From Candidatus Omnitrophota bacterium (GTDB taxonomy: Bacteria > Omnitrophota > Gorgyraeia > Zapsychrales > Zapsychraceae): a stretch of DNA of 64,000 nt. The stretch spans positions 260,876 through 324,875 of the forward strand of contig JAJDCB010000030.1 in the NCBI GenBank assembly GCA_029261065.1, written 5' to 3'. The position numbers were made by a program, and so were the translations under genes. The notes under the pieces are model-generated. The model made no database searches and was not told where the DNA came from. It saw only the letters and a list, made by a program, of their open reading frames with translations. This document shows positions 1-64,000 of this stretch, piece after piece; the first letter of the stretch is position 1, and every line of letters starts with the position of its first letter.

Positions 1-132
1 AAAAGGAAATTCACTCTACTTTGATGCCTCTTTAGAGCATTATTTCGAAAATGAAAATAAAACCGTTACACGCATTATTTGCGTGTCCTCACCTGTGACT
101 CTGTAAATTCAAAAATTAAAAAAGGTATTGAT

Positions 133-1731
133 ATGTTGTTTTATCAAATCGTGGCTCTTTTTAACCTAATGACATGTGGTCTGATGTATATGATCATCAT
201 GACCAAGTATAATACTTCTAAAGTACATAAAACGTTTTGTTATTTTGCGTTTAGTGTATTTTTATGGGCATTTTGTTATTTCTTTTGGCAAATATCGACT
301 AATAGCCAAATTGCGCTTTTTTGGTGCCGCGCTTTGATGGTTGGAGCTATTTTTATACCGTCAACGTATTTTCATTTTAGTGTTCATGTTATAGAACAAT
401 ATGAAAAATACAAACATTATGTTAAATGGTCGTATTTTGCCAGTTTGATCTTGTTAATATTAAATTTTACTCCATTATTTGTTTACGATGTTAGACCTCG
501 CCTCATATTTCCGTATTGGCCAACTGCAGGTATTACTTTTGCCTCATATATAGCTTTATATGTTTTTGAGCCAACTTTTGCTTTATTTTTATTAATTAAA
601 AATTTAGACAAAATGGAGCCTTATACCAGAAAAAGATTTAAGTATTTATATTGGGGAACGCTTATTGGTCTGGCTGGAAGTCTTACGAATTTTCCTTTAT
701 GGTATGATATTCCTATTTTACCCTGGACGAATGGCTTGGTTTCGGTTTATTTTTTCTTAGTGACGTATTCCATTGTCAGATATCAATTGTTTGATGTGCG
801 CATTGCGATTAACAGAAGTTTAGTTTATACCGTGTTGGTGACCACTGTAACGCTTATATATTTTATGTCTATTTATGCCTTAGAACGGCTATTTCAGGAT
901 TTTGTTGGTTATAGTTCTTTTTTGGCTTCTTTAACATCAGCGACAGCGATTGCCATTTCTTTTATTCCATTACGTAATACGATACAAGTTTTTATCGATA
1001 CTTATTTTTTTAAAGGTAGTGTGACTCAAATTGTTCAAGAAAATGAAATGTTAAGGCGAGAAGTTGCTCAGGCCGAGAAGTCAAAGGCTATTGCAACATT
1101 AGCTAGTGGGATGGCTCATGAGATTAAGAATCCGTTAACTGCCATTAAGACGTTTGCTGCGCACCTACCAGAAAAAAGGAGTGATGTTGCGTTTGTAGAA
1201 CAGTTTTCTACAATTGTTGGTAAAGAGGTTAATCGTATCGATGATCTTGTGCATCAATTGCTTGAGTTTTCTCGTCCAGCTGCTTTAGATATTAAAGAGG
1301 CTGAGATTCATAATATTATTGAGGAATTGTTGAGTCTTTTAAGAAATCAGTTGAAAGATAAAAATATAAGCGTTAAAAAAGATTTTGTTAGAAAAACAGT
1401 GTATATAAATTTAGACGAGAGTAGGATAAAGCAAGTCTTTTTAAATGTGCTGCTAAATGGCATTGATGCGATGTTAAGCGGTGGGGAGCTGACCATTAAG
1501 ACGAGAATACACCTAGATAGATTAGAACTGACCTTTATGGATGAAGGAGTTGGTATACTTAAAGAAGATATTTATCAAATTTTCGATCCTTTTTTTACAA
1601 GAAAAGATAATGGAACAGGTCTTGGTTTGGCTATTGCAAAGGGCATTATTCAAGAGCATAAGGGGACAATTTTGGTAAAAAGTGAGGTAGGAGTTGGTAC
1701 AAGTTTCATTATTGACCTTCCGTTAAATTAG
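133..1731 (+). CDS. Membrane sensor histidine kinase with N-terminal multi-TM (7TM-type) sensor, HisKA and HATPase_c
   Basis: Track ORF 79..1731 begins at TTG; the first ATG (133) starts directly at the hydrophobic TM region, as in the paralog at 2515..4140. H-box 'MAHEIKNPLTAI' and G-boxes 'DEGVGI' and 'GTGLGLAIAKGII'. No cognate response regulator adjacent. Confidence 0.8.
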   Translation: MLFYQIVALFNLMTCGLMYMIIMTKYNTSKVHKTFCYFAFSVFLWAFCYFFWQISTNSQIALFWCRALMVGAIFIPSTYFHFSVHVIEQYEKYKHYVKWSYFASLILLILNFTPLFVYDVRPRLIFPYWPTAGITFASYIALYVFEPTFALFLLIKNLDKMEPYTRKRFKYLYWGTLIGLAGSLTNFPLWYDIPILPWTNGLVSVYFFLVTYSIVRYQLFDVRIAINRSLVYTVLVTTVTLIYFMSIYALERLFQDFVGYSSFLASLTSATAIAISFIPLRNTIQVFIDTYFFKGSVTQIVQENEMLRREVAQAEKSKAIATLASGMAHEIKNPLTAIKTFAAHLPEKRSDVAFVEQFSTIVGKEVNRIDDLVHQLLEFSRPAALDIKEAEIHNIIEELLSLLRNQLKDKNISVKKDFVRKTVYINLDESRIKQVFLNVLLNGIDAMLSGGELTIKTRIHLDRLELTFMDEGVGILKEDIYQIFDPFFTRKDNGTGLGLAIAKGIIQEHKGTILVKSEVGVGTSFIIDLPLN

Positions 1732-1820
1732 ATAAGAATAAATACGTTTGTTGTTGTGTATGATAGTTTTAATGCTTAATATTTAGTGTAATCTTAAAAA
1801 ATAAACATAGGGAGAATAGT

Positions 1821-2474
1821 ATGTTAAAAATTTATGGGGTTAGTTTATCAACACCGTGCAATAAAGTGAGATTTGTAGCAAATGCATTAGATTTAGATTA
1901 TGATTTTGTCGTTGTGAATATGTCGGAAGGAAAACATAAATCGGAAGAGTATCTAGAGTTGCATCCAGCGGGTAAAGTTCCTGTTATTGATGATGAGGGG
2001 TTTGTTTTATTTGAAAGTAATGCGATTATTAAATATTTGAATGAAAAAAATAATGCTGGTTATTATCCAACAGAGCATCGACAACGAGCTATTGTTGATC
2101 AATGGTTAGATTTTTCGAGTCAACATGTGGGGGCGGCAATGAATAAGGTGTTTTTTAATCGGATACTTGCCCCTAAATTTCAAATGGAGGTAGACGCGCA
2201 ATCGTTAAAAGATGGAGAAAAATTTTTACAGAATTTTTTACCGGTGATACATACACAACTAGGAAGACATAAATATCTGGCAGGTGCTGAGTTAACTTTA
2301 GCGGATTTTAATTTATTGGCTGTTCTTGATCCTGCTGAAGTTAGTCAAATTGATTTAACTCAGTTTGATCATATAACGAGATGGCGCGACGAGCTTCGAG
2401 ATAAAGGGTTTTATAAACAGTGTTTTAATAATAGCAATTATACTGAAATGTTAATGGCGATGGCAAAAGAATAG
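1821..2474 (+). CDS. Glutathione S-transferase family protein
   Basis: N-terminal thioredoxin-like GST fold ('KVPVIDDEGFVLFESNAIIKYL'), length 217 aa, C-terminal alpha-helical GST domain. RBS 'agggaga' upstream. Confidence 0.7.
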   Translation: MLKIYGVSLSTPCNKVRFVANALDLDYDFVVVNMSEGKHKSEEYLELHPAGKVPVIDDEGFVLFESNAIIKYLNEKNNAGYYPTEHRQRAIVDQWLDFSSQHVGAAMNKVFFNRILAPKFQMEVDAQSLKDGEKFLQNFLPVIHTQLGRHKYLAGAELTLADFNLLAVLDPAEVSQIDLTQFDHITRWRDELRDKGFYKQCFNNSNYTEMLMAMAKE

Positions 2475-2514
2475 GTTTTTTACTGGATTACGTGTTTTAA
2501 AAAAGCGTGGGACT

Positions 2515-4140
2515 TTATTCAGAAGAAGGAGATTCTGGCATTTCAAAGGGAAGTATAATGCTTACGGTGGTACCTTGGTTTTTCACACTTGTAATACGAA
2601 TTTTTCCTTTATGGCTTTCAATAATGCTTTGCGCAATTGATAGGCCTAAACCAGTATGTTTTTCTTTTGTGCTGTAAAATGGATCAAAAATTTTATTCAA
2701 TTCTTTATCGGGGATGCCACAGCCCGTATCTTTAACATGAATTATAAAGTAAAATGATGTTTGTTCCGTCTCAATCGTTAAATTCCCGCCCCTTGGCATT
2801 GCTTCCAAAGCATTGATGATAATGTTAACTATTGTTTGATTGATTTGATCTGGGTCTATCACTAGATTAACAAATTGTTTATCATCAAATTTTTTATGCA
2901 CCTCAACACCATTTTCTAATATGTTGTTTTTTAAAATTACCAGAGTACTGTTTATTAATAATACAATATTAGTATTTTTTGTCGTTAAAGGGGTTGGGTT
3001 GCTGTATTGATTGAGATGATGAAGCAAACTGTTAATGCGTTGGACCTCGTTTGCGAGAACAGTAGAAAATTTATTTAGAAATTCTTCATCATGTAATTTT
3101 TTAGGAAGATAATGACAATATCCATTGATGGCCGTCAGGGGGTTTTTTATTTCATGAATTATGCTATTGGTTAATGTGGCCAACGTTTTATATCTTTCCG
3201 CTTGAGCGGCTTCTTTCATGAGAAGCTCATTTTGTTCTGCAATTTGAGAAAAACTTCCTTTAAAGAAGTATCGATCAATAAGTGATTGAATAACATTTTT
3301 CAGAGGGATAAAAATTAAGGCAATCGTGGCCATGGCAATCGTTGAACTTACCAAGGATTGGTAACCTAAAATATCTTGGAAAATACGCTCTAGAATGTAA
3401 ATGGTCACAAAATAAAGAATGGTAATGCATGTGATAAGGCTGGAATAAACAAGTCCTTTTTTAAGGATGATATTTATATTAAAAAGTTGGTATCTAAGTA
3501 TAGCGTAAGCAAAGAGAAGGACATAAATGGCTACGAAAATGTTACCAACGGGAGGAATAGGGATGTCAAACCAGAGGGGGAAGTTTGTAAAACCTCCCGA
3601 ATAACTAATTAAGGAGCCAAAAAGAATATATCTGATTTGGTTGCGTTTGATGGGGTGCGTTGTTTTATATTCTTTGGAAAGCAATATAACGCTATAAATG
3701 ATTAAAAGGGCGTAAAGAATAACGTATATTAAGTAGTACTTTCCTGCTGTTGGCCAAAACTCAAACATCATTCTAGGTTTAACATCTTTCACAAAGAGAG
3801 GGGTGAAATTTAATATTAGAAATCCGAGACTTACGACGTATCCAATTAGGATTTTTACACGGTGTTTTTTGTAATTTCCAATTAAGTTAACACAAAAATG
3901 AAAATAGGTGTTTGGGATGAAGATAGCTCCTGTCATTAAGGCGCGGCACCAGAAAAGGGCTGTCGTCTCGGTCTTAGAAAGTTGCCATATAAAATAGCAT
4001 ATTGACCAAATAAAAATAGAGGATGCGAAGTAAAAAAAGGATCGGTTTAAAGAAGATTTTGGGTTTTTGGAAAAAACAAAGATTCCTAAAATTAATGATA
4101 CCAAAGTATTGAGTAAAGCGCTGAAAGGGAAATACCACAT
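2515..4140 (-). CDS. Membrane sensor histidine kinase, paralog of 133..1731 (7TM sensor, HisKA, HATPase_c)
   Basis: Long blocks near-identical to the first HK ('ALFWCRALMTGAIFIPNTYFHF', 'FTNFPLWFDIP', 'ILRYQLF', 'IDRYFFKGS', 'HEIKNPLTAI'). HATPase motifs 'DTGCGI' and 'HTGLGLSIA'. Confidence 0.8.
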   Translation of the reverse strand: MWYFPFSALLNTLVSLILGIFVFSKNPKSSLNRSFFYFASSIFIWSICYFIWQLSKTETTALFWCRALMTGAIFIPNTYFHFCVNLIGNYKKHRVKILIGYVVSLGFLILNFTPLFVKDVKPRMMFEFWPTAGKYYLIYVILYALLIIYSVILLSKEYKTTHPIKRNQIRYILFGSLISYSGGFTNFPLWFDIPIPPVGNIFVAIYVLLFAYAILRYQLFNINIILKKGLVYSSLITCITILYFVTIYILERIFQDILGYQSLVSSTIAMATIALIFIPLKNVIQSLIDRYFFKGSFSQIAEQNELLMKEAAQAERYKTLATLTNSIIHEIKNPLTAINGYCHYLPKKLHDEEFLNKFSTVLANEVQRINSLLHHLNQYSNPTPLTTKNTNIVLLINSTLVILKNNILENGVEVHKKFDDKQFVNLVIDPDQINQTIVNIIINALEAMPRGGNLTIETEQTSFYFIIHVKDTGCGIPDKELNKIFDPFYSTKEKHTGLGLSIAQSIIESHKGKIRITSVKNQGTTVSIILPFEMPESPSSE

Positions 4141-4322
4141 AACTATACTCCAATTTTTAAGTATGTAAGATAGTTTTTATTATAACGAAATGAGATTGCT
4201 TTAGAAAGTAAAAATGCATTTAGAATAAAAAGGCATTATATTAATTTTACTAGAAAAATTAACATTGTTTAGTATAATCATCAATAAATTAAAATGAATT
4301 TTCAAAATGGGGGAGGATTTAT

Positions 4323-5009
4323 ATGCAGAGAATTACGACATTGATGTTGATAATGTTTTTTTTATGTATGAGTGTTACAGGTTATACAGAACAAAAAGGG
4401 GGAGACCATCAGGGGGAGGCCTTGGCCGTTATGAAAGAGGCTCTTCAAAAAAGAATAAGAGTTACTGGAACGTTGGATTTGTTTGATGTTAAAGCGGATC
4501 GAGTGAGAAATTTGAGAAAAATTGAATTTAAAGAAGAGGTCGTTAATGATGGCGACCAATTGGTTGGTATGATGACATGTAAGGATATTGCGACAAATGA
4601 CATGGTTTGGATCGAAGCGGTAGTTCTTGCTAAAAAGGAAGAGGCTTTAAGTTTTAAGGAATTCCGGATCGCAAAAATTGATAAATTTGAAGATAGTAAA
4701 GCGGAGATTTTTGAGAAGAAGAATGTTACTAGGGAGGAGTTGATCACGACTATGACATCTTATGTTGAGCAAAAATCAAAATTTACGAAAAGTTTTGATT
4801 TATACGACGAAAAAGCAAGTAAACTGCGTCACTTAAAGCTAAATTCTTTTTCTGATAAAACGAGAGCCTTTGGGAGTTTGCATATTACTGAAGTTTTATT
4901 TAGTGATGTCGAAACGAATGAAACGCTAAAAATTGATATGACCGTTGAAAATAAAGCTGGTCAATTGAATGTAAAGAAAATAAAAATCAAAAGTGTTTTA
5001 CCTCAATAA
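4323..5009 (+). CDS. Hypothetical secreted protein with an internal tandem duplication
   Basis: Signal peptide 'MQRITTLMLIMFFLCMSVTG'. Two related ~90-aa halves ('LDLFDVKADRVRNLRKIEF...' and 'FDLYDEKASKLRHLKLNSF...'). GGGGAGG RBS 6 nt upstream of the ATG; TATAAT at 4273..4278. Confidence 0.6.
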   Translation: MQRITTLMLIMFFLCMSVTGYTEQKGGDHQGEALAVMKEALQKRIRVTGTLDLFDVKADRVRNLRKIEFKEEVVNDGDQLVGMMTCKDIATNDMVWIEAVVLAKKEEALSFKEFRIAKIDKFEDSKAEIFEKKNVTREELITTMTSYVEQKSKFTKSFDLYDEKASKLRHLKLNSFSDKTRAFGSLHITEVLFSDVETNETLKIDMTVENKAGQLNVKKIKIKSVLPQ

Positions 5010-5198
5010 TTTTGAAACAAGATTAAGGTATGTATAACCTTTTTAAACTTTTAGGGTGTTTCAAAATTTCTTACCTATGTGAGTGCCTAAATTATAAGAT
5101 TTTTCATAAAATATCTGTTTATCAGTTGTAATAAGATTCTGATAATGTAAAATGTGATATGTATATTACTATTAAATAATATTATATATTTTATATTT

Positions 5199-7610
5199 AT
5201 GAAAAATAATCAATTTAAATTATCTTTTCCTTCCTTAATAATTTTCAGTCTCACACTCTGCACAATGTTGTGTTTTCTTGCCGTTTTATGGCAAATGACA
5301 CAGCTTACCTTCAGAATTGAAACAGAATTGCTCAATCATCACTCCTTTTTAGTCATGGAATCTTTTTTACAACAATTTTCAAAGTTGATTTTTACAGTCA
5401 TTTTTTTATTATGGCTAGGTTTAGTAAACATGCTTTTTGTGGTTAAAAGAAGTAGAGAGATGCGTAAAAAACTTTTTAACAAAACGTCTATAGTTAACTT
5501 ATTACATAAAGTGACCAGAGCGGCAAATGAGTCTAAGAGTAGTAACGAGGCGTATAAAGAAGTTTTAGAAATTATTTGTAACTATATGAAATGGCCGATT
5601 GGACACGTTTATGTGCAAAGTAGAAAGAATATGCAAGTCATGGTTTCTGCCGGTATTTGGCGCTCCCCGGAATCTCGGCCTTACCAAAAGTTTCGAGATG
5701 CTTCAAATAAAATAAAATTTAAAGAAGGAGAGGGGGTTATTGGTCTTGCGTTTCAAACGAAAAAGCCGGTTTGGATAAAGGATGTGGATAGGGATCAACA
5801 ATTTAAACGTGCGGCTTTAGCACAAAGCGAAGGATTTAAATCTATCTTAGTTTTTCCTGTCTTGGTAGGAAATCAAGTTGTTTCAATTTTAGAATTTTAT
5901 AGTCGTGAGAGTTGTGAAGAGGGTGATGAGATTGTTAAGTTGATGGGAAATGTAGGAGTCCAGTTGGGGCGGGTTATTGAGCGAGAACGCGCCTCCGAGC
6001 AATTAAAAAATGAGAAAAACATAGCTGTACAGTTAGGAAAGAAAGCCCTGCTTTCTTCGGAAGCAAAGAGCACTTTTTTAGCAGGAATGTCACATGAAAT
6101 TCGTACGCCGATGAATGCGATTTTAGGATTTAGTGACTTATTAACGCGCACAGAATTAGATGAGACTCAATTTAAGTACATTCAAACCATTCAATCGAGT
6201 GGAACGTTATTGATGAGCATTATTAATGATATTTTGGATTTCTCAAAATTTGAATCAGGTAAAATGCAATTAGAATCCATTAATTTTAATATAGAATATT
6301 TAGTTCATGATGTTTTTAAGATGGTGATGGAGAGGATTGCCAATAAACCGATCGATACTTTTGTAGACATAGCAGAGGATGTTCCTCGGTATCTTTTGGG
6401 AGATCCAACAAGATTAAGACAGGTTTTTCTGAATTTGTTGGGAAATGCAATTAAATTTACGAGTGATGGAGAGATAGGCGTTATTATTCGAAGAAACAAT
6501 GCCCTTGTTTCGGAGGATAATATTGGTTTGTTATGTATTGTCAAAGATACGGGGATAGGGGTTTCTGAAGATAAACATCGTTTAATATTTGAGTCTTTTA
6601 GTCAGGCAGATCAGTCAACAACGAGAAACTTTGGCGGTACAGGTTTAGGCCTTACTATATGTAAGTCCATTGTTGAGGCTATGGGTGGCAGGATTCGCAT
6701 TGAGTCGACAGCAAATGTGGGAAGTAAATTTATTTTTGAAATTATTTTGCCAAAGGGTAAGTCATTGACAGAAAGTGAAATTTATCCTCTTTCGTTAGAC
6801 CAAATTAAGAATAAAAAAGTAGCAATCGTTGAAGATAACGACAAAAATCGTGAAATTTTGATTAATTATTGTGAGCAAATTGGCATGGATGTTGTTTTTG
6901 TCGCAAAGAGTGGAGAATCATGTTTACAAAAATTAGATAGTATGGCATCGATTTGTGTTTTCCCTGATGTTTTACTGACGGATATGCTTATGCCTGGAAT
7001 GGATGGCTATGCATTGATAGATAAAATTAGAAAGAATGATAATTGGAAAAAGCTTCGTTTTGTTGCTGTTAGTTCAGATGCTCGTGTGGGAATCACAAAA
7101 GAGGCTCAGGAAAAAGGCTTCCATGGTTTTCTACCTAAACCAATTATCAGAGATGAATTGAAAAATGTGATTGCTGTTGTTTTGGGTGATCAAAGAGAAA
7201 AGAAATCTATTATTACACGTCATAGTGCCGAGGAGATGCATTGCAAAGGGATTAAAGTTTTGGTCGCAGAAGATAGCTTTCCCAATCAGGAATTAATGAA
7301 AGCTTATTTTAAAAATCTTGGTTGTGATGGTGAGTTTGCTGAAAATGGTGCCGAGGCCATTGAGATGATTAAGAAAAATTCTTATGATCTTTGTTTTATG
7401 GATTTACAAATGCCAGTTATGGGCGGGATAGAAGCCACTCTAAAGATTAGAAAAGACATTTCCAAAGAGCTTCCTATTATTGCTTTAACGGCAAATGTTA
7501 TGAAAGAAGCTTACGAGAAATGTTTAAAAGCTGGTATGAATGACTTCTTGCCAAAGCCCGTTGATATGGAATCTCTTAAAAAGAAAATTGTTGGGGTTGT
7601 TAAAAATTAA
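5199..7610 (+). CDS. Hybrid sensor histidine kinase (TM, GAF, HisKA, HATPase_c, two receiver domains)
   Basis: H-box 'MSHEIRTPMNAILGFSDLL'. ATP-lid 'DTGIGV...GGTGLGLTICK'. Two REC domains with the conserved Asp ('LLTDMLMPGMDG', 'CFMDLQMPVMGG'). Track start 5154 is probably too far upstream; the ATG at 5199 ('MKNNQF') precedes the TM segment. Confidence 0.8.
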   Translation: MKNNQFKLSFPSLIIFSLTLCTMLCFLAVLWQMTQLTFRIETELLNHHSFLVMESFLQQFSKLIFTVIFLLWLGLVNMLFVVKRSREMRKKLFNKTSIVNLLHKVTRAANESKSSNEAYKEVLEIICNYMKWPIGHVYVQSRKNMQVMVSAGIWRSPESRPYQKFRDASNKIKFKEGEGVIGLAFQTKKPVWIKDVDRDQQFKRAALAQSEGFKSILVFPVLVGNQVVSILEFYSRESCEEGDEIVKLMGNVGVQLGRVIERERASEQLKNEKNIAVQLGKKALLSSEAKSTFLAGMSHEIRTPMNAILGFSDLLTRTELDETQFKYIQTIQSSGTLLMSIINDILDFSKFESGKMQLESINFNIEYLVHDVFKMVMERIANKPIDTFVDIAEDVPRYLLGDPTRLRQVFLNLLGNAIKFTSDGEIGVIIRRNNALVSEDNIGLLCIVKDTGIGVSEDKHRLIFESFSQADQSTTRNFGGTGLGLTICKSIVEAMGGRIRIESTANVGSKFIFEIILPKGKSLTESEIYPLSLDQIKNKKVAIVEDNDKNREILINYCEQIGMDVVFVAKSGESCLQKLDSMASICVFPDVLLTDMLMPGMDGYALIDKIRKNDNWKKLRFVAVSSDARVGITKEAQEKGFHGFLPKPIIRDELKNVIAVVLGDQREKKSIITRHSAEEMHCKGIKVLVAEDSFPNQELMKAYFKNLGCDGEFAENGAEAIEMIKKNSYDLCFMDLQMPVMGGIEATLKIRKDISKELPIIALTANVMKEAYEKCLKAGMNDFLPKPVDMESLKKKIVGVVKN

Positions 7611-7624
7611 GGATTAAGTACCTC

Positions 7625-9046
7625 GTGAAAAATTATCAATTTGATTTTGAAAATTTAGAAAATACGCTTAAAGTCCTTATTGATGCTGTTGAGCAAACGG
7701 GGGACAACGTGATGGTTACTGATAAAGAGGGTAATGTTAAATATATTAATCCTGCTTTTGAGAGAAATACAGGGTTTTCCCTTGCGGAAGTTATTAACAA
7801 AAATCCAAGGTTTCTTAAGTCTGGAAAACAGGACAAAGAATATTATGAAGAGCTATGGAAAAGTATATTGAGTGGAAAAGTTTTTCGAGCGACGACAATC
7901 AACAAAAAAAAGTCGGGGGAGTTGTATTATTCTGATCAAACGGTATCGCCTGTGACCAATGAAGTTGGTGAGATTACACATTTTGTTTCTGTATGGAAGG
8001 ATATTACTGAGCGTATGGAATATCAAAATGAACTTAATGCATTAAATGATATGCTTTCTTATGAAAAATTGAAACTCGAACAAATTCTTAGCTTTGATGA
8101 AAAGATTAGTGCTCTTGAGAATATAAATGAGATGATTGATTTTATTCTTAAAAAAGTGAGTGTAATCTTAGGCTCTCAACGGTGTTCCTTGTTTTTAGTT
8201 GATGAGAATACTCATGAGATATGTATTAAGGGAGCAATTGGCATATCTGAAGACATTGTTAAGAAAATAAAGGTTAAGCAAGGTGAAGGGGTTATGGGGA
8301 TTGTTATTCAATCGGGAGAATTTTTACTTGTGGAAGATATTGATTTAGATAAGAGGATTGATCGTGAGAATAATTCTAGATATAAATTTAAATCTTTTAT
8401 GTGTGTTCCTATTAAGTTAGAAAATAAACTTATTGGTATTGTTAATGTATCTGAAAAATCTTCCCAAAAAGATGCCATTTATACGTCATTAGATTTAAAA
8501 ATTTTATTGGCTATTGTGCGGGAAGCTGCAGTAGCCATTGAAAATGCCAGAATGTATAAAGAACTAAAGTATTTAACGGTTACGGATCCATTAACGCAGT
8601 TATACAACTTTCGATATTTTACTAAATCCCTAGAGCATGAAATAAATCGCTTTAAAAGGACAGCAAGACCATTAAGCTTGTTGATGATTGATGTAGATCA
8701 TTTTAAAGCGTATAACGATAGTTTTGGGCATTTGGAAGGGGATATCTTGCTTAAGAAGTTAGCCAGTGTCTTTGTTGGTGTGAGCCGCGATATTGATTTT
8801 GTTTGCCGTTATGCGGGTGATGAATTTGCTGTGATATTGTCTGAAACTAATGTTGATGAGGCTAAACAGGTTGCACAACGTATGTTAGAAAAGGTGCGAA
8901 AGTTAAAATTAAAGCAAAAAGTTACTTTAAGTATTGGAATAGCTCAATGTACAGAGAGCATGGATCGTAGAGATTTTATTTCAAAAGCAGATCGTGCTTT
9001 ATTTGAGGCTAAACACGAGGGACGTGATCGCGTTTGTACCTTGTAA
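7625..9046 (+). CDS. PAS-GAF-GGDEF diguanylate cyclase-type protein (AGDEF active-site variant, RxxD I-site)
   Basis: GTG start 14 nt after the hybrid HK. PAS ('NTGFSLAEVINKNPRFL'), GAF, and a GGDEF domain whose signature reads 'RYAGDEF' with the I-site 'RDID' five residues upstream. Confidence 0.75.
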   Translation: MKNYQFDFENLENTLKVLIDAVEQTGDNVMVTDKEGNVKYINPAFERNTGFSLAEVINKNPRFLKSGKQDKEYYEELWKSILSGKVFRATTINKKKSGELYYSDQTVSPVTNEVGEITHFVSVWKDITERMEYQNELNALNDMLSYEKLKLEQILSFDEKISALENINEMIDFILKKVSVILGSQRCSLFLVDENTHEICIKGAIGISEDIVKKIKVKQGEGVMGIVIQSGEFLLVEDIDLDKRIDRENNSRYKFKSFMCVPIKLENKLIGIVNVSEKSSQKDAIYTSLDLKILLAIVREAAVAIENARMYKELKYLTVTDPLTQLYNFRYFTKSLEHEINRFKRTARPLSLLMIDVDHFKAYNDSFGHLEGDILLKKLASVFVGVSRDIDFVCRYAGDEFAVILSETNVDEAKQVAQRMLEKVRKLKLKQKVTLSIGIAQCTESMDRRDFISKADRALFEAKHEGRDRVCTL

Positions 9047-9149
9047 ACATCTGTAAGTGATTCTTTTTATCAAAGGCTTGGAAGTCTAATGATATAAAAG
9101 TGTTGCATAATTTCTTGTTCCTATTAGAATAAAGGTTAAGGATAAATGC

Positions 9150-11123
9150 ATGAGTAAAACTCTTAAAATGATAAAGAAAGCCGGTCGTGTGGACCCATTA
9201 AAGGGAAAGGGGTCTGTTATTAACGAGTGTAGCTTGTTTTCAAAACAAGATATTTATCTTTTTAAAGAGGGAAAGCATTTTCGCCTTTATAATTTATTAG
9301 GATCTCATGCTACAGAGTATCAAGGAGTTACAGGAGTCTACTTTGCGCTTTGGGCTCCAAATGCCAAAAGTGTTTCTGTTATTGGCGATTTTAATGGTTG
9401 GAACAATACAACACACCCTTTATCAGCCCGTTGGGACTCCTCCGGTATTTGGGAGGGTTTCATTCCTCATATCAAAGATGGTGAAGTTTATAAATATCAT
9501 CTCATCTCGAAAAATAATAACTATTCCGTAGATAAAAAAGATCCTTTTGCATTTTATGATGAAATTGCACCTCGAACCGCATCACAAATTTGGACTGATA
9601 CGTATACATGGTCTGATAAAGAATGGATGAAGGAGCGTGGCGTTCATAATTCATTGGATGCTCCTATGGCAACATATGAAATGCATCTTGGTTCATGGCG
9701 AAGAAATGCGCAACGTGGTGATGATTATTTGTCTTATAAAGAGCTAGCTGTTGATTTGGTTAAATATATTAAAGAGATGGGATATACTCATCTTGAGTTT
9801 TTGCCGGTTATGGAACACCCCTTTTATGGCTCCTGGGGATACCAGACTGTAGGTTATTTTGCTCCCACAAGTCGTTATGGCCCTCCAGAAGATTTTAAGT
9901 ATCTTGTAGATCAATGTCATCAAAATGAAATTAGTGTTATTCTTGATTGGGTTCCTTCGCATTTTCCATCAGATCAACACGGGCTTTCTTATTTTGACGG
10001 CACTCATTTATATGAGCACGCCGATCATCGTAAAGGATTTCATCCGGATTGGAAAAGTCAAATTTTTAATTATGGTCGTGCTGAGGTTCGAGAATTTCTA
10101 ATCTCGAATGCTTTGTTTTGGTTGGATAAATATCATGTCGATGGACTTCGTGTCGATGCGGTGGCTTCGATGTTGTATTTAGATTATTCTCGTAAATATG
10201 GAGAATGGTTGCCTAATGAGACAGGTGGTAATGAAAATGTAGAAGCGATAGAGTTTTTAAAGGAGTTAAATGCGAATGTGTATAAAAACTTTCCTGATGT
10301 TCAAATGATAGCTGAGGAGTCAACCGCGTGGAGTGGTGTCTCGCGACCTGTAGATCATGGAGGTCTTGGATTTGGCATGAAGTGGAATATGGGTTGGATG
10401 CATGATAATTTAAAATATTTTGCTAAAGATCCAATTCACCGCAAATATCATCATCATGAATTAACGTTTAGTTATCTCTATACCTTTACAGAGAATTTTG
10501 TTAATGCTTTGTCTCACGACGAGGTTGTTCACGAGAAAGGTTCATTGCTTTCAAAGATGCCAGGAGATGATTGGCAGAAATTTGCCAACCTTAGGCTTTT
10601 ATACGCTTATATGTATGCTCATCCAGGAAAAAAACTTTTGTTTATGGGCTGTGAGTTTGCCCAATGGGATGAATGGGATCATGAAAAGAGTTTAGATTGG
10701 CATTTACTTGAGCATGCCCCTCATCAAGGTGTTCAGCAGTTAGTTAAAGATTTAAATGCGTTATATAAAACCAATCCTGCGTTATATCAATATGATTTTT
10801 CATCAGAAGGTTTTCAGTGGATTGATGGTGATAATAGTGATCAAGGAGTTATTTGTTTTGTGCGAAAGGGTAAGGATGCTAAGAAATCTATTGTTGTTGT
10901 TTGTAATTTGACGCCGGAAACTTATCACGATTATCGTATTGGAGTGCCGCATGCCGGTCAATGGAAAGAGTTGTTAAATAGTGATGCTAAGGAATATGGA
11001 GGGAGTGGCCAAGGAAACTTAGGGGTAAAAAAATCTGATCAAATTGCTTGGCATGGACAAATAAATTCGGTATCATTATCTATTCCGCCGTTAGGAATAT
11101 TATTTTTAAGTGCAAAGAATTAA
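9150..11123 (+). CDS. glgB: 1,4-alpha-glucan branching enzyme (GH13)
   Basis: Canonical GlgB blocks 'DGLRVDAVASMLYLDYSR' and 'EESTAWSGVSRP', CBM48-like N-terminus, 657 aa. Confidence 0.9.
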   Translation: MSKTLKMIKKAGRVDPLKGKGSVINECSLFSKQDIYLFKEGKHFRLYNLLGSHATEYQGVTGVYFALWAPNAKSVSVIGDFNGWNNTTHPLSARWDSSGIWEGFIPHIKDGEVYKYHLISKNNNYSVDKKDPFAFYDEIAPRTASQIWTDTYTWSDKEWMKERGVHNSLDAPMATYEMHLGSWRRNAQRGDDYLSYKELAVDLVKYIKEMGYTHLEFLPVMEHPFYGSWGYQTVGYFAPTSRYGPPEDFKYLVDQCHQNEISVILDWVPSHFPSDQHGLSYFDGTHLYEHADHRKGFHPDWKSQIFNYGRAEVREFLISNALFWLDKYHVDGLRVDAVASMLYLDYSRKYGEWLPNETGGNENVEAIEFLKELNANVYKNFPDVQMIAEESTAWSGVSRPVDHGGLGFGMKWNMGWMHDNLKYFAKDPIHRKYHHHELTFSYLYTFTENFVNALSHDEVVHEKGSLLSKMPGDDWQKFANLRLLYAYMYAHPGKKLLFMGCEFAQWDEWDHEKSLDWHLLEHAPHQGVQQLVKDLNALYKTNPALYQYDFSSEGFQWIDGDNSDQGVICFVRKGKDAKKSIVVVCNLTPETYHDYRIGVPHAGQWKELLNSDAKEYGGSGQGNLGVKKSDQIAWHGQINSVSLSIPPLGILFLSAKN

Positions 11124-11175
11124 ATTTAGATACATATAAATAATTTGTTTCTTTATTTTCTACAAGGAGGATGAC

Positions 11176-11508
11176 ATGAAAGATAAAGTCATTGAAGCAG
11201 CTGGGAAAACGTGGCAGTTTCTAGGCACCAACGGTGAAACTGATGTTAAGTCATTAAGTAAGGGTGTTAAAGAAAAAGAAGAAGTTGTTTACCAGGCGCT
11301 TGGTTGGTTAGCGAGAGAAGATAAGGTTGATTACTCGACGAAGGGAAGTAAGATATTTGTTTCTCTTATTCAGTCAGAGCTTGATACGTTTCGTCAAACA
11401 TTTGGTGAGACACAGAAGAAAGAAACAAAAAAAGAAACATCGCCCGTTGTTCGTCAAAAAGCTAAACAGCCAAGAGTAAAAAGAAGAGCTGCCAAAACAC
11501 GGATGTAA
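11176..11508 (+). CDS. Small winged-helix (DUF2582-like) protein with a Lys-rich tail
   Basis: 'AGKTWQFLGTNGETDV...VYQALGWLAREDKV' resembles the short wHTH family. RBS 'caaggagga' upstream. C-terminus is K/R-rich. Confidence 0.45.
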   Translation: MKDKVIEAAGKTWQFLGTNGETDVKSLSKGVKEKEEVVYQALGWLAREDKVDYSTKGSKIFVSLIQSELDTFRQTFGETQKKETKKETSPVVRQKAKQPRVKRRAAKTRM

Positions 11509-11541
11509 GAGATTAAATTAAAACAATGATTTCGAGACTTA

Positions 11542-13446
11542 ATGGCCAATCAATTTATTTGTATTCACGGACATTTTTACCAACCTCCCAGGGAAAATCC
11601 TTGGTTAGGTGTTATTGAACCCCAAGCATCTGCTTATCCCTACCACAATTGGAATCAACGCATTACAGATGAGTGTTATGCTCGTAATGCTGCCTCTAGA
11701 ATTCTAGATGCCGATCAGCGTATTAAACACATAGTTAATAATTATTCTCAAATAAGTTTTAATTTTGGTCCTACCCTTTTATCTTGGTTAGAGAAATTTT
11801 CAAATCATACCTATCAATCCATTCTTGATGCTGATCGATTAAGTCAAAAAAGATTTTCTTCTCACGGCTCTGCTTTGGCTCAAGTTTATAATCACATGAT
11901 TATGCCCTTAGCTAATAAAAAAGATAAGATGACTCAAGTTGTTTGGGGATTGCGTGATTTTGAACATCGCTTTAAACGAAAAGCAGAAGGGATGTGGCTT
12001 GCTGAATTAGCTGTTGATGAAGAAACGCTTGAGTGTTTGGCTTGCGAAGGTATTTGTTTTACCATTCTTTCACCGCGTTCTGCTAAAAGTATAAAAATGA
12101 TCGACCAAGATACTGCCTGGAAATCTGTCGATGAAGAATCGTTGGATATTACGATGCCTTATTTATGTCGTCTTTCATCGGGTAGGGAGATAGTTATATT
12201 CTTTTATGACGGTAAAAGATCATTAGAAGTTGCCTTTAAAGGATTGCTGAATAATGGCGAGTATTTTTCGGAGCGTTTATTGGACGGGTTTGACAGTACT
12301 TATAAAAAGCCTCAACTTATCCATATTGCAACGGATGGTGAATCATATGGACATCATCACAAATTTGGTGATATGGCTTTGGCGTATTGTTTATATCATA
12401 TCGAGAAAGAAAGTTTAGCTAGAATTGTAAATTATGGTCAATTTTTGGAGTTATGTCCTCCAAGCTATGAAGTCAAAATTGTGAATAACACTTCTTGGAG
12501 TTGTGAGCATGGGGTAGGGCGATGGGAACGCGATTGTGGATGTCATACGGGGGCTCAAGTGGGGTGGGATCAAAAGTGGAGAAAACCGTTACGAGAATCT
12601 CTTAATTGGTTGCGTGATCAATTAGGGGGTATTTATGAAAAAGAGATGTCCGTTTATGTGTCTGATGTTTGGAAAGCGCGCGACGAATATATTGAAGTTA
12701 TTTTAGATGCAACGGATAAACGTAAGAAAAAGTTTTTAAAGGCTATTAATGATAAACAAAAAATAAAGAATGATGAAAAAAAGATATGGTCGTTACTTGA
12801 AATACAATTAAATGCGCAATTGATGTTTACCAGTTGTGGCTGGTTTTTTGACGATTTAGCAGGGCTTGAGGCGACTCAGGTATTAAAATACGCAGCCCGT
12901 GCTATTGAGTTAGCACTTGATGTTAGTCGTGTTGATTTAGAACTTGCCTTTGTAAATCGATTAAAAAAAGCTAAGTGTAACGAAGCTGACATTGAAAGCG
13001 CTGCCCAAGTTTACGTAGAAGAAATACTACATCAAAATTTATGCTACTTATTAGGTCAAAAAGATCTAAATTTTTTACGTATTAGAAACATATTAGAGAT
13101 TATGAGCGGTTGGAATGTAGATCGTGATAAAGAGAACTTGCAATTTATCGCATCCCATAGAATTAGTGACATGGTAAATAACTTTTTCAAAAAAGATGAT
13201 TCTTTAGATCGCTTGTTAGCGATCGAATCTATGATTGAACAGTTAAATACCATAGACATCCAACTTGATTTATGGGAAACGCAAAATCTTTTTTTTAGAA
13301 TGGGCAAAGAACGTTATGATCAAAAAACAAAATCTCACCGAGGAACCGCTGAAAGTGAAAAATGGATTAAAGCCTATCAGCGGCTTGCCAAGTTGCTTTC
13401 CATTAAGATAAGTGGTGAACATAAAGTCGAACTCATAAAGGGATAA
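11542..13446 (+). CDS. Glycoside hydrolase family 57 protein (alpha-glucan processing; DUF3536-type C-terminus)
   Basis: N-terminal 'ICIHGHFYQPPRENPW' GH57 signature, 'EGMWLAELAVD' (catalytic Glu region), 'HIATDGESYGHHH'. Confidence 0.75.
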   Translation: MANQFICIHGHFYQPPRENPWLGVIEPQASAYPYHNWNQRITDECYARNAASRILDADQRIKHIVNNYSQISFNFGPTLLSWLEKFSNHTYQSILDADRLSQKRFSSHGSALAQVYNHMIMPLANKKDKMTQVVWGLRDFEHRFKRKAEGMWLAELAVDEETLECLACEGICFTILSPRSAKSIKMIDQDTAWKSVDEESLDITMPYLCRLSSGREIVIFFYDGKRSLEVAFKGLLNNGEYFSERLLDGFDSTYKKPQLIHIATDGESYGHHHKFGDMALAYCLYHIEKESLARIVNYGQFLELCPPSYEVKIVNNTSWSCEHGVGRWERDCGCHTGAQVGWDQKWRKPLRESLNWLRDQLGGIYEKEMSVYVSDVWKARDEYIEVILDATDKRKKKFLKAINDKQKIKNDEKKIWSLLEIQLNAQLMFTSCGWFFDDLAGLEATQVLKYAARAIELALDVSRVDLELAFVNRLKKAKCNEADIESAAQVYVEEILHQNLCYLLGQKDLNFLRIRNILEIMSGWNVDRDKENLQFIASHRISDMVNNFFKKDDSLDRLLAIESMIEQLNTIDIQLDLWETQNLFFRMGKERYDQKTKSHRGTAESEKWIKAYQRLAKLLSIKISGEHKVELIKG

Positions 13447-13447
13447 G

Positions 13448-15235
13448 ATGGAAGATCATATGTTAACAGGTTTAGCCAGTATAATATTGCTGGGTATTGG
13501 AGCGCAGTGGTTGGCGTGGCGTTTGCGTTTTCCATCCATTTTATTTTTACTTATTTTTGGGTTTTTAACAGGTCCAATTCTTGGATTCTTAAACCCCGAT
13601 GTCCTCTTTGGTGAACTTCTTCATCCTTTAGTTTCTATTTCTGTTGCCATCATTCTTTTTGAAGGTGGTCTCACCTTAAAATTGTCTGAACTTCATGATA
13701 TCGGGCATGTCATAAGAAATCTTATTACCGTGGGCGCATTAGTCACATGGGGTATTGCGGCTGTGAGTGCTCATTTTATTTTAAATCTCAATTGGGAAAT
13801 CGCAATTCTTTTGGGCGCGATTGTTATTGTAACGGGCCCAACTGTTGTGGGCCCTTTGTTACAACATGTGAGGCCTGTTGCGCGTGTGGCGAACGTTTTA
13901 AAGTGGGAAGGGATTACCATTGACCCGGTTGGTGCGTTATTAGCTGTTTTGGTATTTGAAGGTATATTACTTGAGAAGCTGCATCTCGCGGGTGGACATA
14001 TTTTTCTTGGGATTTTTAAAACAATTGTGATTGGAAGTTTAACGGGAGTCATTTTTTCATGGTTTCTTGTCTTTTTATTAAAGCGCTATTTAATCCCTGA
14101 TTTTTTGCATGAAGCCGTAACGCTTATGTTTGTCATTGGATCTTTTGTGTTATCCAATCATTTTCAATCAGAATCAGGATTGTTAACAGTCACGTTGATG
14201 GGGATTTTCTTAGCTAATCAAAAGAAAGTTACCGTAGATCATATTGTTCATTTTAAAGAAAATTTACGTGTGCTTATTATTTCTAGTTTGTTTATTGTTT
14301 TAGCGGCACAGCTAAAACCCTCAGATTTGAGTATTATTAATTTGCAGAGTTTTGTTTTCCTTTTTATTCTCATTTTTGTTGCAAGACCTTTGTCTGTATT
14401 TATATCAACTTATGGTTCCGAATTAACGTGGCAGGAAAGAGTTTTTATGTGTTGGATGGCTCCTCGAGGGATTGTAGCTGCCGCCATATCATCTTTGTTT
14501 GGTTATCGTCTGATGATGAATGGCCAGCCTCAGACAGAATATTTGGTTCCGATGACATTTATGGTTATTGTGGGGACAGTGACTATTTACGGATTAACTG
14601 CCGTTCCTGTGGCGCGTTGGTTAAAAGTAGCTCGTTTGGATGATCAAGGTGTTTTATTTATTGGGGCACATCGTTGGGCTAGAAAAATAGCCAAGGCGTT
14701 ACAAACAGAAGGGTTCGATGTTCTTATTGTTGATACGAATCGTAATAATATTATTGCCTCACATAAAGAGGGGTTAAATACTTATTATGGAAGTATATTG
14801 GAGGAGCGCGTTTTGGAGGGGATGGAGTTAGATGGAATAGGAAGTGTTTTGGCAATGACGTCAAATAATGAAGTCAATTCTTTGGCTGTGATTAAATTTT
14901 TAAGACAATTTGGTCGAGCTAATGTTTATCAACTTCCTTCAGAGGTGACCGACAAAGAAAAGAGTAAAGAAATGACGGACCAACATCAAGGTCGCCATTT
15001 TTTTAATGAATCGAGTACTTATGTCCAATTAACGGAAAGTTTTGCTAAGGGAGCGGTTGTTGAGAAAATTTTATTAACGGAAGAGTTTGATTTTAAAGCC
15101 TTTCAAACATCTAGCGAAGGTAAATCAACACCTTTGTTTGTAATTAAAGATAAAAAGAATTTAAGCGTCTTTACAGTCGAACAACCCCTTTCTCCTCAAG
15201 CCGGGGATGAGCTTATTTGTTTAGTAAGTCAATAA
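13448..15235 (+). CDS. Na+/H+ (cation:proton) antiporter, CPA1/NhaP type, with C-terminal RCK/TrkA-N regulatory domain
   Basis: 12 TM N-terminal transporter domain. C-terminal Rossmann 'VLFIGAHRWARKIAKALQTEGFDVLIVD'. Starts 2 nt after the GH57 stop. Confidence 0.75.
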   Translation: MEDHMLTGLASIILLGIGAQWLAWRLRFPSILFLLIFGFLTGPILGFLNPDVLFGELLHPLVSISVAIILFEGGLTLKLSELHDIGHVIRNLITVGALVTWGIAAVSAHFILNLNWEIAILLGAIVIVTGPTVVGPLLQHVRPVARVANVLKWEGITIDPVGALLAVLVFEGILLEKLHLAGGHIFLGIFKTIVIGSLTGVIFSWFLVFLLKRYLIPDFLHEAVTLMFVIGSFVLSNHFQSESGLLTVTLMGIFLANQKKVTVDHIVHFKENLRVLIISSLFIVLAAQLKPSDLSIINLQSFVFLFILIFVARPLSVFISTYGSELTWQERVFMCWMAPRGIVAAAISSLFGYRLMMNGQPQTEYLVPMTFMVIVGTVTIYGLTAVPVARWLKVARLDDQGVLFIGAHRWARKIAKALQTEGFDVLIVDTNRNNIIASHKEGLNTYYGSILEERVLEGMELDGIGSVLAMTSNNEVNSLAVIKFLRQFGRANVYQLPSEVTDKEKSKEMTDQHQGRHFFNESSTYVQLTESFAKGAVVEKILLTEEFDFKAFQTSSEGKSTPLFVIKDKKNLSVFTVEQPLSPQAGDELICLVSQ

Positions 15236-15274
15236 ATAGCCCATGGTTAACTACTTTTGTGTTAGGATAAATTC

Positions 15275-16564
15275 ATGAAATTTTATACAGATCTTCATCT
15301 GCATTCTTTTTATTCCCGCGCCACAAGTAAAAATTTAAACCTCGAGCATTTGCATCTTTGGGCACAAATTAAAGGGATCGATGTTGTTGGGACAGCTGAT
15401 TTTGTTCATCCTGGTTGGATGAAAGAGTTGGAGCAGAAGCTTGAGCCAGCTGAAGAAGGTTTTTTTAAGTTAAAACCAAAATATGTTAAGACAACCCAAG
15501 ATCAAGTGCCTAAAGCATGTCGTGCCGATGTGCGTTTTACCTTAACCGTTGAGATATCAAATATTTACAAAAGATTAGATCGTGTGCGCAAAGTACACAA
15601 TCTTCTTTATGCCCCCCATTTTAAAGCAGCCAAAAAAATTCAATCTCGTCTTGATGCTATAGGTAATATTAAATCAGATGGACGTCCTATTTTGGGATTA
15701 GATTCCAGAGATTTGTTAGAGATTACATTAGAATCGGATCCATTAAGTTATCTTGTTCCTGCACACATTTGGACGCCTTGGTTTTCTGCGTTGGGTTCCA
15801 AGGGAGGATTTGATCGCATCGAAGATTGTTTTGGCGATCTAACCAAACATGTCTTTGCCGTTGAAACAGGATTATCTTCTGATCCGTTAATGAATTGGAG
15901 ATTAAAACAATTAGACCCTTATGTTCTTGTTTCAAATTCGGATGCGCATTCACCCGCTAAATTGGCGCGTGAGGCGACGATATTTGATACGGAATTCTCT
16001 TATAGGGGTATTTATAACGCATTATCTGATCCAAAGAATAAAGGATTAAAGGGGACTCTTGAGTTCTTTCCTGAAGAAGGGAAGTATCATTACGATGGTC
16101 ATCGTGATTGCAAAACAAGATTGCATCCGCAAGAAACAAAAAATCATCAAGGATTGTGCCCTGTTTGTGGCAAGCCCGTTACGGTTGGTGTTATGGCACG
16201 AGTTGAGGAGTTAGCGGATAGACCTGAGGGTCAAAAATCGAAACGATGGCGACCGTATTTTAATTTAATTCCATTGCCCGAGGTTATTGCATCAGCCCGT
16301 GGCGTTGTTGGCTCAAATGGAAAAGCTGTTCAAGCTGTATTTTTTCAATTGTTATCCGAATTAGGGAATGAGTTATATATTTTGCAAGATGCGCCAATCG
16401 CTGATATAGAACGTGTGGCAGGTGATATGGTGGCCCAAGGTGTTAAGCGTATGAGAGAGGGGAAAGTTGATATAAAAGCAGGTTTCGATGGGGAGTATGG
16501 AAAAATCAATTTGTTCACAGAACAAGAGCGTGTTAAGAAAGCTGGACAACTCGCGTTATATTAA
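15275..16564 (+). CDS. PHP-domain protein, endonuclease Q-like (TIGR00375-type)
   Basis: N-terminal 'YTDLHLHSFYSRATS' PHP metal-binding motif, 'NSDAHSP' later PHP motif, putative Zn knuckle 'CPVCGKP'. Length ~430 aa, similar to EndoQ. Confidence 0.55.
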   Translation: MKFYTDLHLHSFYSRATSKNLNLEHLHLWAQIKGIDVVGTADFVHPGWMKELEQKLEPAEEGFFKLKPKYVKTTQDQVPKACRADVRFTLTVEISNIYKRLDRVRKVHNLLYAPHFKAAKKIQSRLDAIGNIKSDGRPILGLDSRDLLEITLESDPLSYLVPAHIWTPWFSALGSKGGFDRIEDCFGDLTKHVFAVETGLSSDPLMNWRLKQLDPYVLVSNSDAHSPAKLAREATIFDTEFSYRGIYNALSDPKNKGLKGTLEFFPEEGKYHYDGHRDCKTRLHPQETKNHQGLCPVCGKPVTVGVMARVEELADRPEGQKSKRWRPYFNLIPLPEVIASARGVVGSNGKAVQAVFFQLLSELGNELYILQDAPIADIERVAGDMVAQGVKRMREGKVDIKAGFDGEYGKINLFTEQERVKKAGQLALY

Positions 16565-16573
16565 AAGATAAAG

Positions 16574-18100
16574 ATGACTAGACCATCCTTTGATGTTAAT
16601 CCATCTCAACAACAAGCGATTAATCATAAGGCAAGTCATTTATTGATTGTGGCCGGTCCCGGCACAGGGAAAACGCACACCCTGGTTTTACGGATTATTT
16701 CAACTATTCCGCAGTTACAATCCAACCAAAAAATTTTAGCGATCACCTTTACAAATAAAGCCGCTCAAGAAATGCGTGAAAGGCTAATTAGTCATAATCC
16801 TTCCTTTATGGATAAGGTTACGATTGAAACTTTTCATAGTTTTTGTTTAAAATTCTTAAGACAACAAAAGATAGAGGATGAAGATTTCGAAATTATTTCA
16901 CCAGAAGAAATTTTAACTATCTCTGAGTCTATTTGGCCTAAAAAAACAATATCACAGAGAAATAAACTGTTACAAAAAGTTTCTCTTTGGAAGGCAAGTG
17001 ATTTTTCACAATCTCCTCCCGAGTACGTTCAACGGTATAATTCTTTATTGATCAAAAGAAAATGCATAGATTTTGATGATATCTTGTTAAGATTTTGGGC
17101 GCTACTATCAAAGCATAATGATGTGAAAGAACGGTTTCACGATCTCTACCGTTATATTTTTGTTGATGAATATCAAGATATTAATAAAATTCAGCATGCC
17201 GTTCTGAAATTGATGGTTGGAGAGGGTTGCTTATTAACAGCTATTGGTGATCCCCGTCAGGCGATATATGGTTTTCGTGGTTCGAATGCGAATTTGTTTG
17301 ATGCATTTCAAAATGATTTTCTTCCCACTAAAGTTATGTCATTGGACAAAAATTATAGGTCATCTTCGAATTTATTAAAGGCATCCTCTCAGGTTATAGC
17401 AAAGATGGCGGATGATAGTGATCCGCCTCTTGTTGCTCATATTCAAAAACAAGGACATCTTAGCGTTTATGAAGCATTAACCGAGAGTTCAGAAGCTGAA
17501 TACGTTGTTCATTCGATTGAAAAAATAGTAGGTGGAACAAGTATGTTTTCACAAGATTCTAAACGTGTTACGACACACGAAGATGGAGAGTTTGCTTTTG
17601 GCGATATTGCTGTGTTATATCGGTTAAATAGCCAAAGACATGCTCTAAAAAAAGCATTTGAGAGAAGTGGCATGCCATACCAAATTTATGGAAAGCAATC
17701 GAGTGAAGGGTATTATGACGAAATTTATCAAATGCGTCCAGAGCAGGTGGGCGGATTGGCGGGCGATAAAGTGTCTTTGATGACATTACACGCGGCAAAA
17801 GGTTTAGAGTTTTCAGTTGTTTTTATTGTGGGATGTGAAAACAATTTAATTCCTTTGCATATTGAAAACTTTGAATCCAATGTTGAAGAAGAGCGTCGTT
17901 TATTTTATGTAGGCATGACGCGAGCCAAACAGAGTCTTATCCTTACAAAGGCTAAAAACCGTTTTGTTTTTGGGAAAAAAGTAAGCAACGTAATCACCCC
18001 TTTCATTCATGATATAGAGGAACAATTGGAAAGGTATCAACAAAAGTCTTCGGCTCCTCAAAAGAAGAAAGAAGAGATTCAATTAACGCTTTTCGGTTAA
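16574..18100 (+). CDS. Short UvrD/Rep/PcrA-family (SF1) DNA helicase
   Basis: Walker A 'AGPGTGKTHTL', motif II 'VDEYQDIN', motif III 'GDPRQAIYGFRG', motif V 'TLHAAKGLEF', motif VI 'YVGMTRAKQSL'. Only 508 aa (no large 2B/C-terminal regions). Starts 9 nt after the PHP gene. Confidence 0.8.
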   Translation: MTRPSFDVNPSQQQAINHKASHLLIVAGPGTGKTHTLVLRIISTIPQLQSNQKILAITFTNKAAQEMRERLISHNPSFMDKVTIETFHSFCLKFLRQQKIEDEDFEIISPEEILTISESIWPKKTISQRNKLLQKVSLWKASDFSQSPPEYVQRYNSLLIKRKCIDFDDILLRFWALLSKHNDVKERFHDLYRYIFVDEYQDINKIQHAVLKLMVGEGCLLTAIGDPRQAIYGFRGSNANLFDAFQNDFLPTKVMSLDKNYRSSSNLLKASSQVIAKMADDSDPPLVAHIQKQGHLSVYEALTESSEAEYVVHSIEKIVGGTSMFSQDSKRVTTHEDGEFAFGDIAVLYRLNSQRHALKKAFERSGMPYQIYGKQSSEGYYDEIYQMRPEQVGGLAGDKVSLMTLHAAKGLEFSVVFIVGCENNLIPLHIENFESNVEEERRLFYVGMTRAKQSLILTKAKNRFVFGKKVSNVITPFIHDIEEQLERYQQKSSAPQKKKEEIQLTLFG

Positions 18101-18111
18101 ATATTATTACT

Positions 18112-19173
18112 ATGAAAAATAATAAGTCGGGTTTTATATTGTTAGCCGTATTATGGGCTCTTGTGATATTGACGATGTTAGCTCTAAGTCTAGGACGTAG
18201 CACAAATATTGATTTGGCTTTGACCAAACATGCCATAGGAAAATCTAAAGCTAAATATTTAGCTTGGGCCGGTATTGCTTTCGCTGTTGAACAAATTCGT
18301 TTTGATTCACAAGATGATGATACAAAAAATCAAGATACGTTATATCAATGTGCCGTAACACTAGATGAAGATACAACGCTTGAGGATAGATTTAAAAATC
18401 ATTCATTGGAAAGTGGATATTTTGATATCGTGTATCCCTATGAGGAAAATGGGATTAGCTATCATGCTTATGGTATGCAGGATGAAGAAAGGAAAATTAA
18501 TATCAATACGTTAACACCTCAAAATGTAAAAGTTTTTGTTAAATTGTTAGAAGTTATAAGTGTTGATGAAGAAATAGCTCAAACTATAGCTTACGCTGTA
18601 TTAGATTGGAAGGATGAAGATATCAATCTGTCCCATGAACTCTACGGTGCAGAAGATGACTATTATCAAAGCGCTGAGGGGTCGTATAAATCTAAGAATG
18701 CACCTTTTGACTCGATTGAAGAATTGACACTTGTTCGAGGAGTGGATGCTGATATATTTAAAAACTTGCGAAACTTTATTACAGTTTACCCTCAAACAGG
18801 AAATTTGAAAATTAATTTTAATACAGCCTCATCATCCGTTTTGCTTGGACTTGCAAAATCGGTAAGTGGACCTTTAACAAATACGGAAGACTCTGATGCT
18901 GATTCGTTAGTTGAAAAAATTATAGAATATCGTCGTGGGGAAGATGGTACACCATTTACGAGGGATGATCGTTTAGTTGAACTTAACAAACTTCCCCTAA
19001 ATGCAAAGGAACGGGTGCTTTCTTTAGCCATGAATCAATATAAAACAAATAAATCTGAATTTATTCGTGTTCGGGTTAAGGGTGTGGAACGTACAAGAGA
19101 AACCCAATCCGTATTAGAGGCTGTTATTCGAAGAAGTGATTTAACTATTGTGGAGTGGTTACGGGAAAATTAG
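18112..19173 (+). CDS. GspK-like minor pseudopilin (type II secretion/type IV pilus-related), orphan
   Basis: N-terminus 'GFILLAVLWALVILTMLALSLGRST' typical of GspK. C-terminal helix-hairpin-helix-like 'LKINFNTASSSVLLGL'. No other gsp/pil genes nearby. Confidence 0.55.
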   Translation: MKNNKSGFILLAVLWALVILTMLALSLGRSTNIDLALTKHAIGKSKAKYLAWAGIAFAVEQIRFDSQDDDTKNQDTLYQCAVTLDEDTTLEDRFKNHSLESGYFDIVYPYEENGISYHAYGMQDEERKININTLTPQNVKVFVKLLEVISVDEEIAQTIAYAVLDWKDEDINLSHELYGAEDDYYQSAEGSYKSKNAPFDSIEELTLVRGVDADIFKNLRNFITVYPQTGNLKINFNTASSSVLLGLAKSVSGPLTNTEDSDADSLVEKIIEYRRGEDGTPFTRDDRLVELNKLPLNAKERVLSLAMNQYKTNKSEFIRVRVKGVERTRETQSVLEAVIRRSDLTIVEWLREN

Positions 19174-19252
19174 AAAATACAATCATGAAATGAAGTTATA
19201 GATTAGAGTGTGTTTCTCTTATTGCAAGCTTATGGGGTGTGGAGTTGTAAAT

Positions 19253-19996
19253 TTAATCTAAACGATTTTTAAATCCTTGCCAAGGAAAGTTATGGCCAGG
19301 GCAATCCGTAATAACACCATGGACCTCGCCATGACGCAATACACGTGAAGTGGGAATGTTGTAGAAATCTTGTAGTTTTTTGACGATATAGTTTAAAGAA
19401 TCAAGTTGTTTCTTGGAAGGGTTTTGATTGTTAAAATTACCTACCAAACAAATGCCTATCGCTTTGGTGTTCATCTCTGATGCCTTACAATGAGCCCCAT
19501 CTTGTTGTTTGATCCAACGCGGTGTGGCCTCAATTTGTCCTTCTTTTCGATCAGAGGAATTATTACTAACAACGAAATGATAACCGATCCCACGATCCCA
19601 GCCACGTTTTAAATGAGCTTTATGAAAAGCTAGAGAGTTACCGACCTCTGTTGCACTATGATGAACAATAATGTAGCGCCACTTCGAAGATGGATATAAT
19701 GAAATAACAGGTTTCGGATCTGTTGCCATAGGAATTTTAATTTGTTGCCCCATCTGTAGGATGGCCCTCTCTGAAATACGATTGGCACGCAAAATTCGTT
19801 TAATAGGAACGTCGTACGTTTTACTGATTCTCCAAAGAGTTTCACCGGGACCAACAACATGATAAATATCTGAGCGTTTAATGGAGGGAGGCGTTGGATC
19901 TTTTGTTACGCGTGGTGTAGGTTTAGGAGCTGTGGCACAAGAACTAAGAAAGACACAAACTAATATTAGGGATAGGGAGTAAATTAATTTTTTCAT
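19253..19996 (-). CDS. LysM domain N-acetylmuramoyl-L-alanine amidase (Amidase_2) lipoprotein
   Basis: Track ORF extends to 20053. The internal ATG at 19996 gives 'MKKLIYSLSLILVCVFLSSC' (lipobox). LysM 'GETLWRISKTYDVPIKRIL'. Amidase_2 'IVHHSATE...GYHFVV...GAHC'. Confidence 0.7.
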   Translation of the reverse strand: MKKLIYSLSLILVCVFLSSCATAPKPTPRVTKDPTPPSIKRSDIYHVVGPGETLWRISKTYDVPIKRILRANRISERAILQMGQQIKIPMATDPKPVISLYPSSKWRYIIVHHSATEVGNSLAFHKAHLKRGWDRGIGYHFVVSNNSSDRKEGQIEATPRWIKQQDGAHCKASEMNTKAIGICLVGNFNNQNPSKKQLDSLNYIVKKLQDFYNIPTSRVLRHGEVHGVITDCPGHNFPWQGFKNRLD

Positions 19997-20098
19997 AAGA
20001 AGTATTTGTTTCTGTAAACACATTATTTTACGCCGGAAAACGAAGCATCGCAAGATTAAATCATGATAAATTAAGTGATTTTAAAGAGTTTGAGGCCA

Positions 20099-21034
20099 TT
20101 AAGACTTAGTTAATAATCGATGAATAACGATCTCCGGCAAGCAATTATATCTAACGGGCAAGCATGAGGCTCCAATACCTCTTGAGGTGTAACCAATCAT
20201 AGGGCCCTCTAACCAACGACCTGAAAAGTATCGGTTTCTATGGGGTGTATTGTGTACTAAGGCGACACCACCAGGCAAACATATTTGTCCTCCATGTGTA
20301 TGCCCACAGAGATATAAGTCTACTTTTGATTCAGCAGCCATTTCAATTAACTCTTGGGAATGGGCTAGAAGTATTTTGGTTTTAGAAGAAAATATATCTT
20401 TCATGGCCGTTTCAAGATTTGCGCAATCATAGAAGTGTTGATCATCAACACCAGCAATGCCAATATTTGCTGAATCACGATTAATAACAATAGATTCATT
20501 GACTAACATTTTTATGCCTATGGCTTCAAGCTCGGGTACCATTTCAATAGAGTCGTGGTTTCCTAAAATGCCGAGAATGGGGTAGTCTGACTGTATGCAT
20601 TCGATAAGTTTTTTAGTATAAATAAGGCAGTCGTTAAATTGACCATAGGTTAGAAAACGATAGTCGCCTGTAATGACACATAAATCGAATTTAAGGTTTT
20701 TAATTGTTGAGATGAGCTTTTTGCCATGATCAAAAATGCCCTCAATATGTAAGTCGGTTAGATGGAGAATTCTAAAGCCATCAAACTCTTTCGGTAAATC
20801 TTTTAAATGTACATCATGGTGAGAGATGTGATATTTAAGCGAGTTTTTAACGCCCCGTTTATAGATGCCTAAAATCTTAAGAAAACAATTGAGAGGACTG
20901 GTTAACCAATTAAGGTTTTCCCAAAAAAGTTTAAATCCGCCTCGAAATTGAAGAACAGAATGAGTCGTTTGGCGTAATAAGCGTTTTTCGAGATGTTCTT
21001 TGGGGAATCTTTTCTTGAGTGTATCGGTGTTCAT
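20099..21034 (-). CDS. Metallophosphoesterase (calcineurin-like)
   Basis: 'LHLTDLHIEG', 'GNHD', 'GHTHGGQI' phosphoesterase motifs. Confidence 0.7.
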   Translation of the reverse strand: MNTDTLKKRFPKEHLEKRLLRQTTHSVLQFRGGFKLFWENLNWLTSPLNCFLKILGIYKRGVKNSLKYHISHHDVHLKDLPKEFDGFRILHLTDLHIEGIFDHGKKLISTIKNLKFDLCVITGDYRFLTYGQFNDCLIYTKKLIECIQSDYPILGILGNHDSIEMVPELEAIGIKMLVNESIVINRDSANIGIAGVDDQHFYDCANLETAMKDIFSSKTKILLAHSQELIEMAAESKVDLYLCGHTHGGQICLPGGVALVHNTPHRNRYFSGRWLEGPMIGYTSRGIGASCLPVRYNCLPEIVIHRLLTKS

Positions 21035-21197
21035 ATTATTGTAATTATTTTAAACGAAAAGGTTTATGATTCAATTATACATTTGGAATAATAAAATTCA
21101 ATGACAAAGCTAGTTCAATGTATTTGCTTATTCAACACAATTAAGTAAGGGAAAAAACCTTTGACCTTTTCTAGGGGAGTCAGTAGAATTGAACCGT

Positions 21198-22106
21198 CTT
21201 ATGAATGCAATCTCCATTACAAATTTGAAAAAAGTATACGCCGATGGTACCGAAGCCCTTAAAGGTATCAATTTAGACGTTGATGCTGGTGATTTTTTTG
21301 CCTTATTAGGAGCGAATGGGGCTGGAAAAACTACTATTATTGGTATTTTAACAGGACTTGTCATTAAAACAGAGGGTCAGGCCCAAATTTTGGGGTTGGA
21401 TGTTGATAAAAATGGCCCTGTCGCTCGCCGTTTAATTGGTGTGGTACCGCAGGAATTTAATTTTAACATGTTTGAAAGGGTAGAAGATATTGTTATCAAT
21501 CAAGCCGGTTATTTTGGCATCGAACGTAAGGTTGCCATTAAAGAATGCGAACGGTTATTAAAGAAATTGGAAATTTGGAATAAAAGGGATGTGCCTTCAC
21601 GTTCTCTTTCAGGAGGAATGAAGAGACGTTTGATGATAGCGCGAGCGTTAGTCAATCGTCCAAAATTGCTAATTCTAGATGAGCCTACCGCGGGTGTTGA
21701 TGTGGAGTTGCGCCACGGGATGTGGGAGTTTTTAAAGGAATTGAATCGAGAAGGAACGACCATTTTATTGACGACGCATTATCTGGAGGAAGTAGAGCAG
21801 ATGTGTCGAAGGGCTGCGATCATCAAGAATGGAGAGATTATTAAAAATGATACTGTGCGCTCTTTACTTAAACTTATTGATGAAGAAACATATATTGTGC
21901 AAGTGGATGATGTAAAGAAAATAAAGGATTTGAATATAGCCCATTTGAAAATCGTTGATGATCATACTTTTGAAGTTGAGTTAAAAAAAGGAGATAAGTT
22001 AAACGATTTGATATTAAAAATGAGTCAGGCGGGTGCTGCCGTTACAGATATTCGTCCCAAAGGAAATCGATTAGAAAAATTGTTCTTAAAAATTTTACAA
22101 CAATGA
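21198..22106 (+). CDS. ABC transporter ATP-binding protein (ABC-2 exporter type)
   Basis: Walker A 'GANGAGKTT', signature 'LSGGMKRRL', Walker B 'LLILDEPT'. Track start 21189 is TTG; ATG at 21198. Confidence 0.8.
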   Translation, partial: LMNAISITNLKKVYADGTEALKGINLDVDAGDFFALLGANGAGKTTIIGILTGLVIKTEGQAQILGLDVDKNGPVARRLIGVVPQEFNFNMFERVEDIVINQAGYFGIERKVAIKECERLLKKLEIWNKRDVPSRSLSGGMKRRLMIARALVNRPKLLILDEPTAGVDVELRHGMWEFLKELNREGTTILLTTHYLEEVEQMCRRAAIIKNGEIIKNDTVRSLLKLIDEETYIVQVDDVKKIKDLNIAHLKIVDDHTFEVELKKGDKLNDLILKMSQAGAAVTDIRPKGNRLEKLFLKILQQ

Positions 22107-22876
22107 CAGCTTACCAAACCTACATAGCCCTATATACAATTGTGCGTAAAGAAGTGGTTCGTTTCTTACGGATTTGGTCGCAGACCTTATTGCCACCCGT
22201 TATTACACAATCTTTATACTTTCTTATATTTGGAAAATTTATTGGATCACGCATTGGAGAGATTAATGGCATAGATTATATGGCCTTTATTGTGCCAGGA
22301 TTAGTCATGATGAGTGTGATTAATAATTCGTTTTCAAATGTTGTCAGTTCCTTCTTTGGATCCAAATTTCAAAGGAATGTTGAAGAGATTCTCGTGTCTT
22401 CCACACCTAATTGGGTCGTTGTTGTCGGTTATGTTATTGGTGGAACATTAAGAGGAATAATCGTTGGAATCCTCGTATTTTTTGTATCATTTTTATTTAC
22501 TAAACCCAGCATTCATCATTTTGGTCTCATTGTTGTTTTTATAGTTTTAACAAGTCTTGTGTTTGCTTTGGCAGGACTATTAAATGCAATTTTTGCTAAG
22601 AAATTTGACGATGTTTCCATTTTTCCAATTTTTATATTGGCTCCGTTAACATATTTAGGTGGTGTCTTTTATTCAATAAACAGTTTACCCAGTTTTTGGC
22701 AACAAATATCAAAATTGAATCCCGTCCTTTATATGGTCAATGGTTTTCGTTATGGATTTTATGGGTTTTCTGATGTGAGTGTTCTGGCTAGTTTCATTAT
22801 ACTGATCTCGTTTACCGCAATATTGGCTTCTTTAAATTTGTATTTACTCAATAAAGGAACAGGTCTTAAAACGTAA
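22103..22876 (+). CDS. ABC-2 family transporter permease
   Basis: 6-TM protein overlapping the ATPase stop by 4 nt (ATGA). Confidence 0.7.
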   Translation: MTAYQTYIALYTIVRKEVVRFLRIWSQTLLPPVITQSLYFLIFGKFIGSRIGEINGIDYMAFIVPGLVMMSVINNSFSNVVSSFFGSKFQRNVEEILVSSTPNWVVVVGYVIGGTLRGIIVGILVFFVSFLFTKPSIHHFGLIVVFIVLTSLVFALAGLLNAIFAKKFDDVSIFPIFILAPLTYLGGVFYSINSLPSFWQQISKLNPVLYMVNGFRYGFYGFSDVSVLASFIILISFTAILASLNLYLLNKGTGLKT

Positions 22877-23445
22877 TGATGGCCAATCAAAAGCAAAAAG
22901 ATAAGTCATTTAATGTATTTAAGGCATGGTTTGATGTTCTTTTTAAGCCAGATTCATTTTTTAAAGAGGCTTGTCAGAGAGGACCGAAAATTAATGCTAC
23001 TGTTTTTCTTATAACGGTATTTTTGGTGACAACATTTCTACATTATGTTACGGATTTCTTGTTGTATGAAAATGTTAATTTACTAATAGATGTTTGTTAT
23101 TCTTTTGTGTTGGGAATATTAGGGTTTTTGTTGTATGTGTGCGTTGTTCATCTTGGACTGTTGTTGATAAAAGTGAACTGTAATCTAGGTGATACATTTC
23201 GTATTGCTGCTTTTGCAGAAGGTGTTATTATTTTTGGAATACTACCTAAGGTGGGCGCGTTTATCACTGTTGTGTGGTTTTTTTTGTTGATGTGTTATGG
23301 TTTAACCGAAAAATATAAGTTGCCATTACTTAAGACGATAATTTTGTTGTTGTCTATTTATGCGTTTTTTGGAGCGAACTATTTTATACTAACAAAGACA
23401 GCACCAGCTTTATTAGATCTCATTTTTAATTCGAGTGGGGGTTAA
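22876..23445 (+). CDS. Hypothetical integral membrane protein (Yip1-like topology)
   Basis: Hydrophilic N-terminus followed by ~5 TM helices. TAATG overlap with the permease. Confidence 0.4.
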   Translation: MMANQKQKDKSFNVFKAWFDVLFKPDSFFKEACQRGPKINATVFLITVFLVTTFLHYVTDFLLYENVNLLIDVCYSFVLGILGFLLYVCVVHLGLLLIKVNCNLGDTFRIAAFAEGVIIFGILPKVGAFITVVWFFLLMCYGLTEKYKLPLLKTIILLLSIYAFFGANYFILTKTAPALLDLIFNSSGG

Positions 23446-23467
23446 TCAAAATAAGGGGAGTGATATT

Positions 23468-24088
23468 ATGAGTTTTTATAAAAAAATTCTAAGCATTTGT
23501 GTCATGGGTTTATTGTGCATATATGTCCCTTCGCTTCAAGCTGAGACAATAAAAGGATTGCAGGCTGGAGAGCAGGCAAGTGATTTCACAGCTGTCAATT
23601 ATAAGGGAGAAAAGGTTGTATTTTCTGATTATTACAAAGATGGTCCTGTCGTTTTAATTTTCTATCGGGGTGGTTGGTGTATGTTTTGTAATAAACAATT
23701 ACATGCTTTTCAGCAAAGTATTGAAGAGTTCGAAGAGTTAGGCGTTAAAATTGTGGCGTTAAGTGTTGATCAACAAGATGTTGCTGCAAAATATGTGGCG
23801 GATAAAGAGTTTGATTTTGAAATTATTAGTAATCCTGAGGCAAATATATTGCGTATGTATGATTTGGTGTATGAGGTTCCTCAAGATTTACGAAAAAAAT
23901 ATAAAGAAGAATATAAAATTGACCTTCAAAAGGCCTCAGGGCGAGTTGATGGTATCATAGCGATTCCGGCTACGTATATTGTGGAGCAGGGCGGTCTTAT
24001 CACATTTGCTTATGCCAATGAAGATTATCGCATACGTAAATCACCCCAAGAGATATTGCATATCTTAAAGACAAGTAATGACAAATAA
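23468..24088 (+). CDS. Secreted AhpC/TSA-family redoxin (thioredoxin-fold, CxxC)
   Basis: RBS 'aaggggag' then ATG at 23468 ('MSFYKKILSICVMG...' signal peptide). 'FYRGGWCMFCNKQL' redox motif. Confidence 0.65.
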   Translation: MSFYKKILSICVMGLLCIYVPSLQAETIKGLQAGEQASDFTAVNYKGEKVVFSDYYKDGPVVLIFYRGGWCMFCNKQLHAFQQSIEEFEELGVKIVALSVDQQDVAAKYVADKEFDFEIISNPEANILRMYDLVYEVPQDLRKKYKEEYKIDLQKASGRVDGIIAIPATYIVEQGGLITFAYANEDYRIRKSPQEILHILKTSNDK

Positions 24089-25910
24089 AAAACCGATTTA
24101 TATATTAGGTTTATCCGCCTTTTATCATGATAGCGCGGCCTGTTTAATTAAAGATGGCGAAATTATAGCTGCTGCTCAAGAAGAAAGGTTTACGCGCAAA
24201 AAACATGACGATGCTTTTCCAAAGAAAGCTATCGATTATTGCTTGAAAGAGGCGGGTATTGTCATGGATGATTTAAACTATGTAAGTTTCTATGAAAAGC
24301 CTTTTTTGAAATTTGAAAGATTATTGATAAACTACTTATCATTTGCCCCGTTTGGTATTTTATCTTTCCTTAAAGCCTTACCCATATGGTTGAAAACCAA
24401 ACTATTTTTAAAAGATTACATCCAAAAAGAATTAAGGTTCTCAGGTGAAATCATTTTTCCAGAACATCATGAGTCCCATGCGGCATCTGCTTTTTATCCA
24501 TCACCCTTTAAAGAGGCGGCTATCTTAACGATGGATGGTGTTGGCGAGTGGACGACAACGAGTATAGGTGTGGGTCGAGCTAATGAGTTAGAGTTATTGT
24601 GTGAAACAAAGTTTCCTCATTCAATAGGTTTGCTTTATTCGGCATTTACCTATTACTGTGGGTTTCGTGTTAATTCAGGAGAATATAAATTGATGGGCTT
24701 AGCCCCTTATGGGGAGCCGAAATATGTGGATATTATCAAAAAAGAATTAATCGATATTAAGGCGGATGGTTCCTTTAAATTGAATATGTCTTATTTTAAT
24801 TATTGTGTGGGTTTAACGATGACGAATAGAAAGTTTGATGAATTGTTTGGTGAGAAACCAAGAGGCCCTGAAACGAAATTGAATCAGCATCATATGGATA
24901 TGGCGCGTTCCATTCAAGAGGTTACTGAGGAGATTATGATTAAGATGGCCAATCACGCATGTGAATTGACTGGATTAACAAATCTTTGCCTAGCTGGTGG
25001 GGTTGCTCTAAATTGTGTGGGTAATGGTCGTATATTAAGAGAAAGCAAGATGGAGAATGTTTGGATTCAACCAGCGGCAGGAGATGCGGGTGGTGCTTTG
25101 GGGGCTGCGTTGATGGTGTGGTATCGGTATCTTGAGAATGATCGAGATGGCGATGAGGTTAATGATAGACAAAAGGGGACATATTTGGGGCCTTGTTATT
25201 CTCAAACAGAAGTTCAAAAATTTGTGGATGAAAAAAAACTGCCTTATGAAAAGTTAAATGATGAGCAGCTATCAGAAAAAGTTGCCGAATTACTGGATTC
25301 TGAAAATGTGATTGGTTTATTTCAAGGGCGTATGGAATTTGGTCCTCGTGCCTTGGGGGCGCGAAGCATTATTGGTGATGCTCGTTCAACTAAGATGCAG
25401 GAAATCATGAATTTGAAAATCAAATTCCGTGAATCGTTTAGACCATTTGCCCCCAGTGTTTTAAAAGAAAGGGCAGGTGATTTTTTCAAACTTAAAGGGG
25501 AGAGTCCCTACATGCTTTTAGTTGCGGATGTAAACGATGAGAAGCTTATAGAAACTGAGGACAAGCAAAGCGCTGAAGGGCTTGATAAGCTTAAGATTAA
25601 GCGTTCGGTTATTCCTGCGATAACACATGTTGATAACTCAGCGCGCATTCAAACGGTTGATGAGAAAACGAATCCGCTTTATTATAAAATTATTCATGCG
25701 TTTTATCAAAAGACACAATGTCCGGTTATCATCAATACATCTTTTAATATCCGAGGAGAACCGATTGTTTGTACTCCAGAAGATGCCTATCGATGTTTTA
25801 TGGTTACCAATATGGACTATTTGGTTGTAAATAATCTTTTATTTGAAAAACAAAAACAGCCGAACAAAGATCAATTTCGTAAAGATGACATATCAACAAT
25901 TTTAGATTAG
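24078..25910 (+). CDS. Carbamoyltransferase (NodU/CmcH family)
   Basis: 'IYILGLSAFYHDSAACLIKDGEIIAAAQEERFTRKKHD' N-terminal Kae1/YgjD-like fold, C-terminal carbamoyltransferase domain; 610 aa. Confidence 0.8.
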   Translation: MTNKKPIYILGLSAFYHDSAACLIKDGEIIAAAQEERFTRKKHDDAFPKKAIDYCLKEAGIVMDDLNYVSFYEKPFLKFERLLINYLSFAPFGILSFLKALPIWLKTKLFLKDYIQKELRFSGEIIFPEHHESHAASAFYPSPFKEAAILTMDGVGEWTTTSIGVGRANELELLCETKFPHSIGLLYSAFTYYCGFRVNSGEYKLMGLAPYGEPKYVDIIKKELIDIKADGSFKLNMSYFNYCVGLTMTNRKFDELFGEKPRGPETKLNQHHMDMARSIQEVTEEIMIKMANHACELTGLTNLCLAGGVALNCVGNGRILRESKMENVWIQPAAGDAGGALGAALMVWYRYLENDRDGDEVNDRQKGTYLGPCYSQTEVQKFVDEKKLPYEKLNDEQLSEKVAELLDSENVIGLFQGRMEFGPRALGARSIIGDARSTKMQEIMNLKIKFRESFRPFAPSVLKERAGDFFKLKGESPYMLLVADVNDEKLIETEDKQSAEGLDKLKIKRSVIPAITHVDNSARIQTVDEKTNPLYYKIIHAFYQKTQCPVIINTSFNIRGEPIVCTPEDAYRCFMVTNMDYLVVNNLLFEKQKQPNKDQFRKDDISTILD

Positions 25911-25922
25911 AGTTTAAGGGTT

Positions 25923-26471
25923 ATGACTAAAGAAGAAAAATATAATTTGTACGTGTTTGGATATGGGTTAAGCCTCATTATTCCCTATTTAATGTTTTTT
26001 AAATCGCTGCATCTAGGATTTAGCTTTAGGATGCTACTCGTTTTGTTAACGGGTTTTGGATTGGTGCTTTTTTGTGTTACAAAGATTTCTAATCTTAAGC
26101 CGATAGTTAATAGCTGGATTTTTATTGTTCATGCCTTTATCCTTTTTTCAGGAGCAACTGGTCGTTTTGGAATAGTTGCTATTGGTTTAGTTGTTTGTGT
26201 TAGCATGATTCTCGCTGTAACAATTTATCAAGTTGAGCGTCTTAAACCTATTTATTTGGGATGGATGAAAGTGGCTCAGGGGATTGGGGCAATTATAACA
26301 AGTTTTATTTTATGTATTGTCTACTATACATTGTTTGCATTTGTAGGTATTATTTTAAGAGTATTAAAAAAAGATTTATTGGATCGTTATCAGAATAAAG
26401 AAGTTGAATCGTATTGGATTACAAGAGAATCGATACCTTTTAAGAAAGAGAATTATACAAAGCAGTTTTAA
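25923..26471 (+). CDS. SxtJ-like small membrane protein (partner of carbamoyltransferase)
   Basis: ~180 aa, 4 TM. Conserved position immediately after the carbamoyltransferase and before a DUF5989-type mini-protein. Confidence 0.45.
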   Translation: MTKEEKYNLYVFGYGLSLIIPYLMFFKSLHLGFSFRMLLVLLTGFGLVLFCVTKISNLKPIVNSWIFIVHAFILFSGATGRFGIVAIGLVVCVSMILAVTIYQVERLKPIYLGWMKVAQGIGAIITSFILCIVYYTLFAFVGIILRVLKKDLLDRYQNKEVESYWITRESIPFKKENYTKQF

Positions 26472-26483
26472 TGGGGGCGTAAG

Positions 26484-26642
26484 ATGTCAAAAATTTCTAT
26501 TTTGAAAGAATTTTGGGATTTTTTAAGGGAGCGAAAACGGTTTTGGTTGATGCCAATATTTCTGGTTCTCATCCTTTTAAGTCTACTTATTGTCTTTACA
26601 CAGGGGTCTTCGGTTGCACCGTTCATTTATACGTTGTTTTAG
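26484..26642 (+). CDS. DUF5989-like 52-aa membrane mini-protein (absent from the ORF track)
   Basis: ATG 12 nt after the SxtJ-like stop. 'MSKISILKEFWDFLRERKRFWLMPIFLVLILLSLLIVF...' is one amphipathic stretch plus one TM helix, the typical third member of the carbamoyltransferase trio. Confidence 0.55.
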   Translation: MSKISILKEFWDFLRERKRFWLMPIFLVLILLSLLIVFTQGSSVAPFIYTLF

Positions 26643-26840
26643 TCTGAGAAATTGCTTCACACTGCGCTCATTTGTGTGGTAAACAATCTCTAGGTTACTT
26701 AAATGTATATCATTTTGAGTTTTTTCATATTGCAGTTATCTATAATAGGCAGCGGTACTTACAGTTCAATAAGATTTTTTTGAGCTTAAATAGCTATTTA
26801 CTCAAACGAGATTCTTTTGATGTAAGGTTTAGTCTTGTTG

Positions 26841-26849
26841 TGGTATAAT
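26841..26849 (+). promoter_or_regulatory. Extended -10 promoter element (TGgTATAAT) upstream of 26893..27489
   Basis: 'tggtataat' at 26841..26849, then AAGGAG RBS at 26881..26886 and ATG at 26893. Confidence 0.4.
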
Positions 26850-26892
26850 GTCTTCAGAAATAAGTCGCCACATCTAAAAAAAGGAGCTTCAT

Positions 26893-27489
26893 ATGTTAAA
26901 GAAAGTTTCGCAATATTTCATTATTAGTTGTTTTGTTTTAGGTTTATGTTTATCCTTTAATATTGGTGAAGCCAATGTTGCCGGGACACCCGCTGTTTAT
27001 AAAGTTTATTTGAAAAAACTTGCTGTTGGCAAGGTGGGTGCGGGACAGATAATATCTCTTTTTAAAGATAAGTATATTGAATTAGATATTGCATCAAACT
27101 CGTTTAATGCAGATTTAAATAATTATATAAAAAGTGTTAGCATCCCAAGCGGAAATTATGATTTTATGCATGTTGAGTATTACACAACTTATATTGTTAA
27201 GGGGATTGTGTATAAGGCTGGGAGGACATATTACACAGCAGCTGGTGGAACGAAGCATGTCGCAGGGAATATTACGGATGTGAGTAAGCTTCCAGGATAT
27301 GATGAGATGCAAGTTGAAATAGGACAGTTTGAAAATAGTTTTGAGACTGACCGTTTTCCAATTCCTATTGTTGGTAAAGGACAACCTCTTAAGTTAAGTG
27401 TAAATGTTAATCTTCAGGGTACATTAGTATTGGATGGTTCTGAGATTATTCCGGATGAGGATATAAGTTCTTCAGTTTTTCAGCTTTAA
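26893..27489 (+). CDS. Hypothetical secreted protein
   Basis: Signal peptide 'MLKKVSQYFIISCFVLGLCLSF'. No recognisable catalytic motif. Strong RBS. Confidence 0.6.
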   Translation: MLKKVSQYFIISCFVLGLCLSFNIGEANVAGTPAVYKVYLKKLAVGKVGAGQIISLFKDKYIELDIASNSFNADLNNYIKSVSIPSGNYDFMHVEYYTTYIVKGIVYKAGRTYYTAAGGTKHVAGNITDVSKLPGYDEMQVEIGQFENSFETDRFPIPIVGKGQPLKLSVNVNLQGTLVLDGSEIIPDEDISSSVFQL

Positions 27490-27567
27490 TAAGAACCATT
27501 GTTTGATTACCAACCTATCCTATAGTTAGGCCAATCAAAAATAACAGAGATTATAAGCGATTTTATT

Positions 27568-28323
27568 ATGCAGATTATTTCATGGAACGTGAATGGAATC
27601 CGTGCAGCACTTAAGAAAGGCTTTGTTGATTTCGTTCAAAAACAAAATCCTGATATTATCTGTGTTGGTGAAACAAAAGCTCCTGCCGGTGGAATGACAA
27701 TAGAAATAGAGGGTTATCATGAATACTGGAATAATGCCGTTAGACCAGGCTATTCCGGTACAGCCATTTTTTCTAAAATAAAACCAAAAACAGTTAATAA
27801 TGATTTGGGCATATCAAAACATGATCAGGAAGGACGCGTTATAACGGCTGAGTATGAGAAGTTTTATCTAGTTAATGTCTATGTTCCTAATTCAAAAAGA
27901 GCTCTTGAACGTTTACCTTATAGGGAGAAAGAGTGGGATGTAGATTTTTTAAAACATGTGAAAAAATTAGAGAAAAAAAAGCCTGTGATATTTTGTGGAG
28001 ATCTTAACGTCGCACATAAGGAGATCGATTTAAAAAATCCTAAGGGCAATGAAAAAAATCATGGATTTACTCCCCAGGAGAGAAAGGGGTTTGATAATAT
28101 TGTTAGCGCAGGGTTTATCGATACTTTTAGAGAGTTTAATAAAGATGGTGGGCATTATACGTGGTGGAGTCCAATGAATAAATGTCGAGCAAGAAATATT
28201 GGTTGGCGTATTGACTATGTCTGTATGTCTGAAAAATTAAAAGCAAAGCTTAAAAAGGCTTTTATTTTGAATGATGTGATGGGTTCTGATCATTGTCCTG
28301 TTGGTATCGAATTGAGCAATTGA
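27568..28323 (+). CDS. xth: Exodeoxyribonuclease III (AP endonuclease, EEP family)
   Basis: '[13 protein letters not shown]' N-terminus, 'DHCPV' C-terminal motif, 251 aa. Confidence 0.85.
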
Positions 28324-28375
28324 TCTATTTTCTAACTGTAAGAATCAACGATCTTTTATTGTTATCCAACTTTGT

Positions 28376-30511
28376 ATGAAGTTTAATATTATGTTTAATT
28401 TTTTATTTGTTCCTAAAAGATCTTTTCCTTATTGGTTTCTTTCCGTTATATGTCTTTGGGCCTATATAACACTATCTACAAGTAGTGTATCAGCCAATCC
28501 CATTATGGACGTTTCCTATCGCGAGATGTGGGATGTCAAACCAACTCCGATAGAAAATCAGATTAAGGCGAAACCTACTCTTAATAAAGAGAGTGAGCCT
28601 TTGAGAACTGTTTCGATGAAACGTTCTTTTAAAGATGATAATAAGCAGAAACAATATAATCAAGAAGATGTGAGTTATGAGATAGCTCCCGTTTATGTCC
28701 GTCCAAGCCTAGAATATCAAGCCTCGCCTTCTCGAAGCTGGTCTGATGAAGTTGTTGTTACAGCTAAGCGTATCCCTACTTTTTCCAGCCACAGTGCAGA
28801 AAATATAAAAGTTATTACAGAAAAAGACATAGAAAAGTTGCCTGCCAGAAATCTTGGAGAGGTCTTAAAGTATGTTCCAGGGGTGGATGTTCTCTCTACG
28901 TCGGAATTTGGCCAAGCCTCATCTGTTTCGATTAATGGATCGAAGTCAAGGCAAGTGTTGATAATGGTCGATGGTATTCCTTTTAATACACAGCTTTCTG
29001 GTCAAGCGAATCCAACGCGTATTCCCATTGGGCACATTAAGCAAATTGAAGTCATTAAGGGTGCCTCCTCAAGTGCTTGGGGGTCAAGTATTGGAGGTGT
29101 TATTAATGTTATTACCAAAGATGTTGGCGACTCTCATATTCCCGAGGGACAATTTACGACTAGTTACGGTGAGTTTGCTAGTACAACCAACAGTCTAGAT
29201 TTATCAGGAAAGGTTGGTGAGTTAGGCTATTATTTGTCAGGCAGTTTTCTTAAAACAGATGGGCCTTTCTCAGAGACAGATGTCGAAGAAACTAAATCAT
29301 TTCTAAAGCTTGCTCACCCTTTAGCTGATGCTGCGAAATTAACGGCATCATTTGGATATAGTGGGGCAAATGTGCGTTATGGCGTTACGCGATCAAATCG
29401 TATTAATTCAACGCCCTACATCTCTAGATATGGTCAGCTTGTCTTGGATGTTGATAAACCAACATTTGATTTTCAAGCGGCCTATAAGTATAACGATCAA
29501 GATATTACGACAGATATTTTTAATGCCTCAACAGGAGCCTTAGTCTCGGCAACAGTCAGTCACAATTTTCTTCAGGGTGTGGGTTTAAATGGAAGTATGG
29601 AAATCAATGAAACAGATACTTTTGTTTTAGGAGGAGATTTTGACTGGCAAACGCTTAAGTCTAATAATTTTTTAACAGAAAGTAAAAGTATAGGAACACA
29701 GGCCGCTTACAGTAATTACACGAGAAGTACAGATCGTTGGGATGTTATTCCTGGAATCAGATATGATCGAAACGAACATTTTGGCGAGCAATTTAGTCCC
29801 AGCTTTGGTGTTGTTTATCATTTTTTAAATTCTTCCGAAACATTACTCCGTGCAAAAGCCTCCCAAGCCTTCAATGCGCCACCTTTACTATGGATATTTA
29901 ACGATGATCCCACATTATTCGTTGGTCCTAGTCCTGATTTAGACGCTGAAAGTGCAAATGTTTATGAGTTAGGATTAGAGTCTGACATTTCTTCAAGGGT
30001 GCATATGAATTTAAGTTTATATCGCATGGATGTAAAGGATGCGATTGGATTGGTTTTTCAAGGAGGAGCTTTTGTTCAACGTAACTTTAGAAAATTTAGA
30101 AGACAAGGGGCCGAATTGCAACTGCAATATGATATTACTAAGGATTTATCGCTTGTGACAAGTGGAGCTTTTAACGATGTTGAAAATAGAGAGACAGGCC
30201 AGATGGTGCGGGATCAAGGTGTGGCTCGGCAAAGTTATTTGTTGGGTATGAATTATAAAAATAATAAAGGATATGGCGTTTATTTAAATGGTTATTATAA
30301 ACGGTGGAGTTCTTCTCCTTCTTTACAAGCAAACGATCGTAAATTTATATTAGATGCTAAGTTGACAAAAGAATGGGCTAATGTATTTAGACATATGGAT
30401 ATGGAGGTGTTTTTTAATATTCATAATGTTACCAATAGTAAATACTGGTCTAGCATCAATTTTCCTCTTCCCGAAAGGCACCTCGAAGGAGGGCTAACAA
30501 TTAAATTTTAA
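28376..30511 (+). CDS. TonB-dependent outer-membrane receptor
   Basis: Plug domain ('VVVTAKRIPTFSSHSAENIKVITEKDIEKLPARNLGEVLKYVPGV'). Long beta-barrel ending in terminal aromatic 'TIKF'. Confidence 0.8.
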   Translation: MKFNIMFNFLFVPKRSFPYWFLSVICLWAYITLSTSSVSANPIMDVSYREMWDVKPTPIENQIKAKPTLNKESEPLRTVSMKRSFKDDNKQKQYNQEDVSYEIAPVYVRPSLEYQASPSRSWSDEVVVTAKRIPTFSSHSAENIKVITEKDIEKLPARNLGEVLKYVPGVDVLSTSEFGQASSVSINGSKSRQVLIMVDGIPFNTQLSGQANPTRIPIGHIKQIEVIKGASSSAWGSSIGGVINVITKDVGDSHIPEGQFTTSYGEFASTTNSLDLSGKVGELGYYLSGSFLKTDGPFSETDVEETKSFLKLAHPLADAAKLTASFGYSGANVRYGVTRSNRINSTPYISRYGQLVLDVDKPTFDFQAAYKYNDQDITTDIFNASTGALVSATVSHNFLQGVGLNGSMEINETDTFVLGGDFDWQTLKSNNFLTESKSIGTQAAYSNYTRSTDRWDVIPGIRYDRNEHFGEQFSPSFGVVYHFLNSSETLLRAKASQAFNAPPLLWIFNDDPTLFVGPSPDLDAESANVYELGLESDISSRVHMNLSLYRMDVKDAIGLVFQGGAFVQRNFRKFRRQGAELQLQYDITKDLSLVTSGAFNDVENRETGQMVRDQGVARQSYLLGMNYKNNKGYGVYLNGYYKRWSSSPSLQANDRKFILDAKLTKEWANVFRHMDMEVFFNIHNVTNSKYWSSINFPLPERHLEGGLTIKF

Positions 30512-30627
30512 GAGTTAAAGTTTTTTTGTCTTTAAGTAGAAAAAAGTCATGAAATAGTACCCTTATCCTATTTTCATTTTCAAAATTTAAACTATAATTA
30601 TGGTTAATTATTTATGTGTGTAAATTA

Positions 30628-32274
30628 ATGAATAACATCGTAATAAAGGTTTTCTTTTTGGTAATGGCAATATCTTATTCCATACCTACTGCAGTATCAG
30701 CAAATCAATCCACAATCCCTACAAATCGTTTATTAAAATTCAGAGATCAAACTAATCCAAATTTACTTTCATCAGAGCCCCAGTACGGTGGAGAATTAAT
30801 TTGGGGGACAAGCAATCCTCCGTCGATCATTAATCCTATTTTAACACATATGAGTGTTTCCACGAGCCTTGTTCAGCTTATATTCAATGGCCTTGTTAAA
30901 AAAAATCCGCAAGGTGAAATAATTCCTTCGCTAGCAGAATCATGGGATATCTCTGATGATCATCTTACATATACATTTTATTTGAGAAAAAACGTCAGAT
31001 TTCATGACGGTGTCGAACTTACAGCGGAGGATGTTAAATTTACTTATGAGCTGATTGTTAATGATAAAGTAGACTCTATCTATAGATCTTCGCTAATTTC
31101 TGTTAGCCATTTTGATGTGTTAGATAAATATACAATTCGAATTGTTTTGAAAAAGGATGTGCAAAATTTTATTCATCAGCTAGTTCGTTTTATTGTACCT
31201 AAACATTTATTAGAAAATGAAGATGTTCAGAATACAAAATTTAATTATCAACCTATTGGAAGCGGACCATTTAAGTTTCAGAATTGGGATAAAATTACAA
31301 ATGAGATTGAGCTAGTCGCGAATAAAGATTATTTTGAAGGACGACCTTATTTGGATAGCATATTAATCAAGCAATACCCAAATAAGAATGCATTATGGTC
31401 GGCGTTGATGAGAAATGAGGTTGATCTTGTTCTGTTTTTAAGCAAGAAAGACTACAACATTTTAAAGGATGATCCTTCTTATAATGTTTACAGAATACCC
31501 TTGGAATTTAATTGTGCAATTATTTATAACACGCAAGATGCAATACTAAATGATTTTGAAGTTAGAAAGGCGATTGCTCATAGTATTGACAGAAAAAAAT
31601 TGATTTCAGATGTTTCGATTGAAGGTTTAGAAAGCGTGGGACCCTTACATCCCGATGCTTTAAAGGGTGATCATTTGTTAAATCTATTTGAATATAATCC
31701 TCATAAAGCAAAAGTTATTTTGATGCATAGAGGGTGGAGGGATGATAACAAAGATGGAATTCTTGAGAAAGAAGGAAGAGATTTAGAAATTAAACTTTTG
31801 GTTTATGAACAAAATGAAGATTTTAAAAAGATTGTACAAGTTTTACATCAACGATTTGCTGATGTTGGAATAAAGTTAAGTGTTCTTTTGTATAACGACA
31901 ATTTGCAATTAACTGACGAGTTTTTGCAAAAACATAAACCTCAAGCATGGATAAGATTTCTTTCTTCAAGGTTGTCTAATAAGTATGTCAATCTTGGATA
32001 TTGGTACTCTCAATCCAGTGAATTTGGACGATTGTGGAAATATGAAAATAAAAAATTTGATGAAATATATGAAAGTGGATTAATTGAAAAAGATGTGGAT
32101 GAGAGGTACAAGTTATACGAAGAGATGCACGATATCATTTACAAAGATCAACCTGCAAGTTTTTTATTTGTTCCTGTAAGTTATCATGCTGTTTCTGAAA
32201 AATTTAGAAATGTAGACGCATTGTTTAAACATAATATGGCTGTTTATACTTTATCTGAATGGTATTTGGAGTAA
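30628..32274 (+). CDS. Periplasmic solute-binding protein, family 5 (peptide/nickel/opine type; MbnE/OppA/DppA-like)
   Basis: Signal peptide 'MNNIVIKVFFLVMAISYSIPTAVSA'. SBP_bac_5 core ('LVKKNPQGEIIPSLAESWDISDDHLTYTFYLRKNVRFHDG'). No permease or ATPase genes adjacent. Confidence 0.75.
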   Translation: MNNIVIKVFFLVMAISYSIPTAVSANQSTIPTNRLLKFRDQTNPNLLSSEPQYGGELIWGTSNPPSIINPILTHMSVSTSLVQLIFNGLVKKNPQGEIIPSLAESWDISDDHLTYTFYLRKNVRFHDGVELTAEDVKFTYELIVNDKVDSIYRSSLISVSHFDVLDKYTIRIVLKKDVQNFIHQLVRFIVPKHLLENEDVQNTKFNYQPIGSGPFKFQNWDKITNEIELVANKDYFEGRPYLDSILIKQYPNKNALWSALMRNEVDLVLFLSKKDYNILKDDPSYNVYRIPLEFNCAIIYNTQDAILNDFEVRKAIAHSIDRKKLISDVSIEGLESVGPLHPDALKGDHLLNLFEYNPHKAKVILMHRGWRDDNKDGILEKEGRDLEIKLLVYEQNEDFKKIVQVLHQRFADVGIKLSVLLYNDNLQLTDEFLQKHKPQAWIRFLSSRLSNKYVNLGYWYSQSSEFGRLWKYENKKFDEIYESGLIEKDVDERYKLYEEMHDIIYKDQPASFLFVPVSYHAVSEKFRNVDALFKHNMAVYTLSEWYLE

Positions 32275-32305
32275 AGTGCTTAACTAAAAGAAAGGAGGAG
32301 AAAAA

Positions 32306-32410
32306 ATGGAAATTGTAAAATTGGGTTCAAATGATTTAAATCAACAAGATTCATTGAATTGTTGTTGGCCACCCGGGGCAGAGGTGTTAGAAACCCCATC
32401 GGATGAATAA
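32306..32410 (+). CDS. Candidate RiPP precursor peptide, 34 aa (MEIVKLGSNDLNQQDSLNCCWPPGAEVLETPSDE); absent from the ORF track
   Basis: Near-perfect RBS 'aaggaggag' 6 nt upstream of ATG 32306; in-frame stop upstream at 32285. Immediately precedes a radical SAM/SPASM enzyme. Cys-Cys-Trp-Pro-Pro-Gly core, acidic C-terminus. Confidence 0.55.
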   Translation: MEIVKLGSNDLNQQDSLNCCWPPGAEVLETPSDE

Positions 32411-32422
32411 CTTTTCATAAAT

Positions 32423-32485
32423 TTTTAGCGCACTATTTATCAATAACTGCGGCATTTAGTAAGGTTGAAAAATAGTGCGCTAAAA
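32423..32485 (+). promoter_or_regulatory. 16-bp perfect inverted repeat (TTTTAGCGCACTATTT / AAATAGTGCGCTAAAA) between the peptide gene and the radical SAM gene
   Basis: Arms at 32423..32438 and 32470..32485 with a 31-nt spacer. Either an RNA hairpin (attenuator or processing site setting the precursor:enzyme ratio) or a palindromic operator. Confidence 0.5.
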
Positions 32486-32514
32486 GTTTACGGAATAAAT
32501 AAAGGATTTTTCAT

Positions 32515-33882
32515 ATGAAGTTTTCTTGCCATACTATCATTGTCGATCATTACCCAGAAGTAAATCAGCACTTACTTTATAATACACGCACACAGTCGAT
32601 GATCAAAATTGATCAAGAACTTCGGCGTACTATTGAAGAGTATCCTAAAAATATTAAGATGATTTCAAAAAAGACTTGGGAGGATTTGAAGGCCTTACAC
32701 AATATGGGTATATTAGTTGAAAATGATGACGAAGATATGCTTAGACTTAAAAGTCATATGATGCAACTTAAGAAAAGTGTAAACGCAAAAGTTTTGCCGA
32801 TAACTATTTTAACGACATATGCCTGTAACTTTAAATGTAGCTATTGCTTTCAAGAAAGTTCACGTACCTTTGATAAGATGACAACAGAAACAAGTGACCA
32901 TGTGATTAGCTGGTTAAAATATAAAGTGAAGCAGTTTGGCTATCAAAAACTGCTCATTAATTTTTATGGGGGGGAGCCGCTTGTTAATCAGCGTACTTTA
33001 AAAGAAATTGTCAGTCAGATGAAACCTTGGTGTGAAGGAGAAGGTGTTGAGTTTAAGTTTATGTTACAAACTAATGGTTATTTGATGACTTCCCAATTGG
33101 TTGATGAATATATCGAGATGGGTTTAGATCAGGTTCGTATTTCTGTTGATGGTGTTGGGGAAGATCACGATCGGCATCGACCGTTAAGAAATGGGAAGGG
33201 GACGTTTGATCGCGTTATGAAAAATATTGTTGATAATGTTGATAAATTGAAAATTGGGATTTCTATTAGTTATGATAAAGGACAAGTTGATCATATTGAA
33301 CGATTTTTTGATTACTGCAATGATTTAGGAATAACAAAAAAATTGGGCCGATTTATCTTTTCTCCTATACATGCAACTTTGGGGCCAAAAGAGAAGCCTG
33401 AGATGATACAAAATTCAAGCTGCATGTGTAATTACGAAGATAAAAGTTTAGAGGATGCGAATCGTAAAATTAATGCTCTTATGCGTGCCAATGGGCTTGT
33501 AAGTAAAAGTGGTATGTCAACATCTACATGTCCTGTCACACGTGATAATTCTGGGATGACGATAGACCAGCATGGACATTTGTATAAATGTAACTCCATG
33601 TTAGGGCATCCGGAGCTCTCTACAGGGCATGTGAAAGATCTTATCTATAATCAAAAACATCGTGAATTTGTTAATTTGGATGTTTACAAACAATGCCCTG
33701 TTGATTGCACCTATATGCCAATGTGTAGTGGCGGGTGTCGATTATCCTCGTTTTTAAAAAACAAAAACTTTACTACACCCACCTGCCACAAGCCTTATCT
33801 TAATAAGATGGCGCCGGATTTAATCAAAAAAGATTATGAGTCCTTGATGGCAAAGGCAAAGCCTTCATTAGCAAAGAGTTGA
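32515..33882 (+). CDS. Radical SAM / SPASM-domain peptide-modifying enzyme with N-terminal RRE-like extension
   Basis: CxxxCxxC 'CNFKCSYC' begins at residue 104, after a ~95-aa N-terminal domain. C-terminal Cys-rich SPASM region ('CPVTRD', 'CNSMLGH', 'CPVDCTYMPMCSGGC'). Confidence 0.75.
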   Translation: MKFSCHTIIVDHYPEVNQHLLYNTRTQSMIKIDQELRRTIEEYPKNIKMISKKTWEDLKALHNMGILVENDDEDMLRLKSHMMQLKKSVNAKVLPITILTTYACNFKCSYCFQESSRTFDKMTTETSDHVISWLKYKVKQFGYQKLLINFYGGEPLVNQRTLKEIVSQMKPWCEGEGVEFKFMLQTNGYLMTSQLVDEYIEMGLDQVRISVDGVGEDHDRHRPLRNGKGTFDRVMKNIVDNVDKLKIGISISYDKGQVDHIERFFDYCNDLGITKKLGRFIFSPIHATLGPKEKPEMIQNSSCMCNYEDKSLEDANRKINALMRANGLVSKSGMSTSTCPVTRDNSGMTIDQHGHLYKCNSMLGHPELSTGHVKDLIYNQKHREFVNLDVYKQCPVDCTYMPMCSGGCRLSSFLKNKNFTTPTCHKPYLNKMAPDLIKKDYESLMAKAKPSLAKS

Positions 33883-34035
33883 GATTTATCGATTATGCGA
33901 GGCTATAAGCTGTTCTTACCTAGAGTCTTTTTAATTGATTAACATTTTAAGTTATAGTAGTCTATTAAAAAGTGCTCCATCTAAAGTCTTTTACCGATAT
34001 GTCCATTTCCATGGAAAAGGCCACAATACAAACAT

Positions 34036-35793
34036 ATGAGATTTAACTTCAAGCGTTTACGTTTTTTATTTCCAAATCGTATTTGGCATCAGATATTTTT
34101 TGTCCTCATTTTTATGGTGGTCATTCCGCTTGTCATTTTGGGGACGTTACTTATTACAACGAGTAAAAGAACGATTAAAACCTCAGTTTTAAGGGATTAT
34201 AAGCAAATTGCCATTCATGCGACGGGAGAAGTTGAGCAAAGTATTGAAGGGGCAAAGCATGCCTTAGAAGTAGCGGCCTCGATTTTAGGAATCCTACAGT
34301 CCGATATTTGGCGTCAAGAAACCACATTAGTTGAGTTAGCCTTACAATATCCCGCCTATCGACGTGTATCCAGCGTTGATTTAAATGGAGAAGAGCTGGC
34401 AACATCCGAGTTGGGGACTATTTTTCGTGACTGGTCCAATGAAAAAGTCTTTAAAGAGGCGCGTGAGGGAAATGCTTATATTTCTAAAGTCAGGATAGGT
34501 GCAGATCATATCCCATTATTAATTATTGCGACGCCCATTATATCGTTGGGTAAGACTAGGGGGGTGCTTATAGGAGAGCTAAATATTAGGGGAATTTGGG
34601 ATATTGTCGATAGCATCAAATTTGGCGAGACGGGGCGTGCTTATTTAATTGATCAAGAGGGACGGGTGATTGCTCATCCGGATAAAAAGATTGTGTTTCA
34701 AAATAATGCCGTTATCTCTCCTAAAGTCCCTAGCGCTGTCTTGCAGGGAAAGTCAGGGGCCATTGAACAAAAGGATGAGAATTCAAGAATGTGGTTGGTG
34801 TCATACGCTCCAGTAGAAGGGCTTAATTGGGGCTTGATCATCTCTCAATTGGAATCTGAAGCCATGAGCTTTTCAAAGGTTATGCAACATCAATCATGGT
34901 TACTCATTGGTCTAAGTTTACTGGCGACTGTATTGATAAGTTTTATCTTGGCCAGATCTATTCGTCGACCTATTCATCATCTTATAGATGGAACAAATCG
35001 TTTAGCTAAAGGAGACTATGGGTTTTCGTTTCGTATCGGACAAAGAAATGAGATCGGTAAATTACTGTTTTCGTTTAATCGAATGGCCAGAAAGCTTGAA
35101 AAGGCACAACGAATGGAGCGGTTATCTTTTGTTGGTCGTGCCGCAACAGCTATTGCCCATGAATTGAAAAATTCTCTTGTTCTTGTAAAAACGTTTGTTC
35201 AACTTTTACCAGAGAGACATCAAGAAGAAAAGTTTATTAAAGATTTTTCAAAAATAATTCCTCGAGAATTAGAAACGTGGAATGAGATGTTAAGGGGTAT
35301 TATGGAATATTCTAGAAATAAGGATTTTTCAAAAGAATTAATTGACGTTAATCAAATGATTGAAAATGTTTTTTCTTTGGCCGAGTTGCGAGTTAAACAA
35401 AAAGACATTGAGTTAAATTTAAATATGAATTCAGATATTCCTCGCGTTTTTGGAAATGAAGAGAAGCTAAAGCAAGTTGTGCTTAATTTGGTTACTAACG
35501 CTATAGATGCTACATCAACAGGGGGTTCGATTACAATGGCGACAGAATTGGTGCCTATGAAGGATGCTAGTGGATACGAGGTAGAGTTGAAAGTTATTGA
35601 TACAGGAGAAGGTATGAGCCAAGAGCAAGTTTCAAGGATTTTCGAACCATTTTTTTCTACCAAAAAAAATGGATTAGGTCTGGGGTTGGCTATAAGCCAG
35701 GATATTGTTAAGCATCATGGGGGCGTTATTCAAGTTTATTTAAACAAATTTGAAACGTCTTTTGTTGTTAGATTGCCAGTATCAACAGCTTAG
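34036..35793 (+). CDS. Sensor histidine kinase with periplasmic Cache-like domain, HAMP, HisKA, HATPase_c
   Basis: TM1 at residues ~20-42 and TM2 at ~285-305 around a ~240-aa periplasmic domain. H-box 'AHELKNSLVLV'. 'DTGEGM...GLGLGLAISQDIV'. Confidence 0.75.
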   Translation: MRFNFKRLRFLFPNRIWHQIFFVLIFMVVIPLVILGTLLITTSKRTIKTSVLRDYKQIAIHATGEVEQSIEGAKHALEVAASILGILQSDIWRQETTLVELALQYPAYRRVSSVDLNGEELATSELGTIFRDWSNEKVFKEAREGNAYISKVRIGADHIPLLIIATPIISLGKTRGVLIGELNIRGIWDIVDSIKFGETGRAYLIDQEGRVIAHPDKKIVFQNNAVISPKVPSAVLQGKSGAIEQKDENSRMWLVSYAPVEGLNWGLIISQLESEAMSFSKVMQHQSWLLIGLSLLATVLISFILARSIRRPIHHLIDGTNRLAKGDYGFSFRIGQRNEIGKLLFSFNRMARKLEKAQRMERLSFVGRAATAIAHELKNSLVLVKTFVQLLPERHQEEKFIKDFSKIIPRELETWNEMLRGIMEYSRNKDFSKELIDVNQMIENVFSLAELRVKQKDIELNLNMNSDIPRVFGNEEKLKQVVLNLVTNAIDATSTGGSITMATELVPMKDASGYEVELKVIDTGEGMSQEQVSRIFEPFFSTKKNGLGLGLAISQDIVKHHGGVIQVYLNKFETSFVVRLPVSTA

Positions 35794-35924
35794 ATAACAA
35801 ACAATTTTTGGTAGAAAAAAGTCAGCAAGTGGAACCTTGGCCCTATTTACAAATTTTGAAAAGTTTGTCATAGTATTAATCAATTCAATTAAGTTTTTTA
35901 ATTAATATTTTTATTAGGAGCAAT

Positions 35925-36656
35925 ATGCTATCTGAAACAATTGTGGTTATTGATGATGATGAGCGTGTAATTCAAAGTTTAGAACTAGCTCTTAGCGAAT
36001 ATGAAGTGGTTGGTTTTGAAAAGCCTAAAGAGGCAATGGTTTATTTACGTAAGCCGAATGAAGTAAGTCTTGTTTTATTGGATGTTATGATGCCTAAAGT
36101 TAATGGTATTAACATTCTTCAAGAAATCAAAAGTTTAAAAACAGATTTATCGGTCATAATGATTACGGCTTACGGCTCAAAAGATGTTGTCATGCAAGCG
36201 TTAAGAAATAAAGCAGATGATTTTATTGAAAAGCCTTTCGATATCAAAGAAATTAGACAAAAAATTAAAGAACATTTGAGTAAAAAATTAAAGTTTTCAA
36301 CTTATGGCGTCACGCAAAATCTTCATGTGGAGCGTATCAGACGTTTTATCGATCGAAATTACAATAATGTAAATTTAGATGAAATAGCCAGCCAAATGTG
36401 TTTAAGTCCCAAATATATTAGTCGGCTTTTTAATAGAGTTAATGACATCGATTTTCGTGATTATAAAGTGCAAGTAAAAATTAAACGTGCCAAAGATCTT
36501 CTTGTAAACACCTCTTTAAGTGTCCACGATATATCTAACGATTTGGGCTATCAAAATCCGGAATCATTTATGCGTATTTTTAAACAAAAAGTTAAACTTA
36601 CTCCTATGCAGTATCGAAAAAAGAGTTTAGTCTCTCAAAGTATAGATCATGAATAA
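35925..36656 (+). CDS. Response regulator with receiver and AraC-type HTH output
   Basis: REC ('VVIDDDERV', 'LVLLDVMMPKVNG') plus C-terminal AraC HTH ('YISRLFNRVNDIDFRDYKVQVKIKRAKDLL...PESFMRIFK'). Confidence 0.75.
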   Translation: MLSETIVVIDDDERVIQSLELALSEYEVVGFEKPKEAMVYLRKPNEVSLVLLDVMMPKVNGINILQEIKSLKTDLSVIMITAYGSKDVVMQALRNKADDFIEKPFDIKEIRQKIKEHLSKKLKFSTYGVTQNLHVERIRRFIDRNYNNVNLDEIASQMCLSPKYISRLFNRVNDIDFRDYKVQVKIKRAKDLLVNTSLSVHDISNDLGYQNPESFMRIFKQKVKLTPMQYRKKSLVSQSIDHE

Positions 36657-37047
36657 TGTTAAGATATTAATTATCGATGGACACCCTGTTTATTATCAGA
36701 AAACAGTTGGGTTTCTTAAAGGTCTAACGTTAAAAGACATTACAACGGCTAGTTCAGGCCAAGAGGGACTTAAAAAGGTTGATATGTTAAGGCCGGATCT
36801 CATCATGATGAGTGCTATGTTGCCAGATTTTGATGGCGTAGATATTTGTAGAGAAATTAGGGCTATTAAAGACTACACACCAAAAATTATTGTTCAAATA
36901 GGTGTCTTTTATGAAGAAAAGGATATAGACGATCTTTATCAAAGTGGGGCGAACAAAGTTGTTCTTCGCAAAGAAAAAGACTTCTTATCTTTAGAGAAGG
37001 CCATTGATGAGTTGTTGTTCTCAAAGTCAGGATCCCGCCAAAGTTAG
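36649..37047 (+). CDS. Atypical single-domain receiver (pseudo-receiver) lacking the phospho-acceptor Asp
   Basis: Receiver fold, but the canonical 'DLxxLD' site reads 'DLIMMSAM' (Asp replaced by Ser). Overlaps the upstream AraC-RR gene by 8 nt. Confidence 0.55.
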   Translation: MNNVKILIIDGHPVYYQKTVGFLKGLTLKDITTASSGQEGLKKVDMLRPDLIMMSAMLPDFDGVDICREIRAIKDYTPKIIVQIGVFYEEKDIDDLYQSGANKVVLRKEKDFLSLEKAIDELLFSKSGSRQS

Positions 37048-37189
37048 CCATTTCCTATTTTAAATGGGACCAATCATATTTATCGTATTAAATAATATTT
37101 AATCATTATCTTTTCTCTGCTCCTATTTGTTGTAAAATAATTATAGAATATTTCTATTTCTATTAATTATTAAAGTAGAGGGGAGTGTT

Positions 37190-37579
37190 ATGCCAACTAT
37201 ATTTTCAAAAATCATTAATGGTGAAATTCCTTGTCATAAAATTCTTGAAGATGATAATTATTTATCTTTTTTAGATGTGCGTCCTGTTTGTGATGGTCAT
37301 GCCTTAGTGATTCCAAAAAGAGAAGTAGATTATATTTTTGATATACCAGATGATGAGTTGTCTGGTTTAATGGTGTTTTCAAAAAAAATTGCACACGCTA
37401 TGAAGAAGGCTATTGTTTGTAAAAAAATTGGTGTTATGGTGGCGGGATTAGAAGTAGCACATGCCCATGTGCATTTAATTCCAATAGAAAGTGTATCTGA
37501 TTTAAGTTTTTCAAATGCAAAAGATGTTAGTGTAGAACATTTATCTCAAGTCGTCGAGAAAATTAAAAAAGAGCTCTGA
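37190..37579 (+). CDS. HIT-family (histidine triad) nucleotide hydrolase
   Basis: 'HAHVHLIP' histidine triad, 129 aa. Confidence 0.8.
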   Translation: MPTIFSKIINGEIPCHKILEDDNYLSFLDVRPVCDGHALVIPKREVDYIFDIPDDELSGLMVFSKKIAHAMKKAIVCKKIGVMVAGLEVAHAHVHLIPIESVSDLSFSNAKDVSVEHLSQVVEKIKKEL

Positions 37580-37651
37580 GCAGTATGATCGTTGTGTAAC
37601 AAAATAACATTTATTCTTGTTTTAGATATTTTCCATCGTTAGAATGACAAT

Positions 37652-38044
37652 ATGGCTGAAAAAGAAATCAAAAATATATTAGTTGTTGATGATGATCCTG
37701 TTCAGGTTCGACTTCTTAATGGCGTACTCACAGAAAATGGGTATCAAGTTGATGTCTCTACGGAAGCCGCTGATGGTTTACAGAAGGCTATGAGCAATCA
37801 AATTGATCTTATTATTTTAGATGTGATGATGCCTGTAATTAACGGTTTTAATTTTTGTAAATTGCTTAAATCTGAAGATGATCACAAACATATTCCCATC
37901 ATTCTTGTTACTTCTCGAGATGAAGAAGAGGATATCAAAATTGGGTTAGAAATGGGAGCCAACGCCTATCTCACGAAACCTGTTAATTCCAAAGAGCTTT
38001 TACGGTTGATCGGTGTTGTAGCTTCCATGGAAGATACTCACTGA
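37652..38044 (+). CDS. CheY-like single-domain response regulator
   Basis: 'ILVVDDDPVQ', 'LIILDVMMPVINGF', 'ILVTS' and 'YLTKP' receiver motifs. Confidence 0.75.
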   Translation: MAEKEIKNILVVDDDPVQVRLLNGVLTENGYQVDVSTEAADGLQKAMSNQIDLIILDVMMPVINGFNFCKLLKSEDDHKHIPIILVTSRDEEEDIKIGLEMGANAYLTKPVNSKELLRLIGVVASMEDTH

Positions 38045-38103
38045 TTTTGTTATGGGTGTTAAGTTTGTGGTGGCATTTAGTGGAGATTTAGGAAAACGCA
38101 TAC

Positions 38104-38898
38104 ATGAAATTTTTTGAAGCTATTGGATTTACGATTAAAGGTTGGTTTGCTGTTTTTATTGAGTTTAATCGACTTTGTTTGGAAACGGCTTATTGGATTA
38201 TTCTGGGCCCCTTTAAAGGCAAACCAATCAATAGTCAAGCTGTCTATTCGCAGATGGTTTTTATGGGAGTCCAATCGATTCTCATTGTTTTTTTTGTTAC
38301 CTTTTTTACCGGAGTTGTCCTTGCCATGCAATCGGCCCACCAGCTTAAACAAATGGGGGGTACGATTTATGTCGCTAGTTTAGTTACGATTTCCATATGT
38401 CGAGAGTTAGGGCCTGTTCTTACAGCGTTAGTTATAGCAGGGCGCATAGGAGCTGCCATTACAGCTGAGATTGGTTCAATGAAAGTTAATGAACAAATTG
38501 AAGCGCTCGATACGATGGCTATCAGTCCCGTCCGTTATCTTGTTGTCCCCAAATTATTATCTTTGTTTTGGATGTTGCCGTGTCTAACCGTTATTGGCGA
38601 TGTTGCAGGATTTGCTGGTGGTTATGTGATAGGAGTTTATAATCTTCACATTAATCGCGGTTTATATATTCAAACAGCCTTCAAATTTCTTACCTTAAAA
38701 GACATTTATACGGGATTATCAAAGCCTTTTGTTTTTGCGATTATTATTACAATGGTAGGTGCATATCAAGGTTTAAAGACAAAAGGGGGCGCCGTTGGGG
38801 TAGGACATGCTACTACGGTAAGTGTTGTGACAAGTTTTATATTGATTATATTAGCGGATGCGGTTGTTACAGGCGCATTTTATTTTGTGGGGTATTAA
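38104..38898 (+). CDS. mlaE: MlaE-type ABC transporter permease (phospholipid transport)
   Basis: Strong match to the MlaE/YrbE family ('LVTISICRELGPVLTALVIAGRIGAAITAEIGSMKVNEQIEALDTMAISP'). Confidence 0.8.
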   Translation: MKFFEAIGFTIKGWFAVFIEFNRLCLETAYWIILGPFKGKPINSQAVYSQMVFMGVQSILIVFFVTFFTGVVLAMQSAHQLKQMGGTIYVASLVTISICRELGPVLTALVIAGRIGAAITAEIGSMKVNEQIEALDTMAISPVRYLVVPKLLSLFWMLPCLTVIGDVAGFAGGYVIGVYNLHINRGLYIQTAFKFLTLKDIYTGLSKPFVFAIIITMVGAYQGLKTKGGAVGVGHATTVSVVTSFILIILADAVVTGAFYFVGY

Positions 38899-39677
38899 TG
38901 ATGGGTAGTGATAGAACAGACAAAAAAATTGCTGTAACAGTTAAAAACATTAAAAAAACTTTTGGAGGACGAACCGTCTTAGATGATGTGTCTCTTGATG
39001 TTTATAAGGGAGAGACTTTCGTAATTATGGGTGGCTCTGGAAGTGGTAAAAGTACATTATTGCGAATTATGACAGGTGGTATTAAGCCTAACAGCGGTGA
39101 TGTTTATTTTGGAGATAATGAATTGTGTGCGCTATCTGGAATTGAACTAGAAAAAATAAAAAGACGTTTTGGAATGAGCTTTCAGTCTGCTGCTTTACTC
39201 GATTTTTTGACAGTAGAAGAAAATGTAAGTTTGCCTTTAAAAGAACATACTAATTTAGCACCAAAAATCATTAGTATCATTGCAAAAATGAAATTAAATC
39301 TCGTTGGTCTTCAAGGATTTGAAAATTATTATCCGAGTATGCTTTCAGGTGGGATGAAAAAAAGAGCCGGATTAGCGCGTTCTATCGCCATGGATCCAGA
39401 AGTTGTTTTTTATGATGAACCAACCGCAGGGCTTGATCCTGTTGCCTGCAGTGTGATTGATCAATTGATTTTGGATTTAACAAAGAAATTAAATCTCACA
39501 TCTATTGTTGTTACCCATAATATGGAAAGTATTTTTAGAATAGCAGATCGTGTTGCCATGGTTTATAAGGGGAAGTTATTGGAGGTGGCGACACCTCAAG
39601 AGATTAAAAAATCAACGAATCCGATTGTTCATCAATTTATAAATGGTGAGATCCAAGGTCCTATTGATCTTGGTTAA
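38898..39677 (+). CDS. mlaF: MlaF-type ABC transporter ATP-binding protein
   Basis: Walker A 'GGSGSGKST', signature 'LSGGMKKRAGLAR', Walker B 'VVFYDEPT'. TAATG overlap with mlaE. Confidence 0.8.
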   Translation: MMGSDRTDKKIAVTVKNIKKTFGGRTVLDDVSLDVYKGETFVIMGGSGSGKSTLLRIMTGGIKPNSGDVYFGDNELCALSGIELEKIKRRFGMSFQSAALLDFLTVEENVSLPLKEHTNLAPKIISIIAKMKLNLVGLQGFENYYPSMLSGGMKKRAGLARSIAMDPEVVFYDEPTAGLDPVACSVIDQLILDLTKKLNLTSIVVTHNMESIFRIADRVAMVYKGKLLEVATPQEIKKSTNPIVHQFINGEIQGPIDLG

Positions 39678-39723
39678 TTTTTATTATTGAGAGATAAGAA
39701 TGTCGATAAACAGGGAGTAGAAT

Positions 39724-40452
39724 ATGAAAATAAATAATGAAACGAAATTAGGGGTGTTTGTTGTATTTGTAATTGCATTGTTAACTGTTTTTACAATTAA
39801 GACAGGGGTATTTAATTTTTCTAAAGAAGGCTATATGATCAAAGTTCATTTTAGAAACATTGATGGGATTAATGTCAATACACCGGTACGTCTTAATGGG
39901 TTTGAAGTAGGAGTTGTTAAATCCGTTAACGTTTTAGATGAGATTGAAGAAACCATTATGGAATTAAATGTATGGATCAATGGTACGGTTAAATTACGCA
40001 CAGGTTCAAATGCTTTTGTTAAAAATTTAGGATTTTTGGGAGAGAAATATGTAGCGTTATCATCAGCTGGAAAGGGGAAAGGTTATTTGCCAGAAGGAGC
40101 CATTATTGTAGGTAAAGAGCCCGTCGATATGGATTCGTTGTTACAAGATGGACAAGAAATAGTCACGCAAATTAAAGAGCTTGCAACAAATATCAATGAG
40201 CGTTTGGCTGTTAATAAAGAGAGGATTGATAATATTTTAGCGAATTTTGATGTATCGATGGTGAAGTTAGCTTCGATTACAACGAACGTAGATGAAAGGT
40301 TAGAATTAAATAAAGACCATATTGATAGCACTTTAAAGAATCTAAACTCCTCATCTGTGAATCTTGATCAATTTACGTATGATCTTAAACAAAATCCTTG
40401 GAAGTTAATGTATCGGCCTAAAGAGAAGCGTTTAAAAAACCTTCAAAAATAA
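39724..40452 (+). CDS. mlaD: MlaD-type MCE-domain protein
   Basis: N-terminal TM anchor followed by MCE domain ('VHFRNIDGINVNTPVRLNGFEVGVVKSV'). Confidence 0.7.
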   Translation: MKINNETKLGVFVVFVIALLTVFTIKTGVFNFSKEGYMIKVHFRNIDGINVNTPVRLNGFEVGVVKSVNVLDEIEETIMELNVWINGTVKLRTGSNAFVKNLGFLGEKYVALSSAGKGKGYLPEGAIIVGKEPVDMDSLLQDGQEIVTQIKELATNINERLAVNKERIDNILANFDVSMVKLASITTNVDERLELNKDHIDSTLKNLNSSSVNLDQFTYDLKQNPWKLMYRPKEKRLKNLQK

Positions 40453-40581
40453 ATTTTTATTGCTGAGAGTTTAAAAGTATTTTGAATTGATATTTGTATT
40501 AATTTTTTAACAATTCTTATTTGTTTTAAACTTTTACATGTTAGAATAAATCATCCGTTAATAATTTTACATTTTTTTCTC

Positions 40582-41391
40582 ATGCCCTCAAACTTTATAC
40601 TCAAGCTCAAAAAATCCCTTTCATATAATTCTTCAAAAGTTTATCCCTTAGAAGAATTTGTGCCTGGACGAATCTGGGTTAAATGGATTCCTTTCCGTTT
40701 TTTTGGATTAGAGATTGGGGTGCGTATGACAGTTGTTCGCTTTTCATACGATAATTTATGGATTCATTCTCCAACTTTTTTAGATGCATCCACGCAAGCC
40801 CAATTAAAATCATTGGGGGAGGTTTTCTTTGTCGTTTCTCCCAACAATTTGCATCATTATTTTATGGGAGACTATGCGGATATTTATCCAAAAGCAAGGC
40901 TTTATGCACCTCCTGGATTGGCAGAAAAAAGAAAAGATATTCAGTTTCAATATTTTTTAACCGATAAACCTGAAGATGAATGGATGGATCATATTGATCA
41001 ACATATCATTATGGGGCAACCAAAGTTGCGTGAGGTCGTCTTTTTGCATAAAGAAAGTAAGACGTTAATTCTTGGTGATTTGCTTATGTGTTTTGATCAT
41101 CATGCGGCATCAATGACTCAGTTTGTGACCAAAAAATTTGGTATTTTTGATCGCCCAATTTCTCCTTTAGAACACAAAACATCATCAAGTAATAGAAGTT
41201 TATTTAAACATTCGATTGAACATATTCTTGAATGGGATTTCGATAAAATTATTTTATCACATGGTCGGATTATTACCGAAAATGCTAAAGAAACTTTTAA
41301 AAAATCTTTTGATTGGTTATTTGAAGAAAAGTCAAAGGGTGGAGGCTTGGCGGAGTATTTGAAACAAAGAGATCAAAACACGGAAAATTAA
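40582..41391 (+). CDS. Hypothetical protein, DUF4336-like (metallo-beta-lactamase-fold type)
   Basis: 'RMTVVRFSYDNLWIHSPTFL...FVVSPNNLHHYF' pattern typical of that family; 269 aa. Confidence 0.4.
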   Translation: MPSNFILKLKKSLSYNSSKVYPLEEFVPGRIWVKWIPFRFFGLEIGVRMTVVRFSYDNLWIHSPTFLDASTQAQLKSLGEVFFVVSPNNLHHYFMGDYADIYPKARLYAPPGLAEKRKDIQFQYFLTDKPEDEWMDHIDQHIIMGQPKLREVVFLHKESKTLILGDLLMCFDHHAASMTQFVTKKFGIFDRPISPLEHKTSSSNRSLFKHSIEHILEWDFDKIILSHGRIITENAKETFKKSFDWLFEEKSKGGGLAEYLKQRDQNTEN

Positions 41392-41439
41392 TAAATAAGA
41401 AGTGTTGCCTTTAATGGCAATAGGACAAAGGGGGAGTAG

Positions 41440-41649
41440 ATGGAAAAAGGTACAGTAAAGTGGTTTCATCGGAAAAAAGGATATGGATTTATTGTCCATG
41501 AATCTGGTGAAGATGTCTTTGTGCATCATACCGCTATTGAAGGAACTGGTTTTAAATATCTTAATGATGGTGAAACCGTTGATTACGAATTTGAAAAAGA
41601 TGAAAAAGGTTTAAAAGCAAAAAAAGTTGTAAGGGAAGAGCGTATATAA
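41440..41649 (+). CDS. Cold-shock protein (CspA family)
   Basis: 'GTVKWFHRKKGYGFI' RNP1-like motif, 'VFVHHTAI' RNP2; 69 aa. Confidence 0.9.
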   Translation: MEKGTVKWFHRKKGYGFIVHESGEDVFVHHTAIEGTGFKYLNDGETVDYEFEKDEKGLKAKKVVREERI

Positions 41650-41706
41650 TTTAATAGTTTGTTCCAATGGTAAAGACGGTGTTTGTCTTTAAAAAGAAGA
41701 GAACAA

Positions 41707-42252
41707 ATGGAAAAAATTAGAAACAATCTGTTATTACTACTTGTTGTTGGTCTTTTGACAAGTTTATCAACAGCATCTGCTGATGAGAAAATTGTGAAAG
41801 ATGGTCAGAAGGTCACAATAGAGTATGTTCTTAAAATTGAGGGGCAAGTTCTCGACAGTTCTGAGGCTAATAAACCTTTAGTTTATGAGCATGGTAAAGG
41901 TCAAATTATTGCTGGTTTGGCCGATGCTTTAAGAGGTATGAGAGTCTTAGAAGAAAAGCATCTTGTTATAGAGCCAGATGGAGCTTATGGTCGTGTTTTA
42001 ACAGATGCATTTGTTAAATATTCTAAGTCGGTCTTTCCAGAAGATTTTAAGCCTGAAGTAGGCACTGTTATTGAGATGAAGAATCCTAAAGCTCCCGAAG
42101 AACCAATGGTCTTAGGAATCATTTGGGAAGTTAGTGAGGAAGATGTTGTTGTTAATTTTAATCATCCTCTGGCAGGAAAATCTTTAGAGTTTGATGTCAA
42201 AGTTGTCAACATTGATGATGGTATTTTAAATTCTACTTTTAATGAGGAATGA
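41707..42252 (+). CDS. Periplasmic FKBP-type peptidyl-prolyl cis-trans isomerase
   Basis: Track start 41683 is TTG; ATG at 41707 gives a signal peptide ('MEKIRNNLLLLLVVGLLTSLSTASA'). FKBP core ('VTIEYVLKIEGQVLDSS', 'NFNHPLAGKSLEFDVKVVNI'). Confidence 0.75.
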   Translation: MEKIRNNLLLLLVVGLLTSLSTASADEKIVKDGQKVTIEYVLKIEGQVLDSSEANKPLVYEHGKGQIIAGLADALRGMRVLEEKHLVIEPDGAYGRVLTDAFVKYSKSVFPEDFKPEVGTVIEMKNPKAPEEPMVLGIIWEVSEEDVVVNFNHPLAGKSLEFDVKVVNIDDGILNSTFNEE

Positions 42253-43021
42253 GATTGAGTAACGTTGTAATAAGTAACATCCCCGATAATCCCACCATAA
42301 CGCCCCACGCCGTGAGACTTTTGCCACCTTCATCCAAAGCATCTGGAATCAATTCTGAAACCACTAAATAAATCATGGCACCTCCTGCAAAGCCTAGACC
42401 AACAGGAAGCAAGGGTTCAAACATCCACGCGAGAAGGGCTGAGGGGACGGCCATCAAAGGCTGAGGCACGCTTGTTAATATGGAGATGAAAGCGCACTTG
42501 CGTGTGGATACGCCTTCAGCTTTAAGGGGCAGTGAAATGGCAATGCCTTCAGGAATGTTGTGAACGGCGATCGCAATGGCCATGATTAATCCAAAAGCAA
42601 AATTTCCTGTGGCAAAGGCAACTCCAATGGCGATGCCTTCAGGAATAGAATGGATAAACATAGCAACAAAGATAAGCAGCCCGCGGCGGGTAAAACCTTT
42701 TTTAGCATATGTTTTATAAAAGTTTGTGTTATTAAAATTTTTTTCGGTATAACGAAAAAAGGCAGCTCCTAGTAACAAACCAATAATAACAACATAGGGC
42801 GCGTAGGGAAGTCGAGGACCTAATGCAATACCTTCTTGAACTAATGAAAAAACAGAGGCCGAAATCATCATGCCTGCTGCAATAGCTGAAGAAAACGCGC
42901 GTAAGGTTTTTGAGTTACTTTTGACGAAATGAACAGGAATAGCCCCTAGGCCAGTGGCTAAGGCGCTTAGGACTCCGGTAATGGAGGTCCATAAAATAAG
43001 GGATATAGTAGTCTCGTTCAT
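42239..43021 (-). CDS. ZIP-family divalent metal transporter (ZupT-like)
   Basis: Duplicated 'HSIPEGIAIG' and 'HNIPEGIAI' signature helices, 8 TM. Confidence 0.8.
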   Translation of the reverse strand: MNETTISLILWTSITGVLSALATGLGAIPVHFVKSNSKTLRAFSSAIAAGMMISASVFSLVQEGIALGPRLPYAPYVVIIGLLLGAAFFRYTEKNFNNTNFYKTYAKKGFTRRGLLIFVAMFIHSIPEGIAIGVAFATGNFAFGLIMAIAIAVHNIPEGIAISLPLKAEGVSTRKCAFISILTSVPQPLMAVPSALLAWMFEPLLPVGLGFAGGAMIYLVVSELIPDALDEGGKSLTAWGVMVGLSGMLLITTLLNLIPH

Positions 43022-43127
43022 TAGTAATGATCATAACACAAACTTAGTGAGATCCAAGTGAGAATGCTAAATTCATCTCTTTGATATTTATTTGACAATA
43101 AGGCTTATTTACTTTATCTTGAACACT

Positions 43128-46100
43128 ATGAATTCACTCCCAAAAGGACATCCTATCCATAAAATTCTTGAAAAGCGCATTATGATTATTGATGGCGCGA
43201 TGGGCACTATGATTCAGCGATATAATCTGGATGAAGCCGCTTATAGAGGAAAGTCGTATGCGGACTTCTCTGTTGATGTAAAGGGCAATAATGATCTTCT
43301 ATCGATCACACAACCTCATATTATTGAAGAAATTCATTGTGCCTATTTGGAAGCTGGAGCCGATATCATTGAAACCAATACCTTTAATGCTAATCCTATA
43401 AGCATGGCTGATTACAAGATGGAATCTGAGGTTTATCAGCTCAATTTGTGTTCAGCTCAGGTTGCCAAAAGGGCGGCTGATCGTTATTCTCAAAAAACGC
43501 CAGAGAAGCGACGCTTTGTTGCTGGAGCTCTTGGTCCTACCAATAAAACGGCTTCCATGTCTCAAGACGTTGAAGATCCTGGCCATCGTGCCGTTTCTTT
43601 TGATGACATTGTTGAAGCTTATACCGAACAATTACGTGGTCTTATCGATGGTGGTGTGGATCTCTTAATGATTGAAACCATTTTTGATACGCTTAACGCG
43701 AAAGCAGCCATTTATGCTATTGATACTTATTTAGAGAAGATTGGTCGTGACATTCCAATTATGATTTCCGGAACGATTATTGATCAAAGTGGTCGAACGC
43801 TTTCTGGGCAAACCATGGAGGCTTTTTGGTATTCGGTGAGTCATGCGAAACCTTTAACTGTTGGCCTTAATTGTTCTTTGGGACCAGAAGAAATGAGAAG
43901 TTATGTTGCTGAGTTCTCCAAACTAGCGCCATGTTATATTTGTTGTTATCCAAACGCAGGGCTTCCAAATGAATTTGGTGAATTTGATCAAACACCTGAG
44001 ATTATGGCAAAGCTTGTTAAAGAATTTGCATCAGGTGGGTTTGTCAATATTTTAGGTGGTTGTTGTGGAACAACACCCGATCATATCAAGGCTATTGCTC
44101 AAGCTGTAGAAGGTTTAGAACCTCGAAAAATTCCGCAGGTCGCGATCCAATCTTGTTATAGCGGTTTGGAACCATTTAAAGTTACACCGGAAACAAATTT
44201 TATTAATATTGGGGAGCGTACGAACGTCACGGGTTCTAAGAAATTTTCTCGATTAATCCTAGAAGGAAATCTTGAAGAGGCTCTATCTGTCGCGCGTCAA
44301 CAAGTTGAAGCGGGAGCCCAATTGATTGATGTGAATATGGATGAAGCGATGTTAGATTCTAAAGAGGCGATGGTAACATTTTTGCATTTGATAGCCTCAG
44401 AACCTGATATTGCTCGAGTTCCTATCATGGTCGATTCCTCGAAGTGGGATGTTATTCATGCCGGATTAAAATGTATTCAAGGAAAAGCGGTTGTGAATTC
44501 GATTAGTTTAAAAGAAGGCGAGGAGCCCTTTATTTATCAAGCTAAAGAATTAAAACGTTTGGGTGCGGCCACGGTTGTTATGGCTTTTGATGAAAAAGGG
44601 CAGGCCGACAATTTGCAAAAACGTATCGATATTTGTTTACGTGCCTATAAGATTTTGACAGAGCAAGTGGGTTTCCCTCCGGAAGATATTATCTTTGACC
44701 CAAATATTTTTGCCGTAGCTACAGGTATTGAAGAGCATAATAATTATGCTGTTGATTTTATAGAAGCCACACGCGCGATAAAGAAGAATTGTCCGCATTG
44801 TCGCATTAGTGGGGGGGTAAGTAATGTGTCTTTCTCGTTTCGCGGTAACAATGCGGTGCGAGAGGCGATGCATTCTGCTTTTCTTTATTATGCTATTAAA
44901 GCGGGTATGGATATGGGGATTGTTAATGCCGGTATGATTGCCTTGTATGACGAAATCCCTAAGGAGTTACTTGTTTTAGTTGAGGATGTCATTCTTAATC
45001 GGAAAGATGATGCGACGGATAAACTTATTACATTTGCTGAAGGGTTTAAATCTGATGGAAAGAAACATGTCGAAGATTTGAGTTGGAGGGCGGCATCTGT
45101 AGAAAAACGTTTATCGCATGCTTTGGTCAAAGGTATTGTTGAGTATATCAATGAAGATACGGAAGAAGCGCGTCTGAAGTCTTCTCGTCCATTAGATGTT
45201 ATTGAAGGTCCTTTAATGGATGGGATGAATATTGTCGGAGATTTGTTTGGTTCGGGAAAAATGTTTTTACCTCAGGTTGTTAAAAGTGCTCGTGTTATGA
45301 AAAAGGCCGTGGCACATTTACAACCCTTTATAGAGGAAGCGAAGGCGGAAGGGGAAAGCAAAAATGCTGGTGTGATTATTATGGCGACCGTTAAGGGTGA
45401 TGTTCATGATATTGGGAAAAATATTGTGGGTGTTGTTTTGGGTTGTAATAATTACAAGATTATTGATTTAGGAGTTATGGTTTCATGCGATAAAATTTTA
45501 AAGGCCGCTCGTGATGAGAAGGCTGATATGATTGGATTAAGCGGGTTGATCACCCCTTCTTTGGATGAAATGGTTACGATTGCTAAAGAGATGGAAAGGC
45601 AAAAATTTGAATTGCCTTTACTTATTGGTGGGGCGACGACGTCGATCAATCATACGGCGGTCAAAATCGAACCTCACTATCATGGTCCCACTATTCATAT
45701 TAAAGATGCTTCAAAAAGTGTAGGCGCCTGTTCCTTGTTGATGGATAAGACTAAAAGAGATTCTCTTATCGAGAAGACAAAGCAAGATTACGAGAGCGTT
45801 CGACAGCAACTTTCCAAACGAGAGAACACGGCTGATTATCTGACTATTAAGCAAGCTCGTGATAACGCCTTAAAAACAGATTGGTCAACGCTAAGCATCA
45901 AACAACCATCTTTTTTGGGGAACAAAGTTTTTAAAGATTATGATTTAAATAATATTATTGAACGCATTGACTGGACGCCATTTTTTATTACTTGGGAACT
46001 TAAGGGCAAGTATCCCAAGATTCTTGATGATCCTAAATATGGTGAAGAGGCGACCAAGTTGTTTCATGATGCTCAGGGCATGCTTGGAGAAATCTTGCAG

Positions 46101-46814
46101 CGTAAACTTCTTAAGGCGCATGCTGTTATCGGATTTTATCCAGCAAACAGTGTTGGAGATGATATTGAGGTTTATCATGATGATACGCGAACGAAAGTTC
46201 TAAAAACTTTTCACTCTATTCGCGAACAACTTAAAAAACGAGATCCCAATCAACCCAATTTTGCTTTAGCGGATTTTGTTGCGCCTAAAGATTTTGGTGT
46301 GAAAGATTATATTGGTGGTTTTGCAGTGACGACAGGTGAGGGGTTAGATGAGTTGGTTCGAGAATATGAAGCTGATCATGATGATTATAAAAGTATTATG
46401 GCCAAAGCCTTAGCCGACCGTCTTGCCGAAGCCTTTGCCGAACATTTACATGAATGTGTACGCAAAGATTATTGGGGTTATGTCCCTGATGAAGATTTAA
46501 AAAACGAAGATCTTATCGATTGTAAATACCAAGGCATCCGCCCAGCCCCAGGTTATCCCGCCTGCCCTGATCACACCGAGAAACCAGATTTGTTTGATCT
46601 GCTAGATGTTCAAACAAATACAGGCATAGAACTAACAGAAAACTTCGCCATGCTTCCCGCCTCATCCGTGTGTGGTATCTATTTTTCCCACCCTCAATCT
46701 AGATACTTCTGGATTACGAAAATTAATAAAGATCAGGTTGAAGATTACGCTAAACGAAAAAATGTTGATGTGGCTATTATAGAAAAATGGCTGGGGCCGA
46801 ACTTGGCATATTAA
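43128..46814 (+). CDS. metH: Cobalamin-dependent methionine synthase
   Basis: Four modules: Hcy-binding ('[11 protein letters not shown]'), pterin-binding, B12-binding ('[10 protein letters not shown]...GLSGL') and AdoMet-activation domain. Track start 43092 includes a likely promoter (TTGACA 43092..43097); the homology-supported ATG is 43128. Confidence 0.9.
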
Positions 46815-46893
46815 AATTTAATGAAATTCTCTGTATTCTATTAAAGTAAGATGATAACATAATACTTATTACGTTTGATTAAGTAACGTCAAA

Positions 46894-46935
46894 GTGTCGT
46901 TCCCGCGGAAGCGGGAATGACACTATTATTTTCTT
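46894..46935 (+). terminator. Rho-independent terminator after metH
   Basis: GC-rich stem 'gtgtcgttcccgc-ggaa-gcgggaatgacac' followed by 'tattattttctt'. Confidence 0.6.
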
Positions 46936-47035
46936 TATCAATTTTGTTTTCAAAACAATTATTTAATTTATGCGCCCACAACACTCACTCGAAAAAAGAA
47001 ATTTACTCCCCCAAGATCTTCAACCGATCAATTCT

Positions 47036-48322
47036 ATGCAAGACTATAAAGCCCAAGGTGGTTTAGAAGGGCTTAAGAAGGCGCGGACGATGACGCCGGA
47101 AGAGCTTATTGCTGTCGTTAAAGATGCAAATCTTCGCGGTCGTGGAGGAGCGGGATTTCCAACGGCGATCAAGTGGGATACGGTTTCAAAAATGCCGGAT
47201 CCTAAAAAATATGTTGTCTGCAATATGGCAGAGGGGGAGCCTGGGACTTATAAAGATCGTTATCTTGTTAGTAAAAATCCTTATTTAGTTTTTGAAGGTA
47301 TGCTTATTGCGGCTCATGTGATTGGCGCTAAACAGGCAATCCTTGGAACCAAGAAAAAATTTAAAGATATTGTGCTTCGTTTACAAAAGGCATTAGATGA
47401 ATTTGAAGATGAAGGTATTGTTGAGCGTGGATTTTTAAAGATTGTTTTAGGACCTGATGAATATTTATTTGGAGAAGAGAAAGCTTTGTTGGAGGTGATT
47501 GATGGGCGTGCGCCCATGCCTCGTTTTTTCCCACCTTTTATGGTTGGTGTTGGTGTTGGGCCAACCGAAACAAATCCGACAGTTGTCAACAACGCAGAAT
47601 CGATGAGTCATTTGCCCAGTATCGTATCGAATGGAGCTGATTGGTTTCGATCTATGGGAACGGAGGATACGCCTGGTACCGTTATTTTGTCTATTTCAGG
47701 TGATGTGAAAAATCCTGGTATGTATGAAGTAGAGCCTGGTCTAACGGTTAACCAGATGCTCAATGATTTAGCTGGAGGTCCGATAGGTGATCTTCCCTTT
47801 AAAGCTGTTTTTTCTGGAGTAGCCAATCGCGTTTTAACACCCGATCAATTTGATTTAAAAGTCGACTTTGGAACTTTAAGGGCCGCTGGAGTAGGTTTAG
47901 GGTCTGGTGGTTTTATTGTTTATGATCAAAGCCGCAGCATGGTTGATGTCTTATGGATGTTTGATAGATTTCTCGCCGTATCGTCTTGTGGTCAGTGTGT
48001 TCCATGCAATATGGGTACGCGCGTCATCACAGATCATATTGAAAAATTAAGGGATGGACGAGGGTGTGAAGATGATATTGAAGCGATTTTAGCGGAATGT
48101 GGTCGCTGCACCAATCAAACAAGATGTTTCCTACCTACCCAAGCCTCAATATTAAGCCGCAGTGTCATCGAGAAATTTAGAGCAGAATTTGAATATTGTG
48201 CCAAAAATCAAAATTATGAAAAAAGTGATTTGATTCTTCCTAAATTACAACATTTTGACGATGATTCGGGTGAGTTTGTCTATGAGAGTGATCCAATTGA
48301 ATTTCGTGTAGAAATCGTTTAA
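47036..48322 (+). CDS. NuoF/HoxF-like NADH-binding FMN and [4Fe-4S] flavoprotein, orphan
   Basis: 'LRGRGGAGFPTAIKWD' (NADH/FMN region), 'GPDEYLFGEEKALLEVIDG', and the 4Fe-4S motif 'SCGQCVPCNMG'. Track start 46970 is probably an extension; ATG 47036 ('MQDYKAQGG') fits the NuoF N-terminus. Confidence 0.7.
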   Translation: MQDYKAQGGLEGLKKARTMTPEELIAVVKDANLRGRGGAGFPTAIKWDTVSKMPDPKKYVVCNMAEGEPGTYKDRYLVSKNPYLVFEGMLIAAHVIGAKQAILGTKKKFKDIVLRLQKALDEFEDEGIVERGFLKIVLGPDEYLFGEEKALLEVIDGRAPMPRFFPPFMVGVGVGPTETNPTVVNNAESMSHLPSIVSNGADWFRSMGTEDTPGTVILSISGDVKNPGMYEVEPGLTVNQMLNDLAGGPIGDLPFKAVFSGVANRVLTPDQFDLKVDFGTLRAAGVGLGSGGFIVYDQSRSMVDVLWMFDRFLAVSSCGQCVPCNMGTRVITDHIEKLRDGRGCEDDIEAILAECGRCTNQTRCFLPTQASILSRSVIEKFRAEFEYCAKNQNYEKSDLILPKLQHFDDDSGEFVYESDPIEFRVEIV

Positions 48323-48333
48323 GATAACAACAG

Positions 48334-48846
48334 ATGTCTTTAAAAACTACCATATGTATTGTTTTATCTCTTTTCCTAATCAGCGGATGCTTCTGGAGAG
48401 ATCCCAGTCGATATTATAATAAAGTCGATAAATATTCGATTAAATTTCCAGCTGGTTGGAAAAAGATTAATGAAACGGATGATATTGTTTCATTTGCACC
48501 ATCGGATTTATCGACGAATATTATCCGTAATCAAGCAGATATATCAGTCACTGTTGAGCCTACCTTAGATAAAATCACTCTTAAAGAAGCTTTTTTTAAT
48601 GCCATTAAATATGAAGAAACAGAGCATGGGGCCGAACTTGTTGATCATGGACACATTTTTATGTCTGGGCAAGATGGCCGGTGGTTTGTTTCAAGGCGAG
48701 AAAGCGGTATATTAGCTAAAGTCTATATCACGGTAAGAGACTCTGAGAAGATATATATCATTTTTTGCTCGGTCGATCAGTATGAATATAAAGGGTTTTC
48801 AGAAATATTTGAAGATACTGCCTACAGCTTCGAATTCCTCAAATAA
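48334..48846 (+). CDS. Hypothetical lipoprotein
   Basis: Lipobox 'LFLISGC'. No recognisable domain. Confidence 0.55.
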   Translation: MSLKTTICIVLSLFLISGCFWRDPSRYYNKVDKYSIKFPAGWKKINETDDIVSFAPSDLSTNIIRNQADISVTVEPTLDKITLKEAFFNAIKYEETEHGAELVDHGHIFMSGQDGRWFVSRRESGILAKVYITVRDSEKIYIIFCSVDQYEYKGFSEIFEDTAYSFEFLK

Positions 48847-48964
48847 TCATCACCTCATTTTTGTACGAATAAAACGTGTTATCGTAGTGTTACACTAATA
48901 GAAGGGTGTGGTTTATAGCTTCTATAAATAGCTAAATACGTAAGATAGTGTCAGGGGAAGATGC

Positions 48965-49498
48965 ATGAAATATGAAGGGGAAAAAAGGCTGGATCAAAAA
49001 GAGTTTGAAGAGCTTTTAATGGCAAACATGGGCTCTATGTACAACCTTGCTCAAAGGATGACGGGTAACCGTGACGATTCTTATGATTTGGTTCAAGAGG
49101 CATCATTAAGGGCTTTTCGCAATTTTGATAAATTTGAAAAGGGAACAAATTTTAAGGCATGGGTCCTAACAGTTTTGAGAAATATTTATATTAATCAATA
49201 TCGGAAAAAGGTAAAAGAGCCTTATAAAGTTAATTATGACGATTTCTCAGATTATGTGGGCGTTCCTGCCACCACAGGTCTTCAAGAGGAGATTTTTGGC
49301 GAGTCCTTGCAAAATTGTATTGATCAGTTGTCAGAAGATTTAAAATCTGTAATTACATTATTTTATGTGGATGGCCTTTCCTATAAAGAGATTGCAAAGG
49401 TAATGGACTGTCCTATAGGGACCGTTATGTCGAGGTTGTATATGGCCCGACATTTATTAAAAAAACGTTTAACGGAAGTGATGAAACATGAAGTCTAA
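48965..49498 (+). CDS. ECF-subfamily RNA polymerase sigma-70 factor
   Basis: Region 2 ('DLVQEASLRAFRNF', 'FKAWVLTVLRNIYINQYRK') and region 4 HTH ('LSYKEIAKVMDCPIGTVMSRLYMAR'). Confidence 0.85.
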   Translation: MKYEGEKRLDQKEFEELLMANMGSMYNLAQRMTGNRDDSYDLVQEASLRAFRNFDKFEKGTNFKAWVLTVLRNIYINQYRKKVKEPYKVNYDDFSDYVGVPATTGLQEEIFGESLQNCIDQLSEDLKSVITLFYVDGLSYKEIAKVMDCPIGTVMSRLYMARHLLKKRLTEVMKHEV

Positions 49499-50273
49499 AA
49501 TGACATGCCAAGATTTTAAAGATAATCTTTATAAGTTTTTAGATAAAGAGTTAACGGAGCGCCATAATTTCGATATGAAGCAACACTTGGATGCCTGCCC
49601 TTTATGTCAATTAACATATGAAAATGAAAAGAATTTTGATGGATTGGTGCGCTCGCATAGTGTTAAAGAGGATGCTCCTTTTGATTTAAGAGAAAGTGTT
49701 TTAGAAAGTATCCAGTCACAATCTAAAGTGTCCTTTTGGGAGAAATTAGGTTGGGTAAATACTTTTTTAAAACCTGTTGGTGTCGCTTTATTAGTTGTTA
49801 TCATCTCGATCACAGTTCTTTCAACGCGAACAGAATCGTTTCCATTGTTTAAAGAGTCAGTTACCAGACATCTCGATTGTCTAAAAGGTTCCTATCCTAT
49901 GGAGATTAAGACAAGCGATATAGAGGAGGTGACACGTTGGTTTGAAGGTAAATTGAATTTTGTCGTCAATGTGCCTGAGTTAGTGGGAAAAAATGTGGAA
50001 CTAAAAGGGGCAAGGTTGTGTCATCTGAAAGATAAGAAGGTTGCGCTATTAACCTATCACGTAAAGGGCAAACGTATGACGGTGTTTGTCATTGATTCGC
50101 ATAATCTAAAAATACCCTCATCAAAAGTTATCAAGGGTGAAGGTAGTAAGCTTTATGTAAATAAAGAAAAAGGATATTTAAGCGCGTTCTGTCTCAACAA
50201 GAAAACAGAAGGTGTCGGTTGTGTCTTCGTTTCAGATATGTCAGAGGAAGAGCTGCTTGGGCTTATTGGTTAA
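49488..50273 (+). CDS. Anti-sigma factor, ZAS type (HxxxCxxC), single TM, periplasmic C-terminal domain
   Basis: 'HLDACPLCQ' zinc-binding anti-sigma motif, central TM 'VGVALLVVIISITVL'. Overlaps the sigma-factor gene by 11 nt. Confidence 0.7.
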   Translation: MKSKMTCQDFKDNLYKFLDKELTERHNFDMKQHLDACPLCQLTYENEKNFDGLVRSHSVKEDAPFDLRESVLESIQSQSKVSFWEKLGWVNTFLKPVGVALLVVIISITVLSTRTESFPLFKESVTRHLDCLKGSYPMEIKTSDIEEVTRWFEGKLNFVVNVPELVGKNVELKGARLCHLKDKKVALLTYHVKGKRMTVFVIDSHNLKIPSSKVIKGEGSKLYVNKEKGYLSAFCLNKKTEGVGCVFVSDMSEEELLGLIG

Positions 50274-51215
50274 ATGGTTATGAATATTAAAAAAACAGGA
50301 ACTATAGTTATTGCTACGTTTTTGTTTGTGAGTTCTTTTCAAGCCTCTAAGGGAAGTTGTTCTGATTTTGATTTCTCTAATGCTCAAGTGGATCAAAATG
50401 CATTTAAGTCTGGTGGCCCACCTAAAGATGGTATTCCTGCCTTAACGAATCCAGAGTTTATTAAACAAAGTGAAGCTAAATTTTTAGATGATGATGAAAG
50501 GGTTGTTGGCGTTGTGATCAATGGAATTGCGCGAGCTTACCCTTTATCCATTTTAAATTGGCATGAAATTGTTAATGATGTCATTGATGAAACTCCTGTT
50601 GCTATAACGTGGTGTCCTTTAACAAAAAGTGCCGTGGTCTTTGATCGCAATGTGAATGGACAAACATTGGAGTTTGGTGTCTCAGGGTTGTTGTATAACA
50701 GCAATGTTGTTATGTATGATCGCAATTACGATGGGTTGTGGTCCCAAATGAAGATGGGAGGGTTAACAGGGAAAGGGGCTACAGCAGAATTAAAAAACTT
50801 ACCTTCACAAGTAACGACGTGGAAGCAATGGCGGCAAGAATATCCTAACAGTCTTGTTTTATCAAGAAAAACAGGGCATAGGAGAGACTATCAATCGAAT
50901 CCTTATGAAGGATATCACAATACCTCTCAAGTCATGTTTCCTTTACCGGATATTGATGATAGGGTCCCTCCTAAGAGTCTTGTTGTTGGAATACGATTAA
51001 AAGATAAGGCCAAGGCATATCCTTTAGATATGTTACAAAGGATAACGCAGCCCATTAATGATCAGGTGGCCGGTGTTGACATCACCATATTTCCCGCTTT
51101 AGATGAAAGTGTTATTGTTCAAGATACTCATGGAAATCGTTTAGCTTCTGTTGTAGCCTATTGGTTTGCATGGAGTGGTTTTAATCAAGATTCGTTATTG
51201 TATAAGGAGAAATAA
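50274..51215 (+). CDS. Secreted DUF3179-like protein
   Basis: Signal peptide, 'GGPPKDGIPALTNPEF' motif. Starts immediately after the anti-sigma stop. Confidence 0.4.
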   Translation: MVMNIKKTGTIVIATFLFVSSFQASKGSCSDFDFSNAQVDQNAFKSGGPPKDGIPALTNPEFIKQSEAKFLDDDERVVGVVINGIARAYPLSILNWHEIVNDVIDETPVAITWCPLTKSAVVFDRNVNGQTLEFGVSGLLYNSNVVMYDRNYDGLWSQMKMGGLTGKGATAELKNLPSQVTTWKQWRQEYPNSLVLSRKTGHRRDYQSNPYEGYHNTSQVMFPLPDIDDRVPPKSLVVGIRLKDKAKAYPLDMLQRITQPINDQVAGVDITIFPALDESVIVQDTHGNRLASVVAYWFAWSGFNQDSLLYKEK

Positions 51216-51219
51216 TTTA

Positions 51220-51891
51220 ATGCAGCTATCAGGAAATGCCTTTGATTATGTTATCGCTTTTTGGAGCGGTGTTTTGGTTAGTTTTACTCCTTGTGTTTAT
51301 CCAGTGATGCCTATTACGGCAAGCTTTATTGCGGGAGTTAACACCAAGGGAACAAAATTGATGGGGTTTGTTATTTCATTGATTTATGTTTTTGGTATTG
51401 CCCTGACTTATTGTGCTTTGGCAGTTTTTGCGGCTTTAACAGGAAAGATTTTTGGCCAAATTCAAAATTCACCTCTTGTTTTTTCTATCGTTGCTATTTT
51501 CTTATTCTTTTTTTCATTAGTTATGTTTGATATTATTCAATTACCTTCCCTTGGCATTTCGTTTCACGACAAAATTAAGAAGAAAAATATTTGGAGTGTC
51601 ATTTTATTTGGCATGGCCTCTGGTTTAGTTGTTGGCCCATGCACGGCACCTATTTTAGGAACATTATTGGTTTATGTAGGAGCTAAACAAAATGTTTTAC
51701 ATGGAGCTAGTTTATTGTTTGCTTTTTCATATGGCGTAGGGGCGTCATTGATTTTGGTTGGAACATTTAGTGGGATGCTCAGCAATATGCCTAAATCAGG
51801 CACGTGGTTAATAAGAATTAAGCAATTATGTGGATTGATTCTTATGGGAGCATCTTTCTATTATGTGGGAAAAGCCTTTGGATTAATTTAA
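51220..51891 (+). CDS. ccdA: CcdA/DsbD-type thiol-disulfide transporter (cytochrome c biogenesis transmembrane region)
   Basis: RBS 'aaggaga' then ATG 51220. Conserved Cys-containing TM helices ('FTPCVYPVMPI', 'GPCTAPILG'). Confidence 0.7.
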   Translation: MQLSGNAFDYVIAFWSGVLVSFTPCVYPVMPITASFIAGVNTKGTKLMGFVISLIYVFGIALTYCALAVFAALTGKIFGQIQNSPLVFSIVAIFLFFFSLVMFDIIQLPSLGISFHDKIKKKNIWSVILFGMASGLVVGPCTAPILGTLLVYVGAKQNVLHGASLLFAFSYGVGASLILVGTFSGMLSNMPKSGTWLIRIKQLCGLILMGASFYYVGKAFGLI

Positions 51892-51924
51892 TATTAAATA
51901 TATATACAGAAAGGAATTCTTAAA

Positions 51925-52305
51925 ATGAAAAAATTATTAACGATGATGCTAAGTATTTGTTTACTCTTGGCCGTTAGTAGCACAATGGCGGGGGCTGAGT
52001 ATGATAAAGGCAGTCATAAAGAGATGCCTAAAAATGTAACTATAGGTGGACCTGCGTTGGGAGGGATGTGCCCTGTGTGTGTTTATAAAGGCAAAGCCAC
52101 CATGGGTAATCATCACTTTGTGACAAAGTATAAGGGTGATGTTTATTTTTTTAAAGGAATTGATCAACAAAAGGCTTTTGTTAATGATCCGGAGAAGTAT
52201 TTAGCGGATATTCAAACTAAATATGATGCTCTTACGTCTAAAGGGAGTGCTAAGAAAGAAGAGATGAAAGGAAGCGAATCGCATCAAAAGAAGGGAAGTT
52301 ACTAA
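51925..52305 (+). CDS. Secreted small protein with YHS/TRASH-like Cys-Pro-x-Cys motif
   Basis: Signal peptide. 'GGMCPVCVYKGKATMGNHHFVTKYKGDVYFFKG' resembles the YHS metal-binding domain. Confidence 0.45.
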   Translation: MKKLLTMMLSICLLLAVSSTMAGAEYDKGSHKEMPKNVTIGGPALGGMCPVCVYKGKATMGNHHFVTKYKGDVYFFKGIDQQKAFVNDPEKYLADIQTKYDALTSKGSAKKEEMKGSESHQKKGSY

Positions 52306-52330
52306 TTAAGAGATTATTGAAGAATAAAAA

Positions 52331-52364
52331 AAAAGAGGTTAGCTTTTGCTAACCTCTTTTTTTT
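52331..52364 (+). terminator. Rho-independent terminator (bidirectional-looking)
   Basis: 'aaaaagaggttagc-tttt-gctaacctcttttttttt': perfect 10-bp stem flanked by an A-run upstream and a T-run downstream. Confidence 0.75.
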
Positions 52365-52410
52365 GTTGTATGATGACTTTATTGGAGGAAGGGCAGTGGC
52401 AAAAGAAAAA

Positions 52411-52818
52411 ATGTTTTTTTCAGAAATTCAGGATACGCAACCTTATTTGTCAATTATGATGATAAGGGTGTTTTTGGGATGGATTTTCTTTAAGGCTGGA
52501 ACGGGAAAGGTTTTTGGCTGGTTTAGCTCAGGAGGCGTTGAGTCGACAGTAAAACTTTTTCAGGATTTTGGTATTCCTTTTGCGCGATTTAATACATTCT
52601 TTGTTGGTTGGCTTGAATATGTTTGCGGTGCGTTGCTCATAATGGGGCTTTTTACAAGAGCTGCTGTTATCCCTCTCTCTGTGACCATGTTTGTCGCTAT
52701 CGCTAAGGTTCATCGGGAAGTAGGTTATTATTATCCTTCCCTCATTCTCCTTTCTTTGTTCATATTATTACAATTTGGGGGAGGCCGTTATTCTTTAGAT
52801 CATATGTGGAAAAGATAA
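52411..52818 (+). CDS. DoxX-family membrane protein
   Basis: 'FLGWIFFKAGTGKV' DoxX signature, 4 TM. Track start 52363 overlaps the terminator; likely start is ATG 52411 (or GTG 52396 after GGAGG). Confidence 0.65.
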   Translation: MFFSEIQDTQPYLSIMMIRVFLGWIFFKAGTGKVFGWFSSGGVESTVKLFQDFGIPFARFNTFFVGWLEYVCGALLIMGLFTRAAVIPLSVTMFVAIAKVHREVGYYYPSLILLSLFILLQFGGGRYSLDHMWKR

Positions 52819-52857
52819 TAATTTGGAAGTTATTTAGTATAGATACTAAATAAAAAT

Positions 52858-52884
52858 GGATGAGATGAATACTCATCCTTTTTT
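52858..52884 (+). terminator. Rho-independent terminator after doxX
   Basis: 'ggatgag-atgaata-ctcatcc' followed by 'ttttttattt'. Confidence 0.6.
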
Positions 52885-52932
52885 ATTTGTTTAAATGAGT
52901 AAGCCCATTTTTCTTGGAGATGATTACATCTC

Positions 52933-52961
52933 TGGACAAGTTGAGAAACAATGAGTATAAT
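52933..52961 (+). promoter_or_regulatory. Sigma-70-type promoter for yceI (TGGACA-N17-TATAAT)
   Basis: -35 'tggaca' at 52933..52938, 17-nt spacer, -10 'tataat' at 52956..52961. AAGGAGG RBS at 53012..53018. Confidence 0.45.
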
Positions 52962-53025
52962 AGGCTAAATTTGATCTTAATTTATGTTAAGAAAAATTTA
53001 GTGGTTTTAACCCTAAGGAGGAGTT

Positions 53026-53622
53026 ATGGTTACAGAATTTAAGAAGGTTTGTATTTTGTTGATATTTGCTTTATTTGCAGTTAGTTCATCCGTCTTGGCG
53101 GCTGACACATACGAAATCGATGCTGGTCATTCTACGATCGGTTTTGCCGTTAAACATCTTGCCGTGGGAACAACGCGGGGGTCTTTTACAGACTATGCGG
53201 GTGTTTTTAATTTTGATCCTAATGATTATTCTACCTTTGAAGTGGATGTTACGATTCAAACAAAAAGTATTAATACAAATCTAGAAGCCCGTGATACTCA
53301 TTTGCGTAGTGGTGATTTTCTAGATGCTGAAAATAATCCTACCATTTCTTTTAAAAGTACAAGATTAGAAAAAAGAGGTGAGGGGCAAGTTATTGTTGGT
53401 GATTTAACAATCCGTGGTGTAACAAAACAAGTGACGGTTCCTGTCACTTTAGCAGGTCCTGTAAAAAGTCCTTTTGGAGCTACTGTTATTGGTATTGCAG
53501 GAGATTTGAGGATTAATCGCCAAGATTATGGTGTTGCGTGGAGCAAAAATCTTGATAATGGTGGATTAGTTGTTGATGATTTTGTTGATTTGATTGTTGA
53601 GCTTGAAGCACAAAAAAAATAA
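53026..53622 (+). CDS. yceI: YceI-family periplasmic (polyisoprenoid-binding) protein
   Basis: Signal peptide, 'YEIDAGHSTIGFAVKHLAVGTTRGSF', 'GDLTIRGVTKQVTVPV' YceI blocks. Confidence 0.8.
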   Translation: MVTEFKKVCILLIFALFAVSSSVLAADTYEIDAGHSTIGFAVKHLAVGTTRGSFTDYAGVFNFDPNDYSTFEVDVTIQTKSINTNLEARDTHLRSGDFLDAENNPTISFKSTRLEKRGEGQVIVGDLTIRGVTKQVTVPVTLAGPVKSPFGATVIGIAGDLRINRQDYGVAWSKNLDNGGLVVDDFVDLIVELEAQKK

Positions 53623-53629
53623 TAACCAA

Positions 53630-53655
53630 GTAACCCCGCCAAAAGGCGGGGTTAC
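53630..53655 (+). terminator. Stem-loop (probable terminator or attenuator) after yceI
   Basis: Perfect 11-bp GC-rich stem 'gtaaccccgcc-aaaa-ggcggggttac'; weak downstream T-run. Confidence 0.5.
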
Positions 53656-53672
53656 TTGTAACTTTTACAAAC

Positions 53673-54866
53673 ATGGATCCTCACCTTACAACCTCACTAG
53701 TCGAACTTCTTCTTATAGCATGCACCGTTGCCATTTTTACTTCTTGGCTCAAACAACCCTACACGATTGCCTTAGTTTTAGTCGGGCTTGTGGTTGCTGT
53801 CTTAAAATTAACACCCGCCATTCATATTTCACATGATGTTACTTTTACTTTAATATTACCCCCTTTGTTGTTTCAAGGGGCGATGCATATGGATTTAGAG
53901 CGATTGCGGAATAATTGGAAAGCCATTGCGATGTTGGCTATTCCAGGTGTTGTTTGTTCGACTTTTCTTATAGGTTTTTTGATACATAGTTTTTTAGGTA
54001 TCGAATTTATCTACGCTTTGTTATTTGGCGCATTGATCACACCCACTGACCCTATCTCCGTTCTTTCAATACTTAAAAAAGTAGGGGCGCCTGAAAGGTT
54101 AAGGGCGATATTAGAGGGGGAAAGTCTCTTTAATGATGGGACGGGTGTTGTTGTGTTTTCTATTATTCTTGCGATGACAACGGGTGTTCATGATTTTAAT
54201 GCCACAGATGCTATTATGAAATTTTTTATGGTCGCTGGAGGTGGTACGTTAGTAGGATTAGCTGTAGGTTTCATAGGTTTTAAAATCTTACAAAAACTTA
54301 ACGATCATCTCTTGGAAGTCGCTTTAACCGTTGTTATGACTTTTGGAACACCGCTTCTTGCCGAACATTTTCATATGTCTGGAATCATCGCTGTTGTTGT
54401 TGCTGGTCTCATTATTGGTAATTATGGGAAAATTTATTCAATGTCTGAAAAGACAAGGGAGACTTTAGAAACATTTTGGGAGGTTATTGATTTTGTAATT
54501 AATTCCCTTTTATTTTTAGTCATTGGTATTGAATTACAGGTTGTTGAACAAAGCGATTTGTTGCGGTTGTGGTTGCCTATTATAACAACCCTTGGGATTT
54601 TGTTGTTTTCAAGAGCGGTTGTTGTTTATCCTGTTGTTTGGATTAAAAATAAAATAAGTGATCGACCTATTCCTCCTGGGTGGTCGCATGTTCTTTTTTG
54701 GGGAGGGTTAAAGGGGTCTTTATCTATTGCTCTTGTTGTTGGTTTGCCTTCCGACTTTCTTTATCGTGACTTTTTTCTTGCTGTAGCCTTTTCCATAGTG
54801 TTATTTAGCCTTGTCATACAAGGGCTTACAATGAAACCCTTGTTGCGTAAACTTGGTCTAACCTAA
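53673..54866 (+). CDS. Na+/H+ (cation:proton) antiporter, CPA1 family, transporter domain only
   Basis: ~12 TM with a conserved 'TDP' region ('ITPTDPISVLSIL'); 397 aa, no RCK domain. Confidence 0.7.
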   Translation: MDPHLTTSLVELLLIACTVAIFTSWLKQPYTIALVLVGLVVAVLKLTPAIHISHDVTFTLILPPLLFQGAMHMDLERLRNNWKAIAMLAIPGVVCSTFLIGFLIHSFLGIEFIYALLFGALITPTDPISVLSILKKVGAPERLRAILEGESLFNDGTGVVVFSIILAMTTGVHDFNATDAIMKFFMVAGGGTLVGLAVGFIGFKILQKLNDHLLEVALTVVMTFGTPLLAEHFHMSGIIAVVVAGLIIGNYGKIYSMSEKTRETLETFWEVIDFVINSLLFLVIGIELQVVEQSDLLRLWLPIITTLGILLFSRAVVVYPVVWIKNKISDRPIPPGWSHVLFWGGLKGSLSIALVVGLPSDFLYRDFFLAVAFSIVLFSLVIQGLTMKPLLRKLGLT

Positions 54867-54872
54867 TAATCA

Positions 54873-55481
54873 ATGAAATTCATAGTTTCCAGAATTGTAT
54901 GGTGCGTGTTTATCCTTTTGATAAATCAGACGCAAAGTGTATCTTATGCGGGTGATATCGGGAAAAAATATGTTATTGATCAAGAGGAATCATATATTGA
55001 ATGCCGTATTAAGTATTCTCTTATTGGGATGTATAAATCAAATTTTAAAGATTTTTCTGGTTACATGTTATTTCATCCACGAGAGATAGAGAAAAGTAAA
55101 GTTGTGTTGAATATTGAGACAGCTAGTTTAAAATCAAAATATTCTCGATTGGATAAAGTGGTTTTATCAAAAAGACTTCTAGAAGCTGAAAAATATCCTC
55201 AATTAACTTTCGAAAGTAAATCTTTTAAAAGAGAAGAAGATTATTTTCTTGTTGCGGGATTAATCAATATCCATGGGATTGAGCGCGAGCTTGAATTTCC
55301 TTTTGCTTTAAAAAAGTTTAGATACAAAAATAAAGAAGGAGAATTTCTCGTGGCACGAGGGCGATGGAAAATTCATCGTAAGGATTTTGAAATTCTTTGG
55401 AGTGAAGTGTGGGATAAGGGAGGGATTGTTGTTGGAAATACCGTCACGATCGATTGGTTGATGAAAGCAAAGTTGCTTTGA
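54873..55481 (+). CDS. Divergent YceI-like protein
   Basis: Signal peptide; YceI-like C-terminal blocks ('AGLINIHGIERELEFPF', 'KIHRKDFEILWSEVWDKGGIVVGNTVTI'). Confidence 0.55.
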   Translation: MKFIVSRIVWCVFILLINQTQSVSYAGDIGKKYVIDQEESYIECRIKYSLIGMYKSNFKDFSGYMLFHPREIEKSKVVLNIETASLKSKYSRLDKVVLSKRLLEAEKYPQLTFESKSFKREEDYFLVAGLINIHGIERELEFPFALKKFRYKNKEGEFLVARGRWKIHRKDFEILWSEVWDKGGIVVGNTVTIDWLMKAKLL

Positions 55482-55490
55482 TGAGGAAAT

Positions 55491-56363
55491 TTAAAAATTT
55501 AGAGAAGAGATGACTTGATCAATGGGCGTTGATTTGTTTAGGGTGTAGAAGTGAAGGCCGGGAGCGCCTCCATTAAGGAGTTCTTGGCATTGTTTAATGG
55601 CAAAGGCAATGCCAGCTTCTTTGACGGCTTCTTTATCTTCTACGATAGGTTCGAATATAGATTTGACTTCTTCTGTTACAGTAGCCCCACAAAGTTTTGT
55701 AAAACGTAATAATCCATGATAGTCCGTAATAGGCAAAACGCCAGGGATGACTCTTGTTTGGACATCAATATTTTTTAAGCGAAGTACATAGTCAAAATAA
55801 TCTTGATTATCGAAAAAGAGTTGTGTGATAACAAAATTGGCTCCGGCGTCTGTTTTTAGTTTTAGATATTGGGCATCTTGATCGCGATCTGGGCAAAGAA
55901 GATGGCCTTCAGGAAATCCAGCGACTCCTATTGAAAAATATTGCGCAAAATGTTCTCTGATGAAAGCGCATAGTTCACTGCTATATTTAAAGTTGATATC
56001 GGTTGGTTTCCAATCGGGATTATCAGTAGGAGGATCACCACGAAGCGCGAGGATGTTTTGGATGTTGCGTATTTTGGCATCTGTAAGGATGTCTTTAATT
56101 TCATCTTTGGTGTGAAGGACGCAGGTCAGGTGAGCTAATCCGGTGATGTTATGTTTTTCTTGAAGATGCTGCACAATATCAAACGTTTTATCTCGATTGC
56201 CTCCACCAGCACCATAGGTGCAGGAGATGAAATCAGGCTTAAATGCGCTTAATTCAGATATGGTATTGAGAAGTTTTTCGAATCCTTTCTCTGTTTTAGG
56301 CGGAAAAAGCTCGAAGGATAATGTCTTTTTTTTGTTCGGAAATATGTCTGATATGCGTTTCAT
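55491..56363 (-). CDS. metF: 5,10-methylenetetrahydrofolate reductase
   Basis: 'LSFELFPPKTEKG' N-terminus, 'CTYGAGGG', 290 aa. Confidence 0.85.
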   Translation of the reverse strand: MKRISDIFPNKKKTLSFELFPPKTEKGFEKLLNTISELSAFKPDFISCTYGAGGGNRDKTFDIVQHLQEKHNITGLAHLTCVLHTKDEIKDILTDAKIRNIQNILALRGDPPTDNPDWKPTDINFKYSSELCAFIREHFAQYFSIGVAGFPEGHLLCPDRDQDAQYLKLKTDAGANFVITQLFFDNQDYFDYVLRLKNIDVQTRVIPGVLPITDYHGLLRFTKLCGATVTEEVKSIFEPIVEDKEAVKEAGIAFAIKQCQELLNGGAPGLHFYTLNKSTPIDQVISSLNF

Positions 56364-56530
56364 AATTGTATATAGTAACAGAATATCTCAAAAATCTCTA
56401 ATAGTTTAACAATTTGTTGCCAAACTACTAGTAGCTAATTACTATTTTCTTTGGTATTATGATAACTTCCAATTAATTTAAGCATTAGACCCTTATCCAG
56501 CTGTATGCTGGATCACCACCATTCTTATCT

Positions 56531-57451
56531 ATGAAAATCATTGTTCCAGGGGCTTCAGGTTTTGTTGGTCGTAATTTCATTCTCCAAACACCTTCCGATT
56601 GGGATGTTTATGCGATTTATAACAATTCGCAAGATTTTCCAGCCTTTATCAAAGATCATGAGCTTGAACATGTTCGAGCCATAAGTTGCGACTTTACTAA
56701 TGAGGAACAACTCAATGATTTATCGAAAATAATCGGAAGTCATTGCGAGGCATGTGTTTATTTTCTTGCCAATGGAAATCCTGCCCTTTCCACGCAAGAT
56801 CCAATCTTGGACTTATCTCAAAATACTTTAGCTCTACTCGGTTTTCTGAAGACCTTTACAATTAATCGTTTTATTTATTTTTCTTCGGGAGCTGTTTATG
56901 ATAAATTAAGTGGCCCTGTGACACCGCAAAGTGCTGTGGATCCGCATCTACCTTATGCGATTTCAAAGTTAGCTAGTGAGCAATATATTAAGTTTTTTGC
57001 CGCCCGTGAAACGATTAAAGAGTACATTATCTTAAGATTTTTTGGATGCTTTGGTCCGTATGAACCTGATCGAAAGATTTACACTAAGTTAGTTAAAAAT
57101 TTTTGCATAGATCAAAAGAATGAATTTACGGTAACAGGGGATGGACAAAATCTTATCGATGCGATGTATGTGGACGATACGATTGCTGGTATTTTTAAAG
57201 TGTTAGATAGTCCACACAAAAACAAGGTTGTTGATTTTTGTAGTGCGAGACCGTTGACAATAGATAATTTGGTAAAACTTGCAGCTTCTGTTTTTGATCG
57301 AACCAATGTGAACGTGGTTCACCAAGGAGCCGTGCCTGAGTACATAGACTTTCAAGCATCCCCCGAAGAGATGCAAAATTTGTTTGATTTTAAACCACAA
57401 ATTTCCTTAGAAGAAGGATTTAAAAAACTGGCTAAGCATCTTAAAAGTTAA
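56531..57451 (+). CDS. NAD-dependent epimerase/dehydratase family protein
   Basis: 'IIVPGASGFVGRNF' Rossmann, 'YAISK' catalytic YxxxK. Confidence 0.65.
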   Translation: MKIIVPGASGFVGRNFILQTPSDWDVYAIYNNSQDFPAFIKDHELEHVRAISCDFTNEEQLNDLSKIIGSHCEACVYFLANGNPALSTQDPILDLSQNTLALLGFLKTFTINRFIYFSSGAVYDKLSGPVTPQSAVDPHLPYAISKLASEQYIKFFAARETIKEYIILRFFGCFGPYEPDRKIYTKLVKNFCIDQKNEFTVTGDGQNLIDAMYVDDTIAGIFKVLDSPHKNKVVDFCSARPLTIDNLVKLAASVFDRTNVNVVHQGAVPEYIDFQASPEEMQNLFDFKPQISLEEGFKKLAKHLKS

Positions 57452-57457
57452 ATTTCT

Positions 57458-58870
57458 ATGAATAAAAAAAGAATTGCAGTATTAGGAGCTGGACCCACTG
57501 GATTAACGGCGGCATGGAAATTAAGACAGGAAGGTCATGATGTTATTTTGCTTGAACGATCATCTTACGTAGGAGGATTTGGGGCAAGTTTTAAACGTGA
57601 TGGTTTTATCTTAGATTATGGCCCCCATACTTTTCATGTAAAAAAAGGTGAGGTTATTCCAATTGTCGAGTACTTGTTAGGGGATGACCTGATTCGCGGG
57701 AAACGTAATATCAGAACTCTTGCAAAGGGGAAATATCTTAAATACCCCTTTGAATTCTATAACCTTATCTCTCAACTTAATCCTTTTTTTGTAATCCGTA
57801 TGATTTTTGATTTTGTTATGGCTTCAATTATTTATAAATTTATTCATGTCGCGGATAATAATTTTGAATCTTGGGGTATCAAACGTTTTGGTAAAACACT
57901 TTATAATTTTTGTTTTGGGAGATACACGGAAAAAGTATGGGGCATGCCAGCTCATTTGATTTCACATAAATTTGCTGCTAAAAAGATTAAGGGTTTAGAT
58001 ATTAAGAGTATAATTTCCAAAATTCTCGGCGGTAAGGGTGAGGAACAGGAAATTTATTGGGAGGATTGGTTGTATCCTCGAAAGGGAAGTGGGCAGCTTT
58101 TTGATAAAATGAATCAAGATTATTTGGCTTCAGGTGGGCAACTGTCCTTAGAGTCGAATGTGACAAGAGTAAATTGTGAGGGTTCAACCGTCACATCTAT
58201 TGATTATGTAGAAAAAGGAAAAAAGAAAAATTTAAAAGTTGATGAGGTGATCTCAACTATTCCTTTAAAGAATCTTATTCTATCAATGTCTCCATCGTTT
58301 GGAGATTATATATCTTATACCGCAAAGCGATTACAGTTTCGGGGAATTGTGCTTGTATATGTGGTGATGGATACCAATGCTGCAACAGATGCCCACTGGA
58401 TTTATTTGTTGGACCCCATTTTTAAATTTAATCGTGTCACGGAACAGAAAAATTTAGTTAAGGATGTTTGTCCAGAAGGCAAGACGGTGTTGTGTTTTGA
58501 GATGTGTTGTAGCACGAAGGATCCTATATGGCAGTATACGGATGAGCAGTTTAAGGACATGATTTTTGAAGAAATAAAAAATATTAAAATCATAGACCCA
58601 AGTTTGATTAGCGATGTGTTTACTGTTAAAGTTACAGATGCCTATGCGATATGTCATCTCGGCTATGAAGAGCATCTTAAGGATTTATTAGAGCATATTT
58701 CTCAAATTAAGAATTTGGTCTCAACAGGACGCCAAGGTTTATATCTTCAGATTGATATGCATGACAGTATGGCGTTAGGATTAAACGCTGCTAAATTTGT
58801 GGTCCATGAAAATAAAGACATGTTTAGTTGGTATAAAGAGAAAACAGAATTTTTAGACTGGGATAGATAG
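57458..58870 (+). CDS. NAD(P)/FAD-dependent oxidoreductase (amine-oxidase/UGM-like fold)
   Basis: 'IAVLGAGPTGLTAAWKL...ERSSYVGG' dinucleotide-binding motif; 470 aa; lies within a sugar-nucleotide locus. Confidence 0.55.
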   Translation: MNKKRIAVLGAGPTGLTAAWKLRQEGHDVILLERSSYVGGFGASFKRDGFILDYGPHTFHVKKGEVIPIVEYLLGDDLIRGKRNIRTLAKGKYLKYPFEFYNLISQLNPFFVIRMIFDFVMASIIYKFIHVADNNFESWGIKRFGKTLYNFCFGRYTEKVWGMPAHLISHKFAAKKIKGLDIKSIISKILGGKGEEQEIYWEDWLYPRKGSGQLFDKMNQDYLASGGQLSLESNVTRVNCEGSTVTSIDYVEKGKKKNLKVDEVISTIPLKNLILSMSPSFGDYISYTAKRLQFRGIVLVYVVMDTNAATDAHWIYLLDPIFKFNRVTEQKNLVKDVCPEGKTVLCFEMCCSTKDPIWQYTDEQFKDMIFEEIKNIKIIDPSLISDVFTVKVTDAYAICHLGYEEHLKDLLEHISQIKNLVSTGRQGLYLQIDMHDSMALGLNAAKFVVHENKDMFSWYKEKTEFLDWDR

Positions 58871-58890
58871 GGAAGGAAGATGTTTCTATT

Positions 58891-59868
58891 ATGAAAAAAC
58901 AATCTTTAAAGAAGATAAAAAATAAAAATATTTTTATAACAGGGGGAACCGGTTTTATTGCCTCGCATTTGTGTGAACTTTTAATCGAAGATAACAAGAT
59001 TACTGTGTATGACACCAATCAACGCGATGCTCTTAAATACACAACATTTCAAGGTCACCCCAATTTAACCTCCATTCAAGGAGATGTTTTAAATGCAGAA
59101 TATCTAAAAGATGCCATGACAGGAGCTGACATCGTTATTCATTGTGCGGCTATTGCTGGGATTTATAGTGTTGTTAAAAGTCCATCATTAACATTGAGGG
59201 TTAGTTTCTTAGGAACGTATCATGCGCTTGAGGCAGCTGTTGCCCATAAGGTCAGTCGGTTTATAGATTTTTCAACCAGTGAAGTTTATGGTCCTTTTAT
59301 ATATAAGGGAACAGAACAAGAATTAACAACACAAGGTCCTGTTGGAGAAAGTCGATGGTCGTATTCAGTGGGAAAGTTAGCGGCTGAGCATTTAACACAT
59401 AGTTATCAAAAAGAATTTAAGCTCTCAACAACGTCTATTCGTCCCTTTAATATTTATGGGCCTCGACAAATTGGTGAAGGAGCCATTCAAGGGATGACTC
59501 TTAAAGCTATTAACAACGAGCCACTTACGATATATAATGATGGAACACAAATACGGGCCTGGTGCTTTGTTCGTGATTTTGTTGATGGGGTTTTGCGAAT
59601 TATTTCAGAACCAAAGGCGAGTGGAAAATCTTTTAATTTAGGTAATCCCCAAGGCAGTATTACAAATATTGAGTTGGCGAACATGATTATTCGGCTAACA
59701 AAGTCAAAATCAAAAATAGTTTTTAAAAAACATCCTGGTCCAGAAGTAGAAATAAGAATTCCTTCCATTGATCGGGCTAAGGAAATTTTGGGATTCGATC
59801 CAAAAGTTGGTTTAGAGGAAGGTATTTTAGAGACCATTGAATGGTATAAACAAATGGATAAGAAATGA
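58891..59868 (+). CDS. NAD-dependent epimerase/dehydratase (UDP-sugar modifying)
   Basis: 'IFITGGTGFIASHLCE', 'YSVGK' YxxxK. Confidence 0.7.
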   Translation: MKKQSLKKIKNKNIFITGGTGFIASHLCELLIEDNKITVYDTNQRDALKYTTFQGHPNLTSIQGDVLNAEYLKDAMTGADIVIHCAAIAGIYSVVKSPSLTLRVSFLGTYHALEAAVAHKVSRFIDFSTSEVYGPFIYKGTEQELTTQGPVGESRWSYSVGKLAAEHLTHSYQKEFKLSTTSIRPFNIYGPRQIGEGAIQGMTLKAINNEPLTIYNDGTQIRAWCFVRDFVDGVLRIISEPKASGKSFNLGNPQGSITNIELANMIIRLTKSKSKIVFKKHPGPEVEIRIPSIDRAKEILGFDPKVGLEEGILETIEWYKQMDKK

Positions 59869-61451
59869 GTAAAGTAGCTGTCATTGGTGCTGGGTATTGG
59901 GGAAAGAATTTGGTGCGTACGTTTCATCAAATGGGTGTATTGGAGTGTGTGTGTGATCTAAATCCTCATATCCTTAAAAAGACTCAAGAAAAATATCCTG
60001 ATTTAAAATTGCTTAATGATTATCAAGATGTTTTTAGTGATAGCACAATCGATTGTGTTGTTATTGCGACACCGGCTGTAACGCATTTTGATTTGGTAAC
60101 CCAATCTTTAAATGCTGGCAAACATGTTTTTATAGAAAAGCCCTTGGCGCTAAATGTTGAGGAAGGGGAGAAGTTAGTTGCTTTGGCTAAACAAAAAAGT
60201 AAGACGTTAATGGTTGGCCATATTCTGCAATATCATAATGCGATTATCAAATTAAAAGAGCTTATTGATCAAGGCGAGTTAGGAAAAATACAGTATATTT
60301 ATTCGAATCGGTTGAATATAGGGAAAATTCGTAGTGAAGAAAACATTTTATGGAGTTTTGCCCCGCATGATATTTCTGTCATTCTTATGTTTCTCAATGA
60401 GATGCCCGAAAATGTTTATACAACAGGAGAAAGTTATCTTCAAAAAGGGATATACGATGTTACGATGACAAATTTAAAATTTCCTTCAGGTGTAAAGGCT
60501 CATATTTTTGTTTCTTGGATACATCCCTTTAAAGAACAAAAGTTAGTTGTTGTGGGTGATAAAAAGATGGCCGTTTTTGATGATGTTAGTACAGAGAAGT
60601 TATTTTTGTATCCTCATAAAGTCGAATGGATTGATCGACATCCCGTGGCATCAAAGGGGGAGGCGGAGGTTGTTTCCTTTAAGACGGAGGAGCCTTTGAT
60701 GAATGAATGTAAACATTTCATTGAGTGTATCGAGAAGCATAATCAACCAAAGACGGACGGTGATGAAGGTTTAGAAGTTTTACGTGTGCTGCAGTATTCT
60801 CAAGAATCCTTAAATACTTCAAAAGCTATTGAAGTCTCTTCTCGGATGCATGCGAATGATAAGTCCTACTTTGTTCATGCCTCTAGTTATATTGATGAAG
60901 ATGTTACTATTGGAGCGGGGACTCAAATCTGGCATTATTCGCATATCTTAAGTCATTCGACAATAGGAAAAAATTGTAAGATTGGGCAAAATGTTGTTAT
61001 TGGTCCTGATGCATCCATTGGTCATAATTGTAAAATTCAAAATAATGTTTCTGTTTATAAAGGTGTTACGCTAGAGGATGATGTTTTTTGCGGTCCTTCC
61101 ATGGTTTTTACTAATGTGAATAATCCACGGTGCGCTATTCCTCGGATGGATGAAATTATGACGACACTTGTTAAGAAGGGTGCCTCCATTGGAGCGAATG
61201 CGACAATTGTTTGTGGACATTTATTAGGACGCTATTGTTTTATTGGAGCGGGCGCTGTCGTCACAAAAGATGTTCCTGATTATGCTTTGGTTATCGGAAA
61301 TCCTGGTCGTATTGTTGGTTGGATGTGTGAATGTGGGGAGAAGTTAGATTTGGAAAAAAATGATCATGCCCAATGCAACAATTGTCAAAGATCCTATCAG
61401 CTTAAAGCTAATTTAGTTAACGAAATTAAGCAGTTAACGCATAAAAAATGA
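59865..61451 (+). CDS. Fusion of Gfo/Idh/MocA UDP-sugar 3-dehydrogenase (WbpB/WlbA-like) and hexapeptide N-acetyltransferase (WbpD/WlbB-like), C-terminal Cys4 ribbon
   Basis: N-terminal 'VAVIGAGYWGKN...EKPLA' Gfo/Idh/MocA. C-terminal left-handed beta-helix hexapeptide repeats ('IGKNCKIGQNVVIGPDASIGHNCKI'). Tail 'CECGEKLDLEKNDHAQCNNCQ'. Confidence 0.65.
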   Translation: MSKVAVIGAGYWGKNLVRTFHQMGVLECVCDLNPHILKKTQEKYPDLKLLNDYQDVFSDSTIDCVVIATPAVTHFDLVTQSLNAGKHVFIEKPLALNVEEGEKLVALAKQKSKTLMVGHILQYHNAIIKLKELIDQGELGKIQYIYSNRLNIGKIRSEENILWSFAPHDISVILMFLNEMPENVYTTGESYLQKGIYDVTMTNLKFPSGVKAHIFVSWIHPFKEQKLVVVGDKKMAVFDDVSTEKLFLYPHKVEWIDRHPVASKGEAEVVSFKTEEPLMNECKHFIECIEKHNQPKTDGDEGLEVLRVLQYSQESLNTSKAIEVSSRMHANDKSYFVHASSYIDEDVTIGAGTQIWHYSHILSHSTIGKNCKIGQNVVIGPDASIGHNCKIQNNVSVYKGVTLEDDVFCGPSMVFTNVNNPRCAIPRMDEIMTTLVKKGASIGANATIVCGHLLGRYCFIGAGAVVTKDVPDYALVIGNPGRIVGWMCECGEKLDLEKNDHAQCNNCQRSYQLKANLVNEIKQLTHKK

Positions 61452-62545
61452 TTCCTCTCCTAGATCTCAAAGCTCAATATTCTCAAATTAAAGATCAGAT
61501 CAACGCGGCTATTCGTGATGTTCTTGAATCGCAATATTTTATTCTTGGACCAACCGTCAGTGACTTTGAAAAAAATATTGTCGCATATACTCAATCTAAA
61601 TATGCCATTGGTGTGGCCTCTGGAAGTGATGCCTTATTATTGTCTTTAATGGCCATAGATCTTCGCCCTGGAGATGAGGTTATCACAACACCATACACTT
61701 TTTTCTCAACAGCCAGTTGCATTTCACGTTTAGGTGCCAAGCCAGTTTTTGTCGATATAGATCCTAAAACTTACAACATTGATCCTAATTTAATTGAAGC
61801 AAAAATTACTTTAAGAACAAAAGCGATCATTCCCGTAGATCTTTATGGACAAGCCGCTGATATGGATCCTATTATGGCTTGTGCTAAGAAACATCAATTA
61901 ACGGTCATTGAAGATGCGGCACAAGCGTTAAGCGCAACATATAAGGGAAAAAAATGTTCGACGTTAGGGGATTTGGGGGCGATTAGTTTTTTCCCTTCAA
62001 AGAATTTAGGTGGGTATGGGGATGGGGGAATGGTTATCACGGATAATGAAGAGTTGGCAGAAAAAATAAAGATTTTGCGTGTGCATGGGGCAAAACCTAA
62101 GTATTATCATGATTATATTGGTTGTGCTAGTCGTTTGGATGCTTTGCAGGCAGCTGTTTTAAATGTTAAGTTAAAGTATTTAGATCAATGGAGTCAAGGA
62201 CGTCAGAAGAATGCTAAAGAATACGATGCTTTATTTTCATCCAAGGATGTTCAAACGCCATTTATTGATGAACATTGTCAGCATGTTTACAATCAATATG
62301 TTATACGTGTTTCAAAACGTGATCCATTAAGAGATTTTTTAAAAGAAAAAGAAATCTCAACAGAGATTTACTACCCTCGACCACTTCATTTACAGAAATG
62401 TTTCGCTGATCTAGGTTACAAAGAAGGAGATTTTCCCGAATCGGAGAAGGCTGCACAAGAAACACTAGCGTTACCAATTTATCCAGAATTAAGTCAACAA
62501 AACCAACGCATGATAGTTGATACCATTAGTCAGTTTTATAATTAA
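61448..62545 (+). CDS. DegT/DnrJ/EryC1/StrS-family PLP-dependent sugar aminotransferase (WbpE/WlbC-like)
   Basis: 'GSDALLLSLMA', 'DAAQALSATYKGKK', 'SFFPSKNLGGYGDGGMV' (PLP lysine region). Confidence 0.8.
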   Translation: MIPLLDLKAQYSQIKDQINAAIRDVLESQYFILGPTVSDFEKNIVAYTQSKYAIGVASGSDALLLSLMAIDLRPGDEVITTPYTFFSTASCISRLGAKPVFVDIDPKTYNIDPNLIEAKITLRTKAIIPVDLYGQAADMDPIMACAKKHQLTVIEDAAQALSATYKGKKCSTLGDLGAISFFPSKNLGGYGDGGMVITDNEELAEKIKILRVHGAKPKYYHDYIGCASRLDALQAAVLNVKLKYLDQWSQGRQKNAKEYDALFSSKDVQTPFIDEHCQHVYNQYVIRVSKRDPLRDFLKEKEISTEIYYPRPLHLQKCFADLGYKEGDFPESEKAAQETLALPIYPELSQQNQRMIVDTISQFYN

Positions 62546-62549
62546 TCGT

Positions 62550-63611
62550 ATGAACATAATCTCACTATTTAAATCACGTCGCATTATAAACTATTTAGTT
62601 GTTTCTATTTCTCTTGTTGGTATTTTCTTTCGTTTTGAGAGATTTAATAAAAGAACGCTTTGGGGGGATGAACTTGCGCTGTTTGCATTAACCTCAGACT
62701 CACCCAATCATTCACCAGAGCTCTTACAAGATATTTTGATTTATAATATGGGGTTGATTCAATTTCCAGGTGATATTTTACTACTTTGGCCTTTTCATTT
62801 GATGTTTGGCGTCAATAAATGGGGAGTGGCATTTCCACATATTGTTCTTTCTATTTTTGGTTTTTTTCTATTCTATAAAATGTGTCGCTTGTATTTGACT
62901 ACGTTGACGGGGTTTGTTGTCGCTTTTTTAGTCTTTTCTTTTAATAATACTATGCTTTTTCATGCTTTTGAAATAAGGCCGTATAGTGTGCTTATTCCTT
63001 TGAGTATTGCCACATTTTTGGTCATGAGATATTTGGTTGATGACGTATCTCCCTCTCGAAAAAAAGTAATTTTATTTAATACTTATATTGTTTTTACATT
63101 ATTATTTCATTTATATGGAGTCCTCATGTTAGCTCTTACATACACGTTTCATATGATTTGTTCTCGTAAAGAGACGCTGTTATTAACATTGTTAAAACAT
63201 ATCAGACATTATTGGTGGGCCATATTAATAGGCGGACCTTATTGGGCGACTTTTACGTTTGGATTTGATACGGCTTTTATGCATTGGGATACTTTTGCAT
63301 TTATTGATAAAGGATTTATTTCTGTTTTAAAGGGCATTGTGGGGAATTTGGTTGGGGCTCGGTTGTTATATATTTTTCTTTTTGGATTTGTGCTTTATTT
63401 TTTTAGACATAAGCTATGGTTTAAACAGAGCATGTTTGTAGTCATTTTAGTCATAGTTCCTATCAGCTTCATTTTATATTCTTGTGTGGCAAACCATTAC
63501 TGGTTTATTCAGCGTCTTTTTATTTGGGTGATGCCCTGGTTTGCTTTTCTTCTTGGTTGGCAGTGGGATACTTTGACAAACATGTTATTAAATAAAATAG
63601 AGAAGACATGA
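62550..63611 (+). CDS. Polytopic membrane protein, possible GT-C-fold glycosyltransferase
   Basis: ~10 TM; first loop carries 'LWGDE' (aspartate-containing motif as in GT-C enzymes). Track start 62517 overlaps the aminotransferase; ATG 62550 also possible. Confidence 0.35.
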   Translation: MNIISLFKSRRIINYLVVSISLVGIFFRFERFNKRTLWGDELALFALTSDSPNHSPELLQDILIYNMGLIQFPGDILLLWPFHLMFGVNKWGVAFPHIVLSIFGFFLFYKMCRLYLTTLTGFVVAFLVFSFNNTMLFHAFEIRPYSVLIPLSIATFLVMRYLVDDVSPSRKKVILFNTYIVFTLLFHLYGVLMLALTYTFHMICSRKETLLLTLLKHIRHYWWAILIGGPYWATFTFGFDTAFMHWDTFAFIDKGFISVLKGIVGNLVGARLLYIFLFGFVLYFFRHKLWFKQSMFVVILVIVPISFILYSCVANHYWFIQRLFIWVMPWFAFLLGWQWDTLTNMLLNKIEKT

Positions 63612-64000
63612 ATATAGCGCTTGTTACAGGATCTAGCGGTTTAATTGGTTCTCAGGCCTGTGAGTTTTTTGCCAAAGAAAATTTTCATATCGTTGGTATC
63701 GATAATGATATGCGTAGTTATTTTTTTGGTGAAGAGGCCTCGACGGATTGGAAAAGAAAACAGCTTGAAGAGAAATTAACAAAATATACGCATCGCGCTA
63801 TTGATATTCGAAATTTTAGTGATTTAGAGATTATTTTTAAAGAATACCAATCAGATATCAAGCTTATTATTCACACCGCAGCACAACCTTCCCATGATTG
63901 GGCTGCTCGTGAGCCGCTTACGGATTTTTCCATTAATGCCAATGGAACTCTGAATTTGTTAGAACTCACCCGTCAATATTCTTCTAATGCCGTTTTTATT
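63608..64000 (+). CDS. NAD-dependent epimerase/dehydratase, 5' partial (runs off the window)
   Basis: 'IALVTGSSGLIGSQACEFF' Rossmann motif. ATGA overlap with the upstream stop. Confidence 0.7.
   Translation, partial: MNIALVTGSSGLIGSQACEFFAKENFHIVGIDNDMRSYFFGEEASTDWKRKQLEEKLTKYTHRAIDIRNFSDLEIIFKEYQSDIKLIIHTAAQPSHDWAAREPLTDFSINANGTLNLLELTRQYSSNAVFI

Follow-up and report, generated by a model that had tools for sequence, protein, structure and literature searches.

Probable attenuation or stabilisation of mRNA by a hairpin kept between the precursor-peptide and radical SAM maturase genes of an Omnitrophota RiPP cassette

Why should the longest local inverted repeat in 64 kb of DNA from an uncultured Omnitrophota-type bacterium (the whole stretch analysed, 64,000 nt, is here called the window) lie in the short spacer between a small peptide ORF and the gene for a radical SAM enzyme? 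One arm, TTTTAGCGCACTATTT, and its exact reverse complement, AAATAGTGCGCTAAAA, match at 16 of 16 positions across a 31-nt spacer (32439-32469), and both a reading of the sequence and a search bear out the initial annotation, in which a perfect 16-bp repeat with that separation had been described. The same annotation placed it 13 nt after the peptide stop codon and 30 nt before the start of the radical SAM gene; each distance was too long by one, as 12 nt separate the TAA (32408-32410) from the 5′ arm, and 29 nt the 3′ arm from the ATG at 32515. Could the repeat be fortuitous in DNA whose GC content, given earlier as 36%, is measured at 36.1%? At the composition of the window the chance expectation is 0.0025 perfect repeats of at least 16 bp, with loops of 3-60 nt, per window, and the longest repeat encountered across 100 dinucleotide shuffles was 13 bp. 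A mismatch-tolerant search of the window found exactly two perfect copies of the arm, one per strand, and no further copy with up to 2 mismatches in the 64 kb; at 3 mismatches there are 5 matches in the 64 kb, both arms included, versus 1.5 expected, and none is like a paired repeat. A separate (Logan) assembly of run SRR15505515 (L090) has the identical repeat within 5368 bp of 100% identity.

Table 1. Features in and around the inverted repeat, in window positions
Feature	Position	Strand	Basis
SBP_bac_5 substrate-binding protein (SBP) gene	30616..32274	+	Pfam PF00496, E = 1.5e-75
Strong Shine-Dalgarno of precursor ORF, AAGGAGG	32292..32298	+	Sequence; GGAGG likewise ahead of the peptide ORF in related loci
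Precursor peptide ORF, 34 aa, MEIVKLGSNDLNQQDSLNCCWPPGAEVLETPSDE	32306..32410	+	ORF list; 21 aligned homologous peptides
Complete RNA hairpin, 83 nt	32413..32495	+	RNAfold MFE -35.5 kcal/mol, z = -7.5; longest local inverted repeat
5′ arm of perfect 16-bp core repeat	32423..32438	+	Sequence, mismatch-tolerant search, chance estimate
3′ arm of perfect 16-bp core repeat	32470..32485	+	Sequence, mismatch-tolerant search, chance estimate
Shine-Dalgarno of radical SAM gene, AAAGGA	32501..32506	+	Sequence; unpaired in MFE fold, 6 nt past the hairpin, 8 nt before the ATG
Radical SAM/SPASM peptide maturase gene, 455 aa	32515..33882	+	Pfam Radical_SAM; best NCBIfam TIGR04280

What company does the repeat keep? 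The SBP gene ends 31 nt ahead of the peptide ORF, with which it is probably co-transcribed, and the order SBP then peptide is kept in all loci, with spacers of under 10 to about 70 nt. Ahead of the SBP gene is that for a TonB-dependent receptor (28376-30511), and 3′ of the maturase gene come those for a dCache-HAMP histidine kinase, an AraC-type response regulator (RR, 35925-36656) and a second receiver protein. The kept order is (TonB receptor,) SBP, peptide, radical SAM (rSAM), (ABC exporter in some,) dCache kinase, AraC-type RR, RR. This cassette spans 28376-37047 of the window and is also seen in loci L002, L004, L007 and L091-L104, its sources being Omnitrophota and related metagenome-assembled genomes; its peptide has 31-40 aa, in which CC is invariant and the core is W/F-P-P-G, its last gene encodes a stand-alone receiver, and an ABC exporter is added in L098, L099, L101, L103 and L104. 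From its sequence it looks like an uncharacterised module for peptide production, sensing and uptake, distantly related to the ‘geopeptide’ system of TIGR04229 and TIGR04280.

The standing of the small ORF as a precursor gene is supported by its 21 homologues, as these always precede a maturase. In their alignment (n = 21) G7, C19, C20 and P22 are invariant, and the precursor core, …CCWPPG…, is geopeptide-like with an invariant CC..P. The TIGR04229 geopeptide model matches 9 of the 21 family peptides, weakly (best E = 2.7e-4), and leaves the window peptide unmatched; judged by sequence the peptide belongs to a related but distinct family. The best NCBIfam match of the maturase is to the TIGR04280 geopeptide maturase, over the full length at 254.9 bits, which is under the 400-bit cutoff. 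There are 421 maturase homologues at E <= 1e-20, from Omnitrophota and related metagenome-assembled genomes, and the maturase of the closest relative is only ~65% identical to that of the window. A literature search for ‘geopeptide’ found no usable paper.

What would the repeat become on transcription? Folding of the RNA, proposed earlier as a check, gives a very stable hairpin whose main stem, with one G·U pair, is 21 bp without interruption (32418-32438 with 32470-32490). Outside it is a 4-bp helix (32413-32416 with 32492-32495), and the 31-nt ‘loop’ is itself structured, a 5-bp inner helix (32440-32444 with 32464-32468) closing part of it and a small apical stem lying there too. The + strand RNA reaches -35.5 kcal/mol in RNAfold versus -15.2 +/- 2.7 for dinucleotide shuffles, none of 200 of which equalled it; the - strand of the region folds to -29.5 kcal/mol. 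The stem is AT-rich, with a GC fraction of 0.24. An Rfam scan of both strands of 30000-36000 at E <= 1 gave no match.

Is the hairpin a simple intrinsic terminator? The initial annotation held that it is not and that no U-tract follows it. The second point stands, the tail 3′ of the 21-bp stem, CGGAATAAA, having 1 T in 9 nt, and a terminator consensus scan made no call at the site. The first is right for the window hairpin, which at 21 bp, GC 0.24 and a loop of 31 nt differs from the canonical Rho-independent form (a GC-rich stem of ~5-14 bp, a loop of 3-8 nt and a U-tract immediately 3′ of the stem); yet between 5 and 9 of 19 orthologous hairpins are canonical terminators. Textbook intrinsic terminators also occur elsewhere in the window, at 52327-52364, 52848-52888 and 53627-53658 (e.g., AAAAAAAAGAGGTTAGC…GCTAACCTCTTTTTTTT), with A/T tracts on both flanks, hence apparently bidirectional. 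Since the same genome has T-tract terminators at the first two of these positions, the missing T-tract looks like a property of the hairpin site. Lacking the U-tract of those clear terminators, the window hairpin could terminate transcription with an efficiency close to zero.

Some other conceivable roles were set aside. Occlusion of the ribosome binding site is contradicted by the maturase Shine-Dalgarno sequence being unpaired in the centroid fold as well as in the MFE fold. Translation-coupled control, in which the footprint of the ribosome terminating on the peptide ORF would matter, is not claimed, because the offset from stop codon to stem, 0-24 nt among the loci, takes no consistent value. 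An integron attC or other recombination site was dismissed for the perfect stem with no extrahelical bases, the lack of an R-box and the conserved operon genes on both sides.

Is the hairpin a peculiarity of this one genome? Nine loci were taken from species-representative genomes, and 12 more look-ups covered contigs encoding homologues. The family set of 21 consists of 19 non-redundant loci with a CC[WF]PP peptide and the divergent L010 and L104; as outgroup served 11 more distant loci, whose peptides also have CC and whose maturases show 25-31% identity. A scan of metagenome contigs with the maturase alignment keyed on generic radical SAM motifs (CxxxCxxC, YGGEPL) and gave mostly enzymes 22-31% identical; L010 alone belongs to the family, and the 11 outgroup loci were drawn from the distant ones. 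A strong hairpin soon 3′ of the peptide stop is present in all 21 family loci and all 11 distant ones, 32 of 32. By stem search, each of the 19 CC[WF]PP loci has an uninterrupted stem of 9-21 bp in a peptide-maturase spacer of 50-199 nt, and the stem begins 0-24 nt past the peptide stop, the one exception being L098 with its two hairpins. In L010 and L104, where the peptide reads …GCCFPxGT…, a hairpin likewise follows it, as it does in all 11 loci with ‘…KG…CC…’ peptides.

Quantitatively, the median MFE per nucleotide is -0.36 in the post-peptide spacers versus -0.16 in 24 other same-strand spacers of the cassette (Mann-Whitney p = 5e-8, with controls that are few and heterogeneous), and the median stem is 14 bp versus 9 bp (p = 6e-6). 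In 13 of the 19 loci, 0-1 of about 145 local segments of the same length fold as well. The window hairpin is the extreme of the series, with the longest stem (21 bp) and the largest loop (31 nt); the GC fraction of its stem is near the lowest, only the short stem of L004 being lower at 0.22.

Conservation in homologous loci, which had been named as a test, thus turns out to be of structure and not of sequence. Stem sequences are unrelated between clades, nothing being shared outside close ones, and the spacers of different clades are unalignable. The accompanying suggestion of covariation fared less well, for a few compensatory changes are found within clades, and column-wise covariation is weak and clade-limited. 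One clade shares a GCCGGGG core with compensatory changes at 3 of 9 pairs by RNAalifold, in an alignment with two rows partly misaligned, and with 3 pairs only it was judged too weak to serve as proof of covariation. L010 and L104 differ by one compensatory pair (CCCTGG/CCAGGG versus CTCTGG/CCAGAG). For the window stem direct covariation is absent because the nearest relative, the one with the ~65% identical maturase, has an unalignable spacer. In L010 (~2660-2700) and L104 (~2935-2975) the loop and upper stem, CTGGGCGGCCGACCAG, are identical despite divergent surroundings, the only case in which the loop sequence, beyond pairing, looks conserved.

Does the repeat act as RNA or as DNA? When stems were defined with G·T and A·C allowed equally, their non-Watson-Crick pairs came to 13 G·T versus 3 A·C (binomial p = 0.011), and in 15 of 21 loci it is the + strand that gives the more stable fold (Wilcoxon p = 0.019); as tests of strand bias both are modest (p about 0.01-0.02), and the loci lack phylogenetic independence. 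As G·U is tolerated only in sense RNA, an RNA element in the sense mRNA is favoured. The alternative raised at the outset, that the palindrome is an operator bound by some dimeric regulator, the neighbouring AraC-type RR being one example, draws on the perfection of the 16/16 match, far beyond chance, and on the two-component system with an AraC-type output domain 3.4 kb downstream, which is kept with the cassette. However, the asymmetry between G·T and A·C would mean nothing in duplex DNA, and the HTH domains of the RRs are 49-62% identical across loci, yet the repeats have no common half-site, varying in arm length (9-21 bp), loop (3-31 nt) and GC content (0.22-1.0). The site comes after the peptide gene, not ahead of a promoter, and no second copy with up to 2 mismatches is present in the 64 kb, none near the likely promoter regions of the cassette. 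AraC/XylS proteins usually bind asymmetric sites of ~17-20 bp, often direct repeats, and not perfect palindromes with a 31-bp gap. The operator proposal is accordingly unsupported, and we regard it as hardly credible.

Might the repeat instead be one copy of a palindromic element dispersed through the genome, of the REP or MITE kind, that landed here by chance and has no function specific to the locus? REP-type elements are typically found in intergenic spacers inside operons, and beside its orthologues the stem in the window stands out for its length, perfection and AT-richness, which would suit a recent insertion. We consider the idea very improbable. Against it are the absence of other copies in the 64 kb beyond chance, even at 3 mismatches, of flanking target-site duplications and of other direct repeats, and the presence of a hairpin at the same position in every one of the related loci, by reason of which the site is under selection for a hairpin, whatever the origin of this one.

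If the selected feature is a hairpin in RNA, is its business to end transcription? A clear U-tract of 5-7 consecutive T follows the stem in L003, L005, L008, L009 and L092, in which the signature of GC-rich stem plus U-tract is complete; it is partial in L002, L006, L096 and L102, and there is none in the window or in L001, L004, L007, L093, L094, L097, L098, L099 and L101. The hairpin is the invariant feature and the U-tract is optional, being found in about half of the loci.

Complete termination of a receptor-SBP-peptide operon, with the maturase and downstream genes under a promoter of their own, would sit well with the strong canonical form in L003, L092 and L008, with runs of 6-7 T, and with post-hairpin spacers long enough for a promoter in L005 (83 nt), L094 (74 nt) and L008 (60 nt). 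In the window, however, the hairpin has no U-tract and 19-24 nt lead from it to the ATG, room for the ribosome binding site only, and from the end of the stem to the maturase start there are at most 33 nt in 13 of the 19 loci (24 nt in the window). Over 32300-32680 a promoter scan, whose consensus may not be that of the phylum, marked nothing promoter-like on the + strand. There being no such site and no room for a promoter plus 5′UTR, the maturase and the downstream signalling genes are probably expressed by read-through, and complete termination is a decidedly unlikely account.

How then may the element work? The inverted repeat would act as RNA in the sense transcript, folding just past the precursor stop codon and splitting what is presumably one polycistronic message at that point. 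Its upstream segment would encode the products needed in bulk, (the TonB receptor,) the periplasmic binding protein and the precursor peptide, and its downstream segment those needed in catalytic or regulatory amounts, i.e., the radical SAM maturase, histidine kinase and response regulators; with bulk products upstream and catalytic or regulatory ones downstream, the gene order fits a hairpin at the boundary. Some RNA polymerases would stop or pause at the hairpin, and transcripts ended or cleaved further downstream would be trimmed 3′ to 5′ as far as the hairpin, which would block the exonucleases. In this way the upstream segment would accumulate, the maturase would be made from read-through transcripts only, and the ratio of the mRNAs would shift. 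A leaky terminator and/or 3′-end stabiliser that keeps SBP and precursor mRNA above enzyme mRNA is the reading that, from the genomic evidence, we hold to be rather likely. It agrees with the earlier suggestion of a partial terminator or stability element, for which the hairpin in 21 of 21 and 11 of 11 loci, the unrelated stems and the preference for G·U over A·C, 13 to 3, provide sequence-level support.

The two components need not weigh equally in all loci. Leaky intrinsic termination probably dominates in the relatives with U-tract hairpins, and 3′-end protection or processing probably does in the window, given its 21-bp AT-rich stem, 31-nt loop and lack of a U-tract. Could the protective component be replaced by cutting? 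On that proposal the duplex is a processing site for RNase III, whose cleavage parts the upstream from the downstream mRNA and sets their half-lives. About two helical turns is the canonical length of an RNase III substrate; the window has a 21-bp uninterrupted duplex (26 bp with near-pairs), and stems of 16-18 bp occur in the relatives L006, L093, L094, L098, L101 and L102. However, in L001, L003, L005 and L096 the stems are only 9-12 bp, GC-rich, capped by tetraloops and terminator-like, and as many orthologous stems are of that short kind, RNase III cleavage cannot be the mechanism for the family as a whole; besides, a cut within the stem would take away the protective 3′ structure. We think it unlikely. 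A broader proposition is that the hairpin is no terminator at all but a processing or stability boundary, whether RNase III substrate or exonuclease barrier, within one receptor-SBP-precursor-maturase-kinase-regulator mRNA, in which the precursor would share a high-abundance segment with the probable binding protein and receptor. That we entertain tentatively, as a possibility on the doubtful side. If true, the boundary would tune the stoichiometry of the peptide production, sensing and uptake module, beyond the ratio of substrate to enzyme.

Is a leaky terminator or stabiliser in such a place without precedent? Far from it, as both its components are known from other operons. The REP sequences at malE-malF in E. 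coli and the hairpin between pufBA and pufLMX in Rhodobacter block 3′ exonucleases and give differential expression. Like the hairpin here they are long stable stem-loops without a U-tract inside an operon, with the upstream segment outlasting the downstream one, and in the mal operon the segment upstream of the REP sequence also encodes a periplasmic binding protein; unlike it, REP elements form multi-copy families, whereas the window hairpin is single-copy in the window and is likened to them from its sequence. Like a canonical Rho-independent terminator it is a stem-loop placed where a coding region ends; it differs in its low stem GC, T-poor tail, silence in the terminator scan and 31-nt loop, which is atypical for terminators.

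Closer in setting are the imperfect terminators, or ‘attenuators’, that commonly follow RiPP precursor genes, as discussed in PMC7113386, in which one is predicted after btmD in the bottromycin cluster, where transcription falls, and in which lantibiotic and microcin operons are cited for attenuators downstream of the precursor gene. They have in common with the present case a same-strand stem-loop in the short spacer from the precursor to the next biosynthetic gene, a dependence of the downstream genes on read-through that is probable here, and a presumed purpose, excess of substrate peptide over enzymes. The present case is unlike them in that the precursor gene is not the first gene, following those for the TonB receptor and, after the 31-nt spacer, the binding protein. 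As it follows both, the window hairpin would also raise the receptor and SBP products. Unlike them too, the window instance has an AT-rich stem of 21 bp, a structured 31-nt loop and no U-tract, its host is an uncultured Omnitrophota-type bacterium, and its RiPP class is that of an uncharacterised geopeptide-like CC peptide.

Experimental instances come from lasso peptides, where removal of a hairpin or replacement of the A-B intergenic region raises yields from the astexin-1 and capistruin clusters (PMC7549694). Those hairpins too lie between the precursor gene (A) and the first maturation gene (B), whose expression ratio they control; the RiPP class and enzymes are different, and they have been tested experimentally whereas the window hairpin is known from genomic data. 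The junction of pqqA and pqqB offers another parallel, a tiny precursor gene in an rSAM-dependent RiPP-like pathway, with precursor mRNA far above that of the downstream genes in PQQ; it differs in that pqqA is at or near the start of the operon and has neither a binding-protein gene nor a receptor gene linked to it. For some species a hairpin downstream of pqqA has been described. What PMC6722718 documents is the expression ratio and not a hairpin: within one operon the log2 TPM is 12.8 for pqqA and 6.9 for pqqB, about 60-fold. A negative example exists, as no stem-loop was found in the pld locus (PMC4742701), and a literature search for read-through between nisA and nisB found nothing usable.

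Set beside these systems, the hairpin has what marks an attenuator or intercistronic hairpin, a place in the spacer on the same strand, stability above chance and a structure kept in orthologous loci, and lacks what marks an operator or a canonical intrinsic terminator, nor does it match any Rfam family. From the sequence comparisons it is a well-supported, ordinary attenuator or stabiliser, familiar from operons for other peptide natural products, and its departures from the textbook attenuator, a precursor gene that is not first and, in the window instance, no U-tract, are minor.

What follows from so ordinary an element? In itself the hairpin matters little, being a textbook way to get more substrate peptide than enzyme; its type was already known, and what is new is the setting, an uncharacterised RiPP family of an uncultured phylum. 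The cassette of CC peptide, rSAM, SBP and two-component genes is probably the more interesting object. There are nonetheless practical uses. The hairpin shows where a 34-aa ORF, of a sort often missed by gene callers, truly ends on its 3′ side, which aids the annotation of an uncharacterised CC-peptide/rSAM family that is widespread in Omnitrophota. In heterologous expression it would be expected to throttle the maturase, and its removal may be needed, as with lasso peptides. Furthermore the 32 loci, with hairpin invariant and U-tract optional, constitute a clean natural series for separating termination from RNA stability in the ‘attenuator’ effect.

Some further observations concern particular loci. 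In the distant L011-L014, L016, L017, L019, L022-L024 and L028 a short peptide ORF, with a hairpin after each, is upstream of the rSAM match, and the peptides have a leader ‘(I/V)x(V/I)LxKG…’ and a core ‘CC’ (e.g., MKKRIIVLDKGVTGKDLLTGGCCPSSSQRA), which suggests, at the level of sequence, a broad CC-peptide RiPP superfamily with a common leader. The 199-nt spacer of L098 has two consecutive strong hairpins (-89 kcal/mol), and at 3001-3079 of that locus the deposited 498-aa call for protein P0043 starts 26 codons 5′ of the conserved MKLS start, running through the second hairpin; the start is probably mis-called. In L009 (6001-6090) the N-terminus of the maturase leaves the family consensus after ~16 residues, and in the Logan contig L099 (1111-2745) the SBP gene is split in two ORFs, though intact in the NCBI contig L100; frameshifts or assembly errors are the probable source of both oddities. 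In L103 (1692-4341) a family maturase, P0082 (49% identity), is directly 3′ of an EPSP-synthase gene, with neither SBP gene, peptide ORF nor spacer upstream of it and with the ABC exporter and dCache kinase genes still downstream; perhaps its precursor gene lies elsewhere, or perhaps the locus is degenerate. Back in the window, the 153-nt spacer between the maturase and kinase genes (33883-34035) has only weak inverted repeats, 33927-33941 with 33958-33972 at 87% and a CCATGG-centred palindrome at 34000-34023, and may provide the kinase gene with a promoter or a weak structure.

Follow-up and report, generated by a model that had tools for sequence, protein, structure and literature searches.

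A candidate radical SAM/SPASM maturase with an RRE-like domain and its Cys-Cys mini-peptide partner in Omnitrophota

Maturases that combine a RiPP recognition element (RRE), a radical SAM domain and a SPASM domain are a well-known kind of enzyme, and the architecture alone is ordinary. Their described systems differ in substrate and setting. SCIFF precursors carry six Cys in ∼45 residues, and to our knowledge SCIFF loci belong to Gram-positive bacteria and have no receptor, binding protein or kinase. The PQQ system consists of the peptide PqqA, the radical SAM/SPASM enzyme PqqE, the stand-alone RRE PqqD and the TonB-dependent uptake receptor PqqU. The sulfatase motif C-x-P-x-R is the target of the anaerobic sulfatase maturases (anSME). 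The RRE is defined by a winged helix, a three-stranded antiparallel sheet followed by three helices; in CteB, a SCIFF/ranthipeptide maturase, the leader is bound as a strand on this domain, and the open iron of an auxiliary cluster is offered to the substrate Cys (PMC8326336). The freyrasin ranthipeptide maturase PapB and QhpD, both radical SAM/SPASM enzymes, join Cys sulfur to beta or gamma carbons (PMC9413430, PMC8326336).

The closest family to the enzyme described here is that of the geopeptide maturases, whose model TIGR04280 is a 'hypothetical equivalog' that was never characterised (NCBIfam). We found no relevant literature on geopeptide, TIGR04280, CefB/FlmE/OhkG, the combination of RiPP, TonB and kinase, or that of metallophore and radical SAM, and no chemistry or function for the enzyme lineage or its geopeptide relative; the Omnitrophota literature examined makes no mention of the precursor-enzyme system.

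Our window is the whole 64,000-nt stretch of DNA that was analysed, and the features considered are collected in Table 1. We put at roughly 80% the probability that the enzyme is a three-domain RiPP maturase, in which an RRE-like domain precedes a radical SAM barrel followed by a SPASM domain that holds two auxiliary Fe-S clusters, and that its substrate is the adjacent Cys-Cys (CC) peptide.

Table 1. Features of the cluster, with positions in the window
Feature	Coordinates	Strand	Basis
TonB-dependent outer-membrane receptor, 711 aa, opens conserved cluster	28376..30511	+	Pfam Plug and TonB_dep_Rec_b-barrel; orthologues at same position in related loci
Periplasmic solute-binding protein family 5 (SBP5), 552 aa, N-terminal signal peptide	30616..32274	+	Pfam SBP_bac_5, E 1.5e-75
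Precursor peptide gene, 34 aa	32306..32410	+	Ribosome-binding site, conserved pairing with enzyme, invariant CC
Long stem-loop	32413..32495	+	RNA fold; perfect 21-bp core stem 32418-32490
Predicted radical SAM/SPASM peptide maturase, 455 aa, ATG start	32515..33882	+	Pfam Radical_SAM; TIGR04280 best NCBIfam match
RRE-like N-terminal domain (residues 1-95)	32515..32799	+	AF2 topology b1-b2-b3-a1-a2-a3; top Foldseek matches are RRE domains; no PqqD HMM match
CxxxCxxC (CNFKCSYC, residues 104-111), ligands of the SAM-binding [4Fe-4S] cluster	32824..32847	+	Invariant in 26 homologues
SPASM region (residues 339-424)	33529..33786	+	Seven Cys and G354 invariant; TIGR04085 match
Sensor histidine kinase, 585 aa: periplasmic dCache_1, HAMP, HATPase_c	34036..35793	+	Pfam; orthologues downstream of enzyme in related loci
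Response regulator with AraC-type DNA-binding output, 243 aa	35925..36656	+	Pfam Response_reg and HTH_18/HTH_AraC; syntenic in Omnitrophota loci
Receiver-only response regulator, 132 aa	36649..37047	+	Pfam Response_reg; syntenic in L001, L006, L088

The catalytic and C-terminal parts of the enzyme are clear. Radical_SAM (PF04055) matches residues 99-240 with 67.2 bits, above its gathering threshold of 29.5, and the only CxxxCxxC in the protein starts at residue 104, where the original prediction, made from the DNA letters, had placed it. Cys residues occur at positions 5, 104, 108, 111, 173, 268, 303, 305, 339, 359, 394, 398, 404, 408 and 424. At least seven Cys in SPASM-like spacing had been noted in the last 120 residues; there are exactly seven, spaced C339-x14-G354-x4-C359 ... 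C394-x3-C398-x5-C404-x3-C408 ... C424, which agrees with the SPASM subfamily pattern, C-x9-15-G-x4-C ... C-x2-3-C-x5-C-x3-C ... C, of two auxiliary clusters. These seven and C104/108/111 are invariant, and C303 nearly so, in 26 homologues of 38-65% identity. The SPASM profile that had been proposed as a check, TIGR04085, matches residues 346-421 with 41.5 bits (cutoff 27) when the C-terminal 166 aa serve as query; the Pfam SPASM model (PF13186) gives no match on the enzyme. Two alignments to anSME disagree on which Cys, C303 included, pairs with which auxiliary cluster.

Ahead of the barrel, residues S4, P14 and K86 are invariant in the 26 homologues and L20, T24, R25, Q27, K31, L61, G65 and V68 near-invariant, a conservation that marks the region as a genuine domain and not a mis-called start. 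The original prediction described its HTIIVDHYPEV... stretch as beta-strand-rich and then helical, and the high-confidence AF2 model has just this order (strands 7-10, 18-23 and 29-33; helices 34-41, 52-63 and 71-87; pLDDT 91.4). With a separate model of residues 1-96 (pLDDT 90.9) also considered, the elements span at most strands 7-11, 18-23 and 28-33 and helices 34-42, 52-63 and 71-87. The predicted fold agrees with the three-strand, three-helix definition of the RRE winged helix. The best Foldseek matches of the 1-96 model in the PDB are TbiB1 with bound leader peptide (prob 1.0, TM 0.52/0.58) and three N-terminal domains, those of TigE (TMq 0.66, rmsd 3.3 Å), SuiB and CteB, all with weak E-values (0.015 to 0.5). 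Of the proposed PqqD-like RRE, then, the fold stands and the sequence profile does not: PqqD (PF05402) finds no match at E up to 10 in the N-terminal domain of any of the 26 homologues, and a PDB profile search with this domain returned noise only and no RRE. The predicted fold supports the assignment of this domain as a putative leader-binding RRE.

No specific NCBIfam family gives the enzyme a score that reaches its curated cutoff. TIGR04280, its best match, reaches 254.9 bits (curated cutoff 400) in an alignment that runs from end to end (enzyme 1-440 to model 1-424 of 428). The same model is the top match for all relatives tested, with 535-677 bits for true members from Geobacter and Nitrospirota, 349 for Planctomycetota, 312 for the spirochaete, 259 for Auribacterota and 247-255 for Omnitrophota. 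By sequence comparison the lineage is a sister of the geopeptide family, found mainly in Omnitrophota; a metagenome scan with a single protein as query recovered 6 loci only. Lower scores come from CefB (176 bits), TIGR04463 (167), PapB (NF047865; 146.5, cutoff 340) and SCIFF (TIGR03974; 113, cutoff 425). CteB is the best PDB match both by sequence (E 7.7e-21) and by fold (E 1.7e-18 over 477 columns).

It is very improbable that this protein is a radical SAM enzyme with a housekeeping or protein-modifying function (anSME-, HemW- or QhpD-like) and that the nearby small ORF is there by chance. anSME and the heme-related AhbC and NirJ do appear among the matches of the enzyme with low scores, but the anSME model (TIGR03942) reaches 73.9 bits against a cutoff of 349, compared with 113-255 bits for RiPP maturase families; the cluster has no sulfatase or QhpC-like partner, and at least six phyla have kept enzyme and small ORF together. 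The RRE-like domain is a further difference, since anSME lacks one. The original prediction had drawn this contrast from the early position of the anSME motif, and it holds because anSME residue 12 aligns with residue 101 of our enzyme. No profile places the N-terminal domain in a family at odds with an RRE, and by its best-scoring matches the protein does not group with anSME, HemW or another non-RiPP clade.

The 34-codon ORF itself follows a strong AAAGGAGGAG ribosome-binding site at a distance of 7 nt and sits 104 nt upstream of the enzyme gene. The encoded peptide consists of a leader (residues 1-18), Cys19-Cys20 (codons 32360-32365) and the core CCWPPGAEVLETPSDE. In ∼45 loci, which represent at least six phyla, the enzyme gene is preceded by a homologous small ORF, with CC invariant and Gly7 near-invariant. 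The 24 close homologues align without gaps; C20-x-P22 is invariant in them and an aromatic at position 21 conserved, the motif of the close clade being CCWPPG. In the wider family CC alone is invariant; spirochaete, Geobacter and Nitrospirota peptides have lost Trp and Pro. A pattern coding for CCWPPG occurs once in the window (0 expected by chance). On this sequence evidence the ORF is a real precursor of the enzyme, and the precursor-enzyme pairing, conserved across phyla, is strong support for the prediction that the enzyme modifies the adjacent 34-aa product. Acidobacteriota relatives of the enzyme have no conserved small ORF that we could find upstream.

The geopeptide precursor model TIGR04229 (cutoff 30 bits) does not match the window peptide; it gives 35 bits to Geobacter-type peptides and, weakly, 20.6 bits to the Omnitrophota orthologue of locus L001. 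Despite this miss, the alignment shows a leader pattern and CC common to the window peptide and geopeptides. The two strongest phmmer matches of the peptide, P0122 and P0124, were discarded as unrelated repeat proteins.

Between precursor and enzyme the transcript would form a long stem-loop of -35.5 kcal/mol (z -7.5), as stable as which none of 200 shuffles was; a simple terminator scan misses it because the loop exceeds the limit of the scan. Nearly all related loci have a hairpin directly 3′ of the precursor stop codon, with unrelated sequences, and Rfam finds no known RNA family or riboswitch in 28000-37500. The stem-loop is probably an attenuator or a transcript stabiliser. As two adjacent Cys codons and then a strong hairpin precede the gene of an Fe-S enzyme, the ORF might also be taken for a regulatory leader only, with Cys-codon translation controlling a terminator and the peptide itself having no function. 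We find this hardly credible, since the hairpin comes after the stop codon, ∼45 nt from the Cys codons, with no alternative anti-terminator pairing apparent, since protein-level conservation around CC and in the leader would be needless for a codon sensor, and since the enzyme carries a predicted peptide-binding domain. We reject both this reading and that of a non-RiPP enzyme beside a chance ORF.

For a maturase acting on the CC peptide, we propose that the leader (MEIIxxG..D..) would add as a beta strand to the RRE, that the enzyme would cleave SAM and take a hydrogen from a core residue, and that the thiols of Cys19 and Cys20 would form one or two thioether rings, as in PapB, CteB and QhpD, the nearest characterised relatives, whose Cys-thioether chemistry guides the proposal (PMC8326336). 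Among the RiPP maturase families that score above anSME (147-255 bits), only PapB has a known chemistry, that of thioether formation, and each named family of higher score whose chemistry is known makes Cys thioethers. We give the same reaction here, by analogy, slightly less than an even chance. The chemistry is not readable from sequence: DynA, YhhB and GrrM-type cyclophane/ether formers, radical SAM-SPASM enzymes that score similarly among the NCBIfam matches, make C-C or C-O links, and short of high identity the chemistry is difficult to predict (PMC10288494). The same enzyme might instead convert Cys20 to formylglycine, form a C-C or C-O cross-link at Trp21, or act by epimerisation. The invariant C20-x-P22 of the 24 close peptides, which resembles the sulfatase motif, and the conserved aromatic between these residues speak for such outcomes; the restriction of family-wide invariance to CC speaks against them, as does the rank of anSME (74 bits) below all of those RiPP maturase families. 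We regard non-thioether chemistry as possible, with the odds leaning the other way.

The pair also keeps constant company. The conserved order is receptor, SBP5, peptide, radical SAM enzyme, (ABC exporter), dCache kinase and regulator; among the CC-peptide loci of at least 11 kb (n = 27), the TonB-dependent receptor is present in 27, a periplasmic binding protein in 27 and the histidine kinase in 26. The SBP5 gene is kept directly upstream of the precursor in related loci. Geobacter-type loci have a binding protein of another fold (PF04392), and retain the receptor and usually the kinase. In the window, the gene of the receiver-only regulator overlaps that of the AraC-type regulator by 8 nt. 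An ABC exporter lies 3′ of the enzyme in many related loci; the window encodes no ABC exporter orthologue or other exporter and no leader protease, so that secretion and processing are putative steps here. There is no sigma-54 promoter upstream of the window's genes. A sigma-54-type promoter lies upstream of the radical SAM operon in 15 of the 17 Acidobacteriota-type loci scanned (background 8%), and we read the response regulator beside that operon, from its size and HTH_8-like C-terminus alone, as a sigma-54 activator; these promoters are consistent with an operon that its own two-component system controls.

Linkage to an importer, a binding protein and a sensor suggests that the product is a molecule that is released and then recaptured or sensed. 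A small product would exit the cell, re-enter the periplasm through the TonB-dependent receptor and be bound by SBP5 and/or the dCache kinase, which would signal through the AraC-type regulator to complete a peptide signalling loop. A signalling role of the modified peptide is plausible but tentative, its chances falling somewhat short of even. More doubtful is the complete scheme of self-contained peptide signalling in double-membraned, mostly uncultivated bacteria, with a radical-SAM-cross-linked CC mini-peptide as autoinducer, which a dedicated TonB-dependent receptor would import and a dCache kinase, assisted by the binding protein, would read in the periplasm. The groups concerned are Omnitrophota, Planctomycetota, spirochaetes and Auribacterota, with a variant form in Desulfobacterota and Nitrospirota.

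The receptor and binding protein are also compatible with nutrient or metal-chelate uptake, such proteins being the classic metallophore uptake pair. The same enzyme and substrate might yield a metal-binding or cofactor-like public good (a Ni, Co or Cu chelate), recaptured by the receptor and a NikA/CntA-like binding protein, with the two-component system purely regulatory. Two adjacent thiols would suit soft metals as ligands, the best matches of the receptor, all sub-threshold, are heme and B12 receptors, and SBP5 weakly resembles Opp4A, NikA and the staphylopine-metal binder CntA, each below its NCBIfam cutoff. We nevertheless consider this unlikely: the scores of both proteins fall well short of family cutoffs, the related clusters show no permease or ATPase for import and none is conserved in any locus, no metal regulator is present, and the fold of the binding protein is swapped between clades while adjacency to the sensor kinase is kept. 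Cys turned into thioethers would moreover be poor ligands.

With the substrate reduced to an invariant Cys-Cys in a product of ∼10-15 residues, the pair is a very tractable target for the chemistry of the enzyme. Beyond the chemistry, at least six phyla link the peptide and its enzyme to an importer of the outer membrane, a binding protein of the periplasm and a two-component sensor, a linkage that persists where another fold has replaced that of the binding protein. It offers a concrete way into cell-cell signalling or the exchange of public goods in Omnitrophota, which are known almost exclusively from metagenomes. If the product does prove to be an autoinducer, this would be RiPP-based quorum sensing in which the signal is actively imported across the outer membrane, an architecture that no characterised system shares.

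Among known systems, geopeptide (TIGR04229 with TIGR04280) is the most similar: in both, the precursor is short, has a hydrophobic leader, a Gly and the invariant Cys-Cys, lies directly upstream of the enzyme and is followed by a hairpin, and the neighbouring genes encode a TonB-dependent receptor and a periplasmic binding protein. The two differ in that the enzyme here reaches 255 bits against the cutoff of 400, with 26-29% identity, and that the peptide falls outside TIGR04229; its core is CCWPPG[TS][EQ]...P-E with an acidic tail, whereas geopeptides have CC and small residues ending in R-S or K-L. The binding protein here is of family 5 instead of PF04392, the genes are co-directional instead of divergent, and the host is apparently Omnitrophota where geopeptide hosts are Desulfobacterota or Nitrospirota.

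CteB from Clostridium thermocellum (PDB 5WGG/5WHY) has the same order of RRE, radical SAM and SPASM and is the best solved relative over the full length, although it has only 18-20% identity to the enzyme, which scores 113 bits against the SCIFF cutoff of 425; the single CC pair here also differs from the Cys-rich SCIFF precursors. PapB belongs to the highest-scoring family with known chemistry (146.5 bits), but the score does not reach the cutoff of 340, the alignment to the model starts at residue 95 and leaves the N-terminal domain uncovered, and PapB targets repeated C-x3-D motifs, of which the window peptide has none. anSME (PDB 4K36-4K39), the second-best structural neighbour, shares radical SAM and SPASM with the same seven-Cys layout; it lacks the N-terminal domain, acts on sulfatase proteins, and its model gives the enzyme 74 bits against a cutoff of 349.

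The PQQ system is alike by functional analogy only. Its PqqE and PqqU models appear among the match lists of the cluster, but the PqqE match is weak (E 7e-4), its RRE is a separate protein, several further enzymes that PQQ requires are missing here, and the window peptide has no conserved Glu/Tyr pair. The analogy lies in the overall plan, in which a radical SAM/SPASM enzyme and an RRE turn a tiny peptide into a small product that is taken up by a dedicated TonB-dependent receptor.

The enzyme gene starts with ATG, encodes 455 residues and lies 104 nt downstream of a 34-codon ORF (MEIVKLGSNDLNQQDSLNCCWPPGAEVLETPSDE), which is preceded by a ribosome-binding site (AAAGGAGGAG) and is already called by gene callers in public assemblies. 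The adjacent 34-aa product named in the original prediction is thereby borne out. The surrounding genes are as follows.

Features of the enzyme locus, in window coordinates
Feature	Coordinates	Strand	Basis
TonB-dependent receptor	28376-30511	+	domain assignment
Family-5 solute-binding protein with signal peptide	30616-32274	+	domain assignment
Precursor peptide	32306-32410	+	
Stem-loop	32413-32495		
Radical SAM/SPASM enzyme	32515-33882	+	domain assignment
dCache/HAMP histidine kinase	34036-35793	+	domain assignment
AraC-type response regulator	35925-36656	+	domain assignment
Receiver-only regulator	36649-37047	+	domain assignment

Of the 56 ORFs in the whole window (1-64000) that are 120 aa or longer, ∼50 lie on the + strand, and the GC skew stays above zero throughout (0.08-0.29 in 2-kb bins), which fits one replichore with a strong leading-strand gene bias. 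G+C is 32-41%.

The motif CNFKCSYC, starting at residue 104, is the sole CxxxCxxC of the enzyme and stands where it had been placed, behind an extension of ∼95 residues. Exactly seven of the 15 cysteines fall in the last 120 residues (339, 359, 394, 398, 404, 408 and 424), in agreement with the earlier claim of at least seven there, and their spacing is that of SPASM domains: C-x14-G-x4-C, C-x3-C-x5-C-x3-C, then C. Pfam Radical_SAM matches residues 99-240 (67.2 bits), Fer4_12 also matches, and TIGR04085, the SPASM model of NCBIfam, scores 41.5 bits on the last 166 residues, above its cutoff of 27; Pfam's own SPASM model gives no match on the enzyme. When the enzyme is aligned with 25 homologues (26 sequences, 38-65% identity), the three cluster cysteines, the seven C-terminal cysteines and G354 never vary, and C303 hardly does. 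Judged by its sequence, the enzyme has all the features for reductive SAM cleavage and two auxiliary clusters. An AlphaFold2 model built from this alignment (pLDDT 91.4, pTM 0.87) has as its top PDB fold match CteB, the SCIFF thioether synthase, over its full length (477 columns, E 1.7e-18), followed by anSME, TigE, SuiB, ChlB and SkfB; CteB is also the top solved relative by sequence (E 7.7e-21).

The N-terminal 95 residues are conserved in the same alignment, with S4, P14 and K86 invariant and L20, T24, R25, Q27, K31, L61, G65 and V68 nearly so, and the homologues share the starting methionine, which together mark the extension as a genuine domain. It had been proposed as a PqqD-like RRE. 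The fold agrees with that proposal but sequence profiles do not reach it: neither Pfam, run on all 26 sequences, nor a profile-based search of the PDB gave more than noise for this domain. The predicted structure has strands at 7-11, 18-23 and 28-33, then helices at 34-42, 52-63 and 71-87, corresponding to the three-strand, three-helix winged helix by which RREs are defined (PMC8326336). Residues 1-96 were modelled separately (pLDDT 90.9) and compared by Foldseek with 350,000 PDB chains. TbiB1, a stand-alone lasso-peptide RRE whose crystal structure includes the leader, is among the best matches (E 0.015, prob 1.0, TM 0.52/0.58), as are the N-terminal domains of TigE (TMq 0.66, rmsd 3.3 Å), SuiB and CteB. 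NCBIfam models for geopeptide, CefB, FlmE/OhkG and TIGR04463 maturases align from or near residue 1 and the SCIFF model from residue 31, so that the domain is common to these RiPP maturase families. We call the domain RRE-like, on a predicted structure whose Foldseek E-values are weak.

Among NCBIfam families the enzyme scores best against TIGR04280, the geopeptide radical SAM maturase (254.9 bits, cutoff 400), then CefB (176, cutoff 600), TIGR04463 (167, cutoff 525), PapB (146.5, cutoff 340), FlmE/OhkG (137, cutoff 500), Clo7bot (126, cutoff 600), CcpM (117, cutoff 500) and SCIFF (113, cutoff 425), with anSME at 74 (cutoff 349). By these scores it clusters with RiPP maturases and not with anSME, as originally predicted, and falls below every family-specific cutoff, so that it can be filed under radical SAM and SPASM only, with an RRE-like domain. 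The enzymes retrieved from Geobacter, Desulfuromonadales and Nitrospirota loci are true TIGR04280 members (535-677 bits). Relatives in Omnitrophota (247-255), Planctomycetota (349), a spirochaete (312) and Auribacterota (259) have TIGR04280 as top match yet stay below its cutoff, which places the enzyme in a lineage sister to the geopeptide maturases. Since TIGR04280 is a 'hypothetical equivalog', it comes with no established chemistry. The closest database homologues (at most 65% identity) are almost all from Omnitrophota metagenome bins, labelled only 'radical SAM protein' or 'SPASM domain-containing protein'; judged by these best matches, Omnitrophota is very probably the phylum of origin of the window.

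Every close relative examined, and the geopeptide loci as well, have a small ORF of like design immediately before the enzyme gene (∼45 examples). In an alignment of 36 such peptides from at least six phyla, Cys-Cys is invariant and Gly7, preceded by a hydrophobic pair, nearly so. The 24 peptides of the close clade align without any gap, with the consensus M-E-I-I-x-x-G-[TS]-[DE]-D-[VLI]-x-[EQ]-[ML]-x-x-L-x-C-C-[WFY]-P-P-G-[TS]-[EQ]-x-[LIM]-x-x-P-E and an acidic, variable C-terminal tail; C19, C20 and P22 are present in 24/24, G7 in 23/24 and P31 in 17/24. The geopeptide precursor model TIGR04229 matches Geobacter-type peptides at up to 35 bits and, weakly, one Omnitrophota orthologue (L001; 20.6 bits, E 2.7e-4); it does not match the window peptide. 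As judged by this pairing, the enzyme is genetically locked to a CC peptide (a precursor with invariant Cys-Cys), and the pairing, with the leader-binding type of domain, supports the proposed peptide-modifying role. The CteA leader binds the CteB RRE as an added strand (PMC8326336), and by analogy the hydrophobic conserved leader would be bound in the same way.

The best two phmmer matches of the 34-aa peptide, P0122 (647 aa) and P0124 (387 aa), are unrelated-looking repeat proteins and were set aside; each repeats 'KLNCCPPSGGEGEVETLP' or 'SLSVCWTPPGGEV' five times, and they look like a fibronectin-III-like repeat and possibly a spurious ORF. Within the precursor, C20-x-P22 (Cys20-Trp-Pro-Pro-Gly, 32363-32377) recalls the C-x-P-x-R recognition motif of anSME-modified sulfatases, a resemblance that may be accidental or may reflect a similar placement of the substrate.

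PapB, SCIFF/CteB and QhpD, the closest families whose chemistry is known, join a cysteine sulfur to a carbon of another residue, and the two adjacent cysteines are the only invariant core feature of the precursor family, which makes thioether rings most likely. One or two such rings, from Cys19 and Cys20 onto downstream residues, would be the leading outcome, with a probability of roughly 0.45. Formylglycine-type oxidation is an alternative, given the resemblance of C20-x-P22 to a sulfatase target, but the proline is not conserved outside the close clade; nor is the tryptophan on which aromatic cross-links at position 21, another alternative, would depend. For the preferred thioethers, CteB offers a parallel in an auxiliary cluster that presents an open iron to the substrate cysteine (PMC8326336).

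The 83-nt stem-loop that separates the precursor stop codon from the enzyme gene has a folding energy of -35.5 kcal/mol (z -7.5; 0/200 shuffles as stable). A strong hairpin of unrelated sequence occupies this position in nearly all related loci, in several of them with a T run behind it, and Rfam gave no family match. A precursor followed by a hairpin is common in bacteriocin and RiPP operons, where it stabilizes the precursor transcript or attenuates read-through into the enzyme genes; the arrangement argues that the precursor gene would be expressed in excess of the enzyme.

The gene order of the window is kept in Omnitrophota, Planctomycetota and Auribacterota. Two shorter spirochaete loci keep binding protein, peptide, enzyme and kinase, with no receptor detected. 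Loci of the Geobacter and Nitrospirota types retain the receptor and, as a rule, the kinase, and a divergently encoded PF04392-type binding protein replaces the family-5 protein. For 27 CC-peptide loci the available sequence spans 11 kb or more; in this set the receptor and a binding protein (16 family 5, 11 PF04392) occur in 27/27 and the histidine kinase in 26/27; the exception is a Geobacter locus (L061, 692-5588) with an aconitase after the PF04392 protein and receptor. Eleven related loci (e.g. L001 7371-9080, L088 8362-10092 and L089 8422-10164) have a half-size ABC exporter between enzyme and kinase (550-600 aa, ABC_membrane and ABC_tran, without a C39 peptidase domain). No orthologue of it occurs in the 64-kb window, where the enzyme-kinase gap is 153 nt (33883-34035), nor in L086, L087, L090 or the Planctomycetota loci. 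No conserved importer permease or ATPase was found among the related loci.

At 711 aa the window receptor is longer than its orthologues (616-658 aa), the additional ∼70-90 residues forming a Lys/Gln/Glu-rich stretch between signal peptide and plug (28376-28740, first ∼120 residues). In two Omnitrophota MAG contigs (L006 4153-7415, L007 2102-7342) the receptor, binding-protein and enzyme genes are split into several ORFs, more likely through indel errors of long-read assemblies than as pseudogenes. An unclassified bacterial MAG (L016 3586-8643) has three tandem family-5 binding-protein paralogues after the enzyme gene, upstream of which no CC peptide was detected.

Many loci encode an exporter, and the system brings together an importer of the outer membrane, a binding protein in the periplasm and a kinase that senses this compartment, with no inner-membrane importer. 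The simplest, if tentative, reading is that a peptide would be made in the cytoplasm and released, and would then re-enter the periplasm to be detected by the kinase, the binding protein serving as co-receptor. LuxP/LuxQ and TorT/TorS are precedents for such a co-receptor. The main rival, a metallophore or cofactor-type public good, seems unlikely: the binding protein has NikA/CntA-like and the receptor BtuB/heme-like affinities, all far below cutoff, but a permease is missing and the binding-protein fold is swapped while kinase adjacency stays.

A distant Acidobacteriota clade (24-30% identity; Acidobacteriota/Vicinamibacterales loci L018-L031, L039, L040, L045 and L046) has the order regulator, enzyme, family-5 binding protein, kinase, with no recognizable conserved small ORF or CC peptide upstream of the enzyme genes. 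The regulator is apparently a sigma-54 activator, from its size and HTH_8-like C-terminal sequence. A -24/-12 promoter (TGGAAC-N5-TTGCA type) lies 80-240 nt upstream of the enzyme gene in 15 of the 17 loci of this type scanned (background 8%), which suggests that the two-component system may drive its own operon.

The literature searched had nothing on geopeptides, on TIGR04280 or on a RiPP system linked to both a TonB-dependent receptor and a two-component sensor, and two Omnitrophota papers mentioning radical SAM genes do not discuss the system. It overturns nothing in current understanding; its chemistry and biology are unusually easy to test, and the lineage merits experimental follow-up. 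In architecture the enzyme is of a known kind; it stands out as a variant by its lineage, its CCWPPG substrate and its constant association with a module for uptake and sensing. In Bacteroides Sus-type loci a TonB-dependent receptor feeds a periplasmic sensor, and the logic here would be similar. The mode of action of the enzyme itself is probably that of CteB- and PapB-type maturases, and its kinship with the geopeptide maturases is remote.
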